In this document: piece by piece, positions 1-64,000 of the stretch | Numbering within the stretch: the first letter of the stretch is position 1 | Layout of the letters: every line of letters begins with the position of its first letter | From: Nitrospiraceae bacterium | GTDB lineage: Bacteria > Nitrospirota > Nitrospiria > Nitrospirales > Nitrospiraceae | Assembly (NCBI GenBank): GCA_050246315.1 | Contig: JBFWWG010000005.1 | Coordinates: 192,001-256,000, forward strand | Length of the DNA: 64,000 nt | Reading direction: 5' to 3' | Notes under the pieces: generated by a model | The model's input: only the letters and a program-made list of their open reading frames with translations | The model's database searches: none | Told to the model about the DNA's origin: nothing | Program-made: the position numbers and the translations under genes

Positions 1-11
1 TCCTCGGACTC

Positions 12-362
12 GTGGTCGTGGCAGGCGTGGTCAGCCTGCTGGCCGGTGGGTCTTGTGCCAACCAGGAGGCCGGAACGACCCCAGCCGATGTCCAAAAGGG
101 CGAAGGGCTCTTCAAAGCGAACTGTTTCCGTTGTCATGGAGAGCGGGGAGCCGGTACCGCTCAGGGGCCGCCGCTCGTCCACAAGATCTACGAGCCGAAT
201 CACCACGCTGACGCAGCGTTTCAGCGAGCGGCCGCCAGCGGGGTTCGGGCGCACCATTGGCAGTTTGGAGATATGCCCAAGATCGACGGCGTGACGCCGC
301 AGGAAGTGGCGGAGATCATCCGATACGTGCGATGGCTGCAACGCCAGGCCGGAATTTATTGA
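12..362 (+). CDS. Monoheme cytochrome c, probable lipoprotein; true start probably upstream of the window
   Basis: CxxCH (CFRCH), hydrophobic N-terminus ending in Cys, distal Met candidate in HHWQFGDMP. Confidence 0.85.
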   Translation: MVVAGVVSLLAGGSCANQEAGTTPADVQKGEGLFKANCFRCHGERGAGTAQGPPLVHKIYEPNHHADAAFQRAAASGVRAHHWQFGDMPKIDGVTPQEVAEIIRYVRWLQRQAGIY

Positions 363-398
363 GTCTGGCCGCGAGAGAACTTCGACCAACCGTCCCGT

Positions 399-428
399 TT
401 GACAGTCTGATTTTCCGATGCGTAAGCT
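399..428 (+). promoter_or_regulatory. Putative sigma70 promoter upstream of the repeat array and SPFH gene
   Basis: TTGACA (399-404), 18-nt spacer, TAAGCT (423-428). Confidence 0.5.
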
Positions 429-458
429 TACAAGGAACGTTACCGCGGGCGATGTGGG

Positions 459-837
459 CCGGCGGCTATTGGGCAGAGGACAAGGAGAGAAGAGGCTTGT
501 GACGCGCCTTCTCCGGCTGCCGCAAACCATGTGGGTGGCAACCGATTCAACCGCAGGTGATGGAGGCAAGCGATGCAGACCCGTTACAGTGTTTTTCTCC
601 GCCCGACATGACCCATGTGATGAGTGGCCGATCCAACGAAGGTTCGTACGGAGAAAGACGAGAGAAATCCTGTGGGGGATGGGCTTCGGCCACCAGGAGC
701 AATCGAAGGGCGGCTGGTTCAACCGAAGGTTGGATTCAATATGAAAAGAGGCCAAGAAACTGTAGGGTTTCTCCGGCGGCGTCAATGGGGAGGGGCTGCG
801 CCCAATGTGCCGCCGGCTCAACCGAAGGTTGGTATGG
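459..837. repeat. Tandem array of four structured repeat units (509-560, 595-646, 681-733, 765-832) plus a half unit (459-479); candidate ncRNA array
   Basis: Each unit is TTCTC-like lead, GC-rich stem, variable interior, complementary stem, then a CAACCGAAGGTTG-like hairpin; hairpins recur at 548, 634, 720, 819. Confidence 0.8.
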
Positions 838-845
838 AGGACCTT

Positions 846-1688
846 ATGCGGAATGGAATGCAGGCCTGTGTCTTGACGTCCGCCATGCTGGGCGTGATGA
901 CCCTCTCCGCGGGCTGCGCCCTCGTGGCGATCGATGCGGGACATGAAGGAGTCATGGTCGAAAAGCCATTCTTCTTCGGACATGGGGGAGTCGATCCCGA
1001 CCCGGTCAAGACAGGCCGCCAGACGGTGGCCATCACGACGCAGGTGATCGATGTGGATGTGCGTCCGATCCAATATTCGGAGCACTTCGACATCATCTCG
1101 TCGGAGAACGCGCCGGTGTCGTTTGACGCCTTCATGATCGCGAATGTGATCGAGGGACGGTCGCCGGATCTCATCAGCCGATTCGGACCGAACTGGTATG
1201 CGAACAACGTGAAGGAGGCCTTTCGTACGATGGTCCGGGAAGAGGTCCAGAAATACCCGCTCTTTCAGTTGACCACTGATCCCACCACCCGGACGAAATT
1301 GCAGGAAGCTATCGCCCAGCAATTGCGCGTGAACTTGCTGGAGAAGCAGAACATCCCGGTTCGTCTCAATCGGGTCGTCGTCGGCAGCATCTTGCCACCC
1401 AAAGGCGTGCTGGAACAGACCGCCCAAACGATCATTCAGGAGCAGCGCCGTATCACGATGATCGAATTCCAGAAAGCCGAAGAGGCCCGGGAGAAGGCCG
1501 AGAAGCAGCGTGGCATCGCAGACCGCGCCTATCGGGAGGCCCTAGGGCTCACCGCGCCGGAATTCGTGGATTTGCGCCGCATCGAAGTCCAGAAGGAGAT
1601 CGTGCAGCATTCGCCGTCGGCCCTGACCGTCATCATGGGATTGGAGCGAATGGGGATCAACCTCCCTCCGTTAGGATCGGAGAAATAA
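846..1688 (+). CDS. SPFH/band 7/prohibitin-family protein, possible lipoprotein
   Basis: GGAGG at 836-840 before ATG 846; hydrophobic N-terminus with LSAGC; SPFH-like core and coiled-coil C-terminal region (KAEEAREKAEKQR). Confidence 0.8.
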   Translation: MRNGMQACVLTSAMLGVMTLSAGCALVAIDAGHEGVMVEKPFFFGHGGVDPDPVKTGRQTVAITTQVIDVDVRPIQYSEHFDIISSENAPVSFDAFMIANVIEGRSPDLISRFGPNWYANNVKEAFRTMVREEVQKYPLFQLTTDPTTRTKLQEAIAQQLRVNLLEKQNIPVRLNRVVVGSILPPKGVLEQTAQTIIQEQRRITMIEFQKAEEAREKAEKQRGIADRAYREALGLTAPEFVDLRRIEVQKEIVQHSPSALTVIMGLERMGINLPPLGSEK

Positions 1689-1863
1689 CGCCGACCTGTT
1701 GTGGCACGGTGGCGAGATCACACAGAGCCGGGTGAGAGGTGGTCTCTCACCCGGCTCTGTGTCCGTATCGAGCGATCGTTGATCTGGCAGGCTGCGGAAC
1801 AACTCTTTTCGACACCTGCAATCGTCACGGACAACGAGGTTTCAGACGACAATGGCCACCCCG

Positions 1864-1995
1864 GCAGAATGTTCAAAAAGGCCGTTCAGCAAGGCTGCAG
1901 CAAGCGAGGAGGCGAGGCGACCTCAGGTCCGTACGTTGAGGCTCTGAGCGATGGGAGAACGCCGCTGGCGGACTTCTTTTTCAGCATCATGTTAG
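1864..1995. repeat. ~130-bp MITE/REP-like intergenic element with imperfect terminal inverted repeats
   Basis: CAGAATGTTCAAAAAG (1865-1880) vs reverse complement of CTTTTTCAGCATCATG (1976-1991), 12/16 match; lies between convergent genes. Confidence 0.65.
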
Positions 1996-2765
1996 GGAGC
2001 CACCCAGACTCGATGGGATGCGGTGTTGAGGGGTTTAGGAATCTTGTGCACGCCGATCTGGCCGGCGTTCATGACATCGTCGCCTCCCTGGGTTCTTCTG
2101 GCCGGAATGCGCGTGGTCGCGAGCAGGACCCCCCTGGCATCAAAAAATTCCACCATCACGTCGGCTTGATCGCGCAACGTCCCTTGATAGGCTGTATTCT
2201 GCCAGTCCAATCGGCGGAGGGCTTGGAAGGTCACCAAGAGATGACCCTCCCGATCGTCCTGCACATCGAGAATTTTGATGATGCGGTTTTGATCGGTCCC
2301 TAGCGCGGCGGTTTCGGTGCTTCCCCGAGTGCCGGCCAGCACGATGCGGGCGACCTCCTCGGAGTCCAACCAGCCGGACACCTTACAGGACACTGTTGCT
2401 CCCTTTTCGGTCTGCTCGAGGATCCGAGAATCCTTTAGAGAGTCTTTCACAACCTGGTCAAGGATCTGTCGGTCCAAGGCTGAGTCCACCAGCGAGGCCG
2501 TCGCCTCCCGATAAACCGACGAGGCACTCACTGCCATCCGTGCGGCCTCACGGCAGGCCAAAGCCTTGGCGTCGGCCGGGGTCTCGGGAGCATGAAAGGT
2601 ATAACGGTAATCCCCGGTGACCTCGATCTTGGTGGCCTCGGCAGTCTGAGGCAGCCCGGAGAGGACGACCATCGTGAACAGACCCATGACCGAATAGGCA
2701 CCGGGTGATCGTCGGGGCTTGTTCATGGGAGCCTCCAAGGCTGGGACCATCATGGAACGTTGCAC
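1992..2765 (-). CDS. Hypothetical exported protein (start may be at a later Met)
   Basis: 257-aa ORF with signal-peptide-like segment ending AEA. Confidence 0.65.
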   Translation of the reverse strand: MQRSMMVPALEAPMNKPRRSPGAYSVMGLFTMVVLSGLPQTAEATKIEVTGDYRYTFHAPETPADAKALACREAARMAVSASSVYREATASLVDSALDRQILDQVVKDSLKDSRILEQTEKGATVSCKVSGWLDSEEVARIVLAGTRGSTETAALGTDQNRIIKILDVQDDREGHLLVTFQALRRLDWQNTAYQGTLRDQADVMVEFFDARGVLLATTRIPARRTQGGDDVMNAGQIGVHKIPKPLNTASHRVWVAP

Positions 2766-2837
2766 AGTGCCGCCGCCATCGGGGTTATCTTACCAACCGC
2801 ATGCTCGCCGAGCAATTGCCGCCTTGGTCCCGCGAAG

Positions 2838-3794
2838 TCAGGATTTCAAGAGGGCGACAAGCTGCTGGATCGTCATTGGGGCGTTGCCCTCTGCGCGATT
2901 GTTGACCAATACATAGACCGACCGGTGCTCGGACTGCGCCTGCCGGATCAGGGCCACGGTGTCCTGCCTCATCCGCGGCTGAGGCAGAACCAGACGATTG
3001 TACGGAGCGAACCGCTCGACCGCCTCCGCGTAGGCCAGGCCCAAGGGGGTCAAGAGTCTGGCAACGGTGAACGGGGCAGAGAACCGGCTGCCGAGCGACC
3101 GATGTTGCGCCGCGAGGTCCGGCATGAGCGACCAATGGTTGTACACATGGGCGATGCCGTGGGCTGCAAGTAAATCCCGGTAGCGCGGGCCAAGGATGGC
3201 CGGATTGCGGACTTCGATCGCATATCGAGAACCTTGTGGAATATGAGCGAGAAAGGGTTCAAGTCGGTCCAGAAACTCGTCGACCGTCAGCCCCGTCCGT
3301 TGGAATTCGAGCAGAAAGACCCCTAGATTCGTCCCCAGTCCCTGCTGGGCTGGCTGATAGACCACATCTCGAAAGATCTCGGCATCGAGGAATCGAGAGT
3401 TTCGAGTTCCGGCCTTGGTCCCGTAACGGGGAAGTCGCGCAAAAGTCGGGATCGTCAGTTCCTCCCATACCTTGAGGCAAAAGCGAAAGGTTGGTGGAAC
3501 CTGAGCGGCATAGGATGCCAATTGGGAAGACGTAGCCGGACGATAAAAGGTATGATCGATCCCGACGGTGTCGAACAGAGGCTTCCCTTCATGCGGGAAG
3601 GCAGCATATTCGGACAGACAGTCTCGACTGAAACGGCTCTTGGCATAATGCCGATGGTAGATCAGCCCCTGCCATCCTTGATAGGCCCAAGAGCTAGTTC
3701 CGAAACGAAGCGGAGCATCGGGAACATCGGAGGGAGCGACCACATCCTGCTTGTCGAGATCAGCGTTCGCCGGCAGTTCCATTGGGGTCGTCAT
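2838..3794 (-). CDS. DUF72 (YecE-like) family protein
   Basis: GTSSWAYQGW, TVGIDHTFY, FCLKV, YAIEVRN and VLVNNRAEG motifs typical of DUF72. Confidence 0.9.
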   Translation of the reverse strand: MTTPMELPANADLDKQDVVAPSDVPDAPLRFGTSSWAYQGWQGLIYHRHYAKSRFSRDCLSEYAAFPHEGKPLFDTVGIDHTFYRPATSSQLASYAAQVPPTFRFCLKVWEELTIPTFARLPRYGTKAGTRNSRFLDAEIFRDVVYQPAQQGLGTNLGVFLLEFQRTGLTVDEFLDRLEPFLAHIPQGSRYAIEVRNPAILGPRYRDLLAAHGIAHVYNHWSLMPDLAAQHRSLGSRFSAPFTVARLLTPLGLAYAEAVERFAPYNRLVLPQPRMRQDTVALIRQAQSEHRSVYVLVNNRAEGNAPMTIQQLVALLKS

Positions 3795-3931
3795 CGCCGG
3801 AATGCTTATCGGTGACCAGGAGGGACTGACCTCACATCGTTATGCCGGCGCCCGATTGTACTGCTGTCCGGGCGGTGCCGTCATCTTGACTTGACAGGCG
3901 GGTGTTCATCTCGCAGACTTCTACAGATTCC

Positions 3932-6253
3932 ATGGCCGACCATCACGAACCCGATCGTCTCCCTCAACTGCTCCACCATTACGGCATCGCCGACCACTAC
4001 TACGATGTCTGGGGGCGGCGTCACGTCGTCTCCGAGAAAACAAAGCTGGCCGTGCTGGAGGCCATGGGCGTCCAGGTCGGGTCTACAGAGAAGCTTGTCC
4101 AATCCTGGGAGGCGGTGCAGCGTGGGTCCTGGCGGCAGATCTGTGATCCTGTGTTCATCGTTCGGGCCGGCCAATCGTCATTTTCCTGTGCGGTGCGGGT
4201 ACCTTCACAGGAGAGCCAAGACCATGGCTGGACCCTTGCCTGGTCCCTCCGCAACGAATCGGGGCAGACGGTCGCGGGCGACAGCGTCGGTCCGAGCTTG
4301 GTCCCATCCGATTCAAGATGCGTCCAAGAAACCCGTCATATCCGGTTCCATCTCGACATCCCCTCCGACTTTCCGCTTGGCTACTATGATTTGGTGATTG
4401 GCGCGACCGTCGGCTCCACCAATATCCAAGGACACGCTCTTCTCATTATTACTCCTATGACTTGCTTTGCGTCCGAGGCCTTTCGAGATGGTGGACGAGT
4501 CTGGGGACTGTGGACGCAGGTCTACGCGCTCCGTTCGCAGCGCAATTGGGGTATCGGAGACTTTACGGATCTCGAGGTCCTGGTTCGTTGGGCGGCGGCC
4601 GATCTCGGCGCCGAGGTGATCGGGGTCAATCCGCTGCATGCTCTCAAGAACCGGCGTCCTCACCACATCAGCCCGTATTCACCGAACAGCAGGGTTTACC
4701 TCAATGAACTCTATGTTGATCTGGAGCGGGTGCCAGAATTCGCAGCAAGCCCAGGTGCGCAGCGGTTGGTGGCCACCGACGAATATCGGTCCCGCATCGA
4801 GGCCTGTCGAAAATCCGACTGGGTAGACTACGAAGGAGTGCAGGTCGCGAAATGGGCCGTGTTCGAGCAGCTTTTTCAAACATTCGAAACCATGCATTTT
4901 ACCGAGACAGACCAAGGCCGTCAGGCCTCTACCGGCCGCGGCCAATCATTCGAACGGTATTGCCGGGAGCAGGGTGATTCGTTGGAGCGCTATGCGACCT
5001 TTATCGCCTTGTCCGAGCATTTTCAACGGTCGTCGCCTCCGATATGGGTCTGGCGCGCGTGGCCCGCTGAGTACCAGCATCCCGACAACGAAGCGGTGCG
5101 GGACTTTGCCGGACGTCATCGGGATCGAATCCGGTTGCATCAATACATGCAATGGGTGGCCGAGGAGCAGTTGGCCGAGATCGCTCGGCTTACGGCGGAT
5201 CTCGGAATGCCGGTCGGACTGTACCATGATCTGGCGTTGGGGAACGACCCGAGCGGGGCTGAAGGCTGGCTGCTTCAGGATGTGCTGGCCATGGAAGCTG
5301 ACTGTGGCTGTCCGCCGGACGCCTTTGCCATGCAGGGGCAGAATTGGGGGTTTCCCCCGTTCAACCCAGTGGCTCTACGCGAACAGGCGTATCGCCCCTT
5401 TATCCGGTTGGTGAGGCAAAATCTCTCCCGCGGCGGTGCGTTGCGGATCGACCATGTCATGGGCCTGTTTCGCCTGTTCTGGATCCCCCGCGGCCAGCCG
5501 GCGTCGGCCGGAACCTATGTACACTATCCATTCGACGATTTGCTCGGCATCCTGGCACTGGAGAGCGTCAGGGCGAAAACCGTGGTGGTCGGCGAGGATC
5601 TCGGGACCGTGCCGGACTGGGTTCGCGAAAAACTCGAGGCCGCGAACATTCTCTCCTATCGAGTCTTTTATTTCGAGCGGGAGGCCGACGGATCGTGGAA
5701 ACAGCCCGGCGACTATCCGGTTCGATCCTTGGCGGTCACGACGACGCACGATCTGCCGACGTGGCTGGGATTTTGGACCGGGGAAGATCTGCAGATGCGG
5801 GCGAAGCTCGGGTTGTTTCCGACGGAAGAGGCAAAACGACAGGCATGGGTAGAACGGGAGCGGGACAAGACAAGAATAGTGGAGGCTCTGGTTCGCGCCT
5901 CGCTGCTTTCTGGACCGCTGGATCGCGGCGAGGTGTCTCTCGCGCATCAGGCTGAGAGCCTGTTGGAGCCGGTCCATCGATTCCTTGCTCGCTCATCGTC
6001 CTGTCTGGCGCTGGCCAGTCTTGATGATTGGTTGAGGGAATCGTCGCAGGTGAACATGCCGGGGACGGTCGACCAGTACCCCAACTGGTCGCGGAAACAT
6101 TCTATTCCCCTTGAAACTATGAAGGATGAACACGACGATCACCAGGTGCGAGGACTCGCGCGGGTCATGCGGGAGGAGCGGCCTCCTCGTCGCCCTCCTG
6201 ATGCGGAGACGGCGACCGGGAGTGAGTCGTCACCAAGGCCTCCGATACCATGA
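3932..6253 (+). CDS. malQ: 4-alpha-glucanotransferase (amylomaltase, GH77)
   Basis: WGIGDF, SPYSPNSR, LYHDLALG, GQNWGFPP, LRIDHVMG, GEDLG, TTHDLPT, NMPGT..YPNW. Confidence 0.97.
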   Translation: MADHHEPDRLPQLLHHYGIADHYYDVWGRRHVVSEKTKLAVLEAMGVQVGSTEKLVQSWEAVQRGSWRQICDPVFIVRAGQSSFSCAVRVPSQESQDHGWTLAWSLRNESGQTVAGDSVGPSLVPSDSRCVQETRHIRFHLDIPSDFPLGYYDLVIGATVGSTNIQGHALLIITPMTCFASEAFRDGGRVWGLWTQVYALRSQRNWGIGDFTDLEVLVRWAAADLGAEVIGVNPLHALKNRRPHHISPYSPNSRVYLNELYVDLERVPEFAASPGAQRLVATDEYRSRIEACRKSDWVDYEGVQVAKWAVFEQLFQTFETMHFTETDQGRQASTGRGQSFERYCREQGDSLERYATFIALSEHFQRSSPPIWVWRAWPAEYQHPDNEAVRDFAGRHRDRIRLHQYMQWVAEEQLAEIARLTADLGMPVGLYHDLALGNDPSGAEGWLLQDVLAMEADCGCPPDAFAMQGQNWGFPPFNPVALREQAYRPFIRLVRQNLSRGGALRIDHVMGLFRLFWIPRGQPASAGTYVHYPFDDLLGILALESVRAKTVVVGEDLGTVPDWVREKLEAANILSYRVFYFEREADGSWKQPGDYPVRSLAVTTTHDLPTWLGFWTGEDLQMRAKLGLFPTEEAKRQAWVERERDKTRIVEALVRASLLSGPLDRGEVSLAHQAESLLEPVHRFLARSSSCLALASLDDWLRESSQVNMPGTVDQYPNWSRKHSIPLETMKDEHDDHQVRGLARVMREERPPRRPPDAETATGSESSPRPPIP

Positions 6254-7401
6254 CCAACCGCAATCGAATCGTTCTGGTTATTGCGGCCCTGCTGTTCGTA
6301 GCGGTGGTGGTAGTTGAGACAGTCCTGCCAGCCAATGTCGTCGGGGCCTATGCGTTTGTACTCCCCATCCTGCTGGTCGCTTCTACCCGTAACCGGAAAC
6401 TGCTCTACCTCACCTTGGTCTTCTGCATGCTTGCTACCTACATCGGGCTGATGCGGCCTGCCAAGCCTGGCCGATTCGTGTCCGCGGTCATCAACCGGAC
6501 ATTGGTGGTGTGCGTGCTCGGAGGGGTGGCCTATCTGGGGCTGACCTGGGAAGAACGGAAGGCCAGAGAAGAAGCGGCCAGGGCAGCCTTGGGCCTCCAA
6601 ACCGAAAATCTCCTCAAGGCCCATGCCCAGTTAGCCGAGGTGAAGGACGCCTTGAATCGCGCGGAGCGCTTGGCGGCCGTCGGGCAGCTCGTGGCTTCTG
6701 TGGCGCATGAAGTCGGGACGCCGCTCCATTCCATCGCCTGGCATGTGCGCGCGCTGCGTGAGGAAGTCGCGTTGACGCCCGATATCGCCAAGCGCATCGA
6801 TACGGTCGAGTCGCAAATCAATCGGGTGGTCCTCATCATCCAGGACCTGCTGAGCACGACCAGGCAGCGCCAGCCTAATCCGGCCTGGACCGGGGCGCGC
6901 GAACTGCTCCATTCGGTTGCGATGCTCATGGAGCCCACGTATGTGACCAAGGGGGTAAAGTTGTCGGTGATCTGTAAGCCCGAGAGCTTGATTCTCTGGG
7001 CCGATCCGAAGCAAATGCAACAGGTCTTAGTCAATCTCCTGTCCAACGCCCTGGCGGCGACGCCGTCGGGCGGTGAGGTGCTATTGGCCGCGGAACGGCA
7101 CCCTGTCGATCCGAATGAAGCGGAGGAGTGGCAGCGGATTCGAGAAGAGGTGCCAGGAAGCGTGGCCCTCCTGTCGGTGGACGACAGCGGGTGCGGGATG
7201 CCACCCGAACATGTCAGGCAAACCGCCGAGCCGTTCTTTACGACCAAGGAGATCGGAAAGGGCAGCGGCCTCGGCCTGTTTCTGAGCCGAGAAATCGTTA
7301 AGGCGCATGGGGGCAGACTGTCGATCCACAGTGAGGTCGGCAAAGGCACCAAGGTAGTGATCGCGCTGCCCATGGATGACCGAGCCGATCGGGCTGCGTA
7401 G
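6250..7401 (+). CDS. Membrane sensor histidine kinase
   Basis: N-terminal TM helices; H-box AHEVGTPL, N-box NLLSNA, DDSGCG, FFTTK, GSGLGL; ATGA overlap with malQ. Confidence 0.95.
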   Translation: MTNRNRIVLVIAALLFVAVVVVETVLPANVVGAYAFVLPILLVASTRNRKLLYLTLVFCMLATYIGLMRPAKPGRFVSAVINRTLVVCVLGGVAYLGLTWEERKAREEAARAALGLQTENLLKAHAQLAEVKDALNRAERLAAVGQLVASVAHEVGTPLHSIAWHVRALREEVALTPDIAKRIDTVESQINRVVLIIQDLLSTTRQRQPNPAWTGARELLHSVAMLMEPTYVTKGVKLSVICKPESLILWADPKQMQQVLVNLLSNALAATPSGGEVLLAAERHPVDPNEAEEWQRIREEVPGSVALLSVDDSGCGMPPEHVRQTAEPFFTTKEIGKGSGLGLFLSREIVKAHGGRLSIHSEVGKGTKVVIALPMDDRADRAA

Positions 7402-7410
7402 GTACGCATC

Positions 7411-8838
7411 ATGCCATCCAAGGCCAAAATTCTGGTGGTCGATGACGACGAGGTCGCCCGCGAGCTGCTGGTGGAGGCGCTCCAGAAGGAAGGCTACGAC
7501 GTCGAGAGTTTCGGGAACGGACTGGACGCGATCGGACGAGGCCAGCAGATTCCGGTCGACCTCGTGCTGACGGACATCCGGATGGGAGCGGTAGACGGCT
7601 ATCATGTACTCCGCGAGTTCAAACGCCTCAGGCCGGGCACGCCCATCGTGCTGCTCACGGCTTTCGGTTCGTTGGAAGGAGCGATAGAAGCAATCAAACA
7701 GGGTGCGTATGACTATCTGGCGAAGCCCTTCCGCAAGGAAGAGGTCTGCTTGGTTGTTCAGCGCAGCCTCGATCACGCGAGGTTATTGAGGGAAAACAGC
7801 CGATTCCGCGAGGAACTGCGGGAACGGGCGGTGCTGACCGGGCTTGTAGGGAGCAGTCCGGCCATGTTGGAGGTCTACAAGCTCGTGGCGCGTGTGGCGC
7901 AGGGAAAGAGCACCGTGCTACTGGAGGGCGAGAGCGGTACCGGCAAGGAACTCGTGGCGCGGGCCATCCATGGGAACAGCCCCCGACATGGGATGCCGTT
8001 TGTGCCGGTCAACTGTGGAGCGCTGCCCGACACGTTGTTGGAATCCGAAATGTTCGGTCATGAGAAGGGCGCATTTACCGGTGCCGTCGGCGTCAAGCAT
8101 GGGCTGTTCGAAACCGCGGACGGAGGCAGTTTATTTCTGGACGAGATCGGAGAATTGGGCCAAGCGTTGCAGGTGAAACTGCTCCGCGTGATGCAGGATC
8201 AGGAAATCCGCCGGGTGGGAAGCACCAGTTCAATCAAGGTGGACGTGAGGTTGATCGCCGCGACGAATCGCGATCTGCCGACCATGGTCGCAGAGGGGAG
8301 GTTTCGGGAAGACCTCTTCTATCGCCTCAACGTTGTGCGGATCAAGCTGCCGCCGCTTCGAGAACGGCGCGAGGACCTGGCGATGTTGGCCCACCATTTT
8401 TTGCAGAAGTATACGGGGACGCCCGACCATCCGGTGCGTGGGTTCGCCAGGGAATCCCTCCTGTTGCTCGACCAATACTCGTGGCCGGGCAACGTGAGGG
8501 AATTGGAAAACGCTGTCGAGCGGGCTGTGTCCTTGAGCCACGGTCCGGTAGTTTTGCCGGAAGATCTCCCGGAATCCGTCCGGCGCAAGCCGCCCGCTGC
8601 AATGTCGTCTGCGGGATCCGCGACAGAAAAGGAAGACCGCTCGGAATCGCTGTTAACGCTCGATGAAGTGGAACGGCGACATTTGCTGCGCGTGCTGAAA
8701 GAAATGAAAGGCAACAAGGTGAAGACGGCGAAAATTCTTGGGATCGATCGTCGGACGCTCTACCGCATGGCCGAGCGTTTCGGCATCGAGTTGGGGGAGG
8801 ACGGCGAGGGGACCGGAGAGTTCCCTACAAGAGCTTGA
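7411..8838 (+). CDS. Sigma54-dependent NtrC/AtoC-family response regulator
   Basis: Receiver domain (VVDDD, DIRM, KPF), [25 protein letters not shown]-terminal Fis-type HTH. Confidence 0.96.
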
Positions 8839-9298
8839 GCTCGTATCTGATCAGACGGAGATAGTGTTCGGCGCTCTGTTGGAGCGGCGGCTCTGAAGGA
8901 GTCCAGCTTCCCGCGAGCGATCCCTTGCTCTCATGGATCACCGTCAATACGAGTTTGGTGGAGTGATCGCCCTCTCCGTTCAGATCGGCCTCGGCCTGAG
9001 TGCGGCCCACTCCGAAGCGAACGCGTAACATCCAATCCCATGGGGCGCGAATTTCCTCTCGATAGCCGGTTCGAATCAATTCGGATCGGTTCTCGGACCT
9101 GCTCTGGGAGGATTCGACCGTATAGCCCTGGGAAGCGAAGACATTCAGCACTGCGTCCCGGACCTGTTCCACTGGAGCCTCGAACCGGGCTTCTACTGAG
9201 TCGGCCGGCTGGGTTCCGGAAGGCGAGGCACACCCGTAGGAGAGCGCGATAGCCACGATCCAGGCCCACTGGAGTTGACGACACGACAAGGACGTCAT
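8825..9298 (-). CDS. Hypothetical lipoprotein
   Basis: Lipobox-like SYGC after hydrophobic stretch; 157 aa. Confidence 0.7.
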   Translation of the reverse strand: MTSLSCRQLQWAWIVAIALSYGCASPSGTQPADSVEARFEAPVEQVRDAVLNVFASQGYTVESSQSRSENRSELIRTGYREEIRAPWDWMLRVRFGVGRTQAEADLNGEGDHSTKLVLTVIHESKGSLAGSWTPSEPPLQQSAEHYLRLIRYELKLL

Positions 9299-9305
9299 GT
9301 TCGGA

Positions 9306-9548
9306 TTAACTCGCCAAACGGTGAACCAGATGCGTCTGGGTTTGAGTCACGCCTTCGATGGCGTGAATCTTCTGCAACACCAGCGAGGTCAGTGCGTCCT
9401 GATCGGGCACCTCCACGAGCGCAATAATATCGGGCTTGCCCCAGCAGGTATCAATCGTTTTCATCTCTTTGATTTGGGAAAGAAATTTCACCACAACCCG
9501 GGTTTGTCCTGGAGCCACGTTGATTAGAATGTAAGCACGGTCGGCCAT
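9306..9548 (-). CDS. Stand-alone Lrp/AsnC ligand-binding (RAM) domain protein
   Basis: AYILINV.PG..., GKPDIIALVE, KIHAIEGVTQTQTHLV pattern; no HTH. Confidence 0.85.
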   Translation of the reverse strand: MADRAYILINVAPGQTRVVVKFLSQIKEMKTIDTCWGKPDIIALVEVPDQDALTSLVLQKIHAIEGVTQTQTHLVHRLAS

Positions 9549-9672
9549 TTTGCTACTCCGCAGAGAGGATGAGCACCATGCAGCGCGAGGACACTAACGG
9601 ATCGTGATCGATGAAGTCAACGTGGCAGCGGGTAAAAACGACGAACGAGTGCCAGCCGATCCCGGCAGTCAT

Positions 9673-11151
9673 TTATTTGGGGGCGATAAACACCTCGACG
9701 ATCTGGGCGTCACTGACACGCGTCAGCTCCGCCTCAAGGCCGCGAGGATTACCGATGCGGCCATCCGGATCGTACACAAAGCAGAACAGAGTTTGATGTC
9801 CCGTGGCAGGAAATGCTATGGCATCGGCCGTCACCCGCTCGGCGACTTCACGGGACCCGATCCCGCTCTTCGTCATCCCCGCCAGAACGGCGAGATGGTG
9901 ACTTGGCAAGAGCGACATGGCGCGCGGAGTCGCTGTTGGCTCACCGGCGGACCATTCCCTTTGAGCCACCTCGTCGAACTCGTATCGTAGCAACACATAT
10001 AAGAGATCTTGTACGTCCTGCTCGTCCTGCACATCCAGGGGAGTCCGATGATTTCCCCGGAGGCGGAGCTGCCGGACAACGGCGTGGAACCTTGTACAGA
10101 CCTTTCGGACGAGATCGAGAGGATCCTCCGGCCCGCTCGCACTCCAGGCGGGTGGATCGGCGACCTGTCCGGCAGCACGTGCTGCGGTGGCCTGGGGTGC
10201 AGCGGCCTCGGTCGTGAGCTCAGCAACCCGTGCCGGGAGTGCGGAGGAGGGTGGCGGTTCGTGAAAAACCGAGTTAGCTGGGCGCTCAAATGCGAGCCCA
10301 TGGGACGGATGCCCCGCCCCGGCGGTTGGATGCGACACAGGTGGTGGAGGATCGGAAAGGGGCCCCGGGGCTGCAGCAGGCGCGTCTCCCTGATGTGCAG
10401 AATCCCGAACCTGCTCACGGGGCTCGGGTATGCTTGGGACGCCCGGACCTTGGCTGATCCCGGGCGATGCGGGAGAAGGGTCTGTCTGGAGCGCCGGGGC
10501 CTGATGCGAAGGCGGAAGCCCGCGAAGGGCCATGCCCTGGTCCGGTAACGGCGTCGGAGGCTGGGCGACAAGCGTCGGTTTTTCGGACGGTGGACTCGGA
10601 AGGACAGACCGCTCAGCGAGAGCGGTGGGGTGGTCAGCCAGAATGGTGGTCGTCGGAGGGGGGGCGACGAGAGGAGCGGGCAAGGTGGGCATGATTTCAG
10701 CGAGTGTAGCAGATGAGGACGAGGACACAGCCATGACGACCGTCGCGGCTGGCGGCGGGGCATCTGGCGCTGGTCGAACGGCGGGGGTGTGGCTGGGAGG
10801 GGGTGGCGCGATCCCCTGCAATTCCAACTTTTTTCGCTCCAATTGAGCGATCAATGAATGGAGCAACGAAATCGTCTCGGCCACTTCCGACGGAGAGCTG
10901 GTGCGGAGGTGATGCGTTTTCCACTGATGGAATTCAGGGGACCGCTCTCCGAAGATGCACTTGATGCACTCGCGAACCTGGAGCTCGGCCCGCGCTCGCA
11001 CGGCATCGCGATATGGGAACCCTTCCTGTCGCAGATCCTCAACCTGAGTGAGTTGATCTTGCAGCTTGCGGATGTTCTCATTCACCGCTTCGAGAGAGGC
11101 GGTATGCTTGGCCTTGGTGCGGGCGGGATCCTTGGCAGCGGCTCTGGGCAT
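9673..11151 (-). CDS. Protein with helical N-domain, long Pro/Ala-rich linker and C-terminal DpnII/MboI-like PD-(D/E)XK domain with apparently lost catalytic residues
   Basis: DEQDVQDLLYVLLRYEFDEV and LFCFVYDPDGRIGNPRGLEAEL resemble this restriction-endonuclease-like family as I recall it. Confidence 0.7.
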   Translation of the reverse strand: MPRAAAKDPARTKAKHTASLEAVNENIRKLQDQLTQVEDLRQEGFPYRDAVRARAELQVRECIKCIFGERSPEFHQWKTHHLRTSSPSEVAETISLLHSLIAQLERKKLELQGIAPPPPSHTPAVRPAPDAPPPAATVVMAVSSSSSATLAEIMPTLPAPLVAPPPTTTILADHPTALAERSVLPSPPSEKPTLVAQPPTPLPDQGMALRGLPPSHQAPALQTDPSPASPGISQGPGVPSIPEPREQVRDSAHQGDAPAAAPGPLSDPPPPVSHPTAGAGHPSHGLAFERPANSVFHEPPPSSALPARVAELTTEAAAPQATAARAAGQVADPPAWSASGPEDPLDLVRKVCTRFHAVVRQLRLRGNHRTPLDVQDEQDVQDLLYVLLRYEFDEVAQREWSAGEPTATPRAMSLLPSHHLAVLAGMTKSGIGSREVAERVTADAIAFPATGHQTLFCFVYDPDGRIGNPRGLEAELTRVSDAQIVEVFIAPK

Positions 11152-11276
11152 CGGACGATGGATGCGGCGTTCGTCGGTTCGGACAATTACATGGGTGAAA
11201 GTCTAGCCGAGGGCTTCCGGACCGGCAAGAAACATGGTGATTTGTGCACCGATCTGGCAGACGAGCCAGAGGGACG

Positions 11277-11621
11277 CTAGCCGTGCCAGGCAATGTCCGG
11301 ACCGGCAGATCCGCCATGGTTGCGGAGTCGCCGGATTCCGGACAAACGTTCCTTGGCGGCTCGGGAGTACTTGAGAAACTCTACCCCGAAAGTAGACCCT
11401 TTGACCCAACGCACGCGGGCCAGAGCGATCGCGATGGGGTCCTCGCCACCCTGGCATTCGATTTGGAGAGAGAGGTAGGTTCCGATGACGGGAACGACCT
11501 CACTTCGAACGGCGCAGCCTGGGCCGGACAGATCGACAAGCCTGCCTTTTCCGGCAATATCGTCTCCGCAGAATCGAACGGGATACCGCAGAGACACCCG
11601 GTGATGAGATCTGGCGCGCAT
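11277..11621 (-). CDS. Single-domain PilZ protein
   Basis: RxxxR (RSHHR), DxSxxG (DLSGPG), ARVRW..FGVEF. Confidence 0.88.
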   Translation of the reverse strand: MRARSHHRVSLRYPVRFCGDDIAGKGRLVDLSGPGCAVRSEVVPVIGTYLSLQIECQGGEDPIAIALARVRWVKGSTFGVEFLKYSRAAKERLSGIRRLRNHGGSAGPDIAWHG

Positions 11622-11868
11622 AGCGTGTCCTTCGAACTGATGCCACAGAAACCGGCTTCAGAGGATTGGGCCAAGATGATCCTCACCAAATGTAGTCGAT
11701 AATTCAGGATTCAGCCAGTAAACGGGTGGATCCGGTCGTTGTGCGGGACAAGGTATGGGGGAGTCAGGGGAGGGAGGGCACGATCAGCTCCGAGACTTTG
11801 GACGTGATGGGCGATTCTCAAGGCCCGTCGGTCCCTGTTGTAGCGGAGAGGAATGGTCGATACCATCC

Positions 11869-12168
11869 CTATCCGTTCTGAAGCTGCTCCAGTTGCTCTC
11901 TCGCGCTCCCCTCATAACGGAGGAACTCAAGGCCGAGCCGACCTTCGCGGACCCAACGGACCTTGGCCAGTGAAATGCAGACAGGCTGGGATTCCTCCTG
12001 GACCAGGATTTCGAGGGCGACATAGGCCCCCTGTTGGAGCGAGGTGCGGCTTTCGATGGCACAGCCCGGAGTGCACAGGTTGACAAGCTGCCCCCGGCCT
12101 GCCGACTTATCTCCCAAGAATCGAATGGGAAGCTGGAGCAGTGTTCGTGGGCTCGATCGGAAATTCAT
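11869..12168 (-). CDS. Single-domain PilZ protein (paralog)
   Basis: RSSPR, NLCTPG, AKVRW..LGLEF. Confidence 0.85.
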   Translation of the reverse strand: MNFRSSPRTLLQLPIRFLGDKSAGRGQLVNLCTPGCAIESRTSLQQGAYVALEILVQEESQPVCISLAKVRWVREGRLGLEFLRYEGSAREQLEQLQNG

Positions 12169-12296
12169 GATGGTTATGCGGATCAGGGTTCATGATGAAA
12201 TGGGCGATGCCGACGCTGAGACCATGCTACGACAATGGGATCGAAATCGGGAAGAGGACGAAAGTAGGGGGCTGTGAAGGATCAATCGTACCGGAA

Positions 12297-12460
12297 GGTC
12301 CTCTCCGGCGGCGGCAATGGGGAGGGCTGCACCCGATGAGCCGCCGGTTCACACGAAGGTGAATTATCTGGAAGTGAAGGAATCACTTGAGGGGTTCTCG
12401 GCGGGCGGCAATAAAGAGAGGCTCCGCCTGAATAGCCCGCCGATCAACCGAAGGTTGGTA
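12297..12460. repeat. Two structured repeat units (12297-12363, 12391-12458) of the same family as 459-837, directly 3' of tRNA-Arg
   Basis: CCGGCGGC/GCCGCCGG and CGGCGGGC/GCCCGCCG stems, each followed by a CGAAGGT-containing hairpin. Confidence 0.8.
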
Positions 12461-12537
12461 TGGTGCCCCCGACACGAATTGAACGTGCGACACGCGGTTT
12501 AGGAAACCGCTGCTCTATCCAACTGAGCTACGGGGGC
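12461..12537 (-). tRNA. tRNA-Arg(CCT)
   Basis: Reverse complement GCCCCCGTAGCTCAGTTGGATAGAGCAGCGGTTTCCTAAACCGCGTGTCGCACGTTCAATTCGTGTCGGGGGCACCA folds as a cloverleaf, encoded CCA. Confidence 0.96.
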
Positions 12538-12660
12538 GTGGGGGAAGTCTCGCACAGTCCTGTCCACTGAGGCAAGGGAACGAGAGCGCCGGGCCTGACC
12601 GGCTCCGAGGACGCGTGGCGTCGTCGGAGCACGTCCCTTGGATTTCAGGAACCCGCAGCC

Positions 12661-13083
12661 CTACTGACGGTTGGCCTGATCCCGCTTGCAGCTTTCTTCC
12701 GCGAGCATGCGCTGTCCTGCTGAGGCATCCTTGGGAATGCGCGCCATGCAGGCATCCAACGTGTCTCCTTGCGTTCCTGACGATACCCGGTCGCCGCTCT
12801 TCGTCGAGGCGGTTCCGACGACGCTTTGCCGAACGGCTTCGTCGCGGCGGCAGCTTTCTTCGGCCACCATGCGGGTACCAGGGCTGGAATCCTTCGGGAT
12901 TCTGGCCAGACAGGCATTCAGCTCCGCGTTGGAATCTGCCGCGCCTTTGGCGGCGGTCCCTGACGTTGTTGAAGAGGTCGCGGCGGAGCCGCCCGTCATA
13001 CTACCCTGTTCGGTGGCGCACGCAGCCAAACCAAACATGAAGGCGACACTTAGTACAGTTGATCGGACGGACATCCTGTTCAT
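12661..13083 (-). CDS. Small lipoprotein with a duplicated Cys-x19-Cys module
   Basis: GAGGAGG before ATG at 13083; LAAC lipobox; LNACLARIPKD..EESCRRD and LDACMARIPKD..EESCKRD. Confidence 0.8.
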   Translation of the reverse strand: MNRMSVRSTVLSVAFMFGLAACATEQGSMTGGSAATSSTTSGTAAKGAADSNAELNACLARIPKDSSPGTRMVAEESCRRDEAVRQSVVGTASTKSGDRVSSGTQGDTLDACMARIPKDASAGQRMLAEESCKRDQANRQ

Positions 13084-13149
13084 ACGGTAAACCCTCCTCA
13101 ATGGAATAAATAGTCGGCGATGGGTCGAGTCCTGTCGGCTGAGGGAAGG

Positions 13150-13178
13150 GTTATAGCGAACTGGCATGACGAAGGCAA
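13150..13178 (-). promoter_or_regulatory. Putative sigma70 promoter for the Cys-repeat lipoprotein
   Basis: Minus strand TTGCCT, 17-nt spacer, TATAAC. Confidence 0.55.
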
Positions 13179-13181
13179 GCG

Positions 13182-14558
13182 CTACGGCTTCTTTTCGGCT
13201 GGCTCAACCGGCTTGATCAGTGACAATTTTTCGGGAATTTGAGTCAAGATGTCGGCGCGAGCCTGGAAAACGCCCGGCATGGCTTGGCCGATGGCATAGA
13301 CCAGACCGCTGGATTGATTCCCGAGGACCAAGCGGCCGCTCTGACTGCCGTCCTTTCCCGTGGCCGTAAACTCGGCGGTTGGAGCGACCAGTCCGTAGGG
13401 CGCCAGGGACCCAGGCTGTTTGACCACCCGTATCTCGGCTGGCAAGTTGACAACCCGGCTCACGAACAGATCCACGGTTTCTTGATTCAATTTCTCTTCC
13501 GGTCGATCCTCCAATACCCACTGGCCGCTTTGATTGATGAGCTGGTATTGCTCGGTGCGGGTCTTCACGGCCAGCATGGCGACCATCTCAAAGTCGAGCC
13601 CCAGCAATCGTTTGTCCTGCAAGGTAAAGAGATCCTTGGTCAGGTCCTTCAGCATGGCCGGACTAATTCGATAGAGCGGTCCCGCTGCGGAGGTCTCGGC
13701 GAACGCCTCGCCGCTGCTGGTCTCGCTTTGATAGAGCTTGACCGTATGGTCCGCGCCAGCTGCATGGACGGTGATCTGCGCCAGCGGTTTCTTCAGCGTC
13801 TTGGCGATTTCCACTCGTTCCGGACCCGGATCGATGATGCCGATGGCTTTCAGAGCCTCCAGGCGAAACAGAAAGGACCGAACCTCGCTCTGGTCGGCAT
13901 TGGCTTCGATCGGAGCCCGGATCTTCCACTTTTTGGCCGGTTTATCATCCATCAGGTACAGGACGATTTCTGTCGGTGGATAGGTTAGGCGTAGGCGATC
14001 GGCTTGGGCGTGCTCGAACGGAAGAATTTCCTTGCGGCGGAAGGTCATCACCGTCTTGTTCAAGAAATCCTTGACCGCCAAATCGGTGAGGAGCACCTGT
14101 TTGTCGGACTCGCGCAACACGTAGAGCGTGGAGGAAAGGGGACCGACATCGCCGATGCCGAAGGTCTCCTGCTGATCCTGCGTTCTGACCGTCACCGTCA
14201 CCGGCGGGTGTTCGAGCCCGAAAGGACGGAGCGACTCCTGTGTCGTCTCGATCACACGCGAGACCTTCCCGAGGACTAAGGCGCGGATCATCGATTGGGC
14301 CTCGCGGGTGTCCGCCTCGGCCTGCACCGGAGCGGTCATCATCCAGTTGCGAGACTCGTCAGTTTTCAGCTCGATGGTGCCCTGAGCGGACTTGATCCCG
14401 AGCCCGGTGATGGCCTTTTCTTCGAAAGAGAGCAGTTTGGATTTCTGCGCCTCGGTCTCTTCCTCTCGTTGTTGGCTCGGCAGTTCGACGAAATAGAGGT
14501 AGGCTCCCAACCCCGCCAGGAGCAATGCCAGCGCGATGCTGCCTCGGTAGCGGGACAT
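13182..14558 (-). CDS. DUF4340-domain membrane-anchored protein
   Basis: N-terminal TM, repeated W.(M/I).AP...AD and (F/Y)GL..P motifs; last gene of a Gld-like ABC operon. Confidence 0.8.
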   Translation of the reverse strand: MSRYRGSIALALLLAGLGAYLYFVELPSQQREEETEAQKSKLLSFEEKAITGLGIKSAQGTIELKTDESRNWMMTAPVQAEADTREAQSMIRALVLGKVSRVIETTQESLRPFGLEHPPVTVTVRTQDQQETFGIGDVGPLSSTLYVLRESDKQVLLTDLAVKDFLNKTVMTFRRKEILPFEHAQADRLRLTYPPTEIVLYLMDDKPAKKWKIRAPIEANADQSEVRSFLFRLEALKAIGIIDPGPERVEIAKTLKKPLAQITVHAAGADHTVKLYQSETSSGEAFAETSAAGPLYRISPAMLKDLTKDLFTLQDKRLLGLDFEMVAMLAVKTRTEQYQLINQSGQWVLEDRPEEKLNQETVDLFVSRVVNLPAEIRVVKQPGSLAPYGLVAPTAEFTATGKDGSQSGRLVLGNQSSGLVYAIGQAMPGVFQARADILTQIPEKLSLIKPVEPAEKKP

Positions 14559-14561
14559 AGC

Positions 14562-16091
14562 TTACAAGCGGCGGCGGCGTCGCCAGACGGAGAGGCCGTA
14601 GAAAAAGGTGGCGGCGGGAAGCAGCAACACCTGCACGTAGAGCAGAATCCGTTCCTGGTTGGGATTGGGGACGAAGGGGCGGAACGCCGGTTCCTTCGGT
14701 GTGATTGAGACCAGATCACGCTCTTGAGCGAGCCAGCCGATGACGTGCAGGAAGAAATCCGTGTTGCCTGGAAAGTTGACGTACGCGTTGCTGGCAAAGG
14801 TGGAATTGCCGACGATGACGACCGCGGGTCGCGGCTGACCTTCTGCCGGGGTTTGCTTAGGGGTCAGGGTGCCGGCAAGCGGCAAGGGACCCTGCACGTC
14901 CTTGCCGGTGTTGAAGCTGATCACCTTCCCATCGAGTTCCGTTTCGGCCCAACTGCGCGGGGAGGTACGGGCCAGCGGCACAAAATCCCACTCCTTGGCG
15001 GCCTCGTCGGAGAACGAGAGATGCCGCGTGCTCGGCATCAAGACTGCGGAGTTCAAATCCTGCGTGATCTCATGTTCGGTGAAGGTGCGCACGAGCAGGG
15101 CGGTGAGGTCTCCCAACGCGAGCCGGTCCTGCATGTCTACCAGCACGCCGGGACCAAGGGTTACGCCCCATTGCTGCAGCAATGGGTCCAGGCCGGTCTT
15201 GATCTCAGGATCAACCATGATCAGGAGGCGCCCCCCCTTTGCGACGAATTGCTTCAATCGCTCCCGCTCGTCCGCGGTGACCGCTCGTTGGGGACCGCCG
15301 ATCACCAGAACGGATGTGTTCTCCGGCACGGCGGCCTCTTGGAGCAGGGAAAGGGAAGCCACGTCATAGCCCTGTTTAGTCAAGGCCTCCTTCACCGTTT
15401 CGAACCCGGTCCGCTCTCGATCGTTGAGGCTATGCTCCCCGTGCCCTTCCAGGAACAGAATCCGCTTCTTGGTATCGCGGGTCACCCGGATCAGGGCACT
15501 GGTCAGTTCGGCTTCCGAAGGCGTGGTGATGCGCACCGTTTCGGTTCCGCTTTCGAGCACGGCCGTGTTCAGCCTGGTGATCCCATGTTTGCGGGCCTCG
15601 TCAGGCCTCCGCTCAGGATCGACGAACTCAACCGTGACCCGGTCGTTGCTTCCTCGATAACTGTCCAACAGGTCTCTGTAGGCAGTGGCTCCCGGACTCC
15701 GGTCCTGCGCAAAGACCGTGACTCGGACCTCTTGTTTAAGGCTGCGAAGGATCTTGTGGGTCTGCGGCGCCAGGGTAAAGCTTTGCGTCTCGGAGAGGTC
15801 CCAGTTCTTGACGTGACGGGCCGCGAGAAAATTGACGATGCCGAGAATCGCCGAGAACATTGCGACCATGAGGAAGCTGTTCGCGCCGAGTCTCGTGGAC
15901 CGTCGAGCCGAGAACTCCTTGAGCCTGTGGAAGCGGGAGACAAGAAAGAGGATCAAGCAACAGGTCGCAAGTCCGAATATGAGCAACACCAACCAGGTCC
16001 GTTCGGGCGCCAGGCTATAGAGGATGATGCTCGTCGCTGCAAGGATGCCCCCGGCCACACCGGCGAGGGATGCGAATCGCGTTACTTCCAT
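14562..16091 (-). CDS. GldG-like ABC transporter auxiliary component
   Basis: WDLSETQSFTL, FVDP, FLEGHGE, GNTDFFL..IGWL, terminal TM followed by WRRRRR; start overlaps permease stop. Confidence 0.85.
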   Translation of the reverse strand: MEVTRFASLAGVAGGILAATSIILYSLAPERTWLVLLIFGLATCCLILFLVSRFHRLKEFSARRSTRLGANSFLMVAMFSAILGIVNFLAARHVKNWDLSETQSFTLAPQTHKILRSLKQEVRVTVFAQDRSPGATAYRDLLDSYRGSNDRVTVEFVDPERRPDEARKHGITRLNTAVLESGTETVRITTPSEAELTSALIRVTRDTKKRILFLEGHGEHSLNDRERTGFETVKEALTKQGYDVASLSLLQEAAVPENTSVLVIGGPQRAVTADERERLKQFVAKGGRLLIMVDPEIKTGLDPLLQQWGVTLGPGVLVDMQDRLALGDLTALLVRTFTEHEITQDLNSAVLMPSTRHLSFSDEAAKEWDFVPLARTSPRSWAETELDGKVISFNTGKDVQGPLPLAGTLTPKQTPAEGQPRPAVVIVGNSTFASNAYVNFPGNTDFFLHVIGWLAQERDLVSITPKEPAFRPFVPNPNQERILLYVQVLLLPAATFFYGLSVWRRRRRL

Positions 16092-16858
16092 CGCTGTGAC
16101 TCCACGACGCGATGGGCTAGGAAGAGCATCAACGCGATCCCAGAGATGAAATACACCAAGTCCTTGGTGCTCACGAGGCCTCTCACCAATCGATCGAAGT
16201 GCTCGATGACGGAGAGATATGAAATGGCATGGCCAAGGGGGTTGTCCCCGAGGAGCGAACCCACGGCGAACAGAAACCAAACTAGGACCGAGAGGCCAAA
16301 ACTCAGGAAGGCGGCGACGATCTGGTTTTCGGTCAGGGTGGAGGCGAACACGCCGGTGGCCAACAGTAACCCTCCCAGCAAGACAAGCCCCAGATAGCCG
16401 GTCCACACCGGATACCAATCGAAACTGCTGAACAGCGAGAGCACGACGGGCACGAGTCCGGTCAGAGCGAGCATGCCGAGAAAAGTCAGAAAGACGCTCA
16501 AGAATTTTCCCAGCACCATATCGGTGACGCTGATCGGTGCCGTCATCAAGAATTCAAACGTGCGCAGTTTGCGCTCTTCTGCAAATAGCCGCATCGTCAG
16601 GAGCGGCAGAATTAACAGGAGGATCGTCGAGGTCGTTCCGAAGATCGGACGAAAGACCATGTCGTTCAGATTGACTTGGGCCATCCCTCCCTGCATTTGC
16701 ATCATACGGATGGCTTGGTTGCCGGCGCTGACCACCGCGATCTGGGCGAGGACGCCGAATATCAGAAGGAACACGGCCGCGACCACATAAATGATCGGCG
16801 ACACAAACGCGGAACGCAGTTCCTTGGCGATGATGGCCTTGATCGGAGTCATAATCAC
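16082..16858 (-). CDS. ABC-2 type permease (GldF-like)
   Basis: KELRSAF, TMRLFAEERK..TFEFL.TAPI, LGKF, STLTENQIVAA; multiple TM helices. Confidence 0.9.
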   Translation of the reverse strand: MIMTPIKAIIAKELRSAFVSPIIYVVAAVFLLIFGVLAQIAVVSAGNQAIRMMQMQGGMAQVNLNDMVFRPIFGTTSTILLLILPLLTMRLFAEERKLRTFEFLMTAPISVTDMVLGKFLSVFLTFLGMLALTGLVPVVLSLFSSFDWYPVWTGYLGLVLLGGLLLATGVFASTLTENQIVAAFLSFGLSVLVWFLFAVGSLLGDNPLGHAISYLSVIEHFDRLVRGLVSTKDLVYFISGIALMLFLAHRVVESQRWK

Positions 16859-17856
16859 GCAGGCGGCAAGACGGCTCGACCGGCCTCCTTCTCATCGGTG
16901 TCGGAGGCGGCAGCCGTTCCGGCTGGGATCCCTTCTTCATGTTGGGTCAGGCGCAGGAAGACGTCTTCCAACGTCATCGAGACGGTGCGCAGCTCCAAGA
17001 GTCCCCAGTTGCGGGCAACCACGAAGCGAGCAATCTCCTCCCTCATATCGCGTCCGAGTTCGGATTCGATCAAGGCCGATTGCGCATGCTCGGCCGGAAT
17101 AACCGACAGGATGCCGGGCATCGTCCGCAATTGCTCCACCCAATCTGCGGGAGGGGTCTTGAGCGTCACGCTTATTTTTTCCGACCGGCGGAGGCGTGCC
17201 GATAATTGCTCGGGGCTGTCCTCGGCCACGATGCGCCCGCCGTTGATGATGACCACCCGGCGGCACAGTGCGGTCGCTTCCGGTAGGATATGCGTGCTGA
17301 GGATAATCGTATGGGACTGGGCCAGGTCCTTGATCAATTGCCGGATTTCGAGGATTTGCTTTGGGTCCAATCCGACCGTCGGTTCATCCAGGATCAAGAC
17401 CGGCGGATCGTGGATCAGCGCCTGGGCGAGGCCGACCCGTTGCCGATATCCACGTGACAGGTTCGCGATCAGCCTGCCGCGAACGGTGCCGAGCGAAAGG
17501 CGGTCCACCACCGCGTCCATCCGCTGGCGCAGGGTTGCGCCGGACAACGCACGCAATCGGGCGACGAATGTCAGGTATTCCTCAACAGTCAGTTCCTGGT
17601 AAACCGGAGGGGTTTCAGGCAGATAGCCGATATGGCGTTTGACTTCGGTGGGCTGCTCAAAACAATCAAATCCTGCCACGGTGGCCCGGCCTTCTGTCGC
17701 CGGCATGAAGCAGGTAAGGATACGCATCGTCGTGGTCTTGCCGGCGCCGTTCGGGCCCAAAAAGGCCAGCACTTCACCCTTCTCAACAGAGAATGACACA
17801 TCCTGAATCGCGGTCAGTTGGCCGTACCGCTTTGTGACGTGGTGAACGTGGATCAT
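16855..17856 (-). CDS. ABC transporter ATP-binding protein (GldA-like)
   Basis: GPNGAGKT, LSRGYRQR, LILDEPT, STH. Confidence 0.95.
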   Translation of the reverse strand: MIHVHHVTKRYGQLTAIQDVSFSVEKGEVLAFLGPNGAGKTTTMRILTCFMPATEGRATVAGFDCFEQPTEVKRHIGYLPETPPVYQELTVEEYLTFVARLRALSGATLRQRMDAVVDRLSLGTVRGRLIANLSRGYRQRVGLAQALIHDPPVLILDEPTVGLDPKQILEIRQLIKDLAQSHTIILSTHILPEATALCRRVVIINGGRIVAEDSPEQLSARLRRSEKISVTLKTPPADWVEQLRTMPGILSVIPAEHAQSALIESELGRDMREEIARFVVARNWGLLELRTVSMTLEDVFLRLTQHEEGIPAGTAAASDTDEKEAGRAVLPPA

Positions 17857-18054
17857 GGAGCCGGAGTCATGAATCTAAGTCTACGGAGGTGTGAGGCGGT
17901 TTATGAGAAGCAAGGGTCCAACGGTATCGTGCGCGGTGACACAGGGTGTTCGCGGATACTACTAAGTCGCCGCCGCAGCGTCAAGGCATCTGCGCCTAAC
18001 CCGACCAGGTTTTTTGTTGGACCCGCACGGCCTGAGCTGAGAAGGAGATGCGGC

Positions 18055-18083
18055 TTTACAGAAAGGGCGGGACTCGCTATAGT
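18055..18083 (+). promoter_or_regulatory. Putative sigma70 promoter preceding a structured leader
   Basis: TTTACA, 17-nt spacer, TATAGT. Confidence 0.6.
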
Positions 18084-18251
18084 TCGCACCCATTCCCAAT
18101 ACGGCGCCTCCGGTCTCGCTCGTGCTGCCTCGCAAGGACGCAGGTACTCGGAGGCGTACAGCAAGGTGGGGTTGTCGCGTTGGGACCAAGAGAGATCATG
18201 AGAAAAGGTGAATTGGGGGAGAGCAGTGCGTCTTTGGTAAGGGAGGAGATT

Positions 18252-18875
18252 GTGAAGAGACTAATTGCTGGACTAGGAATCGGGCTCGGGGTCGTCATGA
18301 TGCTCGGCTGTTCGGGCCCAAGCGAAATGATCAGCTTGTCGATTCCCAGCATGCGCGATCCGGCGGCGGCCAAGACGGCCAAGAGTGCCGGTCCGACGGT
18401 CGGGGTCGTTCGGTTCGAAGACAAGCGGGCCAACCGGTCGCACCTCGGCACGAAAACCGGCAGACTGGGCGGCATCGAGAATTTCGGCGTACGAGGCAAT
18501 GATCCTGGTCAGGCCGCGGCCACTGCCCTCACCGATTACCTGCGAAGCAAAGGCTGGAATGCATCCGTCATGTCCGAGAACGCGGCCAGTTCAGCCGATG
18601 TCATGGTATCCGGCGAGATCCAGGAAATGGAAGTGGACGCCAAGAACGGTTTCTTTTCCACTGACCTCTGGTCCAAGGTGAAGATCCTTGTCCAGGGTAA
18701 CAACAAGAACGACGGCAGCAAGGTCCGAATGACATTGACCGGCAGCGGTACGGACAGCGTGTTTTGGTTCAGCCCGGACGATGCGCAAGGATTGGTCAAC
18801 GATGTGATGACGGAAAGCTTCTCAAAGCTAGTGTCTTCGACGAAATTCGAGAACGGCGCACTACGTCTCAATTGA
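18252..18875 (+). CDS. Lipoprotein, YajG-like
   Basis: GGAGGAG RBS, GTG start, lipobox MLGC, V..FEDKR motif. Confidence 0.7.
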   Translation: MKRLIAGLGIGLGVVMMLGCSGPSEMISLSIPSMRDPAAAKTAKSAGPTVGVVRFEDKRANRSHLGTKTGRLGGIENFGVRGNDPGQAAATALTDYLRSKGWNASVMSENAASSADVMVSGEIQEMEVDAKNGFFSTDLWSKVKILVQGNNKNDGSKVRMTLTGSGTDSVFWFSPDDAQGLVNDVMTESFSKLVSSTKFENGALRLN

Positions 18876-19116
18876 CCTCATGATCTCGGCAGGGCGGATG
18901 CGTTCCGGTCTCCGCCTCTTTACTATCCTGCACTATCCTGCTCAATCGGGGGAGAGCCGGATCGATCGGGGACCTGCCTGGGGCGGTGTGTTTCCTCAGC
19001 ATGCAGCGGAACCGTTCGTCCTACCTCGCGACGAATTTTCGCCTCCCGCGGATGAGAGGAAAGGGGTACCTCAAGGGGGTTGGCGCTTGTGGTCGGTTGG
19101 CTTACGGTGAGTCGTC

Positions 19117-19749
19117 ATGCAGCCGATGGTTTCGAATTCCACCCGGAGCGAGCGTAGCATGAACGCCATCTCTCTTGATCGTCGCGTGAGCACCCTGTTG
19201 GCCGGTGTCTTGCTGGTGGGGTTGAGTGGGTGCAGTGTTTTACCCAAGGGTGTTGTCACGCTGGATGTTGGGGAGCAGGATCGCGGCGTGGCCTCGTGGT
19301 ATGGCGAATCCTTTCACGGCAGACTGGCTGCCGACGGCAAAATCTTTGATATGTATGCGCTAACGGGTGCCCATCGAACCTTGCCCCTGGGCACGGTCGT
19401 TCGAGTCGTCAATGCCGTCAACGGCAGGTCGGTGCTGATCCGGATTACCGATCGGGGGCCCTATATCGAAGGCCGCATGCTTGACCTCTCGTATGCCGCG
19501 GCCGAGCGCTTGGGGATGGCGGTCCAGGGTCTCTCGCCGGTCTTGGTTGAGGTCGTCGGGAGTCAAGACTTCCTGGTTCAACACGTTGGCATCGCAGTGG
19601 CCACCCTCGAAACGGCGGTCGGTTGGAACACGAACATGGGACGCTTACCGTCAGCCCGTTCAGTTCCGAGTGTCGAAGCGCTGATCCCTCTCCGACCCGG
19701 GGATGTGTGGGGCGGGCGGCGCGAGCGTCGCTGGTTGATCGAAGTGTGA
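19117..19749 (+). CDS. rlpA: RlpA-family septal ring lytic transglycosylase (start may be 19159)
   Basis: GVASWYG..FHG, TGAHRTLPLGT, ITDRGPY, LDLSYAAA; lipobox LSGC. Confidence 0.88.
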   Translation: MQPMVSNSTRSERSMNAISLDRRVSTLLAGVLLVGLSGCSVLPKGVVTLDVGEQDRGVASWYGESFHGRLAADGKIFDMYALTGAHRTLPLGTVVRVVNAVNGRSVLIRITDRGPYIEGRMLDLSYAAAERLGMAVQGLSPVLVEVVGSQDFLVQHVGIAVATLETAVGWNTNMGRLPSARSVPSVEALIPLRPGDVWGGRRERRWLIEV

Positions 19750-19794
19750 CCTCATTACTCCCTCCTCCTACCTTCTCTCGTAGGGTCGGTCTGG

Positions 19795-19824
19795 TTGACA
19801 GGGCTCGAAACAACACACTACACT
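19795..19824 (+). promoter_or_regulatory. Putative sigma70 promoter
   Basis: TTGACA, 18-nt spacer, TACACT. Confidence 0.55.
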
Positions 19825-19882
19825 TCGAGAAATCCAGGGGGTGGTTTACTGTGCCATCTGCAAGAAGGAGCAGCGCATCTCT

Positions 19883-20086
19883 ATGCCCAAGAAAACGCAA
19901 GAGGAGAAGGACGAATCCAGGCTCAAGACCAAACTGCGCGAAAGGCTGGCAGGTCACGCCAACCCGGAAGGGGATGCGGCGTTGCGGGCTCTTCACAAAC
20001 GACTGAAGCGGACTCAACGCAAGCGGCGTGCGTTGGCAGCCCGGAAGGTCCGAGCCGCCGGAGCCGCAAGTACCGAGCAAAAGTAG
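19883..20086 (+). CDS. Small, highly basic helical hypothetical protein
   Basis: AAGGAG upstream; 67-aa Lys/Arg-rich ORF between a promoter and the HEAT gene. Confidence 0.6.
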   Translation: MPKKTQEEKDESRLKTKLRERLAGHANPEGDAALRALHKRLKRTQRKRRALAARKVRAAGAASTEQK

Positions 20087-20125
20087 ATTGACAGACTGAT
20101 TCGATCGACAGGAGCATGGCAGACA

Positions 20126-20971
20126 ATGGATAAACCGAATCACGAACCGACCCCCCCTGAGGGGGTTTCCGCTTCCGCGGATCAAGCGGCTCAGGATGAA
20201 TTGACCGACCAGCTGTCCGCCCGGTTGACCGCCGAAGCATCGGCTCCAGAGGGAGAGGTTCAGGCTGCGGATCAGACCGCCGAGGAAACCGTCATCCTTG
20301 AAGAGGAAGTGGTCAAGGATGAGATCGATATCCAGATCGATCTTTTGAAAGACTCCGATTGGGTCGTGCGCCGGGAGGCTGTGGTCACGCTTGGTGAGAT
20401 GGCCGATGAACGGTGTGTGGAGCCGTTGTGCAATGCCCTCCGCGACGGTGATTGGCAGGTTCGTGAGGCGGCGGTGGAGGGTTTGGCGAATGTCGGGTCT
20501 CCCGCCGTCGAGTTGCTCATCAAACTGCTGCGCGATTGGGATGTTCGGAAATATGCCATCCAAAGCCTGGGCAAGATCAAAGATGAACGGGTGTTGGAGC
20601 CCTTGGTCGCGCAGTTGCGCAGCGATGAGTTTCGGGAAGACGCCACCACTGCGCTCTCCGAGCTCGGAAAGCCCGCGGTGGACCGGCTGGTCAAGGCGCT
20701 GAAGGATAAGGACGAGACCGTTCGCAAACAGGTGGTCCTCATTCTGGGTCGGATCAAGGATGGGAGTGCGGTCGATTCGCTCATCGGGATGCTCGGCGAT
20801 CCGGATTGGTTTGTGCGCCTTACCGCGGCGGCGGCCTTGGAAGCCATTCACGACGAGCGGGGGCGGGAAGCGATCAAGCCGTTAATGAAAGATCCGGACC
20901 TGGTGGTCCGCCTGCGCGTCGAACGTATTCTCGCTGCGTGGAAGAAGCGACAGCAGGAAGTCAACGCCTGA
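20126..20971 (+). CDS. HEAT/PBS-lyase repeat protein, cytoplasmic
   Basis: Repeated L.D.D..VR..A...LG units. Confidence 0.9.
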   Translation: MDKPNHEPTPPEGVSASADQAAQDELTDQLSARLTAEASAPEGEVQAADQTAEETVILEEEVVKDEIDIQIDLLKDSDWVVRREAVVTLGEMADERCVEPLCNALRDGDWQVREAAVEGLANVGSPAVELLIKLLRDWDVRKYAIQSLGKIKDERVLEPLVAQLRSDEFREDATTALSELGKPAVDRLVKALKDKDETVRKQVVLILGRIKDGSAVDSLIGMLGDPDWFVRLTAAAALEAIHDERGREAIKPLMKDPDLVVRLRVERILAAWKKRQQEVNA

Positions 20972-20982
20972 GCATGGCGGAC

Positions 20983-21417
20983 CTACTTTTGTAACAGCTC
21001 GTCCATTTCCTTCTGGATTCCGTCCAGTTTCGTCGGGCCGAATTTCTTCCCGATCGTCAGCTCCAACCGCACTTCCTTCACCTGCGCGACCAGCGTGCGC
21101 AACCTGGCGGAAACGGCAGGCTCCCGAGTTCCGTGGAGCGCCTGCTCCATGGCATCAATAGTTTCCGCCAGTTCCTTTCCCGCATGACCGTAGTTCCGCT
21201 CCGCCAGATCCAGCTTGGCCTGCACCAACCGTGCTTTGGCATCGACGAGTCCTTGGCGACGGCGGAGGTCACGCTCGATTCCCAATGTGGTGTCCATGAC
21301 ATTTTTCGACAGTTCTCTGACCTTCTCCGACAATGGCTTGAGCGGAAGCTGTCCGAATACATAGCCAGCGGCGAACGCGACGGAGATGAGGACAAGCAGG
21401 CCGAGAAATCTCAACAT
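20983..21417 (-). CDS. Hypothetical membrane-anchored helical protein
   Basis: N-terminal TM, coiled-coil body; same strand and 16 nt after HEAT gene. Confidence 0.7.
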   Translation of the reverse strand: MLRFLGLLVLISVAFAAGYVFGQLPLKPLSEKVRELSKNVMDTTLGIERDLRRRQGLVDAKARLVQAKLDLAERNYGHAGKELAETIDAMEQALHGTREPAVSARLRTLVAQVKEVRLELTIGKKFGPTKLDGIQKEMDELLQK

Positions 21418-21433
21418 GGCGTAGGCTCGTGCG

Positions 21434-22804
21434 TCAGCTCGTTCGCATTCGTCCGTTGTCGATGACCCGAAGCAACCCGCCGCCCGCTGTGATCCTGACG
21501 GCAGGTTCGGAATCTTGGATGGCCTTCTTGAGCGCGGGAATTACCGCACGTCCGCCGACACGGCCCAGGGCGCGGGCTGCGGCCAATCGAGGTTGCGGTT
21601 GCGGATCGCGCAGCATCTGGTCAAGCAGAGGGATCGCCTGCGTGTAGCCGTTGACGGCAAGCGATTGTGCCACGGCAGCCCGCACTTGCGGAGCCGCATG
21701 TTTGGCCAAGTGTGCAGCCGTGAACAGAACGTCCTGATCTCCCGCGCGCACCAATCCCTCTAAGGCGCTGGCCCGTACGAAGTCGTCGGCATCCCGCAAG
21801 AGTGGCTGCAGCAGCGACCGGATATGAGGGCCGCCCAAGCGGCCGGCGCTCGTCGCCGCAATCGCTCGAACCCGAGGGTCCTCATCGGCCAGCGCATGCG
21901 AGAGCGCGGAGAGTCCAGACATCTGCCCGAACTCGCCGAGCGCACCTGCTGCGAATGCTCGAACGGAGGCCTCGGGATCATACACCGCCTGGGTGAGTAA
22001 GGACAGTGTGGCCGGTCGTTTCAGACGACCGAGAACACCCAGTGCCGCCATACGGATCTCGGGGTCGGGATACGTCGCTGCAGCCAGGACATCTGCCGTC
22101 ATGTCTTCTCGGCCCAGCCGGATCAAGGCTCCAGCGGCAAATACCGATTCCGGACCTTCATCGCGCCGAGCGATTTCAACCAGGCGATCACGAACGGAGG
22201 TGACGCCAAGCTCGCCCAATGAGGTCATGGCGGCGATCCGAACCGAAGGGGCGCGGTCGTCGAGGGCTCTGATCAACGTTCCGGCTCGCGATGTCAATTT
22301 CGTGCGTCCGATGGCCTCGGCTGCCTTCGCGCGAATGACCACGGACGGATCCAGAAGGCTGTCTTCCAGCAACGGGCCGAATTCTTTGGTGGAGGACTCG
22401 GCCACGACGGCGAAGGCGGCGAGCCGGATATGTTCCTGCGAGTCGCGCATCCGGCTGGTGACCGTGGACCAGGCGATCTCGTGCAGCAAAGCAAGATCGT
22501 CAGTGGAGCCTTCCGGGATCAACTGTTGGTACAGCGGCCACGCGTCTTCCGGACGTCCCAGTCGGGCATAGCTGCGCAGGGCCAGTCGAGACAGGTCCGG
22601 AGGGGGGGATTGACCACCATCTGATCGTGCGGCTTGATACAACCGAATCACCCGATCATATTCGCCTGCGTCGAATGCTTGTGCGGCGGGACTCGCCGTC
22701 TGTGCATGAGGGGAGGATCGTGCTTTCGCCGATACAGAAACAACCTGGTGGGAAACTGAGGCCAGGCACAGGAGAGACAGGATGAGCGAATTCAGGGACA
22801 GCAT
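21434..22804 (-). CDS. Exported HEAT-repeat protein with N-terminal TPR-like segment
   Basis: Signal-like N-terminus; many D....VR..AA.ALG repeats. Confidence 0.85.
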   Translation of the reverse strand: MLSLNSLILSLLCLASVSHQVVSVSAKARSSPHAQTASPAAQAFDAGEYDRVIRLYQAARSDGGQSPPPDLSRLALRSYARLGRPEDAWPLYQQLIPEGSTDDLALLHEIAWSTVTSRMRDSQEHIRLAAFAVVAESSTKEFGPLLEDSLLDPSVVIRAKAAEAIGRTKLTSRAGTLIRALDDRAPSVRIAAMTSLGELGVTSVRDRLVEIARRDEGPESVFAAGALIRLGREDMTADVLAAATYPDPEIRMAALGVLGRLKRPATLSLLTQAVYDPEASVRAFAAGALGEFGQMSGLSALSHALADEDPRVRAIAATSAGRLGGPHIRSLLQPLLRDADDFVRASALEGLVRAGDQDVLFTAAHLAKHAAPQVRAAVAQSLAVNGYTQAIPLLDQMLRDPQPQPRLAAARALGRVGGRAVIPALKKAIQDSEPAVRITAGGGLLRVIDNGRMRTS

Positions 22805-22896
22805 AGTCGCCCAGGTTTTGAGGAGATACCGACGGCGGCGCGGAGATCGAGCGAGCGGAACCGGCTTCCGGCTCCGTCACCCATGCGTCGTTCGTC

Positions 22897-25032
22897 CTAC
22901 CATGAAGAGGGAGCTTTCGTCGAGGCTGGAGCGTACACGAGATCCATGTACTCTTTTACCATCCGCCTGGCGCTGAATCGGGGCGCGTTGGTCCGGATCG
23001 ACTGTTTGACCACCTGGAGCCATGCACGAGGGACCCCATCGAGATCCCGCTGGTAATAGAGCGGAATTACTTCCTCTTCTAACAGGCGGTACAGTTCCTT
23101 ACTGTCGAGGTCATCTTCCACCGTCGGGTCCTGCAGATGACTGGATGAGGGAATGCCCCATCCGTTGCTACCGTCGTAGCCTTCCTGCCACCAGCCGTCC
23201 AGCACGCTGAGATGAAGGACTCCGTTGAGCGTGGCCTTCTGACCGCTGGTGCCGCTGGCTTCCATCGGGGCGCGCGGAGTGTTGAGCCACACGTCCACTC
23301 CCTGCACCAGATATTTGGCCATGTGCATGTCGTAGTTCTCAAGGAAAGCGATATGGCCGGCCAGCTTGTGGTCGTGACAATAGGACAAGACCTGATGGAT
23401 AAATTGACGGCCGGGTTCGTCTGCGGGATGAGCTTTGCCGGCAAAGACGATCTGGACTGGCCGCCATCGGTCATGGAGCAGGCGGCGCAGCCGGTCCAGG
23501 TCTCGGAAGAGCAAGGTGGCCCGCTTGTAGGTCGCAAACCTGCGGGCAAATCCGATCGTGAGGGCTTCCGGGTCCAACATCGTACCGCGGGAGAGGACTT
23601 GAGAGGCGAGCAGGCGGCCCTCGGCCCATCCACCTCTCGCCCGCTCTCGGATGAAGGACATCAGCTTCCGCTTCATGAATTGCCGGACACCCCAGAGTTC
23701 CGCGTCGGGAATGTCCGGCACCCGTTGCCAGATAGCCGGATCGTCCGATCGATCCACCCAATCAGGTCCCAAGTATTTTCCATAGAGTTGATGGAGCTCC
23801 GCCGCAATCCAGGTCGGGACATGCACGCCGTTGGTGAGACTGCGGATCGGGACCAGCTCTTCCGATAGGCCCGGCCACAGACTCTGCCACATTTGACGCG
23901 TGACGCGCCCGTGCTCGCGGCTGACGCCGTTCACATGCGCGGACAGACGCATCGTCAGCGCCGTCATGTTGAAGCCGGCTTCGGGATGGTCCGGGTGCTC
24001 GCCCAGTCGGAAGAACGCCGATCGGGTCAGTCCAAGCTGATCCCAGTAACCGTTGAAATATCGCTCCATCAGGTCCAACGGAAAGACATCGTGACCGGCG
24101 GGAACCGGCGTATGGGTGGTGAAAACCGTGCTGTGTCGGACCGCCTCCACAGCTTCACTGTGGGTGAGACCGGCGCGCACGTGTTCGCGCAGACGCTCCA
24201 GGGTCAGAAAGGCCGAATGGCCTTCGTTCGCATGCCACACGGTCGGATTGTGACCGAGGGCACGCAGGGCGCGGACTCCGCCGAGGCCGAGCAGGATCTC
24301 CTGACACAGTCGCATTTCCTGCCCTCCGCCATAGAGACGGGCCGACAGCCCTCGATCCTCCGGAGCGTTGTTCGGGACGTCCGTATCCAGCAGGTAAATG
24401 GGAATTCTCCCGATCTGCACTTTCCACACGGTCGCCGAAACCTGGCGGCCGCCCATTTCCACACTGATGTGGCAAGGGCTCCCTTCCGGTGTGAGGGCCG
24501 GATTGATAGGGGACTCGTCCCGGTTGAACGGCGCATATTCCGCTTCCTGCCAGCCATCAGGCGTGATGGACTGCCGGAAATAGCCTTGCTGATACATGAA
24601 CCCCAGGCCGATCAACGGCAGACCAAGATCACTGGCTTCTTTGCAGTGGTCACCTGCGAGGATTCCAAGCCCGCCGCTGTAAATCGGAATGGAGTTGTGG
24701 AATCCGAACTCGGCCGACATGTAGGCGACTTGAAAATTGGTCATGGTCGCATAACGGGTCGCGAACCAGGTCTGGCGATCCGAGCGGTATTCATCGAAGG
24801 CCTTGATGACGGCGGAATACTGCCGGGCGAATCCGGGATCGGCGGCCAGCGCGGTCAGCCGCTCGGGGTTGACGCTTTGGAGCAGAAGCACCGGGTTGTG
24901 GTGGCAGTGAAACCACAGGACGGGATCGATGGCTTCGAAGAGCCAGCGCGCGTCCAGGCGCCAACTCCACCAGGGGTTTTGGGCAAGATCATGCAGCCGA
25001 GCGATCGAATGGGGAAGACGGTGGACGGACAT
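22897..25032 (-). CDS. glgP: Alpha-glucan (glycogen/maltodextrin) phosphorylase
   Basis: YSGGLGILAGD, NEGHSAF, ARRFATYKR, AGKAHP, EASGTSGQK (PLP lysine). Confidence 0.96.
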   Translation of the reverse strand: MSVHRLPHSIARLHDLAQNPWWSWRLDARWLFEAIDPVLWFHCHHNPVLLLQSVNPERLTALAADPGFARQYSAVIKAFDEYRSDRQTWFATRYATMTNFQVAYMSAEFGFHNSIPIYSGGLGILAGDHCKEASDLGLPLIGLGFMYQQGYFRQSITPDGWQEAEYAPFNRDESPINPALTPEGSPCHISVEMGGRQVSATVWKVQIGRIPIYLLDTDVPNNAPEDRGLSARLYGGGQEMRLCQEILLGLGGVRALRALGHNPTVWHANEGHSAFLTLERLREHVRAGLTHSEAVEAVRHSTVFTTHTPVPAGHDVFPLDLMERYFNGYWDQLGLTRSAFFRLGEHPDHPEAGFNMTALTMRLSAHVNGVSREHGRVTRQMWQSLWPGLSEELVPIRSLTNGVHVPTWIAAELHQLYGKYLGPDWVDRSDDPAIWQRVPDIPDAELWGVRQFMKRKLMSFIRERARGGWAEGRLLASQVLSRGTMLDPEALTIGFARRFATYKRATLLFRDLDRLRRLLHDRWRPVQIVFAGKAHPADEPGRQFIHQVLSYCHDHKLAGHIAFLENYDMHMAKYLVQGVDVWLNTPRAPMEASGTSGQKATLNGVLHLSVLDGWWQEGYDGSNGWGIPSSSHLQDPTVEDDLDSKELYRLLEEEVIPLYYQRDLDGVPRAWLQVVKQSIRTNAPRFSARRMVKEYMDLVYAPASTKAPSSW

Positions 25033-25056
25033 GCGTGTTATGCCAACCCCTCCATA

Positions 25057-25893
25057 TCAGGCATGTCCCGCCTCATGCCAGGTGGCCCAATTGTCCGAAA
25101 AGGCGACCGCAGCGTAGCGCTCCCCGAGGATCTTGGTCACCCGGTTCATCAGGCGTGTGAGTTCCTGTGCTTCCTGGGCCCTGAGGTCGCGACGGAATCG
25201 GGGATGCAAACCCCAACGGGTCTCCACCTCTTCTCCCGTGATGGCGGCGACGACACTCACAAGTTTAATCTCATGGCCGGTGCTCGACGACTGAGACGGA
25301 CGTTCAGCCTGGCCCACAGCGGCCGCGGGCGCCGCCGGTTGCTGATCCGGTTGCCGGCCTTCGAAGAGCGCGTTCATGGCCGGAATGACTGCACCGGCGC
25401 ACAGCATCGCGGAAGCCGCCACCTGGCCGTTCGACGGATCACCCATCGCCTGCGCAATTCGGACGCCGAACTGCGATAGCATCTCCTGCTTCTGTTTCGA
25501 GTCCTCGGTCACCATGAACTTGAACGGTTCGTACAGGCGGCGGCTCTCGGCCACGGTCAAGCCCACGGTCATGACGAGTTCCATGGGATCGCTGGTGTTG
25601 CTGATGGCTTGAGCGAACAAGGTTTTCAGTTGATAGCTGACCGCATCTTCCAATTGATTCATGAATTCCGGCTGGTCTGCCAGAGGCACGTGCATGGCGG
25701 ACAAACGATCCGCCAGATTGAACAGAACCTTGAGAAACTCCAGATAGACTTCCCACTCCTCTTTGCGTTTCAGCTTCAGAGCACGATCGGGTGCACTTTT
25801 CTTCGCAAGTGTGACCGATTCACCGGCAATCGCCAGCATGAGTTCGGCCAAGGCTCGAATTCTGTCACGATATTGGACCAACGCCGTGGGCAC
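25057..25893 (-). CDS. Hypothetical protein upstream of glgP
   Basis: GAGGA RBS, 278-aa ORF, own promoter. Confidence 0.7.
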   Translation of the reverse strand: MPTALVQYRDRIRALAELMLAIAGESVTLAKKSAPDRALKLKRKEEWEVYLEFLKVLFNLADRLSAMHVPLADQPEFMNQLEDAVSYQLKTLFAQAISNTSDPMELVMTVGLTVAESRRLYEPFKFMVTEDSKQKQEMLSQFGVRIAQAMGDPSNGQVAASAMLCAGAVIPAMNALFEGRQPDQQPAAPAAAVGQAERPSQSSSTGHEIKLVSVVAAITGEEVETRWGLHPRFRRDLRAQEAQELTRLMNRVTKILGERYAAVAFSDNWATWHEAGHA

Positions 25894-25914
25894 CGCGGTT
25901 CCTCAAATCGCAGT

Positions 25915-25943
25915 ATTATAGCCGACTCATGCGTGACCTCCAA
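25915..25943 (-). promoter_or_regulatory. Putative sigma70 promoter of the hypothetical-glgP unit
   Basis: Minus strand TTGGAG, 17-nt spacer, TATAAT. Confidence 0.6.
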
Positions 25944-26105
25944 GGTATTTAATATCACGGCGGCCAAGCAGAGTCGGTCGTGCTGGTGAAGGAACGCGCA
26001 ATCGCGCATGGCCAGGTGCATTGCGGTCAAGCGGACGGTCATGGTATACAGCGCGAAGTAGAACGCGATTCTCTCGCGAACGATTGCAACCTTCTCCCCT
26101 GCGCT

Positions 26106-28127
26106 GTGAACTCTGACGTCAAGCCCTACATCCTTCGCCGGAGCGAGGAGCTGGCGGCGCGGCGGCTGTCGCTTGATTACGAGCGGGCTCTCAATCCACA
26201 ACAACTTGCGGCGGTGAAGGCGGTTGACGGCCCGGCTCTGGTGATTGCCGGCGCCGGCAGTGGCAAAACCCGCACGCTGATCTACCGGCTTGCCTATCTG
26301 ATCGATTCCGGGGCGGATCCGGCCTCGATTCTGTTGATGACCTTCACCCGCAAGGCGGCTCAAGAGATGGTGGAACGCGCGAGCGCGCTCATCGGCCCTG
26401 GGGCGGAGCGCGTCTGGGGCGGCACCTTCCACTCGATCGCCAATTCGTTGCTTCGGCGGTATGGCACGGCCATTGGAATCGGCCATGGCTTCACGATACT
26501 TGACCGCAGCGATGCCGAAGATCTCGTGAACCTCGTTCGTGGCCAGCTCGGCTTGGGCGACAAGGATAAACGGTTCCCTCGCAAGGGGACCATCGCCGAG
26601 ATCTTCAGCAAGTGTGAGAATACCCTTCAGTCGATCGAAGATGTGGTTTTAGATGAGTTTTCTCATTTCAGCGAGTTCTTGGAAGACCTGATCAAACTCA
26701 AGGAGGCGTACGACACGCAAAAACAGCAACGCCAGTTGCTCGACTACGACGATCTGCTGGTCAAGTTGTCCGGGTTGTTGGCGGAGACCGAGGGGGTGGG
26801 CGGCAAGGTAACGGAGCAGTTCCGCTACATTTTGGTCGACGAGTATCAGGATACCAATCGATTGCAGGCGCAGGTGATTCGCCGGCTGGCGCGCGGGCAC
26901 CACAATGTCATGGTGGTGGGAGACGATTCGCAGTCTATCTATGCCTTCCGTGGCGCCACATTCCGCAACATCATGGATTTTCCGCAGCTCTTTCCCGGTG
27001 CGCAGATCTATAAGCTCGAAGAAAACTACCGCAGCACCCAGCCGGTCCTCCACTTGGCGAACGCCGTCATTCAACAGGCCGCTGAGAAGTACGAGAAGAG
27101 GCTGTTCACACGGCAATTGGACGGGCCGCCGCCGGTCCTGGTCGAGGCAGGAAGCGAAAATGCCCAATCGCGTTTCGTGGTCCAAAAGATCCTGGAGCTG
27201 TGCGAAGAAGGCGTACCGCTCAACGAGGTCGCTGTGCTGTTTCGCTCGGGCTTTCACTCCTTTGATCTGGAACTGGAGCTCTCACGGCGCAATGTGCCGT
27301 TTATCAAACGCGGCGGCATCAAATTCATTGAAGCCGCGCATGTGAAGGATCTGTTGGCGCACTTGCGCGTTGTCCAGAATCCGTTTGATGTCGTGAGCTG
27401 GAACCGCGTGTTGCTCTTGATCGAGGGCGTGGGACCCAAGAAGGCGCGCGAGCTGATTGCCGGGATCATGAAGACCGACCGGGCTTGGGACGTCCTGCGG
27501 GCCGCAGGAGGGCGTTCGGGTGGCGGGTTGCGGGAGCTTGCCGCGATGCTGGAGGAATTGGCCAGGAAACCATTGGAGCAGGTCGGGGATGTCGTGGGAT
27601 GCACGTATGAGTACTACCTTCCCCTGTTGAAGCAACAGTACGACGACTACCCGAAGCGGATGCGAGATCTCGAACAATTGCACGCCATGGCTGGCCGCTA
27701 CCAGGCGTTGGAAGCATTTCTCGCCGACCTTGCGCTGGAACCGCCGGAAGGGGCGACCAGAGGTCTGAGCGGAGGAGACGAGCAGGATGAGGCTCTCATT
27801 CTTTCAACAATCCATTCGGCCAAGGGATTGGAATGGCGGAGCGTGTTCGTCATTTGGGTGGCGGATGGACGATTTCCCTCGATCTATTCGGCAACGAGCG
27901 AGGAGGACCTCGAGGAGGAGCGGCGTCTGTTTTATGTCGCGGTGACGCGAGCCAAGCGGCATCTCTATCTCACTTATCCGACCAACGTGTACGAGCGCAG
28001 CAGTGGATTTGTCTTCTCTCGGCCTTCGCGCTTTCTCGACGACCTCCCGCCTCATCTGTGGGAAACGTGGAAACTCCAGGAAGAAGACTCACCGGAGTGG
28101 GGTACGCGCACCCAGTCATCGTGGTAA
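26106..28127 (+). CDS. UvrD/PcrA/Rep-family SF1 DNA helicase (start uncertain, 25980-26106)
   Basis: AGAGSGKT, VDEYQD, VGDDSQSIYAFRGA, NYRST, TIHSAKGLEW, EERRLFYVAVTRAK. Confidence 0.95.
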   Translation: MNSDVKPYILRRSEELAARRLSLDYERALNPQQLAAVKAVDGPALVIAGAGSGKTRTLIYRLAYLIDSGADPASILLMTFTRKAAQEMVERASALIGPGAERVWGGTFHSIANSLLRRYGTAIGIGHGFTILDRSDAEDLVNLVRGQLGLGDKDKRFPRKGTIAEIFSKCENTLQSIEDVVLDEFSHFSEFLEDLIKLKEAYDTQKQQRQLLDYDDLLVKLSGLLAETEGVGGKVTEQFRYILVDEYQDTNRLQAQVIRRLARGHHNVMVVGDDSQSIYAFRGATFRNIMDFPQLFPGAQIYKLEENYRSTQPVLHLANAVIQQAAEKYEKRLFTRQLDGPPPVLVEAGSENAQSRFVVQKILELCEEGVPLNEVAVLFRSGFHSFDLELELSRRNVPFIKRGGIKFIEAAHVKDLLAHLRVVQNPFDVVSWNRVLLLIEGVGPKKARELIAGIMKTDRAWDVLRAAGGRSGGGLRELAAMLEELARKPLEQVGDVVGCTYEYYLPLLKQQYDDYPKRMRDLEQLHAMAGRYQALEAFLADLALEPPEGATRGLSGGDEQDEALILSTIHSAKGLEWRSVFVIWVADGRFPSIYSATSEEDLEEERRLFYVAVTRAKRHLYLTYPTNVYERSSGFVFSRPSRFLDDLPPHLWETWKLQEEDSPEWGTRTQSSW

Positions 28128-28168
28128 GGCGTCGTGTTCGTCCTGTCGGAGAATTATTCAGATCCGGC

Positions 28169-29119
28169 ATGCTGAAACAGGCTGTGTGTGCGGGCGCGGC
28201 TATCCTCATCCTGTCATGGGGAGGGATCAGCCGGTCAGCGCTGGCCCACGCCGAGAGTGACGTGTCTGCTCCGCCCGTTCAGGCTGCATCGGATCCCTGG
28301 GCACAGGTGATTCGTGAGGCTGCTTCCTTGGGCTTGCCCACCGGGTTTCTTCGCGAACTTCCGACTTCCTTCGTGACCATCGAGTTTGAGGATTTGCATA
28401 CCTATGCGGCCGAATACCATCCGGCCGACCATCGCATGGTGCTCAACCGCGCTCTGTCGTTCAATCAGGCGGGGCTGGTTTTGCGGCCGTTGCGAGACCT
28501 GAACCGTCGCGACCTCGGTACGCTCTTTCATGAACTCTTTCACGCCTATCTGGACTATCTGGTGACCATGCCGGCGGCTGATCGAAGCCAAACCGGAGCA
28601 GACCTGCTCCGGTTTGCACAGGATCGACGAGCTTGCCGGTATGCCAAGGTGCTCATCACGCCGATCGTCCAAAGAAAAGGCGCGACCGAGGAGCGTGAGC
28701 TCAGTGAGCAGGAGGCTTGGGAGGCGTTGAATGAAACCTGGGCCGTCGCCATCGGGTGGGCGGTGTGGACCAGGCTTGAAGCTGCCTCAACGGGGAAAGG
28801 AAGGCCGGATAAGACTTCGATGCAACGTGAGTGGTTTAAGCGGATGCAAGCTGCTGAAAGAAGTGGGGAATTGCGTGGATATTACGAGCCGGAAGATGCC
28901 GCTGAACAGGCGTTGACCAAGAAGCGGTACCTCGCGCATGCGTATCGTATCACCGCGGATGAGCTTCGCGCATTGTTGGAGTTGGTGCTGGAAGTGCCGC
29001 GCGAGGTGGCGGCGCAGGCAGCCAAAACCATTGCCGGTGACAAGCCCGGCCCGTTTCCCGGCCGAGACTGTTCGCCCTATCCTCTGCCGTCGGATGTCCA
29101 TTCCAGGGGCGCTCGATAG
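28169..29119 (+). CDS. Exported hypothetical protein with HExxH zinc-binding motif
   Basis: Signal peptide ending AHA; TLFHELFHAY; downstream NETWA. Confidence 0.7.
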   Translation: MLKQAVCAGAAILILSWGGISRSALAHAESDVSAPPVQAASDPWAQVIREAASLGLPTGFLRELPTSFVTIEFEDLHTYAAEYHPADHRMVLNRALSFNQAGLVLRPLRDLNRRDLGTLFHELFHAYLDYLVTMPAADRSQTGADLLRFAQDRRACRYAKVLITPIVQRKGATEERELSEQEAWEALNETWAVAIGWAVWTRLEAASTGKGRPDKTSMQREWFKRMQAAERSGELRGYYEPEDAAEQALTKKRYLAHAYRITADELRALLELVLEVPREVAAQAAKTIAGDKPGPFPGRDCSPYPLPSDVHSRGAR

Positions 29120-29158
29120 TGGACGAACCCCACCCACACTATTCGTCCGTTGGCCCAC

Positions 29159-29187
29159 TTGACATCTCCGCCTTTCATCAATACAAT
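29159..29187 (+). promoter_or_regulatory. Sigma70 promoter of the tRNA-tuf operon
   Basis: TTGACA, 17-nt spacer, TACAAT, followed by GC-rich discriminator CGGGCG. Confidence 0.8.
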
Positions 29188-29333
29188 CGGGCGTTTCAAA
29201 AACCAAGCCTTTCCTGCTCAGTGTAATCCAGCCATTCGAAGAAAAGCGGCTGCTACCGTGCAGTGAGGGTGTTTTTGTCTTTGTGTGGTGGTCTGCCTGC
29301 CTCGTGTAGGCGTCATCGTGGTAACGGTTTCAT

Positions 29334-29419
29334 GGTCAGGTACCCAAGTGGCCAACGGGGGCAGACTGTAAATCTGCTGCTTACGAGCTTCCAAGGTTCG
29401 AATCCTTGCCTGACCACCA
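29334..29419 (+). tRNA. tRNA-Tyr(GTA)
   Basis: Cloverleaf with long variable arm, CTGTAAA loop, GGTTCGAATCC, CCA. Confidence 0.96.
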
Positions 29420-29485
29420 TCACCAAGCTCCGGACGAGCCGGAATTAAGAGCTGCTATCTCCAGAGGTGGTCGAAAAAGATCGAG

Positions 29486-29560
29486 GCGGGCGTAGCTCAG
29501 TGGTAGAGTCCCAGCCTTCCAAGCTGGCTGTCACGGGTTCAAATCCCGTCGCCCGCTCCA
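29486..29560 (+). tRNA. tRNA-Gly(TCC)
   Basis: GCGGGCG/CGCCCGC acceptor stem, CTTCCAA loop, CCA. Confidence 0.97.
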
Positions 29561-29689
29561 AAAAGAAGATGTCAAGCGGTTACTCGCGAAACGTCACTCG
29601 TCGGAAAGCGGACCGGCTAGAGCAAGAGGCTAGCGGTTTTTTGTTGTATGGGTATTGACCGTTGACGCATGGCGAATGACAGTGGATGT

Positions 29690-29765
29690 GCCCACGTAGC
29701 TCAGTTGGTAGAGCACGTCCTTGGTAAGGACGAGGTCACGCGTTCGATCCGCGTCGTGGGCTCCA
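29690..29765 (+). tRNA. tRNA-Thr(GGT)
   Basis: GCCCACG/CGTGGGC acceptor stem, TTGGTAA loop, CCA. Confidence 0.97.
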
Positions 29766-29880
29766 TCCAACCTATGCTCGGACCGGCCGGTTGGGTTCGC
29801 GCACGCGTAGTCGGGTCGGTGTCTGCAGGCGGGACGGAGTCTTAATTTAATCGGCACGAATATTCCAGGGGGAGCAAGCG

Positions 29881-31086
<1,206 letters not shown>

Positions 31087-31173
31087 CAAGACCGTCAATC
31101 ATTATGGGTCGATCGAGTCAGGAAGGTCACGGTGCGATTGACCCTTGACGTGTGACGAATTACGGGGGCTTTC

Positions 31174-31323
31174 ATGCGCGAAATTATTGATCTGGCATGC
31201 ACCGAATGCAAGCGTCGGAACTACTCGACGATGAAGAACAAGAAGAACGACCCGGACCGCCTTGAGTTGAAAAAGTTTTGTCGATCCTGCCGAAAGCACG
31301 TGCCGCACAAGGAAGTGAAGTAA
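31174..31323 (+). CDS. rpmG: 50S ribosomal protein L33 (zinc-binding form; below ORF-track cutoff)
   Basis: [17 protein letters not shown]...[19 protein letters not shown]. Confidence 0.97.
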
Positions 31324-31395
31324 GTGGTGAGGCTGGGGAGTGCAGGGCGGGAGTGCGCTATGAGCGCTCAGCACTCGTTTCTCAGCATTGAGGAG

Positions 31396-31471
31396 AGGGG
31401 CATGGTGTCAATGGCTAGCACATCGGTCTCCAAAACCGAGAGTCTAGGTTCGAATCCTAGTGCCCCTGCCA
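31396..31471 (+). tRNA. tRNA-Trp(CCA)
   Basis: AGGGGCA/TGCCCCT acceptor stem, CTCCAAA loop; canonical position before secE. Confidence 0.96.
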
Positions 31472-31553
31472 TCTAGGATCGTCGCTCGTAGGCAGATCAC
31501 TCCAGCACCGGGGCAGGCCGGTTGTCAGGCTGGCGGGAGCGGAAGGGGAGAGC

Positions 31554-31748
31554 GTGTTCAAGAAATTATGGGCGTCGGTGGTCGAGTTTGTGGCGGATGT
31601 TCGAGGCGAGATCAAGAAGATCTCGTTTCCGACCAGGGCTGAGACCATTGGGTCAACCACGGTGGTGATCGTCTTCTGCATTATCATGTCGCTCTATCTG
31701 TCCGTCTTGGATTCATTTCTCGTCTGGCTCGTGAGCAAGATCATCTAG
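31554..31748 (+). CDS. secE: Preprotein translocase SecE
   Basis: EIKKISFPTR plus single TM; precedes nusG. Confidence 0.95.
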   Translation: MFKKLWASVVEFVADVRGEIKKISFPTRAETIGSTTVVIVFCIIMSLYLSVLDSFLVWLVSKII

Positions 31749-31832
31749 TCCGGTCATGTCAAGCCCTGCGGACGGAATGGCCGTACCTGCCGGGCAATCG
31801 TAGAGTGAGAGATGCAATGAGGAAGCCAAGCC

Positions 31833-32393
31833 ATGAGTGAGCAAGAGACCGCGACGACACCCAAGCAGTGGTATGTGATTCATACCTATGCGGGATTCGA
31901 AGGTCGGGTGAAAACCAGTCTCATGGAGCGGGCCGGCCAGATGGGTATGACGGAGAAGCTGGGTCAGGTCCTCGTTCCGACGGAAGATGTGATCGAGATC
32001 AAGGACGGGAAGCGACGAACCTCCAAGCGAAAGTTCTTCCCCGGCTATGTCCTGATTGAACTTGAAACGCCGCTGACGGATGAAACCTTGCAGATGATCA
32101 AGGAAACGCCGAAGGTCACGGGATTTGTGGGGGGTGGCGCGCAGCCGACGCCGCTATCCCAAGAGGAGGTCGAGTCGCTGCTGAAACAGATCGATTCCGG
32201 CACGGCGCGGCCTCGGGAGCAGATCCGTTTTGTCAAAGGCGACAATGTGCGCATTATCGACGGCCCATTTTTGGGGTTCAACGGCGCCGTGGAAGATGTG
32301 GATCCGGTGCACAACCGGGTCAAGCTGATGGTGAGTATTTTCGGGCGGTCCACCCCGGTGGAGCTAGGATTCTTGCAAGTGGAACGCATTTAG
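31833..32393 (+). CDS. nusG: Transcription factor NusG
   Basis: WYVIHTYAGFE, FFPGY, KOW IIDGPF, IFGRSTPVEL. Confidence 0.98.
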   Translation: MSEQETATTPKQWYVIHTYAGFEGRVKTSLMERAGQMGMTEKLGQVLVPTEDVIEIKDGKRRTSKRKFFPGYVLIELETPLTDETLQMIKETPKVTGFVGGGAQPTPLSQEEVESLLKQIDSGTARPREQIRFVKGDNVRIIDGPFLGFNGAVEDVDPVHNRVKLMVSIFGRSTPVELGFLQVERI

Positions 32394-32484
32394 TCATGGT
32401 GAATTAGGAATTGTGCATTCTGATTGAGGATCCGTCATTCAGAGTTGAGCATTCCTAATTCAGAATTCTGAACGGAGTGAAGGT

Positions 32485-32907
32485 ATGGCGAAGGAAGTTT
32501 CGGCGCAAATCAAACTGCAGATCCCTGCCGGCAAGGCGAATCCTGCACCACCGGTGGGGCCTTCTTTGGGTCAGCACGGCGTGAACATCATGGAGTTCTG
32601 TAAGCAATTCAACGCCCGGACACAAAAGGATGGAGACAGCATCATCCCGGTCATCATTACCGTCTACAAGGATCGCAGTTTTACATTCATCTGCAAGACG
32701 CCACCGGCGTCGGACCTGTTAAAGAAGGCAGCCGGCATCATCAAGGGCTCCGGTGTGCCCCAGAAAGACAAGGTGGGCAAGATCACGCAGGCCCAACTTC
32801 AGGAAATCGCCAAGAAGAAGATGGCCGATTTGAATGCGGCCGATGTCGATGGTGCCATGAACATTATCGCGGGAACGGCCCGCAGCATGGGCATCGTCAT
32901 CCAGTAA
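32485..32907 (+). CDS. rplK: 50S ribosomal protein L11
   Basis: [19 protein letters not shown]. Confidence 0.99.
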
Positions 32908-32935
32908 AGCATGGCATAACGATTCGCGCGAGGAG

Positions 32936-33634
32936 TTGGTCATGGGAAAGAAAATGCAGGCGGCCCTGAAAAAAGTGGAGGCTCGTGCCTATCCGCTGAA
33001 GGATGCCGTCGAACTTATCAAGCAAGCGGCCTACGCCAAATTTGATGAAACGGTCGATCTGGCCCTTCGGCTTGGCGTGGACCCCAAGCGATCCGATCAG
33101 ATGGTCCGGGGCACGACCCTGTTGCCGCACGGATCGGGCAAGCAGATCCGCATCCTGGTTTTTGCGAAGGGCGAGAAGGAGCAGGAGGCTAGGCAGGCCG
33201 GGGCCGATCACGTCGGGGCCGACGATCTCATGGAGAAAGTGAAGGGCGGGTGGATGGATTTCGATTGCGCGATTGCGACGCCGGATCTTATGGGCGCAGT
33301 CGGCAAGTTGGGCAAGGTGCTCGGTCCGCGAGGCCTCATGCCCAATCCGAAGACGGGGACGGTGACGTTTGAAGTCGCGAAGGCGATCGGCGAAATTCGA
33401 AGGGGGCGGGTCGAGTACAAGCTCGATAAGGCCGGCATCGTGCACGTGCCGGTGGGCAAGGTCTCCTTCGAGGCCTCGCGGCTGTTCGAAAACGCCCAGG
33501 CGGTGCTGGAATCGGTCGTCAAGGCCAAGCCTGCGTCGTGTAAGGGACGCTATCTCAGGACCGCCACGATTTCGAGCACGATGGGCCCTGGGATCAGGCT
33601 GGATGCGGTCGCACTGGCGAAACAATGGGCGTAA
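32936..33634 (+). CDS. rplA: 50S ribosomal protein L1 (start 32936 or 32942)
   Basis: [27 protein letters not shown]. Confidence 0.99.
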
Positions 33635-33667
33635 GCGCGTCGTGACGCTAAACGGAAGAGGACGATC

Positions 33668-34600
33668 ATGAAACGGGAAGAGAAGGCGGTCGCGGTTGCC
33701 GAACTGAATGAGAAATTCAAGCGGGCTCGGCTGGCGATCCTGACGGAATGCACCGGAATGCCGGTGGCGCACCTGACGGAGCTGCGCAAGCAGCTCCGTG
33801 GAGTGAAGGCGGAATACAAGGTCGTGAAGAACACCCTGGCCGCACGGGCCTCGGAGGGCACGGAGATCGCGCCGCTCGGGGCGTATTTCAGGGGGCCCGC
33901 CGCGGTGGTCTTGGGGTACGACGACCCGGTCAGTCCAGCCAAGGTGCTCAGGGAATTTGTCGTAGCGGAAAAGCGCGATGAGAAACTGAAGATTCTGCTC
34001 GGGGTGTTGGAAGGTAAGTTGCTTCAGGCAGCTCAGATCCATGACGTGGCCAAACTGCCGAAGAAGGACGTGCTGCTGGCGATGTTGCTCTCTACGATGC
34101 AGGGACCGGCCCGGAATTTGGTCTCTGTACTGAGCGGTGTGGTGCGGAAATTCGTCTATGTGTTGAGCGCGATTCAGGATACCAAGAAAGGGGAGGGAAC
34201 GATGCCTACTGCGGAAGGGAAGCTGTCTCAGGAAGATTTCATCAAGGCGATCGAAGGCATGAGCGTGCTGGAGCTCGCCGAACTTGTCAAGGGGTTGGAG
34301 TCGCGCTTCGGCGTGACCGCGGCGGCGCCGGTGGCCGTGGTGGCGGCCGGAGGGGCGGGGGCTGCGGCGGCGCCGGCTGAAGAGAAGACCTCGTTTGATG
34401 TCGTGCTCGCCAGCGCAGCGGCGGATAAGAAGATCCAGGTCATCAAGGTCGTCCGAGAGCTCACGAGCCTGGGCTTGAAAGAAGCCAAGGATTTGGTCGA
34501 AGGGGCGCCGAAGCCCGTGAAGACCGGTGTGGCGAAGGAAGAAGCGGACAGCATGAAGAAGAAGCTGGAGGAGGCGGGTGCGAAAGTCGAGATCAAGTAA
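33668..34600 (+). CDS. rplJ: 50S ribosomal protein L10 reading in frame into L7/L12 (uL10-bL12 fusion ORF, 310 aa)
   Basis: Residues 1-~174 are L10 (LRKQLR, VVKNTL, AKLP); no stop before the L12 sequence. Confidence 0.9.
34202..34600 (+). CDS. rplL: 50S ribosomal protein L7/L12 from an internal start
   Basis: GGAGG at 34192-34196 then ATG 34202; [37 protein letters not shown]. Confidence 0.93.
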
Positions 34601-34687
34601 TCACGCAAGCCTGAGAATCTGAGTCGTGCCTCGCGCGCGGCCGCGGGGCTGGGATGTGGTACGGATCGAGACAAAGGAGCGACACGC

Positions 34688-37600
34688 ATGCCGGATTCGA
34701 GTGGGGTTGAGTTGGTCCCTCGGAAGGATTTTTCCAGAATTCAGACGAGCATCGAGATTCCGGATCTGATCGAGATCCAGCGGCGTTCGTATGAGCAGTT
34801 CCTGCAGATGGAAAAAGAGCCCGAGCGTCGCGACGATCGGGGGTTGCAGGCCGCGTTGGCCAGCGTCTTTCCGATCGCCGACTACAACAATACCGCCGTG
34901 CTCGAATTCACGAGCTATGCGCTCGGGACGCCGAAGTACGACGTCCGCGAATGTCTCGAGCAGGGGATGACCTACGCAGTGCCCTTAAAACTGCGCGTGC
35001 GGCTGGTCGTGTTCGACAAGGAGGACAAGGGGCCGAAGCGCAAGGTGCTCGACGTGCGGGAGCAAGAGGTCTACGTCGGCGAGTTGCCCCTGATGACTGA
35101 GCGGGGCACCTTCATCATTAACGGGACCGAGCGCGTCGTCGTCAGCCAATTGCACCGGTCTCCCGGGGCCTCGTTCACGCACGACAAGGGACGGACGCAT
35201 GCCAGCGGGAAGGTGTTGTATTCCGCGCGCATCATTCCCTATCGCGGATCGTGGCTCGATTTTGAGTTCGACGCGCGGGACATTCTGTATGTCCGGATCG
35301 ATCGCCGGCGCAAGATGCCGGTCACGATCCTGCTCAAGGCCTTTGGGTTTTCCAGCGACGATCTCCTCAAGATGTACTATCCCGTCGAGGAGATCCATGT
35401 CTCACAGGGCAGGCTATACCGCAAGCTCGACCCGGAGATCCACCACGGCCTCAAATCGTCCACCGAGTTGACGGAGAAGGGCAGCAAGGAAGTGTTGGTG
35501 CGGGAGGGAGCCAAGCTCTCGAGGGTCATGATCAACAAGCTGAAGGCGGCGGGGATCAAGGAGATCCCGGTGGCTCCGGCCGAGTTGGTGGGGCGAGCCG
35601 TCTTGAGCGAGATCATCGATCCGCGAACAAAGGAGAAGGTGGCGGAGAAGAATCAACGCCTGACCGCGGAGATTCTTGAGAAGGTGGTGGAAAGCCAGGC
35701 CGAGGCCTTCAAGGTGATCTATCTCGACCAGGCGACCGCCACGCCGGTGATTTTGGATACGCTCGAAATGGAGCGGACGACCTCGAAGGAAGAGGCCATG
35801 GTCGAGATCTACAAGCGACTGAGGCCGGGCGAAACGCCGTCCATCGAGACAGCCAAGGCGCTGTTCGAAAACCTGTTTCAGAGCGCCAAGCGGTACGATC
35901 TGTCCCCGGTCGGGCGTCTCAAGCTGAACAAGAAGCTGGGGCTCGATCTGCCGCTCGAGCAACGCACGTTGACAAAGGAAGATATTGTCGAAGTCATCCG
36001 CTACTTGGTCAACCTCAAGATGGGCAAGGGGGAAGTGGACGACATCGACCATTTGGGGAACCGGCGGGTGCGGTCGGTCGGCGAGCTGCTCGAAAATCAA
36101 GTGCGGCTCGGCCTCGTGCGCATGGAGCGAAGCATCAAGGAGCGGATGAATTTGCTCGATATGGAAACGGTCCTGCCGCACGATCTGATCAACGCCAAGC
36201 CGGTGGTGGCGGCGATCAAGGAATTCTTTAGCAGCAGCCAGTTGTCTCAGTTCATGGATCAAACGAACCCGCTGGCGGAAATCACTCACAAGCGCCGTCT
36301 GTCCGCGCTGGGTCCTGGAGGGTTAACGCGGGAGCGCGCCGGGTTTGAAGTGCGCGACGTGCATCCTTCGCACTACAGCCGTATCTGCCCGATCGAGACG
36401 CCGGAAGGTCCGAACATCGGTCTGATCACCTCACTCGCCACCTATGCGAGAATCAACGAATTCGGCTTTATCGAAGCGCCCTATCGCAAGGTGTCCAAAG
36501 GGCGTGTCACAGAGGAAATCGAGTACCTCTCGGCGATCGAAGGAGACCGGTACGTGGTCGCGCAGGCCAATTCCACGGTCGATCCGCACGGGAAATTGGT
36601 GTCGGAGTCGATCACCGCCCGCTCCGCCGGCGATTTTGTCATGACCGGGCCGGACCGCGTGGAATATATGGACGTGTCGCCCAAGCAAGTGGTGAGCGTG
36701 GCGACGGCTATGGTGCCGTTTCTCGAGCATGACGACGCGAACCGCGCCTTGATGGGCTCCAACATGCAACGGCAGGCCGTGCCGCTGCTCAAGACCGAAA
36801 GTCCTCTGGTGGGGACCGGGATGGAAGCCGTGGTCGCGCGCGATTCCGGTTATGTGGTCCTGGCCAAACGCGCCGGTGTGGTCGAGAGTGTGGATGCGAC
36901 GAGAATCGTCGTGCGCGCCGATGCCGGGAAGGAGATCCGCAAGAAGGGGGACACCGGGTTGGACGTGTACGATCTCGTGAAGTTCCAGCGCTCGAATCAG
37001 AATACCTGCATCAATCAAATGCCGGTGGTCCGGTTGGGCCAACCGGTTAAGCAGGGGCAGGTTTTGGCTGACGGACCTGCGATCGATCGTGGCGAGTTGG
37101 CGCTTGGAAAGAATGTGTTGGTCGCCTTCATGCCTTGGGGTGGGTACAACTTCGAGGACGCGATTCTGCTCAGCGAGCGGGTGGTTCGGGAGGACGTGTT
37201 CACGTCCATTCATATTGAAGAGTTCGAAGTCGAGGCGCGGGACACCAAGTTGGGCAAGGAAGAAATCACCCGGGACATTCCGAACGTGGGCGAAGAAGCG
37301 CTCCGGAACCTGGACGAGAGCGGGATCATCCGCATCGGTGCCGAGGTTAAACCCGGGGACATCCTGGTCGGCAAGGTCACGCCGAAAGGCGAAACGCAAC
37401 TGACTCCGGAAGAGAAGCTGCTGCGGGCGATCTTCGGTGAGAAGGCCGGGGACGTGAAGGACACGTCGCTGACGGTGCCGCCCGGCGTGGAAGGTATCGT
37501 GGTCGACGTGAAGATCTTCTCGCGCAAGGGGCTCGACAAGGACGAACGGTCGCGCAGTATCGAAAGCGAAGACGCAATGAAGCTGCAGCGCGACCACCAG

Positions 37601-38650
37601 GACGAAATTCGGATCATCGAAGAAGAGAAGATTAAGAAGATCCGGAAGTTCATGCTGGGGCGCGTGGTCGGCCGGGACATCATGGATCCGGATTCGGGCG
37701 AAGTCGTTCTGAAGAAAAAGGGTAAGCTGACGGCGGACGTGCTGCGGCAATTGTCGGACGACGAGTTGCGTCATACGATTCTGGCGGATCCGGAAGAGCA
37801 GCAGGAGCTGGACGAGATCGAGCGGCGGGCCAAGGAGCAAATCGAGATCCTGCAGACGATGTACGATGAAAAAGTCGGCCGACTGAAACGGGGAGACGAA
37901 CTGCCTCCCGGCGTCCTGAAGTTGGTCAAGGTCCATATCGCCATGAAGCGCAAGATTCAAGTGGGCGACAAGATGGCCGGCCGCCATGGGAACAAGGGTG
38001 TCGTTTCCCGCGTGATGCCGGAAGAAGACATGCCGTATCTGCCGGACGGCACGCCCGTCGATATCGTGCTGAATCCGCTCGGTGTGCCTTCCCGCATGAA
38101 CGTCGGCCAGATTCTGGAGACCCATCTCGGGTGGGCGGCCAAGGCGCTCGGCCTGCATGTGGCCAGTCCGGTCTTCGACGGAGCGTCGGAGCGGGAGATC
38201 AAGGACCTGCTCAAGAAGGCGGGCTTGCCGGCCAGCGGACAAACGGTGCTCTATGATGGCCGGACAGGAGAGAAGTTCGACAGCACGGTGACGGTCGGGC
38301 ACATGTATATGTTGAAGTTGCACCACCTGGTGGACGACAAGATTCATGCTCGGTCCATCGGTCCCTATTCGCTGGTCACGCAGCAACCGCTGGGCGGCAA
38401 GGCGCAATTCGGAGGCCAGCGTTTGGGCGAGATGGAAGTCTGGGCCCTGCAGGCCTACGGGGCTGCCTCCACGCTGCAGGAATTCTTGACGGTCAAGTCG
38501 GACGACGTGCCGGGCCGCTCGCGGATGTATGAGGCGATCGTCAAGGGCGAGCCCTATTTGGAGCCGGGCCTACCGGAGTCGTTCAACGTGCTGGTGAAAG
38601 AACTGCAGAGTTTGGGATTGGATGTGGAGCTGGTGAAGTCGCAAGACTGA
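34688..38650 (+). CDS. rpoB: RNA polymerase beta subunit
   Basis: [33 protein letters not shown]. Confidence 0.99.
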
Positions 38651-38778
38651 GGTATTCCGTAGAGAGTGCCCGACGCGTTCGAGTCGGGTTTCGAGATTGA
38701 ATCAACAGCCGGCGCGGATCCGATCAGCATCGGATCTACGGCGTTGAGCAGTTCACCATCTGACAAGGGGGATCTACC

Positions 38779-42951
<4,173 letters not shown>

Positions 42952-42986
42952 CACAGAAAGAAGGCCCACCTTGGAGTTGAGGGGCC

Positions 42987-43015
42987 TTGACAGAATCAAA
43001 GGAGATCATTATAAT
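42987..43015 (+). promoter_or_regulatory. Perfect-consensus sigma70 promoter of the str operon
   Basis: TTGACA, 17-nt spacer, TATAAT, then GC-rich CCGCCGG. Confidence 0.9.
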
Positions 43016-43098
43016 CCGCCGGCTTTGCGTATGAAACTGTGTTGCGGAGCCGGCTTATTGCGGAAGCCCGCGTATCAAGAAGGAACTTTGCTGACGCC

Positions 43099-43470
43099 AT
43101 GCCCACAATCAACCAATTAGTCAGGCGGGGGAGGCGCTTGGTTCGGAGCAAGACGAAGAGTCCTGCCCTCAAGCGGTGCCCCCAGAAGCGGGGCGTGTGT
43201 CTCCGCGTGTACACCACAACTCCGAAAAAACCGAACTCCGCGCTCCGCAAGGTGGCCAGAGTGCGGCTGACCAATGGAATAGAGGTCACTACCTACATTC
43301 CCGGCGTTGGGCACAATCTGCAGGAACACTCGATCGTGTTGGTACGCGGCGGTCGCGTGAAAGACTTGCCAGGTGTACGGTATCACATCGTTCGCGGCAC
43401 ACTGGATGCCGTCGGTGTGGCGGGCCGCAAGCAAGGCCGGTCGAAATACGGCGCGAAGCGTCCAAAGTAG
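43099..43470 (+). CDS. rpsL: 30S ribosomal protein S12
   Basis: [26 protein letters not shown]. Confidence 0.99.
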
Positions 43471-43537
43471 AGAGATCAGGAAGGTCTGGTGCCCGCCGGA
43501 TTGCGGGTTGTGAACATTTTCGTGAGGATCATCGCCA

Positions 43538-44008
43538 ATGCCTCGTGGTGGACAAGTTTCGTTGAGAGAGACGCTGCCCGACCCCAAGTTCGGGGACCGT
43601 CTCGTGGGCAAATTCGTCAATGTGCTCATGTCCTGCGGAAAGAAGAGCACGGCGGAACAAATTTGTTACGGCGCGTTTGAATTAATTCAGGAAAAAACCA
43701 ACGGCGACCCGATGAAGGTTTTCCGTGCGGCGGTGGATAATGTCAAGCCTGTGGTTGAAGTGAAGTCTCGGCGTGTGGGTGGTGCCTCGTACCAGGTTCC
43801 TGTCGAGATTCGTCCTACCCGTCGTTTGTCCCTGGCCCTCCGGTGGATTGCCGAGTATGCGCGAACGCGCTCGGGGAAGAGTATGGTCGACAAGCTCGCG
43901 GCTGAGCTGATGGACGCCGCCAATAATACCGGCGCCGCGGTGAAGAAGCGAGAGGATGTCCACCGTATGGCAGAGGCGAATAAGGCCTTCGCTCACTACC
44001 GCTGGTAG
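43538..44008 (+). CDS. rpsG: 30S ribosomal protein S7
   Basis: [24 protein letters not shown]. Confidence 0.99.
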
Positions 44009-44095
44009 AGACCTGCACAGGACTGTATCGTCGTTCCGCTGAGGAAGCTCAGATGCCTCCTCGCATTGTTGTGGTCGTTCGTGTGACTGAGGGGA

Positions 44096-46183
44096 TTGTC
44101 CGTGGCTCGACAGACACCGCTTGAGCGGACCAGAAATATCGGGATCATGGCGCACATTGATGCGGGGAAGACGACTACGACCGAGCGTATTCTCTACTAC
44201 ACGGGTGTGTCGCACAAGATCGGCGAGGTGCATGAAGGCGCCGCGACCATGGACTGGATGGAGCAGGAGCGGGAGCGAGGCATCACGATCACGGCGGCGG
44301 CGACGACCTGCTTTTGGAGGGACCATCGCATCAACATTATCGACACTCCTGGACACGTGGATTTCACGATCGAAGTTGAGCGATCCCTCCGTGTATTGGA
44401 CGGGGCGGTGGCAGTCTTCGACTCGGTGCAGGGCGTCGAGCCGCAGTCAGAAACCGTCTGGCGGCAGGCCGACAAGTATCGGGTCCCTCGAATCGCATTC
44501 ATGAACAAGATGGACCGGGTCGGAGCGGATTTCTATGCCAGTGTCCAATCCGTCATCGATCGTCTGGGCGCCAATCCGGTGCCGATTCAAATTCCGATGG
44601 GGCGGGAGGCGGAATTCCGCGGCACCATCGACCTGGTCACGATGAAGGCGTTTTTCTACGATGACGAGACGCTGGGCGCCAAATATGAGGTCAAGGAGAT
44701 TCCCGCCAACTTGTTGGAGCAGGCCCAGCAATATCGTGAAAAGATGCTGGAGGCCGTGGCCGAGCATGATGAGCAGGTCTTGGAAAAGTACCTGAACGGG
44801 CAGTCGCTGACTGAAGAGGAGATCATCCGTGCCATTCGAGCCGGAGCTGTCACGATGAAAGCCGTGCCGGTGCTCTGTGGGTCGGCGTTCAAGAATAAGG
44901 GGGTCCAGCAGCTCCTGGACGCCGTGGTTGAATATTTGCCTTCCCCGCTTGATATTCCGCCTGTCACGGGCGTGGACCCCAATTCCGGGAAGGAACTGGC
45001 TCGGCGGACGGCTGACGACGAAGCCTTTTCTGCCTTGGCCTTTAAGATCATGACGGATCCGTTTGCCGGACAGTTGACCTTCTTCCGGGTGTATTCAGGC
45101 ATGCTGAAAACCGGCACCGCGGTGCTCAACCTCACGAAGGGCACTAAGGAGCGTGTCGGGCGACTTCTGAAGATGCACGCCAACAAGCGGGAAGAAATCG
45201 ATACGGTCTATGCCGGTGATATCGCGGCTGCGGTCGGCCTGCGGAGTGCTGGAACCGGGGATACGCTCTGCGATGAAAAGCAACCGATCCTCCTCGAGGT
45301 CATGAAGTTCCCTGAGCCGGTCATCGCGATGGCCATCGAACCCAAGACCAAGCCCGATCAAGAGAAGCTGGGATTCTCGCTGCAGAAACTGGCGCAAGAA
45401 GATCCTTCGTTTCGTGTGAAGACGGATGAGGAGACTGGACAAACCATCATTTCGGGCATGGGTGAGTTGCATCTTGAGATCATCGTGGATCGATTGCTGC
45501 GCGAGTTCAAGGTCGAGGCCAATGTCGGAAAGCCTGAAGTGGCCTACCGAGAGACCATCAAGCGTCATGCCGAGGCTGAGGGAAAATACATTAAGCAGAC
45601 CGGCGGTCGTGGGCAGTATGGTCATGTGGTCATGACGGTAGAACCCTCCGAGCCGGGCAAGGGGCTTGAGTTCGTCAATAAGATCGTCGGCGGGGCCGTC
45701 CCGAGGGAATATATTCCGGCGATTGAGAAGGGGGTCCGCGAGCGCATGGAAACGGGTGTTCTCGCCGGCTATCCCATGCGGGATGTTCGGGTGACGGTGA
45801 TCGACGGTTCGTATCACGATGTCGATTCTAGCGAGATGGCCTTCAAGATTGCGGCCTCGATGGGGTTTCAGGAGGCATGCCGAAAGGCTGATGCCGCGTT
45901 GCTCGAGCCGATTATGAAGGTCGAGGTGCTCGTCCCTCAGGAATTCATGGGAGACGTCATTGGCAACTTAAACGGGCGTCGTGGCAAAGTGCAGGGGATC
46001 AAAGTGCGAGCCGGGTCGCAGGCAATCGAGGCAGCGGTCCCGTTGGCTGAAATGTTCGGATATGCGACGGATCTTCGGTCGCGAACCCAAGGACGCGCCA
46101 CGTACAGTATGGAGTTTGATCGCTACGATCAGGTTCCGAAGCAAATAGCGGAAGCGATCATCGCCAAGAATCGAGGCGAGTGA
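44096..46183 (+). CDS. fusA: Elongation factor G (start 44096 or 44102)
   Basis: [27 protein letters not shown]. Confidence 0.99.
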
Positions 46184-46220
46184 CGGTCGTCGAGTGAAGG
46201 TGACGGGGGAGGATTGAGGC

Positions 46221-47426
<1,206 letters not shown>

Positions 47427-47463
47427 AGAGGTTTGGGATTTTTAGCACGGGGAGTTAGCTCTG

Positions 47464-47775
47464 GTGAGAGTCGATCAGCGAATCAGGATCAGATTGAGGG
47501 GCTTTGATTACCGCGTGCTGGACCAATCGGTCGCGGAGATCGTCGATACGGTTCGGCGAAGCGGGGCGAAGGTGGTGGGACCCATCCCGTTGCCGACGAG
47601 GATAGAGCGGATTACGGTTCAACGTGCCACGCACTGCGATAAGAAGTCTCGGGAACAGTTCGAGGTTCGCACGCACAAGCGCCTGCTTGACATCGTTGAG
47701 CCGACTCCCGAGACGATGGATTCCCTGATGAAGCTAAATCTCGCTGCTGGCGTGGATGTCGAGATCAAGCTCTAG
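47464..47775 (+). CDS. rpsJ: 30S ribosomal protein S10
   Basis: [28 protein letters not shown]. Confidence 0.98.
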
Positions 47776-47786
47776 GCGTGAGGAGC

Positions 47787-48410
47787 ATGACAAACGGACT
47801 GATTGGAAAAAAGCTGGGGATGACGCAAGTATACGGCGACGGAAACGCCTTGATTCCGGTGACGGTCATTGAGGCCGGGCCATGCCGAGTGGTCCAGGTG
47901 AAGACCAGGGAACGCGACGGCTACGAGGCAGTCCAGTTGTCCTATGGAGAAGTGAAGGAGCGTCGAGTGTCTCGGTCTGCTCGGGGACACTTGAAGGCGT
48001 CGCAGAGTCCAGCCAGCCGAGTGTTGCGTGAGTTTAAGCCCGCCGGGGACGTAGCGCTCGGCCAGGTAGTGAAGGCCGATCTCTTCAAGAAGGGTGATGT
48101 GGTCGACGTCATTGGGATCTCAAAGGGAAAGGGCTTCCAGGGCGTCGTGAAGCGGCACCATTATGCCGGAGGTCCCGAATCCCATGGCTCGATGTTTCAT
48201 CGGGCGCCAGGTTCCATCGGCAGCAGTTCCTATCCGTCGCGAGTCTGGAAGAATAAGACGTTGCCTGGGCAGATGGGGAACGAGCGGGTGACCGCGCAAG
48301 CGTTGCGCGTTGTCGAAGCTCGGCCGGAGGAAAACCTGTTGCTCGTGAGGGGATCGGTGCCGGGAGCGGAGAACGGAATTGTGATTATTCGAAAGTCGAA
48401 GAAAGGCTAA
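47787..48410 (+). CDS. rplC: 50S ribosomal protein L3
   Basis: GKKLGMTQ, SKGKGFQG, HRAPGSIG. Confidence 0.98.
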   Translation: MTNGLIGKKLGMTQVYGDGNALIPVTVIEAGPCRVVQVKTRERDGYEAVQLSYGEVKERRVSRSARGHLKASQSPASRVLREFKPAGDVALGQVVKADLFKKGDVVDVIGISKGKGFQGVVKRHHYAGGPESHGSMFHRAPGSIGSSSYPSRVWKNKTLPGQMGNERVTAQALRVVEARPEENLLLVRGSVPGAENGIVIIRKSKKG

Positions 48411-48413
48411 GCC

Positions 48414-49037
48414 GTGCCGTCCGTGGATGTCGTCGATCTCAGCAAGCGAAAAGTGGGAACTGTGGAGTTGCCGGCCGCCATCTTCGGTCACACTCCGAAT
48501 AAGGTATTGGTTCACGAGGCGGTGGTGATGCAGCGGGCCGGTGAGCGGCAAGGCACGGCCTCCACGCTGCGACGCGGAGAAGTCAGCGGGTCCGGCAAGA
48601 AGCCGTGGAAACAAAAGCATACAGGGCGTGCGCGCGCCGGGTCGTTGCGTTCGCCGGTGTGGCGCCACGGCGGCAGTGTGTTCGGGCCGAAGCCACGATC
48701 ATATGGATACGGCATTCCAAAGCAGAAATACCATCGCGCCCTGCAAATGGCGCTGTCGTCAAAGGTGACGGCCGGTGATGTGATCGTTGTGGATGATCTT
48801 GCTGTCGCATCTCCCAAGACTCGTCAATTGGAGAAGGTCCTCGGGCAATTGGGGGTGAAGCGGACGTGTCTCCTAGTCGTTGGTGAAGGGGCAGGGAATG
48901 TGGTGAGGGCCGCCCGCAACCTTTCGGGGATCAAAGTCGTTTCCCCGGAACGGCTGAACATCTACGATGTGCTGCGCTACGACTCGCTCGTGATGGCGCA
49001 GCCGATTCTGAGTCGGATTCAGGAGGCGTGGGCATGA
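48414..49037 (+). CDS. rplD: 50S ribosomal protein L4
   Basis: KPWKQKHTGRARAGS, FGPKPR. Confidence 0.98.
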   Translation: MPSVDVVDLSKRKVGTVELPAAIFGHTPNKVLVHEAVVMQRAGERQGTASTLRRGEVSGSGKKPWKQKHTGRARAGSLRSPVWRHGGSVFGPKPRSYGYGIPKQKYHRALQMALSSKVTAGDVIVVDDLAVASPKTRQLEKVLGQLGVKRTCLLVVGEGAGNVVRAARNLSGIKVVSPERLNIYDVLRYDSLVMAQPILSRIQEAWA

Positions 49038-49327
49038 GCGAAAAATTGCATCAAGTGCTCATTCGTCCCCTGCTGACCGAAAAGGTGACCGCCCTGAGAG
49101 AGTCTCGCAATACGATCGCGTTCGTGGTGAGCGCGCGGGCGAATCGCGTGGAGGTCAGGCGAGCGGTTGAGTCTCTGTTGAAGGTCAAGGTTGAGCGGGT
49201 CAATATCTTGAATGTGATGGGAAAGGTGAAGCGATTGGGGCGCTTCGTGGGCAAGCGACAGGACTGGAAAAAAGCCCTGGTGACGTTGAAGCCAGGCGAA
49301 AAGCTCGAATTGTACGAGAGCGTCTGA
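49034..49327 (+). CDS. rplW: 50S ribosomal protein L23
   Basis: [14 protein letters not shown]. Confidence 0.97.
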
Positions 49328-49352
49328 TCACAGTACTTCTAATAGGTTGACA

Positions 49353-50180
49353 ATGGCGTTACGAATCTATCAACCCACTTCCCCTGGTCGCCGTGGAATG
49401 ACGACCCTTACCGGTGAGGAATTATCGAAAAAGCGCCCGGAGAAGGCATTGACGGTCTTCCTCCACCGGACTGCAGGACGAAACTCAGACGGACATCAGA
49501 CTCTCCGATTCCGGGGATCTGGCCACAAGCGTCTGTATCGGAAAATTGACTTTAAGCGGAACAAGCTTGGGATTCCAGCCAAGGTCGTGGCCATAGAGTA
49601 CGATCCAAACCGATCGGCGCGCATCGCGCTCTTGCAATATCGTGACGGGGAAAAGCGGTATATCGTCGCTCCAGACGGTCTTGGGGTGGGCCACACTGTC
49701 GAAGCCGGCCCTGCGGTAGAAGTGCGGGTTGGAAATGCGTTGCCCTTGGCGAATATGCCGCTGGGCACCACGGTTCACAATATCGAGTTGCGCCCTGGGA
49801 AGGGCGGTCAGTTGATCCGGAGCGCTGGCAGTTTTGCTCAAGTCATGGGGCGGGACGGTGGCTATGTGCAAATTCGGTTGAAGTCTGGTGAGATGCGGAA
49901 GGTATTGGGGACTTGCATGGCGACCGTCGGGCAGGTTGGGAATTTGGACCACGAGAATATCGCTGTCGGGAAGGCGGGTCGATCCCGGTGGCTGGGGAGA
50001 CGCCCGCATGTGCGGGGAGTGGTCATGAATCCGGTGGATCACCCGCATGGCGGCGGCGAAGGAAAATCCGGCCAGGGAAATCCGCATCCGGTTTCCCCCT
50101 GGGGGCTTCCCACCAAGGGGTATAAGACGCGGAAAAACAAATCGACCGAAAAATTCATCATTGCCCGGCGGAAGAAGTAG
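49353..50180 (+). CDS. rplB: 50S ribosomal protein L2
   Basis: [21 protein letters not shown]. Confidence 0.99.
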
Positions 50181-50194
50181 GGCGGAGGAACAGG

Positions 50195-50482
50195 ATGCCG
50201 AGATCAGTCGCGAAAGGCGCGTTTGTCGATGGGCATTTGCTCAAGAAGGTTGAGCAAATGAATGCATCGCGGGACAAGAGACTTATCAAGACGTGGTCGC
50301 GTCGATCTACGGTGATTCCAGATATGATCGGACATACCTTCGCGGTTCATAATGGGAAGAAGTTTGTTCCGGTCTATGTAACCGAAAATATGGTCGGACA
50401 CAAACTGGGAGAGTTCTCTCCGACGCGATTTTTCAAAGGACACGGACAGGCCAAGACGGAGAAGGCCGTTCCGCTAAAGTAG
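50195..50482 (+). CDS. rpsS: 30S ribosomal protein S19
   Basis: [19 protein letters not shown]. Confidence 0.99.
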
Positions 50483-50493
50483 GGATTGTCGAG

Positions 50494-50847
50494 ATGGCTG
50501 AAGCAAAAGCAGTGCTCCGGTACGTGCGGGTTTCACCTCGGAAGGCTAGGCCGGTCGTGGATCTGATTCGCGGCCAACAAGTGCCGAAGGCGCTGGCATT
50601 ATTGGGTCACACGCCGCGAGCCGCAGCCAAAGTCGTGGAAAAGCTGTTGCGCTCGGCCGTGTCGAATGCCGAACAGAAGAATATCGACGATGCGGAGAAC
50701 CTTTGGGTATCCCGCGCGTTTGTCAATGGGGGACCCATTCTGAAGCGATTTCGTTCACGTTCGATGGGTCGCGCGAATTCGATTCATAAGCGAACCAGCC
50801 ACATTACGATTGTCGTCGGCCCCAAGGGGAAAACGGTACCGGCCTGA
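50494..50847 (+). CDS. rplV: 50S ribosomal protein L22
   Basis: [14 protein letters not shown]. Confidence 0.98.
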
Positions 50848-50906
50848 CCGGATTGCAGGCGCGAGTCTTGGGCTGCGCCGCCATGCTTTAACGTAGAGAA
50901 GGGTGT

Positions 50907-51593
50907 ATGGGACAGAAATCTCATCCGTACGGATTGCGCCTGGGCTATAGCACCAACTGGACGTCTCGCTGGTATGCCTCGAAGGAGTATGCGCGGCTGC
51001 TGCATCAGGACATCCGGATCAAGCGAATGGTCAAGGACCGGCTGTACCACGCCGGTGTGGCAAGGGTCGAGATCGAACGGTCGGGAGACCAAACTCGTGT
51101 CATTATCCACACGGCTCGCCCTGGCATTATCATCGGTCGCAAGGGGGCAGAGGTCGACAAGCTCAAGGCGGCGATCGAAAAGCAATACGGCGGGCAGGTC
51201 TATATCAATGTGAAGGAGATCAAGAAGCCGGAGCTTGACGCCCAACTGGTCAGTGAAAATATCGCCACACAATTGGAAAAGCGGGTGGCGTTTCGACGGG
51301 CCATGAAGCGCAGCGTCGCTGCGGCGCTTCGCCTGGGCGCGCAAGGGATCAAGATTTCCTGTGCCGGTCGTCTGGCCGGCGCTGAAATCGCCAGGACCGA
51401 ATGGTATCGAGAAGGGCGCGTGCCGTTGCATACGCTGCGAGCCGACATCGAATACGGCTTTGCCGAGGCAAAAACCACCATGGGGCAGATTGGCGTCAAG
51501 ACGTGGATTTATAAGGGGGAGGTCGTTCCATCGCAGCAAGGTAAGGCTGAGCTCGGACTGGCTCGTCCAGATGGTCGGGCGGTGACGCTGTAG
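50907..51593 (+). CDS. rpsC: 30S ribosomal protein S3
   Basis: [28 protein letters not shown]. Confidence 0.99.
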
Positions 51594-51636
51594 CACGGGG
51601 TATTGATCGTCGTGGTCGTGTGAGATCGGGGGGATC

Positions 51637-52056
<420 letters not shown>

Positions 52057-52070
52057 GGGGACGCGACGCC

Positions 52071-52274
52071 ATGGAAGCCAAGGATATACGCGGACTGACC
52101 GACGAAGAGCTGCGGGAAAAGGAAGGCCAGTTGCAGCAGGAACTGTTCAACTATCGGTTCCAGATGGCCACGGGGCGATTGGAAAATCTGATGCTGGTCC
52201 GGAAGACCAGGAGGGACTTGGCACGCGTCAAGGGTATTCGCCGTGAGGCGGCGTTAGCCAAGAAGGCGCCGTAG
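52071..52274 (+). CDS. rpmC: 50S ribosomal protein L29
   Basis: ELFNYRFQ, RRDLARVK; operon position. Confidence 0.96.
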   Translation: MEAKDIRGLTDEELREKEGQLQQELFNYRFQMATGRLENLMLVRKTRRDLARVKGIRREAALAKKAP

Positions 52275-52300
52275 TCGTGAATACCGAATCGAGAAGGACG

Positions 52301-52570
52301 ATGGACACAACGGAGAAGGACACATCCGGGCGGCGCGAGTGTATCGGGCACGTCATCAGCAACAAAATGATGAAGACCGTCGTGGTGGGAGTGCAGCGAA
52401 CCGTCACGCACCCCAAGTATCACAAGGTTATGCGACGGGTGACTAAGCTGAAGGCCCATGACGAACAGGGAGAATGCCAGGTCGGCGACATCGTACGATT
52501 GGTGGAAACGCGACCGATCAGCAAGCATAAACACTGGCGTGTGATCGGGGTCGTGTCCAGGCGAGGATAA
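52301..52570 (+). CDS. rpsQ: 30S ribosomal protein S17 (start 52277 or 52301)
   Basis: KMMKTVVV, HPKY, ETRPISK.K.W. Confidence 0.97.
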   Translation: MDTTEKDTSGRRECIGHVISNKMMKTVVVGVQRTVTHPKYHKVMRRVTKLKAHDEQGECQVGDIVRLVETRPISKHKHWRVIGVVSRRG

Positions 52571-52612
52571 GCGAGGCGTATTGATGTCGGTGAATCGGGG
52601 ATCGAGCGCGAG

Positions 52613-52981
52613 ATGATTCAGAATTATACATATATGGATGTGGCGGATAATTCCGGCGCCAGGCAGGTAATGTGTTTTCACGTCCTGGGCGGCTCCGGCC
52701 GACGATACGGATCGCTGGGGGATGTCGTTGTGGTAGCCGTCAAGGAGGCTATTCCGCAGGCCTCAGTGAAGAAGGGTGATGTTAGTCGAGCGGTCATTGT
52801 GCGGACGACCAAGGGCGTACGCCGGGAGGATGGCTCCTACATCAAATTTGATCGGAACGCCTGTGTGCTGATCAATGCCCAGGGCGAGCCGATCGGGACG
52901 CGCATCTTCGGGCCGGTTGCTCGCGAGCTGCGCTGGAAGAAATTCATGAAGATCATTTCGTTGGCTCCGGAAGTGTTGTAA
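52613..52981 (+). CDS. rplN: 50S ribosomal protein L14
   Basis: [19 protein letters not shown]. Confidence 0.99.
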
Positions 52982-53004
52982 TGCTCGGGAGAGGACGGCT
53001 CGGG

Positions 53005-53334
53005 ATGCAGGCGTTGAAGAAATCTCGGATCAGAAAAGGGGATACCGTCGTGGTGGTCTCCGGTCGTGAACGGGGCAAGAGCGGCAAGGTTCTCTCGGTT
53101 CACCCGGGAACGGCCAAGGTCTTGGTGGAGAAGCTCAACATGATTAAGCGGCACACGAAGCCGAACCCGAAGGTGCGCCAGGGCGGGATTGTCGAACGTG
53201 AAGCGCCGCTGCCGATTTCGAACGTCATGTTGCTCTGTCCGGTGACGCAGAAGCCGACGCGCGTGGGTCTTAAGGTCATGGATGACGGCCGACGCGTGCG
53301 GGTGAGCAAGCAATCTAAGCAGGCGATTGAATAG
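53005..53334 (+). CDS. rplX: 50S ribosomal protein L24
   Basis: [15 protein letters not shown] motif, EAPLPISNV. Confidence 0.97.
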
Positions 53335-53336
53335 CC

Positions 53337-54020
53337 ATGAACCCGAAAGATACTCAAAAAGGCAAGTCGACAAAGCCCGCGGGGGGAAAACCGGTGGCTG
53401 GGAAGCCGTCGGCTGGTCGTAAGAAGGAGCCGGCTATAGCGCCGGCAGAGACCGAATCCACCCCGGATAGCCAAGCCGCGCGATCGCGAGTGGTGGAGCG
53501 TTACAAGGAACAGGTCGTGCCGGCACTGATCAAGGAGTTCAGCTATACGAATCCCATGCAGGTGCCCCGCCTGAGTCGGATTGTCCTCAATGTCGGAATG
53601 GGGGAGGCGATCCAGAACGTCAAGCTGCTGGAGAGCGCCGCCACCGAGTTGGGAATCATCACCGGACAGCGGCCAGTGATCACTCGGGCCAAGAAGGCCA
53701 TCGCCGGATTCAAGCTTAGACAGGGCATGCCGATCGGCGTCAAGGTCACGCTGCGCGCCAAGCGCATGTACGAATTCTTCGACCGCTTGGTCAGCGTCGC
53801 CCTTCCACGTATTCGTGATTTTCGCGGAGTGTCGACCAAGGCCTTCGACGGTCGTGGAAATTATACGCTTGGGTTGAAGGAGCAATTGATATTCCCCGAG
53901 ATCCAATATGACTCGGTGGCTTCAATCCACGGTATGGATATCACGTTCGTGACGACGGCCAAGACCAACGACGAAGGGAAGGCCTTGCTCAGGCAGATGG
54001 GAATCCCGTTCCGTACGTAG
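53337..54020 (+). CDS. rplE: 50S ribosomal protein L5 with N-terminal extension
   Basis: [28 protein letters not shown]. Confidence 0.97.
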
Positions 54021-54089
54021 GGAGCGGGTGCGGGTGGAATCATGGGGGCGAGGGACGATAGTCGCTCCCGGTGAACGGAGGACAAGGGC

Positions 54090-54275
54090 GTGGCGAGACT
54101 AGCGCTGAAATTGAAGGCGGCGAGAGACCCCAAGTTCAAGGTGCGGTCGTATCACCGCTGTCCCCTCTGCGGCCGAGTGCGGGGCTATTTGAATCGGTTT
54201 GAAATGTGCCGCATTTGCTTCCGATTTCTGAGTCTGAGGGGAGAGGTCCCCGGCGTCCGAAAGTCAAGTTGGTGA
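54090..54275 (+). CDS. rpsZ: 30S ribosomal protein S14, type Z (zinc-binding)
   Basis: [21 protein letters not shown]; 61 aa. Confidence 0.97.
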
Positions 54276-54318
54276 GCGGGGGATCGCGAACCACATTCAT
54301 GCGAGGTGAGAGCTTCTG

Positions 54319-54714
54319 ATGGTCACAGACCCAATTGCAGATCTATTGAATCGAATACGAAACGCGGCTCAGCGGGGTCATGATGCAGTGGTGATTCCTG
54401 CTTCGAGGATGAAGGGCGAGATTTTGCGAATCCTCAAAGAAGAGGGATTCATCGGTCCGTTTGAAAAATCCGAAGCGGGCGGACATCCGGCCTTCAAGAT
54501 CGAGTTGCGCTATGTCGAGCAGGGTCGACCCGTCATCGCGGGCACCACGCGCATCAGCCGGCCGGGCCGAAGGGTGTACGTTGGCAAACTGGAGGTTCCC
54601 AGGACCCGCGGAGGTTTGGGTGTGACCATTCTGTCGACATCCAAAGGGGTCATGACGGAGCGAGAGTGTCGTCGTGCGGGGCTGGGTGGAGAGGTACTCT
54701 GCTCGGTGTGGTAG
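54319..54714 (+). CDS. rpsH: 30S ribosomal protein S8
   Basis: DPIADLL.RIRNA, SRPGRRVY, STSKG, GGEVLC. Confidence 0.98.
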   Translation: MVTDPIADLLNRIRNAAQRGHDAVVIPASRMKGEILRILKEEGFIGPFEKSEAGGHPAFKIELRYVEQGRPVIAGTTRISRPGRRVYVGKLEVPRTRGGLGVTILSTSKGVMTERECRRAGLGGEVLCSVW

Positions 54715-54759
54715 TGAGTCAGCGTGTCGCACCAGGTCGTGGAGTAGAAAGAGATCCTT

Positions 54760-55296
54760 ATGTCACGAATCGGGAAAAAGATTCTACAGATTCCAACCGG
54801 CGTTGATGTGAAGGTTGCCGGCAACGCGGTCACCGTAAAGGGGCCGTTGGGACAATTGACCTGGCCGCTTGCCCAGGGTCTCTCTGTGGCTGTACAGGAC
54901 AACAAGCTCAACGTGAGTCGGCAGAGCGACGAACGAAATATTCGAGCGATGCACGGGCTGACCAGGGCGGAGTTGGGCAATATGGTGACCGGGGTGACCA
55001 AAGGATATGAGAAAACCCTGGAGATCAACGGCGTGGGGTACAAAGCTCAGTTGCAAGGCAAGACGATGAGCTTCAACGTGGGATATATCAATCCGGTTGA
55101 ATTTCCGCTTCCGACGGGGATCGACGCGAAAATCGATAAGCAGACGGTGATCACCCTTCGTGGAATCGACAAGCGGCTGGTCGGGCAGGTGGCGGCGAAA
55201 TTGCGCGCGATCAAGCCGCCAGACGTGTATAAGCAGAAGGGAATTAAATACGCTGGTGAAGCGCTTCGCAAGAAGGAAGGCAAGACCGGAAAGTAG
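54760..55296 (+). CDS. rplF: 50S ribosomal protein L6
   Basis: [20 protein letters not shown]. Confidence 0.98.
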
Positions 55297-55307
55297 GAGA
55301 GCGTCCC

Positions 55308-55673
55308 ATGTTCAGCGCAAAGAAGACCGAGACTCTTGAGCGCCGTCGTCAGCGCATTCGCAAGCGGATCTTTGGGACGGAGGCAAGGCCTCGGCTCAGT
55401 GTGTATCGAAGCCGAAGCCATATCTACGCTCAGATCATCAATGATATGACGGGGCGAACGCTGGTGTCAGCCTCAACGGTGGACGCGACATTGAAACAAT
55501 CACTTAAGTCCACGGGGACCATCGAGGCAGCAAGGGCGGTCGGGCTCTTGCTGGCAGAACGGGCGAAGGCCGCTCAACTCGGAATGGTGGTATTTGACCG
55601 CGGCGGACGACCGTACCATGGACGCATCAAGGCACTGGCCGATGCATCTCGCGAGGGTGGGCTCCAATTTTAG
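55308..55673 (+). CDS. rplR: 50S ribosomal protein L18
   Basis: [18 protein letters not shown]. Confidence 0.98.
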
Positions 55674-55759
55674 GGGTTCAAAGTCCGTGACGACGGACCA
55701 TCATGAAAACCGGCCAGACCACCGACTCTCTGACTGCGTACTGAGAAGGGGAATCACAC

Positions 55760-56272
55760 TTGGCACGAATTAATGCCGACGAATTGAGCCTGAAGGATAA
55801 GGTCATTTTTATCAACCGTGTCGCTAAGGTCGTCAAAGGCGGGAAGCGCTTCAACTTTTGTGCGCTTGTGGCGGTTGGTGATGGGCAGGGATGGGTGGGA
55901 ATTGGCAAGGGAAAGGCTGCAGAGGTGCCGGCAGCCATTTCCAAGGCCGTTGAGCAGGCCAAGAAGCACCTCGTACGAATTCCCGTTTTGAAAGACACGA
56001 TTCCGCATGAAGTGGAAGGACGATTCGGCGCGGAACATATTATCTTCAAGCCGGCCGCCCCCGGGACCGGCATCATCGCGGGCGGCGCCGTGCGTATCAT
56101 CGTCGAGCTCGCCGGTGTGCGTAATATCATCGCCAAGACATTGGGAAGAGGCAATCCCTTTAATGCGGTTCGGGCGGCGCTAAATGGACTGACGCAGTTG
56201 CGCAATCCAGACGAAGTGTTCCGAATTCGCCGCGGTCAGACAGAAGCCCACGCGGCCGTGACCGTTGGCTGA
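55760..56272 (+). CDS. rpsE: 30S ribosomal protein S5
   Basis: RVAKVVKGGKRF, PGTGIIAGG. Confidence 0.98.
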   Translation: MARINADELSLKDKVIFINRVAKVVKGGKRFNFCALVAVGDGQGWVGIGKGKAAEVPAAISKAVEQAKKHLVRIPVLKDTIPHEVEGRFGAEHIIFKPAAPGTGIIAGGAVRIIVELAGVRNIIAKTLGRGNPFNAVRAALNGLTQLRNPDEVFRIRRGQTEAHAAVTVG

Positions 56273-56286
56273 GACGAGGTGAGAAC

Positions 56287-56493
56287 GTGGCAGAACCGAA
56301 GAGTTCGGCGCAGAAACAGAAATTGGTCATCACGCTGAAGCGAAGCATGATCGGTACGCCTCTGCGTCATCGCCTGGTTCTGCGCGGGTTGCGCTTACGG
56401 CGGCCGAATCAGTCGGTGACACTTCCGGACACGGCGCAGGTGAGAGGTATGATCCAGAAGGTCAATTACCTTCTTGAGGTGACGCATCAATGA
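56287..56493 (+). CDS. rpmD: 50S ribosomal protein L30
   Basis: ITLKRSMIG, VRGMIQKV.YLL. Confidence 0.95.
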   Translation: MAEPKSSAQKQKLVITLKRSMIGTPLRHRLVLRGLRLRRPNQSVTLPDTAQVRGMIQKVNYLLEVTHQ

Positions 56494-56939
56494 AGCTTTT
56501 TGAACTAGCTCCGGCAGCAGGAGCGACCAAACGACGGAAGCGTATTGGACGAGGGCCGGGCTCAGGTCATGGGAAGACCTCCACGAAAGGACATAAGGGC
56601 TTGCTCGCCCGTTCGGGAGGAGGGAAGCAACCGGGATTCGAAGGCGGGCAAATGCCGCTCATTCGCCGGGTGCCGAAGTTCGGATTCCGGAATCCCACGC
56701 GCATCGAGTACGCGGTGGTGAATTTGGATGTCTTATCTCGGCTGTCGGCTGGGGATCCAGTCACGCCGCAGATGTTGGTTGAGGTTGGGCTGGTCAAACA
56801 GAAGACCTGGCCGATCAAGATCTTGGGTAACGGTGAACTCACTCGGCCTCTTGTGATTCAGGCGCACAAGTTCAGCAAGTCCGCCGAAGCAAAGATCCAG
56901 GCGGCTGGTGGGAGGGCTGAGGTCATCCGAGGTGTTTGA
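56490..56939 (+). CDS. rplO: 50S ribosomal protein L15
   Basis: [22 protein letters not shown]. Confidence 0.98.
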
Positions 56940-58245
56940 GCGACTTCTCACAAGCTTCCACAACATTCTCAAGATTCCCGAGCTACGGACGCGTATCCTG
57001 TTTACGCTGGGGATGCTCGTCGTCTATCGCATCGGGGCCCATATCCCGACGCCGGGGATCAACAATGACGAACTCGCCAAGTTCCTGATTGAGAAGGGAG
57101 GCTCACTACTCGGATTTCTCGATATCTTTTCCGGGGGCGCCCTCTCGAGGCTGACGATCTTTGCGCTGGGGATCATGCCCTACATCAGCGCATCGATCAT
57201 ACTACAGTTGCTGACGGTGGTGATTCCCCATCTGGCAAAATTGGCGAAAGAAGGAGAGCGAGGGCGGAAGAAAATCATCCAATACACGCGGTTCGGCACA
57301 ATCGGCATTGCTCTGATCCAGGGGTTCGGCATCGCCATCGGGTTGGAGGGCATGAACCAGGGTGCTTTCGTGCTCAATCCCGGGTGGAGCTTTCGGTTGA
57401 TGACGGTGATTACGCTCACTGCCGGCACAGGCTTTCTGATGTGGCTGGGTGAACAGATTACCGAGCGAGGCATTGGGAACGGGATCTCCCTAATCATTTT
57501 CGCGGGGATTGTGGCGCGTCTCCCGAGCGCTGTGGCCCAGACATACGACTTGTATCAGGTCGGCCAGTTGAACTTCTTCGTCCTGCTATTGCTCGGCCTG
57601 ATCATGTTGGCCGTCGTCGGTGCGATTGTGTTCTTGGAAAGCGGGCGACGGAAAATCCCCGTGCAATACGCCAAAAGGGTGGTCGGCCGTCGGGTGTATG
57701 GCGGGCAGAGCACACATATTCCGTTGAAGATCAATACGGCAGGAGTGATTCCGCCGATTTTTGCGTCCTCCTTGATTGCGTTTCCAGCGACTATTGCCGG
57801 ATTCATTCAGGTGCCGTGGGTGCAATCGATTGGGGGGCAATTGGCTCCCGGGTCCGTGCTGTACACGCTGCTCTATGTGGGGTTGATCGTGTTCTTCTGT
57901 TTCTTTTATACGGCGGTGGTGCTCAACCCCGTCGATATGGCGGACAACATGAAGAAGTATGGCGGGTTTATCCCCGGCATTCGGCCCGGGCAGAACACTT
58001 CGGACTTCATTTACAAGGTATTGACACGGATCACGTTCGCGGGCGCCATTTATCTGGCGGTGGTGTGCGTGATCCCCGAGATCCTGATTTACCGGTTGAA
58101 CGTACCGTTTTATTTCGGTGGCACGTCGTTGCTGATTGTCATTGGTGTCGGCCTGGATACCGCTCAGCAAATCGAGTCGCACATGCTCATGAGAAATTAT
58201 GAAGGGTTTCTCGGCGGTCATAAACCGTTGCCGGGACGGCGATAG
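56932..58245 (+). CDS. secY: Preprotein translocase SecY
   Basis: [40 protein letters not shown]. Confidence 0.99.
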
Positions 58246-58277
58246 ACGGATCGGTAGGGACGGACGGACACGAAATC

Positions 58278-58934
58278 ATGCGAGTCGTCTTCTTGGGTGC
58301 GCCGGGGGTCGGGAAGGGAACGCAGGCCGATCGGATCGCGGCGCAATCCAATCAACCAAAGATTTCAACCGGGGATCTCCTGCGCGAGGCAGTGAAGAAG
58401 CAGACGGCGCTGGGAGTTCAAGCCAAGTCGTACATGGATCGGGGTGCCCTGGTTCCCGATGACGTGGTCATCGGCATGGTGCGGGAGAAGCTCGGCGAGC
58501 CGGTCTGCGCGAGTGGCTTCATTTTGGACGGCTTCCCGCGCACGGTGGCTCAAGGAGAAGCGTTACACCGGTTGCTGGAGGACAAGGGGATGGCGCTCGA
58601 TCGGGTGGTAAACTTCTCCGTCCCGGTTGGCGAGATCGTCAAGCGGTTGAGTGGGCGCCGCAGTTGCGGCAAGTGTCAAGCGGTGTACCACGTGGATTTT
58701 TCACCGCCTCGGGTCGCGGAGATCTGTGATCGTTGCGGGGCCGCCCTGATCCAGCGTAATGATGACAAGCCGGAAACCGTCGATGCGCGACTGCGTGTGT
58801 ATGAGGAGCAGACGGCGCCATTGATTCAGTATTATCAGGGGAAGCATCTTCTGGCGGGTCTTGATGGTTCCGGTTCCGTCGAGGTTGTGAGTGAGCGCCT
58901 CCAGCGCGTGCTGGGTCCGCTGATGCATACATGA
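58278..58934 (+). CDS. adk: Adenylate kinase with zinc-binding lid
   Basis: GAPGVGKGTQ, LDGFPR, CGKC..CDRC. Confidence 0.98.
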   Translation: MRVVFLGAPGVGKGTQADRIAAQSNQPKISTGDLLREAVKKQTALGVQAKSYMDRGALVPDDVVIGMVREKLGEPVCASGFILDGFPRTVAQGEALHRLLEDKGMALDRVVNFSVPVGEIVKRLSGRRSCGKCQAVYHVDFSPPRVAEICDRCGAALIQRNDDKPETVDARLRVYEEQTAPLIQYYQGKHLLAGLDGSGSVEVVSERLQRVLGPLMHT

Positions 58935-59707
58935 TCATCTTAAAGACCGCCGGTGAAATCGAAACCATGGCAGAGGCATCTCGGGTGGTGGCTGAAACGC
59001 TTGAGGTGCTCAAACAAGAGGTCAGGCCGGGTATCACCACCGAGCATCTTGATCGGATCGCCGAAGAGAATATCCGGGTGAGGGGGGCGCGCCCTGCGTT
59101 CAAGGGATATCGCAACTATCCAAGGACGCTGTGCGCGTCCGTGAATCATGAGGTGGTACACGGGATTCCGTCGAAGCGGATGCTCAAGGATGGGGACATC
59201 ATCGGGTTGGATCTTGGCGCGATCGTGGAGGGATTTTACGGCGATTCGGCGGTGACGGTCGCAGTGGGAGTCGTCGATCCGGCCGTCGAACGGCTGATCC
59301 GCGTGACCGAGGCGGCGCTGTACGCCGGGATCGAGCATGCACTGGTTGGCAACCGCTTGTCGGATATTTCCCACGCCGTGCAAGCTTGTGTCGAGTCTGC
59401 GGGATATTCCGTCGTGACGGATTTCGTGGGACACGGGATTGGTCGGCAATTACATGAGGAGCCGCAGGTGCCGAACTACGGACAGCCTGGGCAAGGTCTC
59501 CGATTGAAATGGGGCATGGTGCTGGCAATCGAGCCGATGGTTAATGCGGGCGGCAGCGCGGTGCGGGTACTGGACGATCAATGGACCGCCGTCACGGTGG
59601 ATGGAAGCCTGTCTGCTCACTTCGAGCACACCATTGCCATTCAGCCGAGCGGTCCAGCCCGCGTGCTTTCACAGGTGTCAGGAGATCGGGTGCACAGCAA
59701 GGCCTGA
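58931..59707 (+). CDS. map: Methionine aminopeptidase type I
   Basis: [25 protein letters not shown]. Confidence 0.98.
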
Positions 59708-59723
59708 AGGAGGCATCACGAGC

Positions 59724-59942
59724 GTGTCCAAAGAAGATGTCATCGAGGTGCAGGGCACGGTCTCCGAGACCCTTCCGAATGCGATGTTCCGTGTGGAGCT
59801 GGAGAACGGACACAAGATTTTGGCTCATATTTCAGGAAAGATGCGGATGCACTTCATCCGGATTCTACCGGGAGACAAGGTCACCGTGCAGCTCTCGCCG
59901 TACGACCTGACGCGCGGACGAATTACGTATCGCTTCAAATGA
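59724..59942 (+). CDS. infA: Translation initiation factor IF-1
   Basis: AAGGAGG RBS, GTG start; [18 protein letters not shown]. Confidence 0.98.
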
Positions 59943-59995
59943 CGAGAATCGAGCCGGTGTCAAGAAGCCAGGCTGGATCAGGAAAGTAGGGTGGT

Positions 59996-60109
59996 ATGAA
60001 GGTGAAGTCGTCGGTGAAACCCATCTGTTCCAAGTGTAAAGTCGTGCGTCGGCGCGGGGTGGTACGTGTCCTGTGTGAGAATCCCCGGCACAAACAACGG
60101 CAAGGTTAA
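59996..60109 (+). CDS. rpmJ: 50S ribosomal protein L36 (below ORF-track cutoff)
   Basis: [37 protein letters not shown]. Confidence 0.97.
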
Positions 60110-60198
60110 CATGAAGTGCTGAGCGATGAGTGCTGAGTTCTGGTAGAGCCAAGCCGGCGACACAGAACACCCTCTCAACACTCAGCCCTGGAGGAAGT

Positions 60199-60588
60199 AT
60201 GGCTCGAATCGCTGGAGTGGATCTACCGCGCGAAAAGCGCACGGATGTCGGGTTGACCTATATTTACGGAATCGGCCGCGCGGCCTCCCGGGCGATACTC
60301 GCCAAGGCGGGCGTCGACGGGACCATTCGAGTCAAGGATCTCACGGAAGACAAGATTATCAAGTTACGCGAGGTTATTGAGCGCGAGCAGAAGGTCGAGG
60401 GCGATCTCCGCAAGGAGGTTGCGATGAATATCAAGCGGTTGGTCGATACCGGAACCTATCGAGGCCTGCGTCATCGGAAGGGGTTGCCGGTTCGCGGCCA
60501 ACGGACCAAGACCAATGCAAGAACCCGTAAGGGGCGGCGCTCGTCCGCAGGCAGTAAACCCAAAAAGCTGACTCCTGCCGGTGCGTAG
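60199..60588 (+). CDS. rpsM: 30S ribosomal protein S13
   Basis: [28 protein letters not shown]. Confidence 0.99.
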
Positions 60589-60621
60589 CCGGGCGGCGTG
60601 AGCGATGACAAGGATTGATCA

Positions 60622-61005
60622 ATGAGCGTCAAGAAGGGCAAAAAGAAAGAGCGCAAGGTCGTACAGAGCGGCGTGGCGCATATTCAAGCTTCCTTCAATA
60701 ACACCATCGTGACCATAACCGACATGACGGGCAACACGGTCGTGTGGTCCAGCGCCGGGAATCAAGGGTTCAAGGGGTCGCGGAAGAGCACCCCGTTCGC
60801 CGCGCAGCGAGCCGGCGAGGCGGCAGCCCGGAAGGCGATGGAAAACGGCATGCGTCAGGTGGATGTCTATGTGAACGGACCAGGAGCCGGACGTGAGTCG
60901 GCTATCCGAGCGCTTCAGGGTGCCGGCATGCGGATTAACCTGATTCGGGATGTGACGCCAATCCCTCACAATGGGTGCCGGCCGCCGAAGCGCAGACGCG
61001 TGTAA
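60622..61005 (+). CDS. rpsK: 30S ribosomal protein S11
   Basis: [24 protein letters not shown]. Confidence 0.99.
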
Positions 61006-61084
61006 CCGGCGAAGAGCCGGAGGCCCCGGACGGAGAGAAGTCCACTGCGGATGAGTGTTCATTCTCAAGCAACGAGGTGATGTC

Positions 61085-61711
61085 GTGGCAAGGTATCGAG
61101 GTCCTGTCTGCCGATTGTGTCGTCGAGAGGGAGAAAAGCTATTTCTGAAGGGCTCTCGGTGCATGACCGAGAAGTGCGCCATCGAGCGACGGAGCTATCC
61201 GCCAGGGCAGCATGGACAAGGACGACAGCGAACGACGGACTATAGCACTCAGCTTCGAGAGAAACAAAAGCTGCGGCGCATTTACGGTCTTCAGGAGCGG
61301 CAATTCCGAGGGGTCTTCCAACGTGCCGAACGGCGGACCGGCGTCACCGGCGAAATCCTGCTGGCGTTGCTCGAAAGCCGGCTCGACAACGTCGTGTATC
61401 GCCTCGGGTTCGCTGTTTCGCGCAAACAAGCCCGCCAGTTGGTCGGTCATGGCCATGTGTCGGTGAACGGCCGCAAGGTGGACATCCCCTCACAGGTCTT
61501 GAAGACGGGGGACGTGGTGGAGGTTCGTCCAGGCAGCCGGGAAATCACCACCGTGCTATCCGCCATGGACGCGGTCGATTCGCGCGGCGTGCCGGCCTGG
61601 TTGGAGTTGGAGCGGGCGGCCTTTCGCGGCACGGTCAAAGCGACGCCCACGAAACAAGATGCCGCCGTCCCGGTAAATGAACAACTCGTGGTCGAATTGT
61701 ATTCGCGATAA
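61085..61711 (+). CDS. rpsD: 30S ribosomal protein S4
   Basis: [32 protein letters not shown]. Confidence 0.99.
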
Positions 61712-61793
61712 CATCGCGGGCTCGGAATTCCGCGGCCTTCCGCACCTGATGCGAAAAGGCGGCGTCTAACATTGGTGAGATGAAGGGGGACCC

Positions 61794-62813
61794 ATGATCA
61801 AGCTCATGAAGGACTTTCAGATCCCGTTGCGGGTCGAAGTCGATAAAGACACGCTCTCCCCGGTCTATGGGAAGTTTATGGCGGAGGCGTTTGAGCGAGG
61901 TTTTGGTACCACCGTGGGCAATGCCTTGCGGCGCGTGCTGTTGTCGTCATTGACCGGCGCGGCGGTGACAAGTGTCCGCATCGAGAGCGTGTTGCATGAG
62001 TTCTCCACGATTCCTGGGGTGACCGAGGATGTGACGACGATCCTCCTTAACATCAAGAGCCTGCGTCTTGCCCTTCAGGGGGAAAAGCCGAAGACGATCC
62101 GTCTCCGTAAGAAGGGACCAGGGGAAGCCAAGGGGGTCGACATCGTTCATGATGGGGACTTGACCGTCCTCACCCCGGAGCTGCACATCGCCACGTTGGA
62201 CAAGGATGCTACGATTGACATCGAAATGGTCGTGAAGCACGGACGCGGCTATGTTCCGGCCGAGCGCAATAAGGAAGAAGGGTTGCCGATCGGGGTGATT
62301 GCGGTCGATTCGATATTTTCACCGGTCAAGCGTGTCAATTTCCAGGTCGAAAATGCACGCGTCGGACGGATGACCGACTACGATAAGCTCACCCTTGAAA
62401 TTTGGACCGACGGCACCATTTCCCCGCGAGACGCGCTGTCGACGGCCGCGGCGATCCTGCGCGACCATTTGGACATCTTCGTGAGCCCGGAGGATCGGCT
62501 GGAGGCGAAGCCGGAGGCGGGCGCCGAGGAACAGCTTCAGGCCGTGAACCGCAATCTGTACCGCAATGTTAGCGAGCTCGAACTCTCCGTCCGTGCAGCG
62601 AATTGTTTGAAGAATGCCAATATCAAGACTATCGCTGATTTGGTGCAGAAGACCGAATTGGAGATGCTGAAGACGAAGAATTTTGGAAAGAAATCCTTGA
62701 ACGAGATCAAGGAGATCTTGACGGAGATGGGGCTGGGCCTCGGGATGAAGCTCGAGTCGACGGCGATGTCAGGCACGAGCGATCCCAACAGCAAAACGGA
62801 CGTCTCCACATAG
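61794..62813 (+). CDS. rpoA: RNA polymerase alpha subunit
   Basis: [33 protein letters not shown]. Confidence 0.99.
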
Positions 62814-62831
62814 GAGAAAAGGAAGGCTACT

Positions 62832-63305
62832 GTGCGACACGGTAAACGCGGCAGACAACTCGGACGGCAAACCAAGCATCGATGGGCGTTGTTTCGTAGT
62901 CTCGTCACGTCGCTCTTGGATCATGAGCGGATCGAAACCACGGAGGCGAAGGCGAAGGAGGTCCGTGGGTTCACCGATCGTATGATCACACTCGGTAAGG
63001 AAGGGACGTTGGCGGCGCGGCGACGGGCTCTGGGGTTTATTCGTCGGAAGGAAGTGGTATCTAAACTATTTGGCGAGATGGCGGATCGTTTTCGGAGCCG
63101 ACCTGGAGGGTACACCCGAATTATCAGGACCCGACGGCGCGTGGGGGATGCGGCGCATCTGGTGGCCATCGAATTGGTAGCCCAGGCGGCGCAGGTTTCG
63201 AAGAAGGAGGCGCCTGCGTCCAAGAAGTCCAAGCCAAAATCTGAAGAACCACACGGTCAAGCTACCGGTACGGATGCGCCGACTGCTCCGGCCGGCAACA
63301 CCTAA
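62832..63305 (+). CDS. rplQ: 50S ribosomal protein L17 with low-complexity C-terminal tail
   Basis: [26 protein letters not shown]. Confidence 0.98.
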
Positions 63306-63329
63306 TCGATTCACCGGTCCACTTTCTTG

Positions 63330-63371
63330 GCGGCGTATCCGGATGATAACCGGATACGCCGCTCTTCCTTC
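63330..63371 (+). terminator. Probable intrinsic terminator ending the ribosomal supercluster
   Basis: Perfect 13-bp stem GCGGCGTATCCGG / CCGGATACGCCGC, 7-nt loop, pyrimidine tail TCTTCCTTC. Confidence 0.7.
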
Positions 63372-63485
63372 GTGTCTCGTCTCCGCTTCGTATTTCCCAA
63401 CCCGCGACTTATTTACTTGGACTAACCTCCATGCTACTATCATGCCAGTTATGGATTGTGTTGTGTCGTGACCTTCGCTTCAGTG

Positions 63486-64000
63486 ATGGGCTGGCAACAG
63501 TGGGCTCGTGGATTTCTGCTCGCGCTTGCGGTAGTCTCTAGCACCTTTCTCGCGTACCTCTTACTGACTCGCACTGAGTCGACGTCTCCACGGACCCCTG
63601 CGCTCAAGCCGTTACATGACCAAGCCGACGCTGGGATGGAGCAGTTTACCTTCACACAGACTAAAGACGGTGTGGTTCAATGGGAGGTGAAGGCCAAGCA
63701 AGCGAGCCTCTATGAAGACCAGAACCACGCGCTGTTGAAGACGGTCGAGGTGACATTGTTCGGCGAGCGCGGCCGTGAGTTGACGGTTCATGGCGATGAG
63801 GCGCGGCTCAATACCTCCAATAATAACTTCGAAATCGCAAACCGAGAGCGGGACCTTGTCATCCATCTCCAAGGAGGATATACGGTGTACACGAACCATG
63901 TGCAGTGGACCGACGAGCGTCAGGAAATGGAGACGCAGGATCCTGTGGTGATTGAAGGAAAGGGCATGCGGATCACAGGACGAGGGTTATTGGGAAAGGT
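63486..64000 (+). CDS. lptC: LPS export protein LptC, truncated by window end (absent from ORF track)
   Basis: Open frame MGWQQWARGFLLALAVV (TM), then beta-rich QWEVKAKQA, TNHVQW, ETQDPVVI, ITGRGL. Confidence 0.75.
   Translation, partial: MGWQQWARGFLLALAVVSSTFLAYLLLTRTESTSPRTPALKPLHDQADAGMEQFTFTQTKDGVVQWEVKAKQASLYEDQNHALLKTVEVTLFGERGRELTVHGDEARLNTSNNNFEIANRERDLVIHLQGGYTVYTNHVQWTDERQEMETQDPVVIEGKGMRITGRGLLGK

What the first reader, a model, noticed from the sequence alone, without database searches (positions are those of the whole stretch)
459..837. Tandem array of covarying structured RNA-like units in front of the SPFH gene
Seen: four units at 86, 86 and 99 nt spacing plus a half unit. Read on the minus strand each has a small hairpin (CAAC-CUUCG-GUUG or variant), 1-3 nt, a GC-rich stem enclosing a variable interior, then GAGAA/GAAG. 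Stems differ in sequence yet keep pairing: CCGGCGGC/GCCGCCGG (773-780/809-816), CGGUUGCC/GGCAGCCG (544-537/521-514), CAGCCGCC/GGUGGCCG (716-709/694-687, one mismatch); unit 595-646 is more degenerate. Interiors and inter-unit linkers vary. Inference: a conserved scaffold with variable inserts suggests an array processed into several small RNAs, or a multi-site protein-binding leader. The interior of the unit at 765-832 exposes CCCCUCCCC, an anti-Shine-Dalgarno-like tract reminiscent of alphaproteobacterial cuckoo sRNAs. I do not recognise the motif as a described family. A + strand promoter at 399-428 means a leader role in the other orientation is also possible.
Basis: partly seen in the sequence, partly recalled or inferred. 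Interest (0 to 1): 0.88.

Follow-up and report, generated by a model that had tools for sequence, protein, structure and literature searches.

The report
Dispersed hairpin repeat piled up in an mRNA leader
The "RNA array" in front of the SPFH gene is a stack of copies of a roughly 95-base hairpin-forming repeat that Nitrospira-type genomes carry about a hundred times, always between genes and typically right after the CCA end of tRNA genes or right before ribosome-binding sites, so it looks like selfish or expanding DNA that is co-transcribed with the gene, not a dedicated small-RNA locus.

Summary
The units are real and their stems covary (94% of cells paired, 9 of 17 pairs changed on both sides). 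No Rfam family matches. But they are not a local array. The same ~95-nt unit occurs 128-135 times in 84 intergenic places of this 4.39-Mb genome and in 22 of 24 sampled genomes of the same family. Stem mismatches show no strand preference. Unit number differs between close relatives at the same loci, including this one. Junctions are strikingly exact: 12 of 46 tRNA genes and the tmRNA gene are followed directly by a unit after CCA, and 22 of 47 intact array ends abut GGAGG plus a start codon. At the SPFH gene the array lies between a conserved promoter-like box and the ribosome-binding site, and RNA-library contigs bridge array and gene. So the + strand leader reading fits better than a minus-strand sRNA array. 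Best reading: an apparently undescribed, site-preferring, non-autonomous repeat; its mobilising enzyme is unknown.

The parts
399..428 (+). Promoter-like box TTGACA-N17-(G)TAAGCT in front of the array
   Evidence: Read. The block is nearly invariant in four same-genus sequences, and a similar TTGACT...TAAGGT box stands upstream of SPFH in G004, which has no units. It is not called by the consensus scan, whose second-hexamer threshold it misses. RNA-library contigs begin at 447, 449 and 457. This is a weak hint only.
459..483 (.).
   Evidence: Not found by model R1 at E<=1. By eye it resembles the 5' half of the long stem plus interior, written on the + strand, that is, inverted relative to the other units (inference). 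In the predicted leader fold, 459-466 pairs with 809-816.
486..566 (-). Unit A, decayed copy
   Evidence: R1 16.7 bits, E 0.0062. Relatives G001 and G003 have better-preserved copies in the aligned columns.
575..655 (-). Unit B, strongly decayed copy (approximate limits)
   Evidence: Not detected by R1 or nhmmer. Recognisable by eye and by alignment with units in G001 and G003.
660..741 (-). Unit C, decayed copy
   Evidence: R1 25.0 bits, E 1.6e-5. In G001 and G003 the homologous unit is the one that abuts the SD.
747..840 (-). Unit D, well-preserved copy. On the + strand its end reads GGTA|TGGAGG, so it abuts the SPFH ribosome-binding site
   Evidence: R1 94.8 bits, E 2.1e-27. It is present in G000 and G002:C31 and absent (a ~99-nt gap) in G001 and G003.
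836..1688 (+). SD GGAGG (836-840), ATG at 846 and the SPFH-type gene to the stop at 1688
   Evidence: Orthologues share 77-99% identity. G004 and G007 have their own GGAGG SD and no units.
12279..12370 (-). Unit E, distal unit of the second array
   Evidence: R1 57.5 bits.
12374..12466 (-). Unit F. It starts TACC directly after the CCA of the tRNA-Arg gene
   Evidence: R1 89.0 bits. The junction GGGCACCA|TACCAACC is seen.
12461..12537 (-). tRNA-Arg gene whose encoded CCA end abuts unit F
   Evidence: Rfam tRNA 64 bits at 12464-12537. ARAGORN places it at C5:204461-204537.

Best explanation
The units are copies of a lineage-specific, non-coding interspersed repeat of about 95 nt. In the sense of the window's minus strand, each unit reads TACC, a 5-bp/3-nt-loop hairpin (P1), an 8-bp G+C-rich stem (P2) enclosing a variable interior that often holds a third small hairpin (P3), then AGAAAC...CCAGTGATT and a pyrimidine-rich tail. 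The repeat populates intergenic DNA of Nitrospiraceae-type genomes and grows into head-to-tail arrays. Shown: copy number, intergenic location, uniform orientation within arrays, covarying stems without strand bias, unit gain and loss between close relatives, and exact junctions (...CCA|TACC...) at tRNA and tmRNA 3' ends and, on the other strand, immediately 5' of TGGAGG Shine-Dalgarno boxes. Inferred: new copies are placed by a sequence-specific DNA process that acts 3' of an NCCA-type site. This resembles single-strand hairpin transposons of the IS200/IS605 or REP kind, which insert next to a short fixed sequence without a target duplication. Arrays then also change by tandem duplication and deletion. 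The hairpins would be kept because the mobilising or recombination machinery, or DNA/RNA stability, needs them, not because one RNA strand is a dedicated gene. At this locus four and a half units accumulated between the SPFH promoter and its ribosome-binding site, so they are carried on the + strand as a ~400-nt structured 5' leader of the SPFH mRNA. Behind tRNA genes the opposite strand of the same element is the one lying downstream of the gene. Any regulatory effect, such as a hairpin 3 nt upstream of the SD or protection of the mRNA 5' end, would be a by-product or later co-option and is untested.
For: Dispersed family: 28 exact copies of the 13-mer hairpin; 135 nhmmer hits in 84 arrays, of which 51 are single, 20 double, 9 triple, 3 quadruple and 1 quintuple; 128 CM hits. 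All 33 multi-unit arrays have one orientation throughout. 34 of 51 unit spacings are 82-100 nt. None lies inside a confidently called gene; 8 of 84 overlap an ORF only through an over-extended start (my own crude gene caller). Structure: 94% paired, 9 of 17 pairs with double-sided changes, 0 of 500 shuffles reach the score. No strand bias in mismatches. Distribution: hits in 22 of 24 other genomes of the same family. Copy numbers run from 1 to 98 or more; 0 of 6 and 0 of 5 in two other families of the order, and 2 of 5 (weak) in a third. The exact 20-mer sits in records titled Nitrospira, Nitrospiraceae, Nitrospirae or Nitrospirota in 79 of 80 listed rows. Turnover at the SPFH locus: 4 units in G000 and G002:C31, 3 in G001, G003 and G002:C1, 0 in G004 and G007. 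A 3-unit array in G001 stands against an empty site in G000. Unit numbers also differ at further shared loci against G001 and, at 95-97% flank identity, against G002. Junctions: 37 of 47 intact array ends read GGTA|TGG; 22 (+1 doubtful) of 47 abut SD plus the start of an ORF of at least 60 aa (counted by eye from the printout). 12 of 46 tRNA genes are followed directly by TACC plus a unit and 2 more by degenerate units. The tmRNA gene is too. Empty tRNA-Thr sites in G004 and G003 and an empty tRNA-Cys site in G016 show that the CCA is native and the unit starts at T. Leader: the promoter-like box is conserved. Contigs from RNA libraries of two studies bridge 449-1640, 457-1651 and 447-980.
Against: No mobilising enzyme was found. 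The 8 Y1_Tnp (PF01797) loci of this genome are not flanked by units, and no TnpB-type domain was found. Neither Y1_Tnp nor RVT_1 co-distributes with the repeat: G007 has 80 units and no match to either, G004 has 31 units and no RT, and G019 and G020 have 0-1 units but 5-7 Y1 matches. Only one clean filled/empty pair at a protein-gene site was obtained, between genomes about 80-85% identical, so the exact boundaries and the absence of a target duplication are weakly supported. In G004 and G007 the SPFH SD is not preceded by T, so the CCA-target reading needs an unobserved ancestral state there. Array persistence at the same loci across a genus, and the same tRNA-Thr and tRNA-Cys junctions across genera, could also mean retention by selection. 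RNA contigs show neither strand, ends nor level, and DNA can be present in RNA libraries. Orientation against GC skew gave no independent replication-strand bias of the kind reported for IS200/IS605 elements.
Confidence: 0.8

Rival explanations
1. The units are functional cis-acting RNA modules of 5' leaders (+ strand here). Each places a stable hairpin a few bases upstream of the Shine-Dalgarno box, or offers repeated binding sites for an RNA-binding protein. They would tune translation or mRNA stability and have spread because they are useful.
For: 22 (+1) of 47 intact array ends sit exactly at SD plus start codon. In co-directional gene pairs the gene-sense orientation is favoured 39 to 18. 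The array lies inside the stretch bridged by RNA-library contigs. It is retained at the SPFH locus in all four same-genus sequences. The + strand of unit D folds into P1 and P2, with UCUCC upstream and GGAGG downstream able to close a junction.
Against: The same element in the opposite sense follows 12-14 tRNA genes and the tmRNA gene, and 17 arrays lie between convergent genes, where a leader role is impossible. There is no G-U over A-C excess on either strand. Upstream units at this locus have decayed. Orthologues in G004 and G007 work without any unit. Single-unit folds are not outstanding on the + strand (z -1.3, -0.6, -1.2, -2.3). The flank CCTCC and the internal GGAGA do not covary (by eye).
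Confidence: 0.2
2. One reading: a minus-strand transcript carrying several scaffolded units that is processed into small RNAs with variable, anti-SD-like interiors.
For: The minus strands of units D and F fold better than shuffles (z -3.0 and -3.1). Behind tRNA genes this is the sense that would be co-transcribed. Interiors are variable and pyrimidine-rich (a run of at least 6 in 96 of 135 units).
Against: No promoter-like site on the minus strand in 300-1100 (0 found). CCTCC is in the interior of only 11 of 135 units. Mismatches are balanced between strands. At this locus the minus strand is antisense to a leader that RNA-library contigs join to the SPFH gene. There is dispersed REP-like copy number and unit turnover and decay.
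Confidence: 0.05
3. RNA-end-mediated spread. Unit RNA is copied by a template-switching polymerase onto the mature 3' CCA ends of tRNAs and tmRNA, and the cDNA is then recombined into the genes' flanks. This would explain why junctions coincide with mature RNA 3' ends and why arrays are head-to-tail.
For: All 12 clean tRNA junctions and the tmRNA junction are exactly at the encoded CCA, the mature 3' end. Arrays are strictly head-to-tail.
Against: SD-type junctions would need antisense RNAs ending at CCUCCA. RVT_1 does not co-distribute: G007 has 80 units and G004 has 31, with no RT match in either. This genome has only 2 RT matches.
Confidence: 0.07

Closest known systems
REP / BIME / REPIN elements with RAYT (TnpA-REP) transposases of proteobacteria (recalled; the background on Y1 subclasses comes from passages of PMC6006769)
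   Same: High-copy, extragenic, G+C-rich imperfect palindromes. Stems are kept through compensatory changes. They are co-transcribed with neighbouring genes and are lineage-specific.
   Different: The unit is about 95 nt with two to three hairpins instead of 20-40 nt. Arrays are strictly direct, never inverted pairs. No Y1 gene is flanked by units and there is no co-distribution with Y1_Tnp. The Y1 genes present are about 310 aa, which I read as the long C-terminally extended kind that PMC6006769 describes as lacking nearby REPs. I did not test that domain.
IS200/IS605-family elements and their non-autonomous derivatives (PATEs) (recalled)
   Same: Hairpins near the end, no terminal inverted repeats, and insertion directly 3' of a short fixed sequence (here NCCA). 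No evident target duplication in the one clean pair.
   Different: No parental IS with these ends, no TnpB, no replication-strand bias detectable, and tandem arrays are the rule.
Mycobacterial interspersed repetitive units, MIRU-VNTR (recalled)
   Same: Head-to-tail arrays of 50-100-nt units in intergenic regions of co-directional genes. Unit number differs between close strains. They are often placed between a stop codon and the next gene's start region.
   Different: MIRUs are described as carrying short ORFs coupled to the flanking genes and are not defined by hairpins or by tRNA-CCA junctions. ORF content of these units was not tested.
Correia/NEMIS elements of Neisseria and other MITEs (recalled)
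   Same: About 100-150-nt repeats near gene starts, co-transcribed, able to alter expression.
   Different: Those have terminal inverted repeats and a TA duplication. This unit has no TIR (consensus). A true TIR-bounded MITE family does exist in this genome and is distinct.
Cuckoo-type alphaproteobacterial sRNAs with CCUCCUCCC loops
   Same: Unit D exposes CCCCUCCCC in its interior on the minus strand.
   Different: The motif is not conserved in the family (11 of 135 units). No Rfam hit. No evidence of independent transcription.

Membership tests
Any Rfam 15 RNA family | Match to a curated covariance model at or near its gathering score | tested here: not met
   Whole window at gathering score: only 5 tRNAs. 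For 300-1000 at E<=10: one weak ssnA match at 326-360 (15.6 bits vs 37.3 needed), outside the units.
REP/REPIN (RAYT-associated) | High-copy extragenic imperfect palindrome | tested here: met
   135 and 128 copies, all intergenic, with paired stems.
REP/REPIN (RAYT-associated) | Copies arranged as inverted pairs or alternating clusters | tested here: not met
   All 33 multi-unit arrays have one orientation.
REP/REPIN (RAYT-associated) | A Y1 transposase gene flanked by the repeats and co-distributed with them | tested here: not met
   8 Y1_Tnp loci with no unit within about 1.5 kb (best nhmmer E 0.69). G007 has 80 units and 0 Y1 matches; G019 and G020 have 0-1 units and 5-7 Y1 matches.
MITE | Terminal inverted repeats | tested here: not met
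   The consensus ends TACCAACC... and ...CCAGTGATT(CTTCTCC) are not complementary (by inspection).
MITE | Target-site duplication | tested here: inconclusive
   One filled/empty pair. At most a 1-4-nt C-rich ambiguity (CTCC / TTCC) between genomes about 80-85% identical.
IS200/IS605-derived non-autonomous element | Insertion immediately 3' of a fixed short sequence | tested here: met
   CCA|TACC in 37 of 47 intact array ends. 12 of 46 tRNA genes plus the tmRNA gene. Empty tRNA sites in relatives.
IS200/IS605-derived non-autonomous element | A parental IS with the same ends encoding TnpA and/or TnpB | tested here: not met
   No PF07282 match. Y1 loci lack the units.
MIRU-type VNTR | Head-to-tail intergenic arrays whose unit number varies between close strains | tested here: met
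MIRU-type VNTR | Short ORFs in the units coupled to flanking genes | not tested
   Not examined. Unit lengths of 82-100 nt are not a fixed multiple of three.
Anti-SD (cuckoo-like) sRNA | Conserved CCUCC-type tract exposed in a loop | tested here: not met
   CCTCC in the interior of 11 of 135 units.
Anti-SD (cuckoo-like) sRNA | Independent transcript with its own promoter and terminator | tested here: inconclusive
   No consensus promoter or terminator on either strand in 300-1100. Contigs cannot show strand.

The most novel reading that the evidence does not exclude
A new kind of site-specific, enzyme-orphan mobile hairpin element. It recognises the 3' side of NCCA, hitting the encoded CCA ends of a quarter of all tRNA genes and the tmRNA gene and, on the other strand, the 5' edge of TGGAGG ribosome-binding sites. 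It thereby installs stacks of hairpins in mRNA leaders and tRNA trailers across the nitrite-oxidising Nitrospiraceae. It would be moved by a mechanism not tied to Y1 transposases or reverse transcriptases (possibly a host enzyme or an RNA-end-based process), and some copies would be co-opted to set translation or stability of the genes behind them.
Probability: 0.2. Interest if true: 0.7.

Novelty: new variant of a known kind. Interest (0 to 1): 0.45.

Why it matters
For this finding, it replaces an attractive "new structured sRNA array" with a more ordinary explanation and shows which strand is probably transcribed. More broadly, Nitrospira are key nitrifiers of wastewater plants and soils. 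A repeat present about 100 times per genome, sitting directly on ribosome-binding sites and tRNA ends and changing in copy number between close strains, has three consequences. It is a likely source of expression differences. It could cause assembly breaks in metagenome bins. It could serve as a strain marker of the VNTR kind. The exact CCA junctions also offer a clean handle for finding the unknown mobilising activity.

Tried and rejected
(1) Rfam at gathering and permissive thresholds: nothing for the units.

(2) UUCG-tetraloop argument for the minus strand: rejected. The 13-mer pairs as 5 bp with a 3-nt loop, and each strand carries one G-N-A-type triloop hairpin (P1 on +, P3 on -), so loops do not tell the strand (the GNA-loop stability is recalled).

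(3) A hairpin CUGGAG/CUCCGG after the long stem ('P4'): rejected. Column 79 varies without compensation and only 365 of 726 cells with letters pair.

(4) Y1 transposase as partner: no flanking units and no co-distribution. TnpB: none. Reverse transcriptase: no co-distribution.

(5) Genes between oppositely oriented arrays as candidate transposases (C4:222041-222673 and C5:186896-187276). By my reading of the translations they are a response regulator and an acylphosphatase-like protein. No family search was run.

(6) GC-skew test for a replication-strand bias: weak and explained by gene orientation.

(7) A loose regular-expression census of hairpin plus stem: too many false positives (190 hits), not used.

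(8) Consensus promoter and terminator scan of 300-1100: 0 and 0. The conserved TTGACA-N17-TAAGCT box misses the scan's second-hexamer rule.

(9) RNA-library contigs: parts upstream of 447 have little cover and short high-depth pieces at 809-840 belong to other copies of the repeat. Neither is used as evidence.

(10) Earlier notes of this scan: nothing for this genome or sequence.

(11) Literature: five full-text searches found no description of this element: Nitrospira + 'repetitive extragenic palindromic'; + 'miniature inverted-repeat transposable'; + 'intergenic repeat'; + 'non-coding RNA'/repeat/intergenic; and MITE/Shine-Dalgarno/'downstream of tRNA'/hairpin. One search was rejected for a badly formed term. 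PMC12306157 lists N. moscoviensis only in a table of palindrome counts (passages). PMC5217627 concerns a Methanopyrus motif (passages). Supplements were not opened. R-scape and CMfinder were not available and not run.

Full report
**1. What is at 459-840**

On the minus strand each has four parts: a 13-nt hairpin (CAACC-TTC-GGTTG or a variant), 1-3 nt, an 8-bp G+C-rich stem around a variable interior, then AGAA. No Rfam family matches. The whole window at gathering scores gives only five tRNAs. A permissive scan of 300-1000 gives one weak ssnA match at 326-360, outside the units.

I aligned 43 copies (A1) and built a covariance model (R1). In the window it finds these hits, all on the minus strand:

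| Coordinates | Score (bits) |
|---|---|
| 747-840 | 94.8 |
| 660-741 | 25.0 |
| 486-566 | 16.7 |
| 12374-12466 | 89.0 |
| 12279-12370 | 57.5 |

The unit around 575-655 and the half unit at 459-483 are not detected.

**2. It is a genome-wide repeat family**

- The 13-mer hairpin occurs 28 times in the 4.39-Mb genome.
- A profile built from those copies finds 135 units in 84 places: 51 single, 20 double, 9 triple, 3 quadruple and 1 quintuple. R1 finds 128.
- All 33 multi-unit arrays have one orientation.
- 34 of 51 spacings are 82-100 nt. Ten are exactly 47 nt, from a recurrent composite in which a unit cut after its inner hairpin is followed by a full unit.
- With a crude codon-usage gene caller of my own, no array lies inside a gene. 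Eight of 84 overlap an ORF only because my caller takes the first possible start.

**3. Structure is conserved, but on no particular strand**

On A1, 94.0% of cells pair (83.4% in shuffles). Nine of 17 pairs show changes on both sides (62 cells against 19.9). None of 500 shuffles reaches the covariation score, and sliding the partners drops pairing to 25-47%.

Over all 135 units, G-U and A-C mismatches are balanced: long stem 42 vs 38, inner hairpin 20 vs 18, small hairpin 3 vs 6. An RNA gene read from one strand should tolerate G-U but not A-C. Balance is what mutation gives when neither strand, or both, is under selection.

The small hairpin has a 3-nt loop, so the UUCG-tetraloop argument for the minus strand fails. 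The CCCCUCCCC tract of unit D is not a family trait: CCTCC occurs in 11 of 135 interiors.

**4. Where copies sit**

By my gene calls, 57 arrays lie between co-directional genes. In 39 of these the window's + strand sense equals the gene sense; in 18 it is opposite. Another 17 lie between convergent genes and 8 between divergent genes.

The ends are remarkably exact. Of 47 arrays whose end is intact, 37 read GGTA|TGG on the gene-sense strand. Sorted by what follows that end (my count by eye from the printout):

| What the array end abuts | Arrays |
|---|---|
| GGAGG-type Shine-Dalgarno box plus the start of an ORF of at least 60 aa | 22 (+1 doubtful) |
| The 3' end of a tRNA gene on the other strand (8), the tmRNA gene (1), or a tRNA fragment (1) | 10 |
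| The 5' end of a tRNA gene | 1 |
| Inside another repeat (section 9) | 7 |
| Nested in another unit | 4 |
| Other | 2 |

ARAGORN finds 46 tRNA genes, 45 of which encode CCA. Twelve are followed directly by TACC plus a unit and two more by degenerate units. The tmRNA gene ends at C1:202840, and a 3-unit array covers 202545-202845. By chance TACC would follow 46 given positions about 0.2 times.

The window's second locus is one of these cases: tRNA-Arg ...GGGCACCA|TACCAACC....

**5. Turnover between relatives**

R1 hits 22 of 24 other genomes of the same taxonomic family. Counts are 93-98 in the three same-genus genomes (a lower bound, because only 103 candidates were scored), 80 in G007, 34 in G016, 31 in G004, and 0-14 elsewhere. 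It hits none of 11 genomes in two other families of the order and gives two weak hits among five in a third. One of the two family genomes without a hit, G009, is unpublished, so that tally partly rests on it.

The SPFH locus differs between genomes:

| Genome | SPFH protein identity | Units at the locus |
|---|---|---|
| G002:C31 | 99% | 4, as in the window |
| G001 | 97% | 3 |
| G003 | 96% | 3 |
| G002:C1 | 97% | 3 |
| G004 | 82% | 0, with its own GGAGG SD |
| G007 | 77% | 0, with its own GGAGG SD |

The alignment shows that unit D (744-840) is an extra ~99 nt between the former proximal unit and the SD.

Of 20 G001 loci compared, one gave a clean filled/empty pair. Three units lie in G001 between a stop codon and the next gene's SD, where G000 (C9:135982) has nothing. 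The junction reads CCTCC(A)|TACC and shows no clear duplication.

Against G002, whose flanks are 95-97% identical, unit number differs at several shared loci: 1 vs 2, 2 vs 1, 4 vs 2, 3 vs 1. Two neighbouring G000 units at C19 share a rare hairpin variant where G002 has one unit, which points to tandem duplication as a second way of growth.

Across genera, tRNA-Thr(UGU) carries a unit in G000, G001 and G016 but not in G004 or G003. tRNA-Cys carries one in G000-G004 but not in G016. The empty sites show that the CCA is native and the unit begins with T.

**6. Which strand is expressed here**

Upstream of the array, TTGACA-N17-TAAGCT (399-428) is nearly invariant in the genus, and G004, which has no units, has a similar box. 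The simple scan does not call it.

Contigs from RNA libraries of two studies cover 449-1640, 457-1651 and 447-980, that is, array plus SPFH gene in one piece. Two of them carry adapter-like loose ends at their left end (that the loose letters are adapter is my recollection). Contigs show neither strand nor level, and DNA can contaminate RNA libraries, so this is a weak but consistent hint. It suggests the array is the ~400-nt 5' leader of the SPFH mRNA, read from the + strand. Behind tRNA genes the other strand of the same element lies in the trailer. An element that is transcribed in either sense depending on where it landed is a DNA-level entity.

**7. How it probably works**

- **Shown.** A structured repeat with exact CCA|TACC junctions, gains and losses of whole units, and no strand-specific RNA signature.
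- **Inferred.** Copies are placed 3' of an NCCA-type site by a sequence- and structure-specific DNA process, as hairpin-ended single-strand transposons do, and arrays then breathe by duplication and deletion.

Targeting of CCA explains three things at once. The first is tRNA and tmRNA ends. The second is ribosome-binding sites, because TGGAGG is CCTCCA on the other strand. The third is nesting after CCTCT inside other units.

What I could not find is the enzyme:

- Eight Y1-transposase loci exist, but none has a unit nearby.
- There is no TnpB.
- Neither Y1 nor reverse-transcriptase genes follow the repeat's distribution: G007 has 80 units and no match to either.
- GC-skew gave no independent replication-strand bias.

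A bolder alternative is copying onto mature RNA 3' ends by template switching. It fits the tRNA and tmRNA junctions but not the SD junctions, and it lacks an RT.

**8. Function**

A regulatory side effect is possible. The last hairpin ends 3 nt before the SD. UCUCC upstream of the long stem could pair with GGAGG. The whole leader folds somewhat better than shuffles (z -2.2). Against a required function: units are absent from the orthologous leaders of G004 and G007, older units decay, and single-unit + strand folds are unremarkable.

**9. Comparison and novelty**

The family shares traits with REP/BIME elements, IS200/IS605-derived hairpin elements and MIRU-type VNTRs. It meets the full definition of none of them (see the membership table).

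Five full-text searches found no description of it. Supplements were not opened and subscription journals are not covered. I rate it a new variant of a known kind: ordinary as a class, and unusual in its CCA/SD junction precision and strictly direct arrays.

In passing I found a second, true MITE family in this genome. It has 16-nt terminal inverted repeats and 46 complete copies of 139-416 bp. Some carry an embedded unit and have spread it at 97-100% identity.

Noticed in passing
G000:C5:191575-191873 (127-425 nt before the window's first base) and 45 other places, e.g. C9:114596-114958, C1:354471-354770: A second repeat family. TIR-bounded MITE-like elements of 139-416 bp with 16-nt terminal inverted repeats (181 TIR matches at up to 2 mismatches, 46 complete pairs). 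The longer copies carry one or two embedded hairpin units, and these composites are 97-100% identical between contigs. None lies next to a Y1 transposase gene, except one TIR 914 nt from C5:134258.
   Followed up: partly
G000:C1:202545-203186: The tmRNA gene (tag ANQELALAA) is followed directly after its CCA end by a 3-unit array, like the tRNA genes.
   Followed up: partly
G000:C2:515440-515760 versus C2:507736-507825: A 3-unit array abuts a 3' fragment of a tRNA-Ser-like gene about 7.6 kb from an intact tRNA-Ser. This looks like the duplicated attachment site of an island that integrated into the tRNA after the array was there.
   Followed up: no
G000:C20:16382-16708, C4:264748, C4:302449, C1:569545 and four weaker loci: Eight Y1_Tnp (IS200-like) matches, the four best in open frames of 307-328 aa (311 aa from the first ATG at the one locus I read), much longer than a plain IS200 TnpA. 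Not flanked by either repeat family. Passages of PMC6006769 describe a long Y1 subclass with a DnaA-C-like tail and no nearby REPs. I did not test the tail.
   Followed up: partly
window 459-466 with 809-816: In the predicted fold of the + strand leader, the CCGGCGGC of the 'half unit' pairs over 340 nt with the 3' half of unit D's long stem. The half unit looks like an inverted fragment of a unit.
   Followed up: no
G000: ten places, e.g. C9:27660-27793, C9:29276-29411, C13:28421-28548, C6:37637-37773: A recurrent composite: a unit cut after its inner hairpin (...GCCCCTCT), followed after exactly 47 nt by a full unit of another subfamily. This looks like one nested insertion that was then propagated as a block.
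   Followed up: partly
window 29334-31468: Four tRNA genes (Tyr, Gly, Thr, Trp) in the window have no unit behind their CCA, although Gly and Thr genes with the same 3' ends elsewhere do. Occupancy looks stochastic.
   Followed up: no
window 326-360: Weak ssnA RNA match (15.6 bits, E 0.43) inside the end of the cytochrome c-like ORF. Most likely chance.
   Followed up: no

Follow-up and report, generated by a model that had tools for sequence, protein, structure and literature searches.

A lineage-specific family of hairpin repeats in Nitrospiraceae with polar arrays at tRNA CCA ends and Shine-Dalgarno complements

We report here a family of structured intergenic DNA repeats, specific to one bacterial lineage, whose polar arrays begin at a fixed junction, YCC/A (the slash marks the border between flank and repeat). 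Two of its units lie directly after a tRNA-Arg(CCT) gene in a 64,000-nucleotide stretch of a Nitrospiraceae genome (assembly GCA_050246315.1, here G000; the whole stretch is referred to as the window), and these two units are ordinary members of the family. An initial annotation of the window had proposed that they are co-transcribed with the tRNA and then released by its 3' processing as small RNAs, an idea that our results partly support. On the evidence, the best fit is a selfish or semi-selfish repeat, closer to hairpin-guided single-strand elements (REP/BIME, IS200/IS605 derivatives) than to an RNA gene. Rather than a dedicated small RNA, we appear to be dealing with a new kind of selfish repeat that seeks out particular sites. 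Small folded repeats form many families in bacterial genomes, and how they spread is mostly unknown.

Results

Two units between tRNA-Arg(CCT) and the PilZ genes

The tRNA-Arg(CCT) gene, with an encoded CCA, occupies positions 12461-12537 of the window on the minus strand (ARAGORN; Rfam RF00005, 64 bits). Two units built on the same plan follow its CCA directly, as the initial annotation had described, and all the strings that it quoted are present in the sequence. The junction-proximal unit, u1 (12387-12463, minus strand), has its hairpins H1 at 12445-12457, H2 at 12399-12442 and H3 at 12419-12429, and its model positions 1-3 overlap the tRNA, being the terminal CCA of tRNA-Arg(CCT). The distal and older unit, u2 (12293-12367, minus strand), has H1 at 12348-12363, H2 at 12305-12347 and H3 at 12324-12334, and has an orthologous unit in the congeneric genome G003. 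The pyrimidine-rich linker between them (12368-12386, minus strand) is the tail of u1, and comparable linkers are found in all multi-unit arrays. Both units were assigned from their sequence and with a covariance model, R1, built on a seed of 42 family members; since u1 and u2 belong to that seed, their R1 scores (85.3 and 59.2 bits, respectively) are matches by construction.

Read along the minus strand, the tRNA end (GGGGGCACCA) is followed by UA, then by H1 of u1 (CCAACC-UUC-GGUUG), AU, and H2 of u1, whose arms CGGCGGGC and GCCCGCCG enclose H3 (AGGC-GGA-GCCU); AGAACCCC comes after H2. Past the linker, u2 presents the H1 hairpin UUCAC-CUUCGU-GUGAA and the H2 arms CCGGCGGC and GCCGCCGG, enclosing H3 (GGGU-GCA-GCCC), with AGAGGACC after H2. 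The closest relative of u1 is the first unit after tRNA-Arg(TCG) (89.9% over 69 nt), and the tRNA-Arg(TCG) locus as a whole has the same two-unit arrangement, with 81% identity to the tRNA-Arg(CCT) locus.

The two genes previously recognized downstream as PilZ genes both match Pfam PF07238: the first at 11869-12168 (minus strand, E 8.8e-10), 125 nt downstream of u2, and the second at 11277-11621 (minus strand, E 1.1e-11). A simple scan of 11200-13300 gave neither promoter-like nor terminator-like sites. No terminator-like site thus separates the tRNA from the units, in agreement with the initial annotation, and co-transcription is plausible. We also considered the units themselves as intrinsic terminators and rejected this, because H2 is followed by AGAAAC and not by a T-tract. 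The 174-nt stretch containing both units gave folding z-scores of -2.55 (minus strand) and -1.74 (plus strand). What can most safely be said of this locus is that the trailer of tRNA-Arg and the leader of the PilZ gene contain two members of the family, u1 and u2, which differ in age.

The window contains a second array, at 501-837. Its first unit (761-837, minus strand; R1 92.8 bits and junction sequence) abuts with its 5' end the complement of a GGAGG Shine-Dalgarno site at 836-840, which belongs to a Band_7 gene (Pfam PF01145) starting at 846 on the plus strand. Three progressively decayed units, at 674-738, 587-651 and 501-565 (minus strand; R1 21.0, 19.3 and 14.9 bits), come behind it. 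The third related copy that had been suspected near 793-803 is real and lies in this array, the segment 759-837 showing 73% identity over 79 nt to 12385-12463.

A high-copy family with maintained hairpins

Using the three window units as seed for an iterated nhmmer search of the whole G000 assembly (4.39 Mb, 30 contigs), we obtained 145 family matches at E<=1e-3, after 105 and 139 in the preceding iterations. The matches form 89 arrays (55 single, 20 double, 7 triple, 6 quadruple and 1 quintuple), and all units of an array always lie on the same strand (0/89 arrays with mixed strands). By eye, several of the arrays counted as single are trailed by decayed units. Four of the 89 arrays fall in open reading frames called with a crude gene caller, so that the family qualifies as a high-copy extragenic imperfect palindrome.

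A unit consists of a core of ~77 nt and a pyrimidine-rich tail, with a period of ~87-100 nt in arrays. H1 is a 5-bp hairpin with a TTC loop, and H2 is an 8-bp G+C-rich stem around the small inner hairpin H3, which has a G-N-A loop and leads into a pyrimidine tract with ATTG at its end. AGA(A/G) follows H2, and a GGAG just 3' of H2 is nearly invariant. This GGAG is complementary to the CTCC of many targets, which is taken here as a lead only. The two ends of the unit, ATACC... and ...GGAGAAAC(N)CCTCC, do not form inverted repeats.

The hairpins are real and maintained. In an alignment of 42 units (A1), 92.5% of the cells are standard pairs, and changes on both sides that preserve pairing occur at 10 of the 17 pairs; none of 500 shuffles was as good, and sliding the partners against each other lowered pairing to 29-48%. 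The compensatory changes that had been pointed out for the window units extend family-wide to all three helices, H1 occurring in three main compensatory versions (AAC with GTT, ACA with TGT, and AAG with CTT). In an independent set of 37 units from tRNA-linked arrays of three other genera, aligned by fitting to the model, which favours the structure, 90.7% of the cells are paired and 12 of 17 pairs are compensatory, and H2 reaches 95.5% with up to six pair types per position. C-GNA-G loops occur in H3 when the sense strand is read and in H1 when the opposite strand is read; C-GNA-G is an unusually stable DNA mini-hairpin motif.

In Rfam 15, only the tRNA reached the gathering threshold in the window, with no family on the units; the units alone gave nothing at E<=10, RtT included, and a 7-kb stretch with eight units gave nothing at E<=1. 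The family is not described in the literature that we searched on Nitrospira repeats, MITEs, hairpins and tRNA or small RNAs, or on repeats downstream of tRNA genes. In the portion of the RepRanger paper that was accessible (PMC12306157), a table entry for Nitrospira moscoviensis is the sole mention found.

Arrays start at YCC/A

The first unit of an array begins with ATACC, almost always after CC, which defines the junction YCC/A. Four contexts cover nearly all arrays: tRNA ends, complements of Shine-Dalgarno sites, and two other repeat elements, here called classes C and D.

Among the 46 tRNA genes predicted by ARAGORN in G000, 11 have a same-strand unit at distance 0 and one at distance 6, the A of the tRNA CCA being the A of ATACC. 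The tmRNA gene (contig C1, 202840-203186, minus strand) has a four-unit array directly at its 3' end. By chance, ~0.003 coincidences would be expected for 47 tRNA/tmRNA ends in 4.39 Mb. Enrichment of homologous units at tRNA 3' ends, a check suggested by the initial annotation, is therefore strong in this genome, and docking at CCA extends to three other genera (see below). Decayed units were also seen by eye at three more tRNAs (Met-CAT, Ser-GCT and Arg-CCG). One array (C11:162062) follows a putative tRNA-like 3' end that is cut by the contig end. The flank of another (C2:515478) looked like a tRNA by eye, and was rejected as such with neither an ARAGORN default call nor an Rfam call. Overall, ~85% of the arrays are not at tRNAs.

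In the Shine-Dalgarno class the flank reads CAT-N(4-9)-CCTCC/ATACC, so that the unit runs antisense to the neighbouring gene, with its end in contact with that gene's GGAGG on the opposite strand. A regular expression requiring the Shine-Dalgarno complement and the start codon identified 27 arrays, or 25 once two tRNA flanks were subtracted. One of these two flanks is the 5' end of tRNA-Ser(TGA), which begins with GGAGG on the other strand. Since a unit abuts GGAGG at the 5' end of a tRNA, it is the sequence that matters, and not a role in translation.

About 40 arrays are located inside the two other repeat elements. In addition, we found nested units, in at least four combinations, with an older unit truncated after ...GCCCCTC(T/C) and, directly behind it, a complete new unit starting with ATACC. 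CCTCC-A is present in the tail of every unit, yet we saw no new unit inserted there, which argues that a plain sequence target is insufficient.

The region upstream of leuA allowed a comparison with and without the repeat. In four genomes of one genus (g1), a ~100-nt reverse-complement unit lies between two copies of GGAGG, the second of which is the working site. Seven comparators (G004, G005, G007, G008, G009, G010 and G012) have a GGAG-type site at the usual spacing and no adjoining unit, and in several of them another repeat lies upstream. G009, an unpublished genome, is one of several comparators both here and for tRNA-Arg(CCT), and none of our conclusions depends on it alone. In G011, the sole comparator without any insertion, a hairpin and a T-tract lead directly into GGAGG-N-ATG. 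Canonical terminators made of a hairpin and a T-tract also exist elsewhere in these genomes. Because the comparators keep the site without the unit, the ribosome-binding site is ancestral in this one case, the unit having arrived beside it. The duplicated GGAGG may be an insertion footprint, judging from this single case compared across genera. As a feature of the family, target-site duplication was rejected, with the flanking 5-mer repeated ~90 nt downstream in only 3 of 14 single arrays of the Shine-Dalgarno class.

Carriers, polarity and turnover

Class C is a MITE-like element of 330-430 nt bounded by ~25-nt terminal inverted repeats. All three orthologous sites examined in the congeneric genome G001 lack it, and three G001 sites orthologous to class D insertions lack that element as well. 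Of 28 class C copies identified with a regular expression, 15 have a unit in a fixed internal slot and 13 have a short unrelated hairpin or nothing. Mean within-class identity is 86% and 78% for carrier-borne units and lowest, 66.5%, for tRNA-linked units; this points to a recent expansion of the former by hitch-hiking, and the latter are probably the oldest class. G007, from a different genus, has both carriers, holding a short 60-nt unit subtype of its own that is also found after its tRNA-Pro, tRNA-Glu and tRNA-Gly. The slots may be refilled by the active unit of each genome; alternatively, homogenisation may act among the copies of one genome.

Arrays are polar. Among the 34 multi-unit arrays, the unit next to the junction was the best family match in 24 (14 expected), and the mean -log10 E by array position goes from 12.0 to 9.6, 7.4 and 7.2. 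The tRNA-Arg(CCT) locus was compared in four genomes of the genus: the proximal units differ (one in G000 and G002, others in G001 and G003), and the distal units are common to pairs of genomes. Thus, u1 is common to G002 only, u2 is also common to G003, where it matches the second unit, and the distal unit of G001 matches the proximal unit of G003. Proximal turnover with shared distal units would be expected if units were repeatedly added at the CCA junction; it could alternatively reflect gene conversion with the tRNA-Arg(TCG) locus.

Between G000 and G001 we recovered no clean presence/absence of a single unit with exact borders; the clean empty sites proved to be insertions of the larger composites of classes C and D. 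In the complete genome G001, the orientation of units with respect to the replichore had no clear pattern by eye among the matches listed.

Distribution in Nitrospiraceae

We used R1 to delimit the taxonomic range of the family. In a sample of relatives, we found matches in 17 of 18 other Nitrospiraceae genomes and in none of 12 genomes from three other families of the order. The number of matches per genome was 109-136 in the genus of the window (with up to 150 candidates scored), 74 in G007 and 27-29 in G004 and G016. In a phylum-wide sample, 14 of 17 Nitrospiraceae genomes had matches, and so did 1 of 123 genomes outside (a single match, E 2.5e-6), so that both samples together contain one weak match in 135 genomes outside the family Nitrospiraceae. 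A pattern scan of 185,579 species genomes gave at least 80 entries; among the 80 listed, 43 were titled Nitrospira, Nitrospiraceae or Nitrospirota, and these titles included all seven loci with more than one match.

Docking at tRNA ends (R1 start against the end of the Rfam tRNA match) was found in all three of the other genera analyzed, at 6/44 tRNAs in G004, 8/47 in G007 and 8/45 in G016. The junction in these genomes is CCA/NACC, and more than 20 tRNA species are involved. The set of tRNAs bearing units differs between genera. Where different genera have units at the same tRNA species, these are not conserved orthologues, each being of the subtype particular to its genome. In G004 and G016 there is a unit at tRNA-Ala(TGC), 180-198 nt before the 23S rRNA and thus inside the rRNA operon, and its toleration there argues that it is not an efficient terminator. 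Where tRNA-Arg(CCT) has no units (G009, G010, G013 and G018) it is followed by a T-rich tract, as are many of the unit-less tRNAs in G000.

Strand symmetry and RNA libraries

G-U pairs, which become A-C mismatches on the opposite strand, had been read as mildly favouring an RNA of the minus strand. This holds for single pairs in u1 and u2, but the strand bias anticipated among homologues is not seen family-wide: over 97 units we counted 63 G-U against 44 A-C, with 22 of the 63 coming from one column in one subfamily, and in H2 A-C (27) exceeds G-U (17). Split by context, G000 gives 7 against 7 for tRNA-linked units and 8 against 10 for units at Shine-Dalgarno sites. The tRNA-linked units of the other genera give 26 against 17 overall, with 13 against 5 in H2, the latter a weak hint of constraint on a sense-strand RNA. 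Since G-U is not clearly more frequent than A-C, no RNA strand is favoured; conserved pairing together with this symmetry suggests, from the alignments, that the hairpins matter as DNA, or on both strands.

RNA data consisted of Logan contigs only, from four of 24 listed RNA runs, covering three studies, and such contigs have neither strand nor ends. In two libraries of one study (X1 and X2), contigs spanning 11784-12410 and 11776-12427 run from the PilZ gene through u2 into u1 at a depth of 10-13, similar to that of neighbouring genes. The tRNA is covered at 12461-12539 with a depth of ~270-290. No contig covers 12428-12460 or bridges the junction between tRNA and u1, a gap that is not readable as processing or as a transcript start, and there is no discrete small RNA species in the contigs, which cannot show ends. 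All that can be concluded from the contigs is that, in those assemblies, u2 and a portion of u1 are joined without a break to the PilZ region; the libraries may also contain carried-over DNA.

Discussion

We favour the reading that the units are an orientation-specific, hairpin-dependent repeat, which adds copies 3' of YCC(A) and is transcribed passively at this locus as tRNA trailer and PilZ leader; its chances, in our judgement, are about even. The repeat would be a non-autonomous mobile or recombining element. New copies would appear 3' of YCC(A), at the CCA ends of tRNA and tmRNA genes and at CCTCC/A, the complement of GGAGG, and CCCTCY inside older units or inside the two MITE-like elements would also serve as target. 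If the same junction is re-used, arrays would grow at the junction and decay distally, which would explain their polarity. The hairpins would be constrained symmetrically on both strands, and u1 and u2 would most likely be transcribed passively.

Several known systems share part of this picture. The REP/BIME elements of enterobacteria and pseudomonads, associated with RAYT transposases, are likewise lineage-specific, high-copy extragenic palindromes, single or arrayed, that form mosaics with other motifs and are passively transcribed within operons. Unlike REPs, our units have no GTAG-type 5' tetranucleotide, are larger, contain three hairpins and have a strict YCC/A junction; to our knowledge, such a junction, tRNA CCA ends included, has not been described for REPs. 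A link to RAYT/REP systems was rejected: PF01797 (Y1 HUH) loci are present, but the eight found are not flanked by inverted units (no unit within 6 kb of seven of them, and one at 3.1 kb from the eighth), and their flanks have GGGGTCA-type repeats unrelated to the units. Our search of the PF01797 family found no cognate mobilising enzyme or TnpA next to units.

PATEs, derived from IS200/IS605 elements, are similar in having no terminal inverted repeats, hairpins near an end and an orientation-specific position 3' of a short motif; target re-use may give tandem copies in both, and strand-symmetric pairing would fit single-stranded DNA. Unlike in PATEs, no TnpA (PF01797) adjoins any unit, and insertion is something that we infer here from the fixed junction at tRNA, tmRNA, Shine-Dalgarno-complement and nested sites, with no empty and filled single-unit pair of exact borders. 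We know of no target as short as CCA in the IS200/IS605 family. MITEs are also short non-coding repeats variably present between related genomes; the units differ from them in having neither terminal inverted repeats nor a consistent target-site duplication, but they ride inside the MITE-like class C element.

The closest analogue that we found is TRIT of Mycobacterium, which the RNIE paper describes as a lineage-restricted, conserved, palindromic, terminator-like hairpin with ~147 copies and a very narrow position relative to gene ends, for which its authors proposed an unknown binding factor (PMC3152330). Copy number, lineage restriction and narrow positioning with respect to gene ends are alike, whereas TRIT is a single hairpin at the stop codons of protein genes and our units dock at CCA ends and Shine-Dalgarno complements, form polar arrays and include one inside an rRNA operon.

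Among the rival explanations, the one that survives best, although we consider it rather unlikely, is that the units are a selected cis-element of tRNA and tmRNA genes, the copies elsewhere resulting from secondary spread. Hairpins located 3 nt after CCA might stop 3' exonucleases at the mature end or guide an endonuclease; they might also end or attenuate transcription with a protein factor or Rho, the sense linkers being rich in C and U and poor in G. Such a role would suit the way in which units abut CCA exactly in four genera, at tRNAs of more than 20 species, the tmRNA and the tRNA-Ala of the rRNA operon, as well as the diversity and probable age of the tRNA-linked units and the good preservation of the first unit in arrays. 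It would also suit the pairing of H2, 95.5% Watson-Crick in 14 tRNA-linked G000 units and, with many pair types per position, 95.5% standard (Watson-Crick or G-U) in those of other genera, where G-U pairs also outnumber A-C. Persistence at tRNA ends across genera and the T-rich tracts often found directly after unit-less tRNAs fit a selected function equally well. However, only 11-12 of 46 tRNAs carry a unit, in a set that changes between genera and with genome-specific subtypes in place of orthologues; most arrays are elsewhere, ~25 of them in antisense orientation to the neighbouring gene; G-U pairs are not in excess overall, and the unit within the rRNA operon speaks against efficient termination.

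We regard as clearly improbable the proposal of the initial annotation, in which 3' processing of a tRNA-Arg co-transcript frees stable, functional small RNAs of 65-75 nt, possibly linked to PilZ. Precedents exist: the E. coli tyrT repeats with rtT RNA and the 3' external transcribed spacer RNAs of tRNAs lie downstream of tRNA, are co-transcribed and are released by processing. These are single-locus systems, and the tyrT repeats include a portion of the tRNA 3' end. Our units resemble them as repeated, structured sequence directly downstream of a tRNA gene, but constitute a genome-wide family in which internal units have no part of a tRNA 3' end, and they match neither RtT nor any other Rfam family. 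The tRNA link in the proposal is genuine, the continuity from tRNA to units is uninterrupted by a terminator-like site, the structure is conserved with compensatory changes, and contigs from two RNA libraries of one study do contain u2 and part of u1. Several results go against a dedicated small RNA: most arrays are not at tRNAs, and most copies lie where the sense strand is unlikely to be transcribed. Moreover, the contigs join the units to the PilZ gene at a depth of ~10-13, against ~270-290 for the tRNA, wobble pairs have no family-wide strand bias, and adjacency to PilZ is not a feature of the family.

We give an equally low chance to the converse, a leader or 5'-UTR element acting on the other strand, as a stabiliser of mRNA 5' ends or a ribosome standby site, with tRNA-linked copies being incidental. 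On the reverse strand, a stable hairpin does come to lie 4 nt before the Shine-Dalgarno site, which ~25 arrays abut precisely, each reverse-complement unit has GGAGG just 5' of H2, and 38 of the 89 arrays are antisense between two co-directional genes according to the crude gene caller. Nevertheless, the leuA comparison shows a Shine-Dalgarno site older than the unit, with a canonical terminator already in front of it, and the same junction is used at a tRNA 5' end and in other repeats, contexts that have nothing to do with translation.

Counting the CCA, the first 20 nt of u1 are exactly complementary to the leaders of several genes in the Shine-Dalgarno class, as far as the first two G of GGAGG, and one might imagine a sense/antisense RNA circuit, very improbable in our opinion, in which units shed from the trailers of a dozen strongly transcribed tRNA/tmRNA genes pair with antisense copies at ~25 mRNA ribosome-binding sites; if true, translation of ~25 genes would be coupled to tRNA transcription, and docking at CCA and CCUCC would be a selected architecture instead of transposon target choice.

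Returning to the favoured reading of an orientation-specific repeat that adds copies at YCC(A), its consequences are both practical and biological. Given that units lie in the trailers of up to a quarter of tRNA genes and in the leaders of dozens of genes, they should be masked or modelled when small RNAs, terminators and UTRs are predicted in this lineage. Nitrospira are nitrite-oxidising bacteria, key to the nitrogen cycle and to wastewater treatment. Their repeat follows an unusually sharp rule, with arrays starting at the last base of tRNA and tmRNA genes or at the complement of a ribosome-binding site. Should the units be held at tRNAs by selection, they would reveal an unrecognised step in tRNA 3'-end formation. 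If insertion is confirmed, this would be a bacterial element aimed at the CCA ends of tRNAs and at CCTCC, which is anti-Shine-Dalgarno-like, and its target logic could expose a new hairpin-guided recombination activity in Nitrospira.

Repeat elements carrying the hairpin unit

In the genome of the window's own assembly (G000), the three-hairpin unit was found within two larger repeats. The first, MITE-like and 330-430 nt long, has terminal inverted repeats of ~25 nt (TAGCCCGCATTATTCATGAA...) and is represented by copies at contig C4:222684-223020 (locus L228 4683-5020), C6:144687-145149 and C5:191437-191936. Its internal slot holds a hairpin unit in 15 of the 28 copies in G000; in the other 13 the slot has a short unrelated hairpin or is empty. 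At all three orthologous sites examined in a congeneric genome (G001), the element was missing.

The second carrier, which we call class D, is a composite repeat of up to ~600 nt with at least eight long copies, found at C5:187275-188137 (L152 2275-3137) and other sites, and a unit lies directly 3' of its terminus, ...GGCCGCAGCGAGCGAAGAGGCGAAGAGGTAC. It was likewise missing at those orthologous G001 sites that were examined, and we found it in a genome of another genus (G007), holding a genus-specific unit.

Other repeats and hairpins

Four Y1 transposase (PF01797) genes of G000 (C20:16382-16708, C4:264748-265071, C4:302449-302772 and C1:569545-569868) appear intact, with open frames of ~310-330 aa. 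Arrays of GGGGTCA/TGACCCC motifs flank all four; these motifs are a repeat system separate from, and unrelated to, the hairpin units.

Upstream of leuA (G000 C7:153206-153400, locus L208; leuA loci L209-L227), a hairpin followed by a T-tract is conserved, by visual inspection, in more than 10 Nitrospiraceae genomes and would be a canonical intrinsic terminator or leader attenuator. Several genera have another repeat, with ends CTGCTGAAAAAG...CTTTTTGAGCAG, between this T-tract and the ribosome-binding site.

Other features of the window

A 492-aa protein (9673-11151, minus strand) has a DpnII/MboI restriction-endonuclease-like domain (PF18742, E 3.5e-34) at its C-terminus, preceded by a long, low-complexity, proline-rich middle part. 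A 300-nt stretch occurs twice (29868-30167 and 46208-46507) with 98% identity and a spacing of 16,340 nt, at which further identical segments were also seen; the pair is consistent with putative duplicated tuf genes adjoining a tRNA-Thr/Trp cluster.

Units at tRNA and rRNA genes

At tRNA-Arg(CCT) (window 12461-12537), two congeneric genomes, G002 and G001 (L002, L004, L157), both have an insert of ~6.5-7 kb. Duplicated tRNA 3'-end sequence (45 nt) borders the inserted segment, a pattern characteristic of integrated islands. The units in these genomes remain joined to the partial tRNA copy on the distal side; the island is absent from G000.

In two other genera the unit lies within an rRNA operon, between tRNA-Ala(TGC) and the 23S rRNA start (G004 L190 226-423; G016 L199 170-346), and its second hairpin (H2) shows compensatory changes between them, GTTGAC/GTCAAC versus GTTTGC/GCAAAC.

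Follow-up and report, generated by a model that had tools for sequence, protein, structure and literature searches.

The bacterial ribosomal stalk is usually described as uL10 together with non-covalently bound bL12 dimers. A locus of a Nitrospiraceae bacterium, in which both proteins lie in one reading frame, raises the question of whether this lineage builds its stalk from a uL10-bL12 chain and, if so, where the free bL12 would come from. The window (the whole stretch of 64,000 nucleotides that was analysed) has the gene order rplK-rplA-rplJ-rplL-rpoB at this locus, and rplJ and rplL form a single ORF of 310 aa on the + strand at 33668-34600, with the stop codon TAA at 34598-34600. The stop codon of rplA is located at 33632-33634, so the gap between rplA and rplJ is just 33 nt. 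The features of the locus are the following:

33654..33662, + strand: purine-rich, Shine-Dalgarno-like stretch GGAAGAGGA upstream of the uL10 start, read directly
33668..34189, + strand: uL10 part, aa 1-174, without a stop codon of its own
34064..34180, + strand: helix alpha8 at the C-terminus of uL10, aa 133-171, on which bL12 N-terminal dimers are predicted to dock
34181..34228, + strand: predicted flexible tether of 16 residues, aa 172-187, between alpha8 and the first bL12 helix
34190..34201, + strand: linker of four codons, GGG GAG GGA ACG (GEGT), which replaces the stop codon and spacer
34202..34204, + strand: internal ATG, the predicted start codon for free bL12
34202..34600, + strand: bL12 part, aa 179-310 (132 aa and TAA), which opens with ATG 34202

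Both halves of the ORF are complete equivalogs in one frame. The NCBIfam L10 equivalog NF000955 matches aa 4-173 (profile positions 1-167 of 168; 169.7 bits against a cut-off of 85), and the L12 equivalog TIGR00855 matches aa 185-310 (profile positions 3-125 of 125; 154.4 bits against a cut-off of 84.4). Among the Pfam models, PF00466 (L10, the N-terminal rRNA-binding domain) covers aa 1-97 with 99.4 bits (cut-off 22.8), PF16320 (L12_N) covers aa 188-234, and PF00542 (L12_C) covers aa 243-310. The bL12 part, which was aligned to T. maritima L12 (1dd3_A), is composed of an N-terminal extension of ~10 residues, a dimerisation and uL10-binding domain, a flexible Ala-rich hinge (25 residues, read directly), and a C-terminal factor-binding domain. 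The uL10 part ends in ...LSAIQDTKK, with the final AAA at 34187-34189, and no stop codon was found between 34189 and 34598 when the sequence was read directly. Instead of ending as a separate polypeptide after helix alpha8, uL10 continues in frame into bL12. With neither a stop codon nor a spacer, uL10 without an attached bL12 is impossible unless the chain is cut. In the genome of the window (100% complete), a search for the L10 domain and the L12 C-terminal domain gave a single match each above cut-off. Both lie in the fused ORF, and no second uL10 or bL12 gene was found.

Free bL12 could be supplied by a second translation start within the same frame. A GGAGG motif at 34192-34196 is located 5 nt upstream of ATG 34202; because it lies inside the linker, the linker codons are themselves the Shine-Dalgarno sequence. 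The internal ATG is present in all 59 order sequences compared, and each of the 59 carries a Shine-Dalgarno-like motif no more than 18 nt upstream of it. The RNA around the internal ATG is weakly structured, with a mean MFE of -4.2 kcal/mol against an ORF mean of -12.9 kcal/mol (50-nt windows, 59 sequences). Local structure is weaker than the ORF mean in 59/59 sequences, and its median rank falls in the weakest 3% of windows. At the level of sequence, bL12 has kept a translation start of its own, which would permit several copies per uL10.

The fusion is a clean synapomorphy of the order Nitrospirales within the phylum sample searched. Among the matches listed, an in-frame junction without stop codons is present in 368 of 368 Nitrospirales species genomes from four families, a hand tally of the genomes in which the junction is visible, many of them single-contig assemblies. 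Separate rplJ and rplL genes were not found in these relatives. Family f1 contributes 235 genomes (150 listed matches, 68 further genomes of genus g19, and counts of 7, 5, 3, 1, and 1), family f2 all 110 of its matched genomes (115 searched), family f3 the 18 of 19 matched genomes in which the junction is spanned, and family f4 all five. In the main search of the order, 34 of 401 genomes had no match and 229 match rows lay beyond those listed, so that coverage of the order is large and incomplete. The linker itself varies by family: it reads KKGEG[DET]M in f1 and f2, PKE[DE]SM in f3, and KKG[MT]GEM in f4. Five genomes of group g28 (98-99% complete) gave no fusion match. In none of the five did the Pfam L12 search give a match above its cut-off, and the neighbouring L1 protein was likewise not found in the two tested. 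The whole region is not visible in g28, and these five genomes were therefore left out of the count.

Several candidate exceptions or signatures within the order were considered and rejected. Genome G550, recorded with one TAG, was considered as a natural revertant; its TAG lies at uL10 codon 75 and not at the junction, and the genome is a MAG of 480 contigs. Genomes with two matches were considered as unfused; their matches are divided by contig ends or by breaks inside uL10 or the hinge, and none of them has a stop codon at the junction. The N-terminal extension of bL12 is 10-13 residues long in the order and 4-6 residues long in most outgroups, but it does not serve as a signature of the fused clade, because the unfused outgroups L067 and L078 have 9-12 residues.

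Outside the order, 133 genomes of the phylum sample were matched. A single match spans both genes in 30 cases, and every such match contains one stop codon or more; the remainder match as two pieces, and no stop-free spanning match was found among the matches listed. Direct reading of 19 outgroup loci showed a stop codon after uL10 in every one. Short in-frame spacers occur in the phylum; for example, locus L074 reads GGA GGT TCA TAA ATG, with one codon between the genes. In other phyla, ~20 further fusion clusters (at 50% identity) were found, of 297-332 aa, whose alignments run the full length of the query at 35-50% identity. Their junctions are mostly Gly-rich just before Met (GGxM, GGxxM, and similar), and a few have no junction Met. 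The named members of these sporadic fusions are Armatimonadota and Chloroflexota/Dehalococcoidia MAGs. Ten of the clusters were looked up, and the underlying 90%-identity clusters hold just 1-4 sequences; these are candidate fusions, which may be isolated cases or assembly errors. Among 80 loci from many phyla, no close relative of the Chloroflexota fusion P0128 was found in species genomes, and at all 73 loci that have both genes these are separate.

The number of bL12 copies that such a stalk would need depends on helix alpha8. Residues 130-173 of uL10 align without gaps to residues 135-178 of T. maritima uL10 (1zav_A), and alignments to E. coli and B. subtilis uL10 run out at residue 158. 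The helix extends ~10 residues beyond the end of the latter alignments, so its length fits three bL12-dimer sites. T. maritima uL10 reportedly binds three bL12 dimers. These alignments point to an alpha8 helix with consecutive 10-residue bL12-dimer sites. AlphaFold2 was applied to the fragment aa 126-225 with a 55-sequence alignment, and the resulting low-confidence model (pLDDT 60.8, pTM 0.24) was used for secondary structure alone. It predicts aa 133-171 as one continuous helix (fragment residues 8-46) and the tether, which falls between the two NCBIfam equivalog matches, as coil with the lowest pLDDT (fragment residues 47-62); a docked arrangement is absent from it. A complex prediction with alpha8 sites 2-3, the linker, the tethered N-terminal domain (NTD), and three free bL12 NTDs, run without controls, scored 0.29 against a mark of 0.32.

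Taken together, it is likely that the fusion extends across the order, that both the chimera and free bL12 are made, and that one arm of the stalk is tethered. At the base of Nitrospirales, rplJ would have lost its stop codon and spacer, and the uL10 frame would since have run through a 3-4-codon linker, which is also the bL12 Shine-Dalgarno sequence, into rplL. Initiation at the uL10 ATG would give a 310-aa uL10-bL12 chain of 32.9 kDa, and initiation at the conserved internal Shine-Dalgarno sequence and ATG would give free bL12 of 132 aa and 13.5 kDa. Free bL12 would be required because three dimer sites on alpha8 need to be filled. The stalk would consist of one uL10 with a covalently tethered bL12, on a flexible tether of ~16 residues, and of free bL12. 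Five free copies would be needed if the tethered NTD folds back into the distal site; if it remains clear of the helix, the number would rise to six or seven. Synthesis of both products, persistence of the uncut fusion in the ribosome, and the stoichiometry are what we infer from the gene; the ORF, its conservation, its start signals, and the absence of another copy are observed. The preliminary description of this locus had proposed one continuous frame for uL10 and bL12, a bL12 start of its own whose Shine-Dalgarno sequence is the linker, and a uL10 C-terminal helix in three segments. The first two proposals hold in the ORF and in the conserved start signals, and the third agrees with the ungapped alignment to T. 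maritima 1zav through residue 173. Its further proposal of a 310-aa chimera with excess 132-aa bL12 fits the sequence features, and the free copies, at least five, are better described as those that the stalk needs than as excess.

A different fate of the same chain can be considered. A protease might cut the 310-aa chain in the linker, in which case the mature ribosome would contain ordinary uL10 and bL12, and the fusion would be relevant to synthesis or assembly only, for example by delivering one bL12 per uL10. The linker is predicted, in the low-confidence model, to be unstructured and exposed, and if the chain is cut the fused state would be nearly neutral, which fits the sporadic occurrence of fusions in other phyla. 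However, no conserved cleavage motif is visible in a linker that varies between families, and the conserved internal start already provides free bL12. We also know of no dedicated protease for ribosomal stalk proteins. Cleavage is therefore considered unlikely.

A second alternative leaves the products of the tethered-arm model unchanged and concerns adaptive value only. The fusion may be made and tolerated without benefit, the stop codon having been lost once by deletion of the spacer and not regained, since the majority of changes that create a stop would harm the bL12 Shine-Dalgarno sequence or the conserved Lys codons of uL10. The short in-frame spacers of the phylum, as in L074, and the small clusters of similar fusions in unrelated MAGs agree with such an origin. 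The 18 nt upstream of the ATG contain 0.39 T on average, and the junction is nearly T-free because it is the Shine-Dalgarno sequence. The stop-free junction could partly be explained by selection on this purine-rich motif and on the uL10 Lys residues, and not on the fusion itself. In the order, a single substitution would turn 227 of 354 codons of the junction into a stop codon (~3.8 paths per junction), and the 59 sequences contain 35 distinct 21-nt junctions, none with a stop. Identity at fourfold-degenerate sites between families is 0.25-0.39, which is saturated, so time has not been limiting for a stop codon to arise. A change of Lys AAA or AAG to TAA or TAG would spare the Shine-Dalgarno sequence, yet it is found in 0 of 368 genomes among the matches listed despite the saturated silent sites. 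Toleration without benefit is thus judged quite improbable.

Uncut uL10 of normal length could also arise during translation of the junction. A programmed frameshift to a nearby out-of-frame stop codon, or drop-off induced by the Shine-Dalgarno sequence, would release it there. Internal Shine-Dalgarno elements can influence frameshifting, as in dnaX and prfB, and the junction is A- and G-rich and contains one. An out-of-frame stop codon occurs no more than 15 codons from the ATG in 37/59 sequences in the +1 frame and in 39/59 in the +2 frame. Its position is not conserved, however, and its distance from the ATG, in codons, ranges over 0-20 and -7 to 85. An in-frame X XXY YYZ slippery heptamer is missing from 57 of the 59 junctions, including that of the window. 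Preservation of the uL10 and bL12 frame in every genome would also be needless if ribosomes left it at the junction. A programmed frameshift site was rejected because the 59 junctions share no conserved arrangement of heptamer and stop codon, and early release of uL10 by either route appears very unlikely.

The preliminary description had cautioned that an assembly error or a private mutation might have created the frame, since a single substitution separates several of the junction codons from a stop; this caution is now removed, and the probability of an error is negligible, because the junction is identical in contigs from two DNA studies, unchanged in two RNA libraries, and stop-free in 368/368 genomes among the matches listed. 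Positions 33600-34700 are covered by contigs of two DNA runs from different studies without a difference or a gap. An RNA-library contig that covers 33814-34700 shows no differences, and a second one, which covers 33885-34567, has five substitutions, none of them at 34180-34204, and no indel. The independent contigs, accordingly, have neither a stop codon nor an indel at 34180-34204. The comparison used assembled contigs in place of raw reads, and the source sample may itself be among the DNA runs; conservation across the order is the stronger argument for a genuine junction. The RNA contigs, from the libraries of two studies, cross the junction, and transcript ends and single-transcript status are not readable from them.

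The tethered stalk can be compared with three known systems. In the canonical bacterial stalk uL10(bL12)4-6 of E. coli, B. subtilis, and T. maritima (PDB 1zav/1zaw/1zax), rplJ and rplL are separate genes, and the C-terminus of uL10 has adjacent 10-residue sites that each take up a bL12 dimer, for a total of four or six bL12, according to PMC3299993 and PMC1635324. The Nitrospira locus resembles it in gene order, in its complete equivalogs, in an alpha8 that is ungapped to T. maritima uL10, and in the Shine-Dalgarno sequence and ATG of bL12, and it differs in that the fusion has no stop codon or spacer. The E. coli and B. subtilis rplJL operons are autoregulated through a leader (PMC4538822). 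Within 29500-35500, no Rfam match besides tRNAs was found at E up to 1, and no L10 leader, the structured RNA bound by the L10(L12)n complex, was found in this interval; a leader may lie further upstream or be of an undescribed type.

The second system is the stalk base of archaea (aP0) and eukaryotes (P0). As in aP0 and P0, the Nitrospirales stalk base carries in cis one copy of the GTPase-recruiting module of the free stalk proteins. Unlike them, it has a whole bL12 appended (dimerisation domain, hinge, and globular C-terminal domain) and not a short acidic tail. The archaeal L10 models NF003095, NF003098, and NF003099 gave 28-42 bits against cut-offs of 331-381 (the best, 41.8 bits against 381) and matched in the shared N-terminal domain only. 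By these comparisons, the fusion is neither homologous to P0 nor a member of its family, and would be a convergent analogue of it in function only. With three dimer sites and a tethered copy, the Nitrospirales stalk could resemble P0 in its working. We lean slightly towards the broader proposal that all Nitrospirales ribosomes have a stalk base joined to one complete bL12 arm, an independently evolved counterpart of P0 that has been kept by order-wide selection. Such a stalk would have one tethered and five free bL12, with one subunit of the distal dimer fixed in cis, or an extra tethered arm in addition to the three dimer sites, with a total of 7-8 factor-binding domains.

The third system is in-frame internal initiation, which gives two proteins per ORF in E. 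coli IF2 alpha/beta, CheA long/short, and ClpB 93/79. The Nitrospira ORF is arranged in the same way: translation from the first start would give the long product, and an internal Shine-Dalgarno sequence and start codon in the same frame would give a shorter one, made up of the C-terminal part. The products of IF2, CheA, and ClpB are isoforms, whereas the short Nitrospira product is a complete and universally separate ribosomal protein that is needed in several-fold excess.

The fusion has already been flagged in some database records, as annotation labels only. The N. moscoviensis and N. japonica records read [quoted passage not shown], and the N. tepida protein, which is 95% identical, is named "L7/L12 / L10", with the UniRef name "Multifunctional fusion protein". 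Elsewhere the same ORF is labelled L10, L7/L12, or hypothetical, or the record has only a bL12 of 133 aa. A full-text literature search, with subscription journals and supplements outside its scope, found no study of the fusion, and the passages checked in PMC3578206 and PMC13001810 contain neither "fused" nor "fusion" in the context of the stalk. For annotation and phylogenomics, the fused ORF may be processed wrongly by marker-gene pipelines designed for separate rplJ and rplL.

The copy number of bL12 (4, 6, or 8) is regarded as a means of tuning factor recruitment and has been linked to growth rate; PMC12179292 gives copy numbers of 4-8, with a tendency toward fewer in faster growers. If the tethered stalk is confirmed, it would be a ready-made construct for studies of stalk assembly and arm valency, and as a single chain it would make it possible to test directly how factor recruitment depends on arm number, on tethering, and on the order of assembly. 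The main nitrite oxidisers and the comammox bacteria found in soils, waters, and treatment plants belong to Nitrospirales. In this environmentally dominant order the stalk probably has a different construction, in which one arm is unable to dissociate, and it would, if so, be a natural bacterial analogue of P0.

A single open reading frame of 310 aa occupies positions 33668-34600 of the forward strand and joins the stalk proteins uL10 and bL12. It lies in the usual gene context, tuf - tRNA - secE - nusG - rplK - rplA - fused frame - rpoB. The features of this locus are listed below.

31396-31468: tRNA between tuf and secE
33668-34600, + strand: fused uL10-bL12 frame
residues 1-97: L10 domain (Pfam)
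residues 4-173: bacterial uL10, complete (169.7 bits to NCBIfam equivalog NF000955, cut-off 85; profile positions 1-167 of 168)
up to 34189: end of uL10, ...LSAIQDTKK
between 34189 and the bL12 ATG: linker of four codons, GGG GAG GGA ACG (GEGT)
34192-34196: Shine-Dalgarno (SD) sequence GGAGG, 5 nt upstream of the bL12 ATG
34202: bL12 start ATG
residues 185-310: bL12, complete (154.4 bits to TIGR00855, cut-off 84.4; profile positions 3-125 of 125)
residues 188-234: L12 dimerisation domain (Pfam)
residues 243-310: L12 C-terminal domain (Pfam)

The frame, uL10 end, linker, internal ATG and GGAGG motif had been reported in the preliminary description, and re-reading together with the profile matches showed that account to be exact. 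Both halves are typical of the uL10 and bL12 families in sequence, and the uL10 half departs from ordinary uL10 in one feature, namely that it is not a separate polypeptide. In this genome, which is 100% complete, the L10 domain and the L12 C-terminal domain each score above cut-off only once, in both cases within the fused frame; this domain search found no second rplJ or rplL that could serve as a back-up copy. Each uL10 molecule must start out as a fusion. Nitrospirales genomes in general give a single match each to the fused protein. Partial L12 C-terminal-domain matches below the cut-off of 25.9 bits occur elsewhere in the same genome (G000:C12:20297-20428, 23.7 bits) and in a second genome (G477:C66:23606-23686, 23.9 bits), in both cases in a 96-aa open frame.

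Assembly error or a private mutation had been considered as a source of the open frame. Two DNA runs of separate studies (X3 and X14) have assembled contigs that cover 33600-34700 with 0 differences and 0 gaps. A contig of RNA library X2 spans 33814-34700 with 0 differences, and one of RNA library X17, from a different study, spans 33885-34567 without indels, its five substitutions all lying downstream of the junction. The junction thus carries no stop or indel in independent sequence, although the comparison uses assembled contigs and not raw reads, the DNA runs may include the source sample, and this evidence by itself gives modest support. A second contig in run X3 (record 17) matches the sequence on either side of the bL12 hinge (34333-34428) with 100 different letters replacing 94 within it, and is probably the bL12 of another organism with a different hinge. 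An artefact is excluded decisively by comparison across the order Nitrospirales, and the continuous frame is confirmed.

In a first set of relatives, uL10 and bL12 share one frame with no intervening stop in all 29 loci that hold both genes; a 30th locus, truncated by a contig end (L026), is not counted. Matches were obtained in 367 of 401 genomes of an order sample, and among the matches listed (150 rows) all were full-length and stop-free; a further 229 match rows lay outside those listed, and families and a genus were then searched separately. In family f2, 110 of 115 genomes matched, each with a stop-free match across the junction. In f3, 19 of 21 matched, of which 18 span it without a stop and one is split before the junction. 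The junction is open in 5/5 genomes of f4 and in 69/69 matched genomes of g19, a genus of f1 (81 searched). By hand tally, 368 distinct species genomes have an open junction and 0 have a stop there (f1 235, f2 110, f3 18, f4 5); two of these are unpublished genomes (G009 and G558), without which the tally is 366/366. The comparison with relatives proposed in the preliminary description found no separate rplJ and rplL genes among the Nitrospirales genomes with a visible junction, which is open in 368/368.

Genomes with two matches or short matches were rejected as junction stops, as they come from contig ends or from breaks at other places in the gene. Many contig ends (in G428, G465, G468, G478, G574, G579, G588, G409 and G249) fall in the Ala-rich bL12 hinge, where breaks are frequent at about query residues 214-268; the GC-rich, repetitive GCN codons likely make this hinge an assembly weak point. 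One genome flagged with a TAG (G550) was rejected as a revertant because the TAG lies at uL10 codon 75, inside the N-terminal domain, with the junction intact (L176 = G550:C93, a 480-contig MAG). Two others (G549:C22 and G379:C151) lose the frame within the first third of uL10 and have an intact junction. The TAG and both frame breaks probably reflect errors in the MAGs or variation within populations. No match to the fused protein was found in 34/401 order genomes. Five of these 34, all from genus g28 (G273, G348, G469, G471 and G477; 98-99% complete), gave no fusion-protein or Pfam L12 match above cut-off, and the neighbouring L1 was likewise not found in the two of them tested. One of the five is a single contig; the whole rplKAJL region is invisible to the search in these genomes, which are hence neutral on the junction.

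The boundary of the fusion coincides with the order. In a phylum sample of 201 genomes, all 41 Nitrospirales members match as one stop-free piece. Outside the order, 133 of 160 genomes matched, with 30 single spanning matches that each contain one to four stops and the remainder in two pieces; no stop-free junction-spanning match occurred there among the matches listed, 131 rows being unlisted. All 19 outgroup loci read directly, which include the three genomes from other orders of the same class and four loci with seemingly long open frames, have a stop after uL10, and the two genes lie 0 to about 120 nt apart. A single step separates some outgroups from the fused state; in L074, for example, the junction reads ...GGA GGT TCA TAA ATG with the SD within the last uL10 codons. 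The fusion was also found in 0/73 loci from many phyla, a set fetched for another purpose. The open junction throughout Nitrospirales and the stops outside it indicate that, within this sample, the fusion is a synapomorphy of the order.

Fourfold-degenerate sites of the fused frame show an identity of 0.25-0.39 between families (mean of 0.43 within f1), which means that turnover at silent positions is complete. Among 59 fully read sequences there are 35 different 21-nt junctions, and all length changes are multiples of three. Of 354 junction codons, 227 could become a stop by one substitution, which makes about 3.8 such paths per junction, and none has been taken. Selection on the purine-rich SD could account for part of the absence of stops, yet changes of Lys AAA/AAG to TAA/TAG immediately before it would not touch the SD and are never seen.

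The internal bL12 start is ATG in 59/59 sequences, and all have an SD-like motif within 18 nt upstream (AGGAG, GGAGG, AGGA or, in one case, GGGG). The predicted RNA fold of the 50-nt window around this ATG averages -4.2 kcal/mol against -12.9 for the rest of the frame; it is weaker than the frame mean in 59/59, and its median rank falls among the weakest 3% of windows. At the sequence level, the internal start has every feature expected of a functional initiation site. In three of the five f4 genomes (L061, L062 and L065), the bL12 start is ambiguous because two in-frame ATGs lie three codons apart (K-K-G-M-G-E-M). An in-frame slippery heptamer is lacking in 57/59 junctions and is not conserved, and no conserved out-of-frame stop able to end uL10 translation at the junction was found in the 59 sequences. 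The stalk requires several bL12 per uL10. On the simplest reading, translation from the first start would yield a 32.9-kDa uL10-bL12 chain, and translation from the internal start would yield free 13.5-kDa bL12 (computed masses). This logic resembles that of IF2 alpha/beta or CheA long/short, in which two products arise from one frame. The preliminary description had proposed this mechanism; its sequence part, the open frame and the internal start with an SD of its own, stands, and the mechanism as a whole is the best-supported account, with its protein-level part inferred.

The uL10 half aligns without gaps to T. maritima uL10 (PDB 1zav chain A; query 2-173 onto chain 4-178), which, from the work of Diaconu et al. 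in 2005, reportedly binds three dimers. Alignments to E. coli and B. subtilis uL10 reach only residue 158, with about 7-9 residues left over. The uL10 C-terminus is compatible in length with three dimer sites because bL12 dimers occupy adjacent 10-residue sites there (PMC3299993), which agrees with the three-segment helix described earlier. AlphaFold2 modelling of aa 126-225 (55-sequence alignment) predicted a long helix at aa 133-171, a 16-residue coil at aa 172-187, which is the lowest-confidence stretch, and two bL12 N-terminal helices; overall confidence was low (pLDDT 60.8, pTM 0.24) and the model is uninformative on placement of the tethered domain. The tethered N-terminal domain may fold back and pair with a free bL12 on the distal site, giving one tethered and five free copies. 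Alternatively, free dimers may fill all three sites and the tethered copy may be additional, either unpaired or in a pair, for a total of 7-8 factor-binding domains.

In function, archaeal aP0 and eukaryotic P0 come closest, as they carry their own copy of the GTPase-binding tail of the free stalk proteins, with seven sites in archaea (PMC7768734). This likeness is analogy and not homology, as the fused frame scores far below the cut-off of archaeal L10 models. Leader-based autoregulation of rplJL is known in E. coli and B. subtilis (PMC4538822). No Rfam match to the L10-leader RNA was found in 29500-35500, and only 33 nt separate the rplA stop from the uL10 start (33632-33668); therefore, this type of autoregulation may not apply in that form.

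Outside Nitrospirales, uL10-bL12 fusions of ~300 aa form about 20 additional clusters at the 50% level, with 35-50% identity to the fused protein (P0123-P0201) and named members from Armatimonadota and Chloroflexota/Dehalococcoidia MAGs. Most have a Gly-rich junction directly before Met, and a few (P0131, P0132 and P0133) have no Met there. The 90%-identity clusters beneath the 10 clusters looked up contain 1-4 sequences each. From these sequences, the fusion event seems to recur in other phyla, with fixation seen in Nitrospirales alone. Five proteins of 593-1056 aa (P0124, P0136, P0150, P0152 and P0154) have 6-8 separate matches to the C-terminal part of bL12 and look like tandem arrays of this domain in single polypeptides.

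The fusion is already flagged by some database records and is not new as annotation. Records from N. moscoviensis and N. japonica are named 'Fused 50S ribosomal proteins L10 and L7/L12 (Modular protein)' and that from N. tepida 'Multifunctional fusion protein'; others are named L10, L7/L12 or 'hypothetical protein', and some NCBI records are a 133-aa bL12 from the internal start alone. A full-text literature search, with subscription journals and supplements outside its scope, found no paper discussing the fusion. The inconsistent naming could affect marker-gene sets, and the Nitrospirales fusion is of real interest for ribosome biologists.
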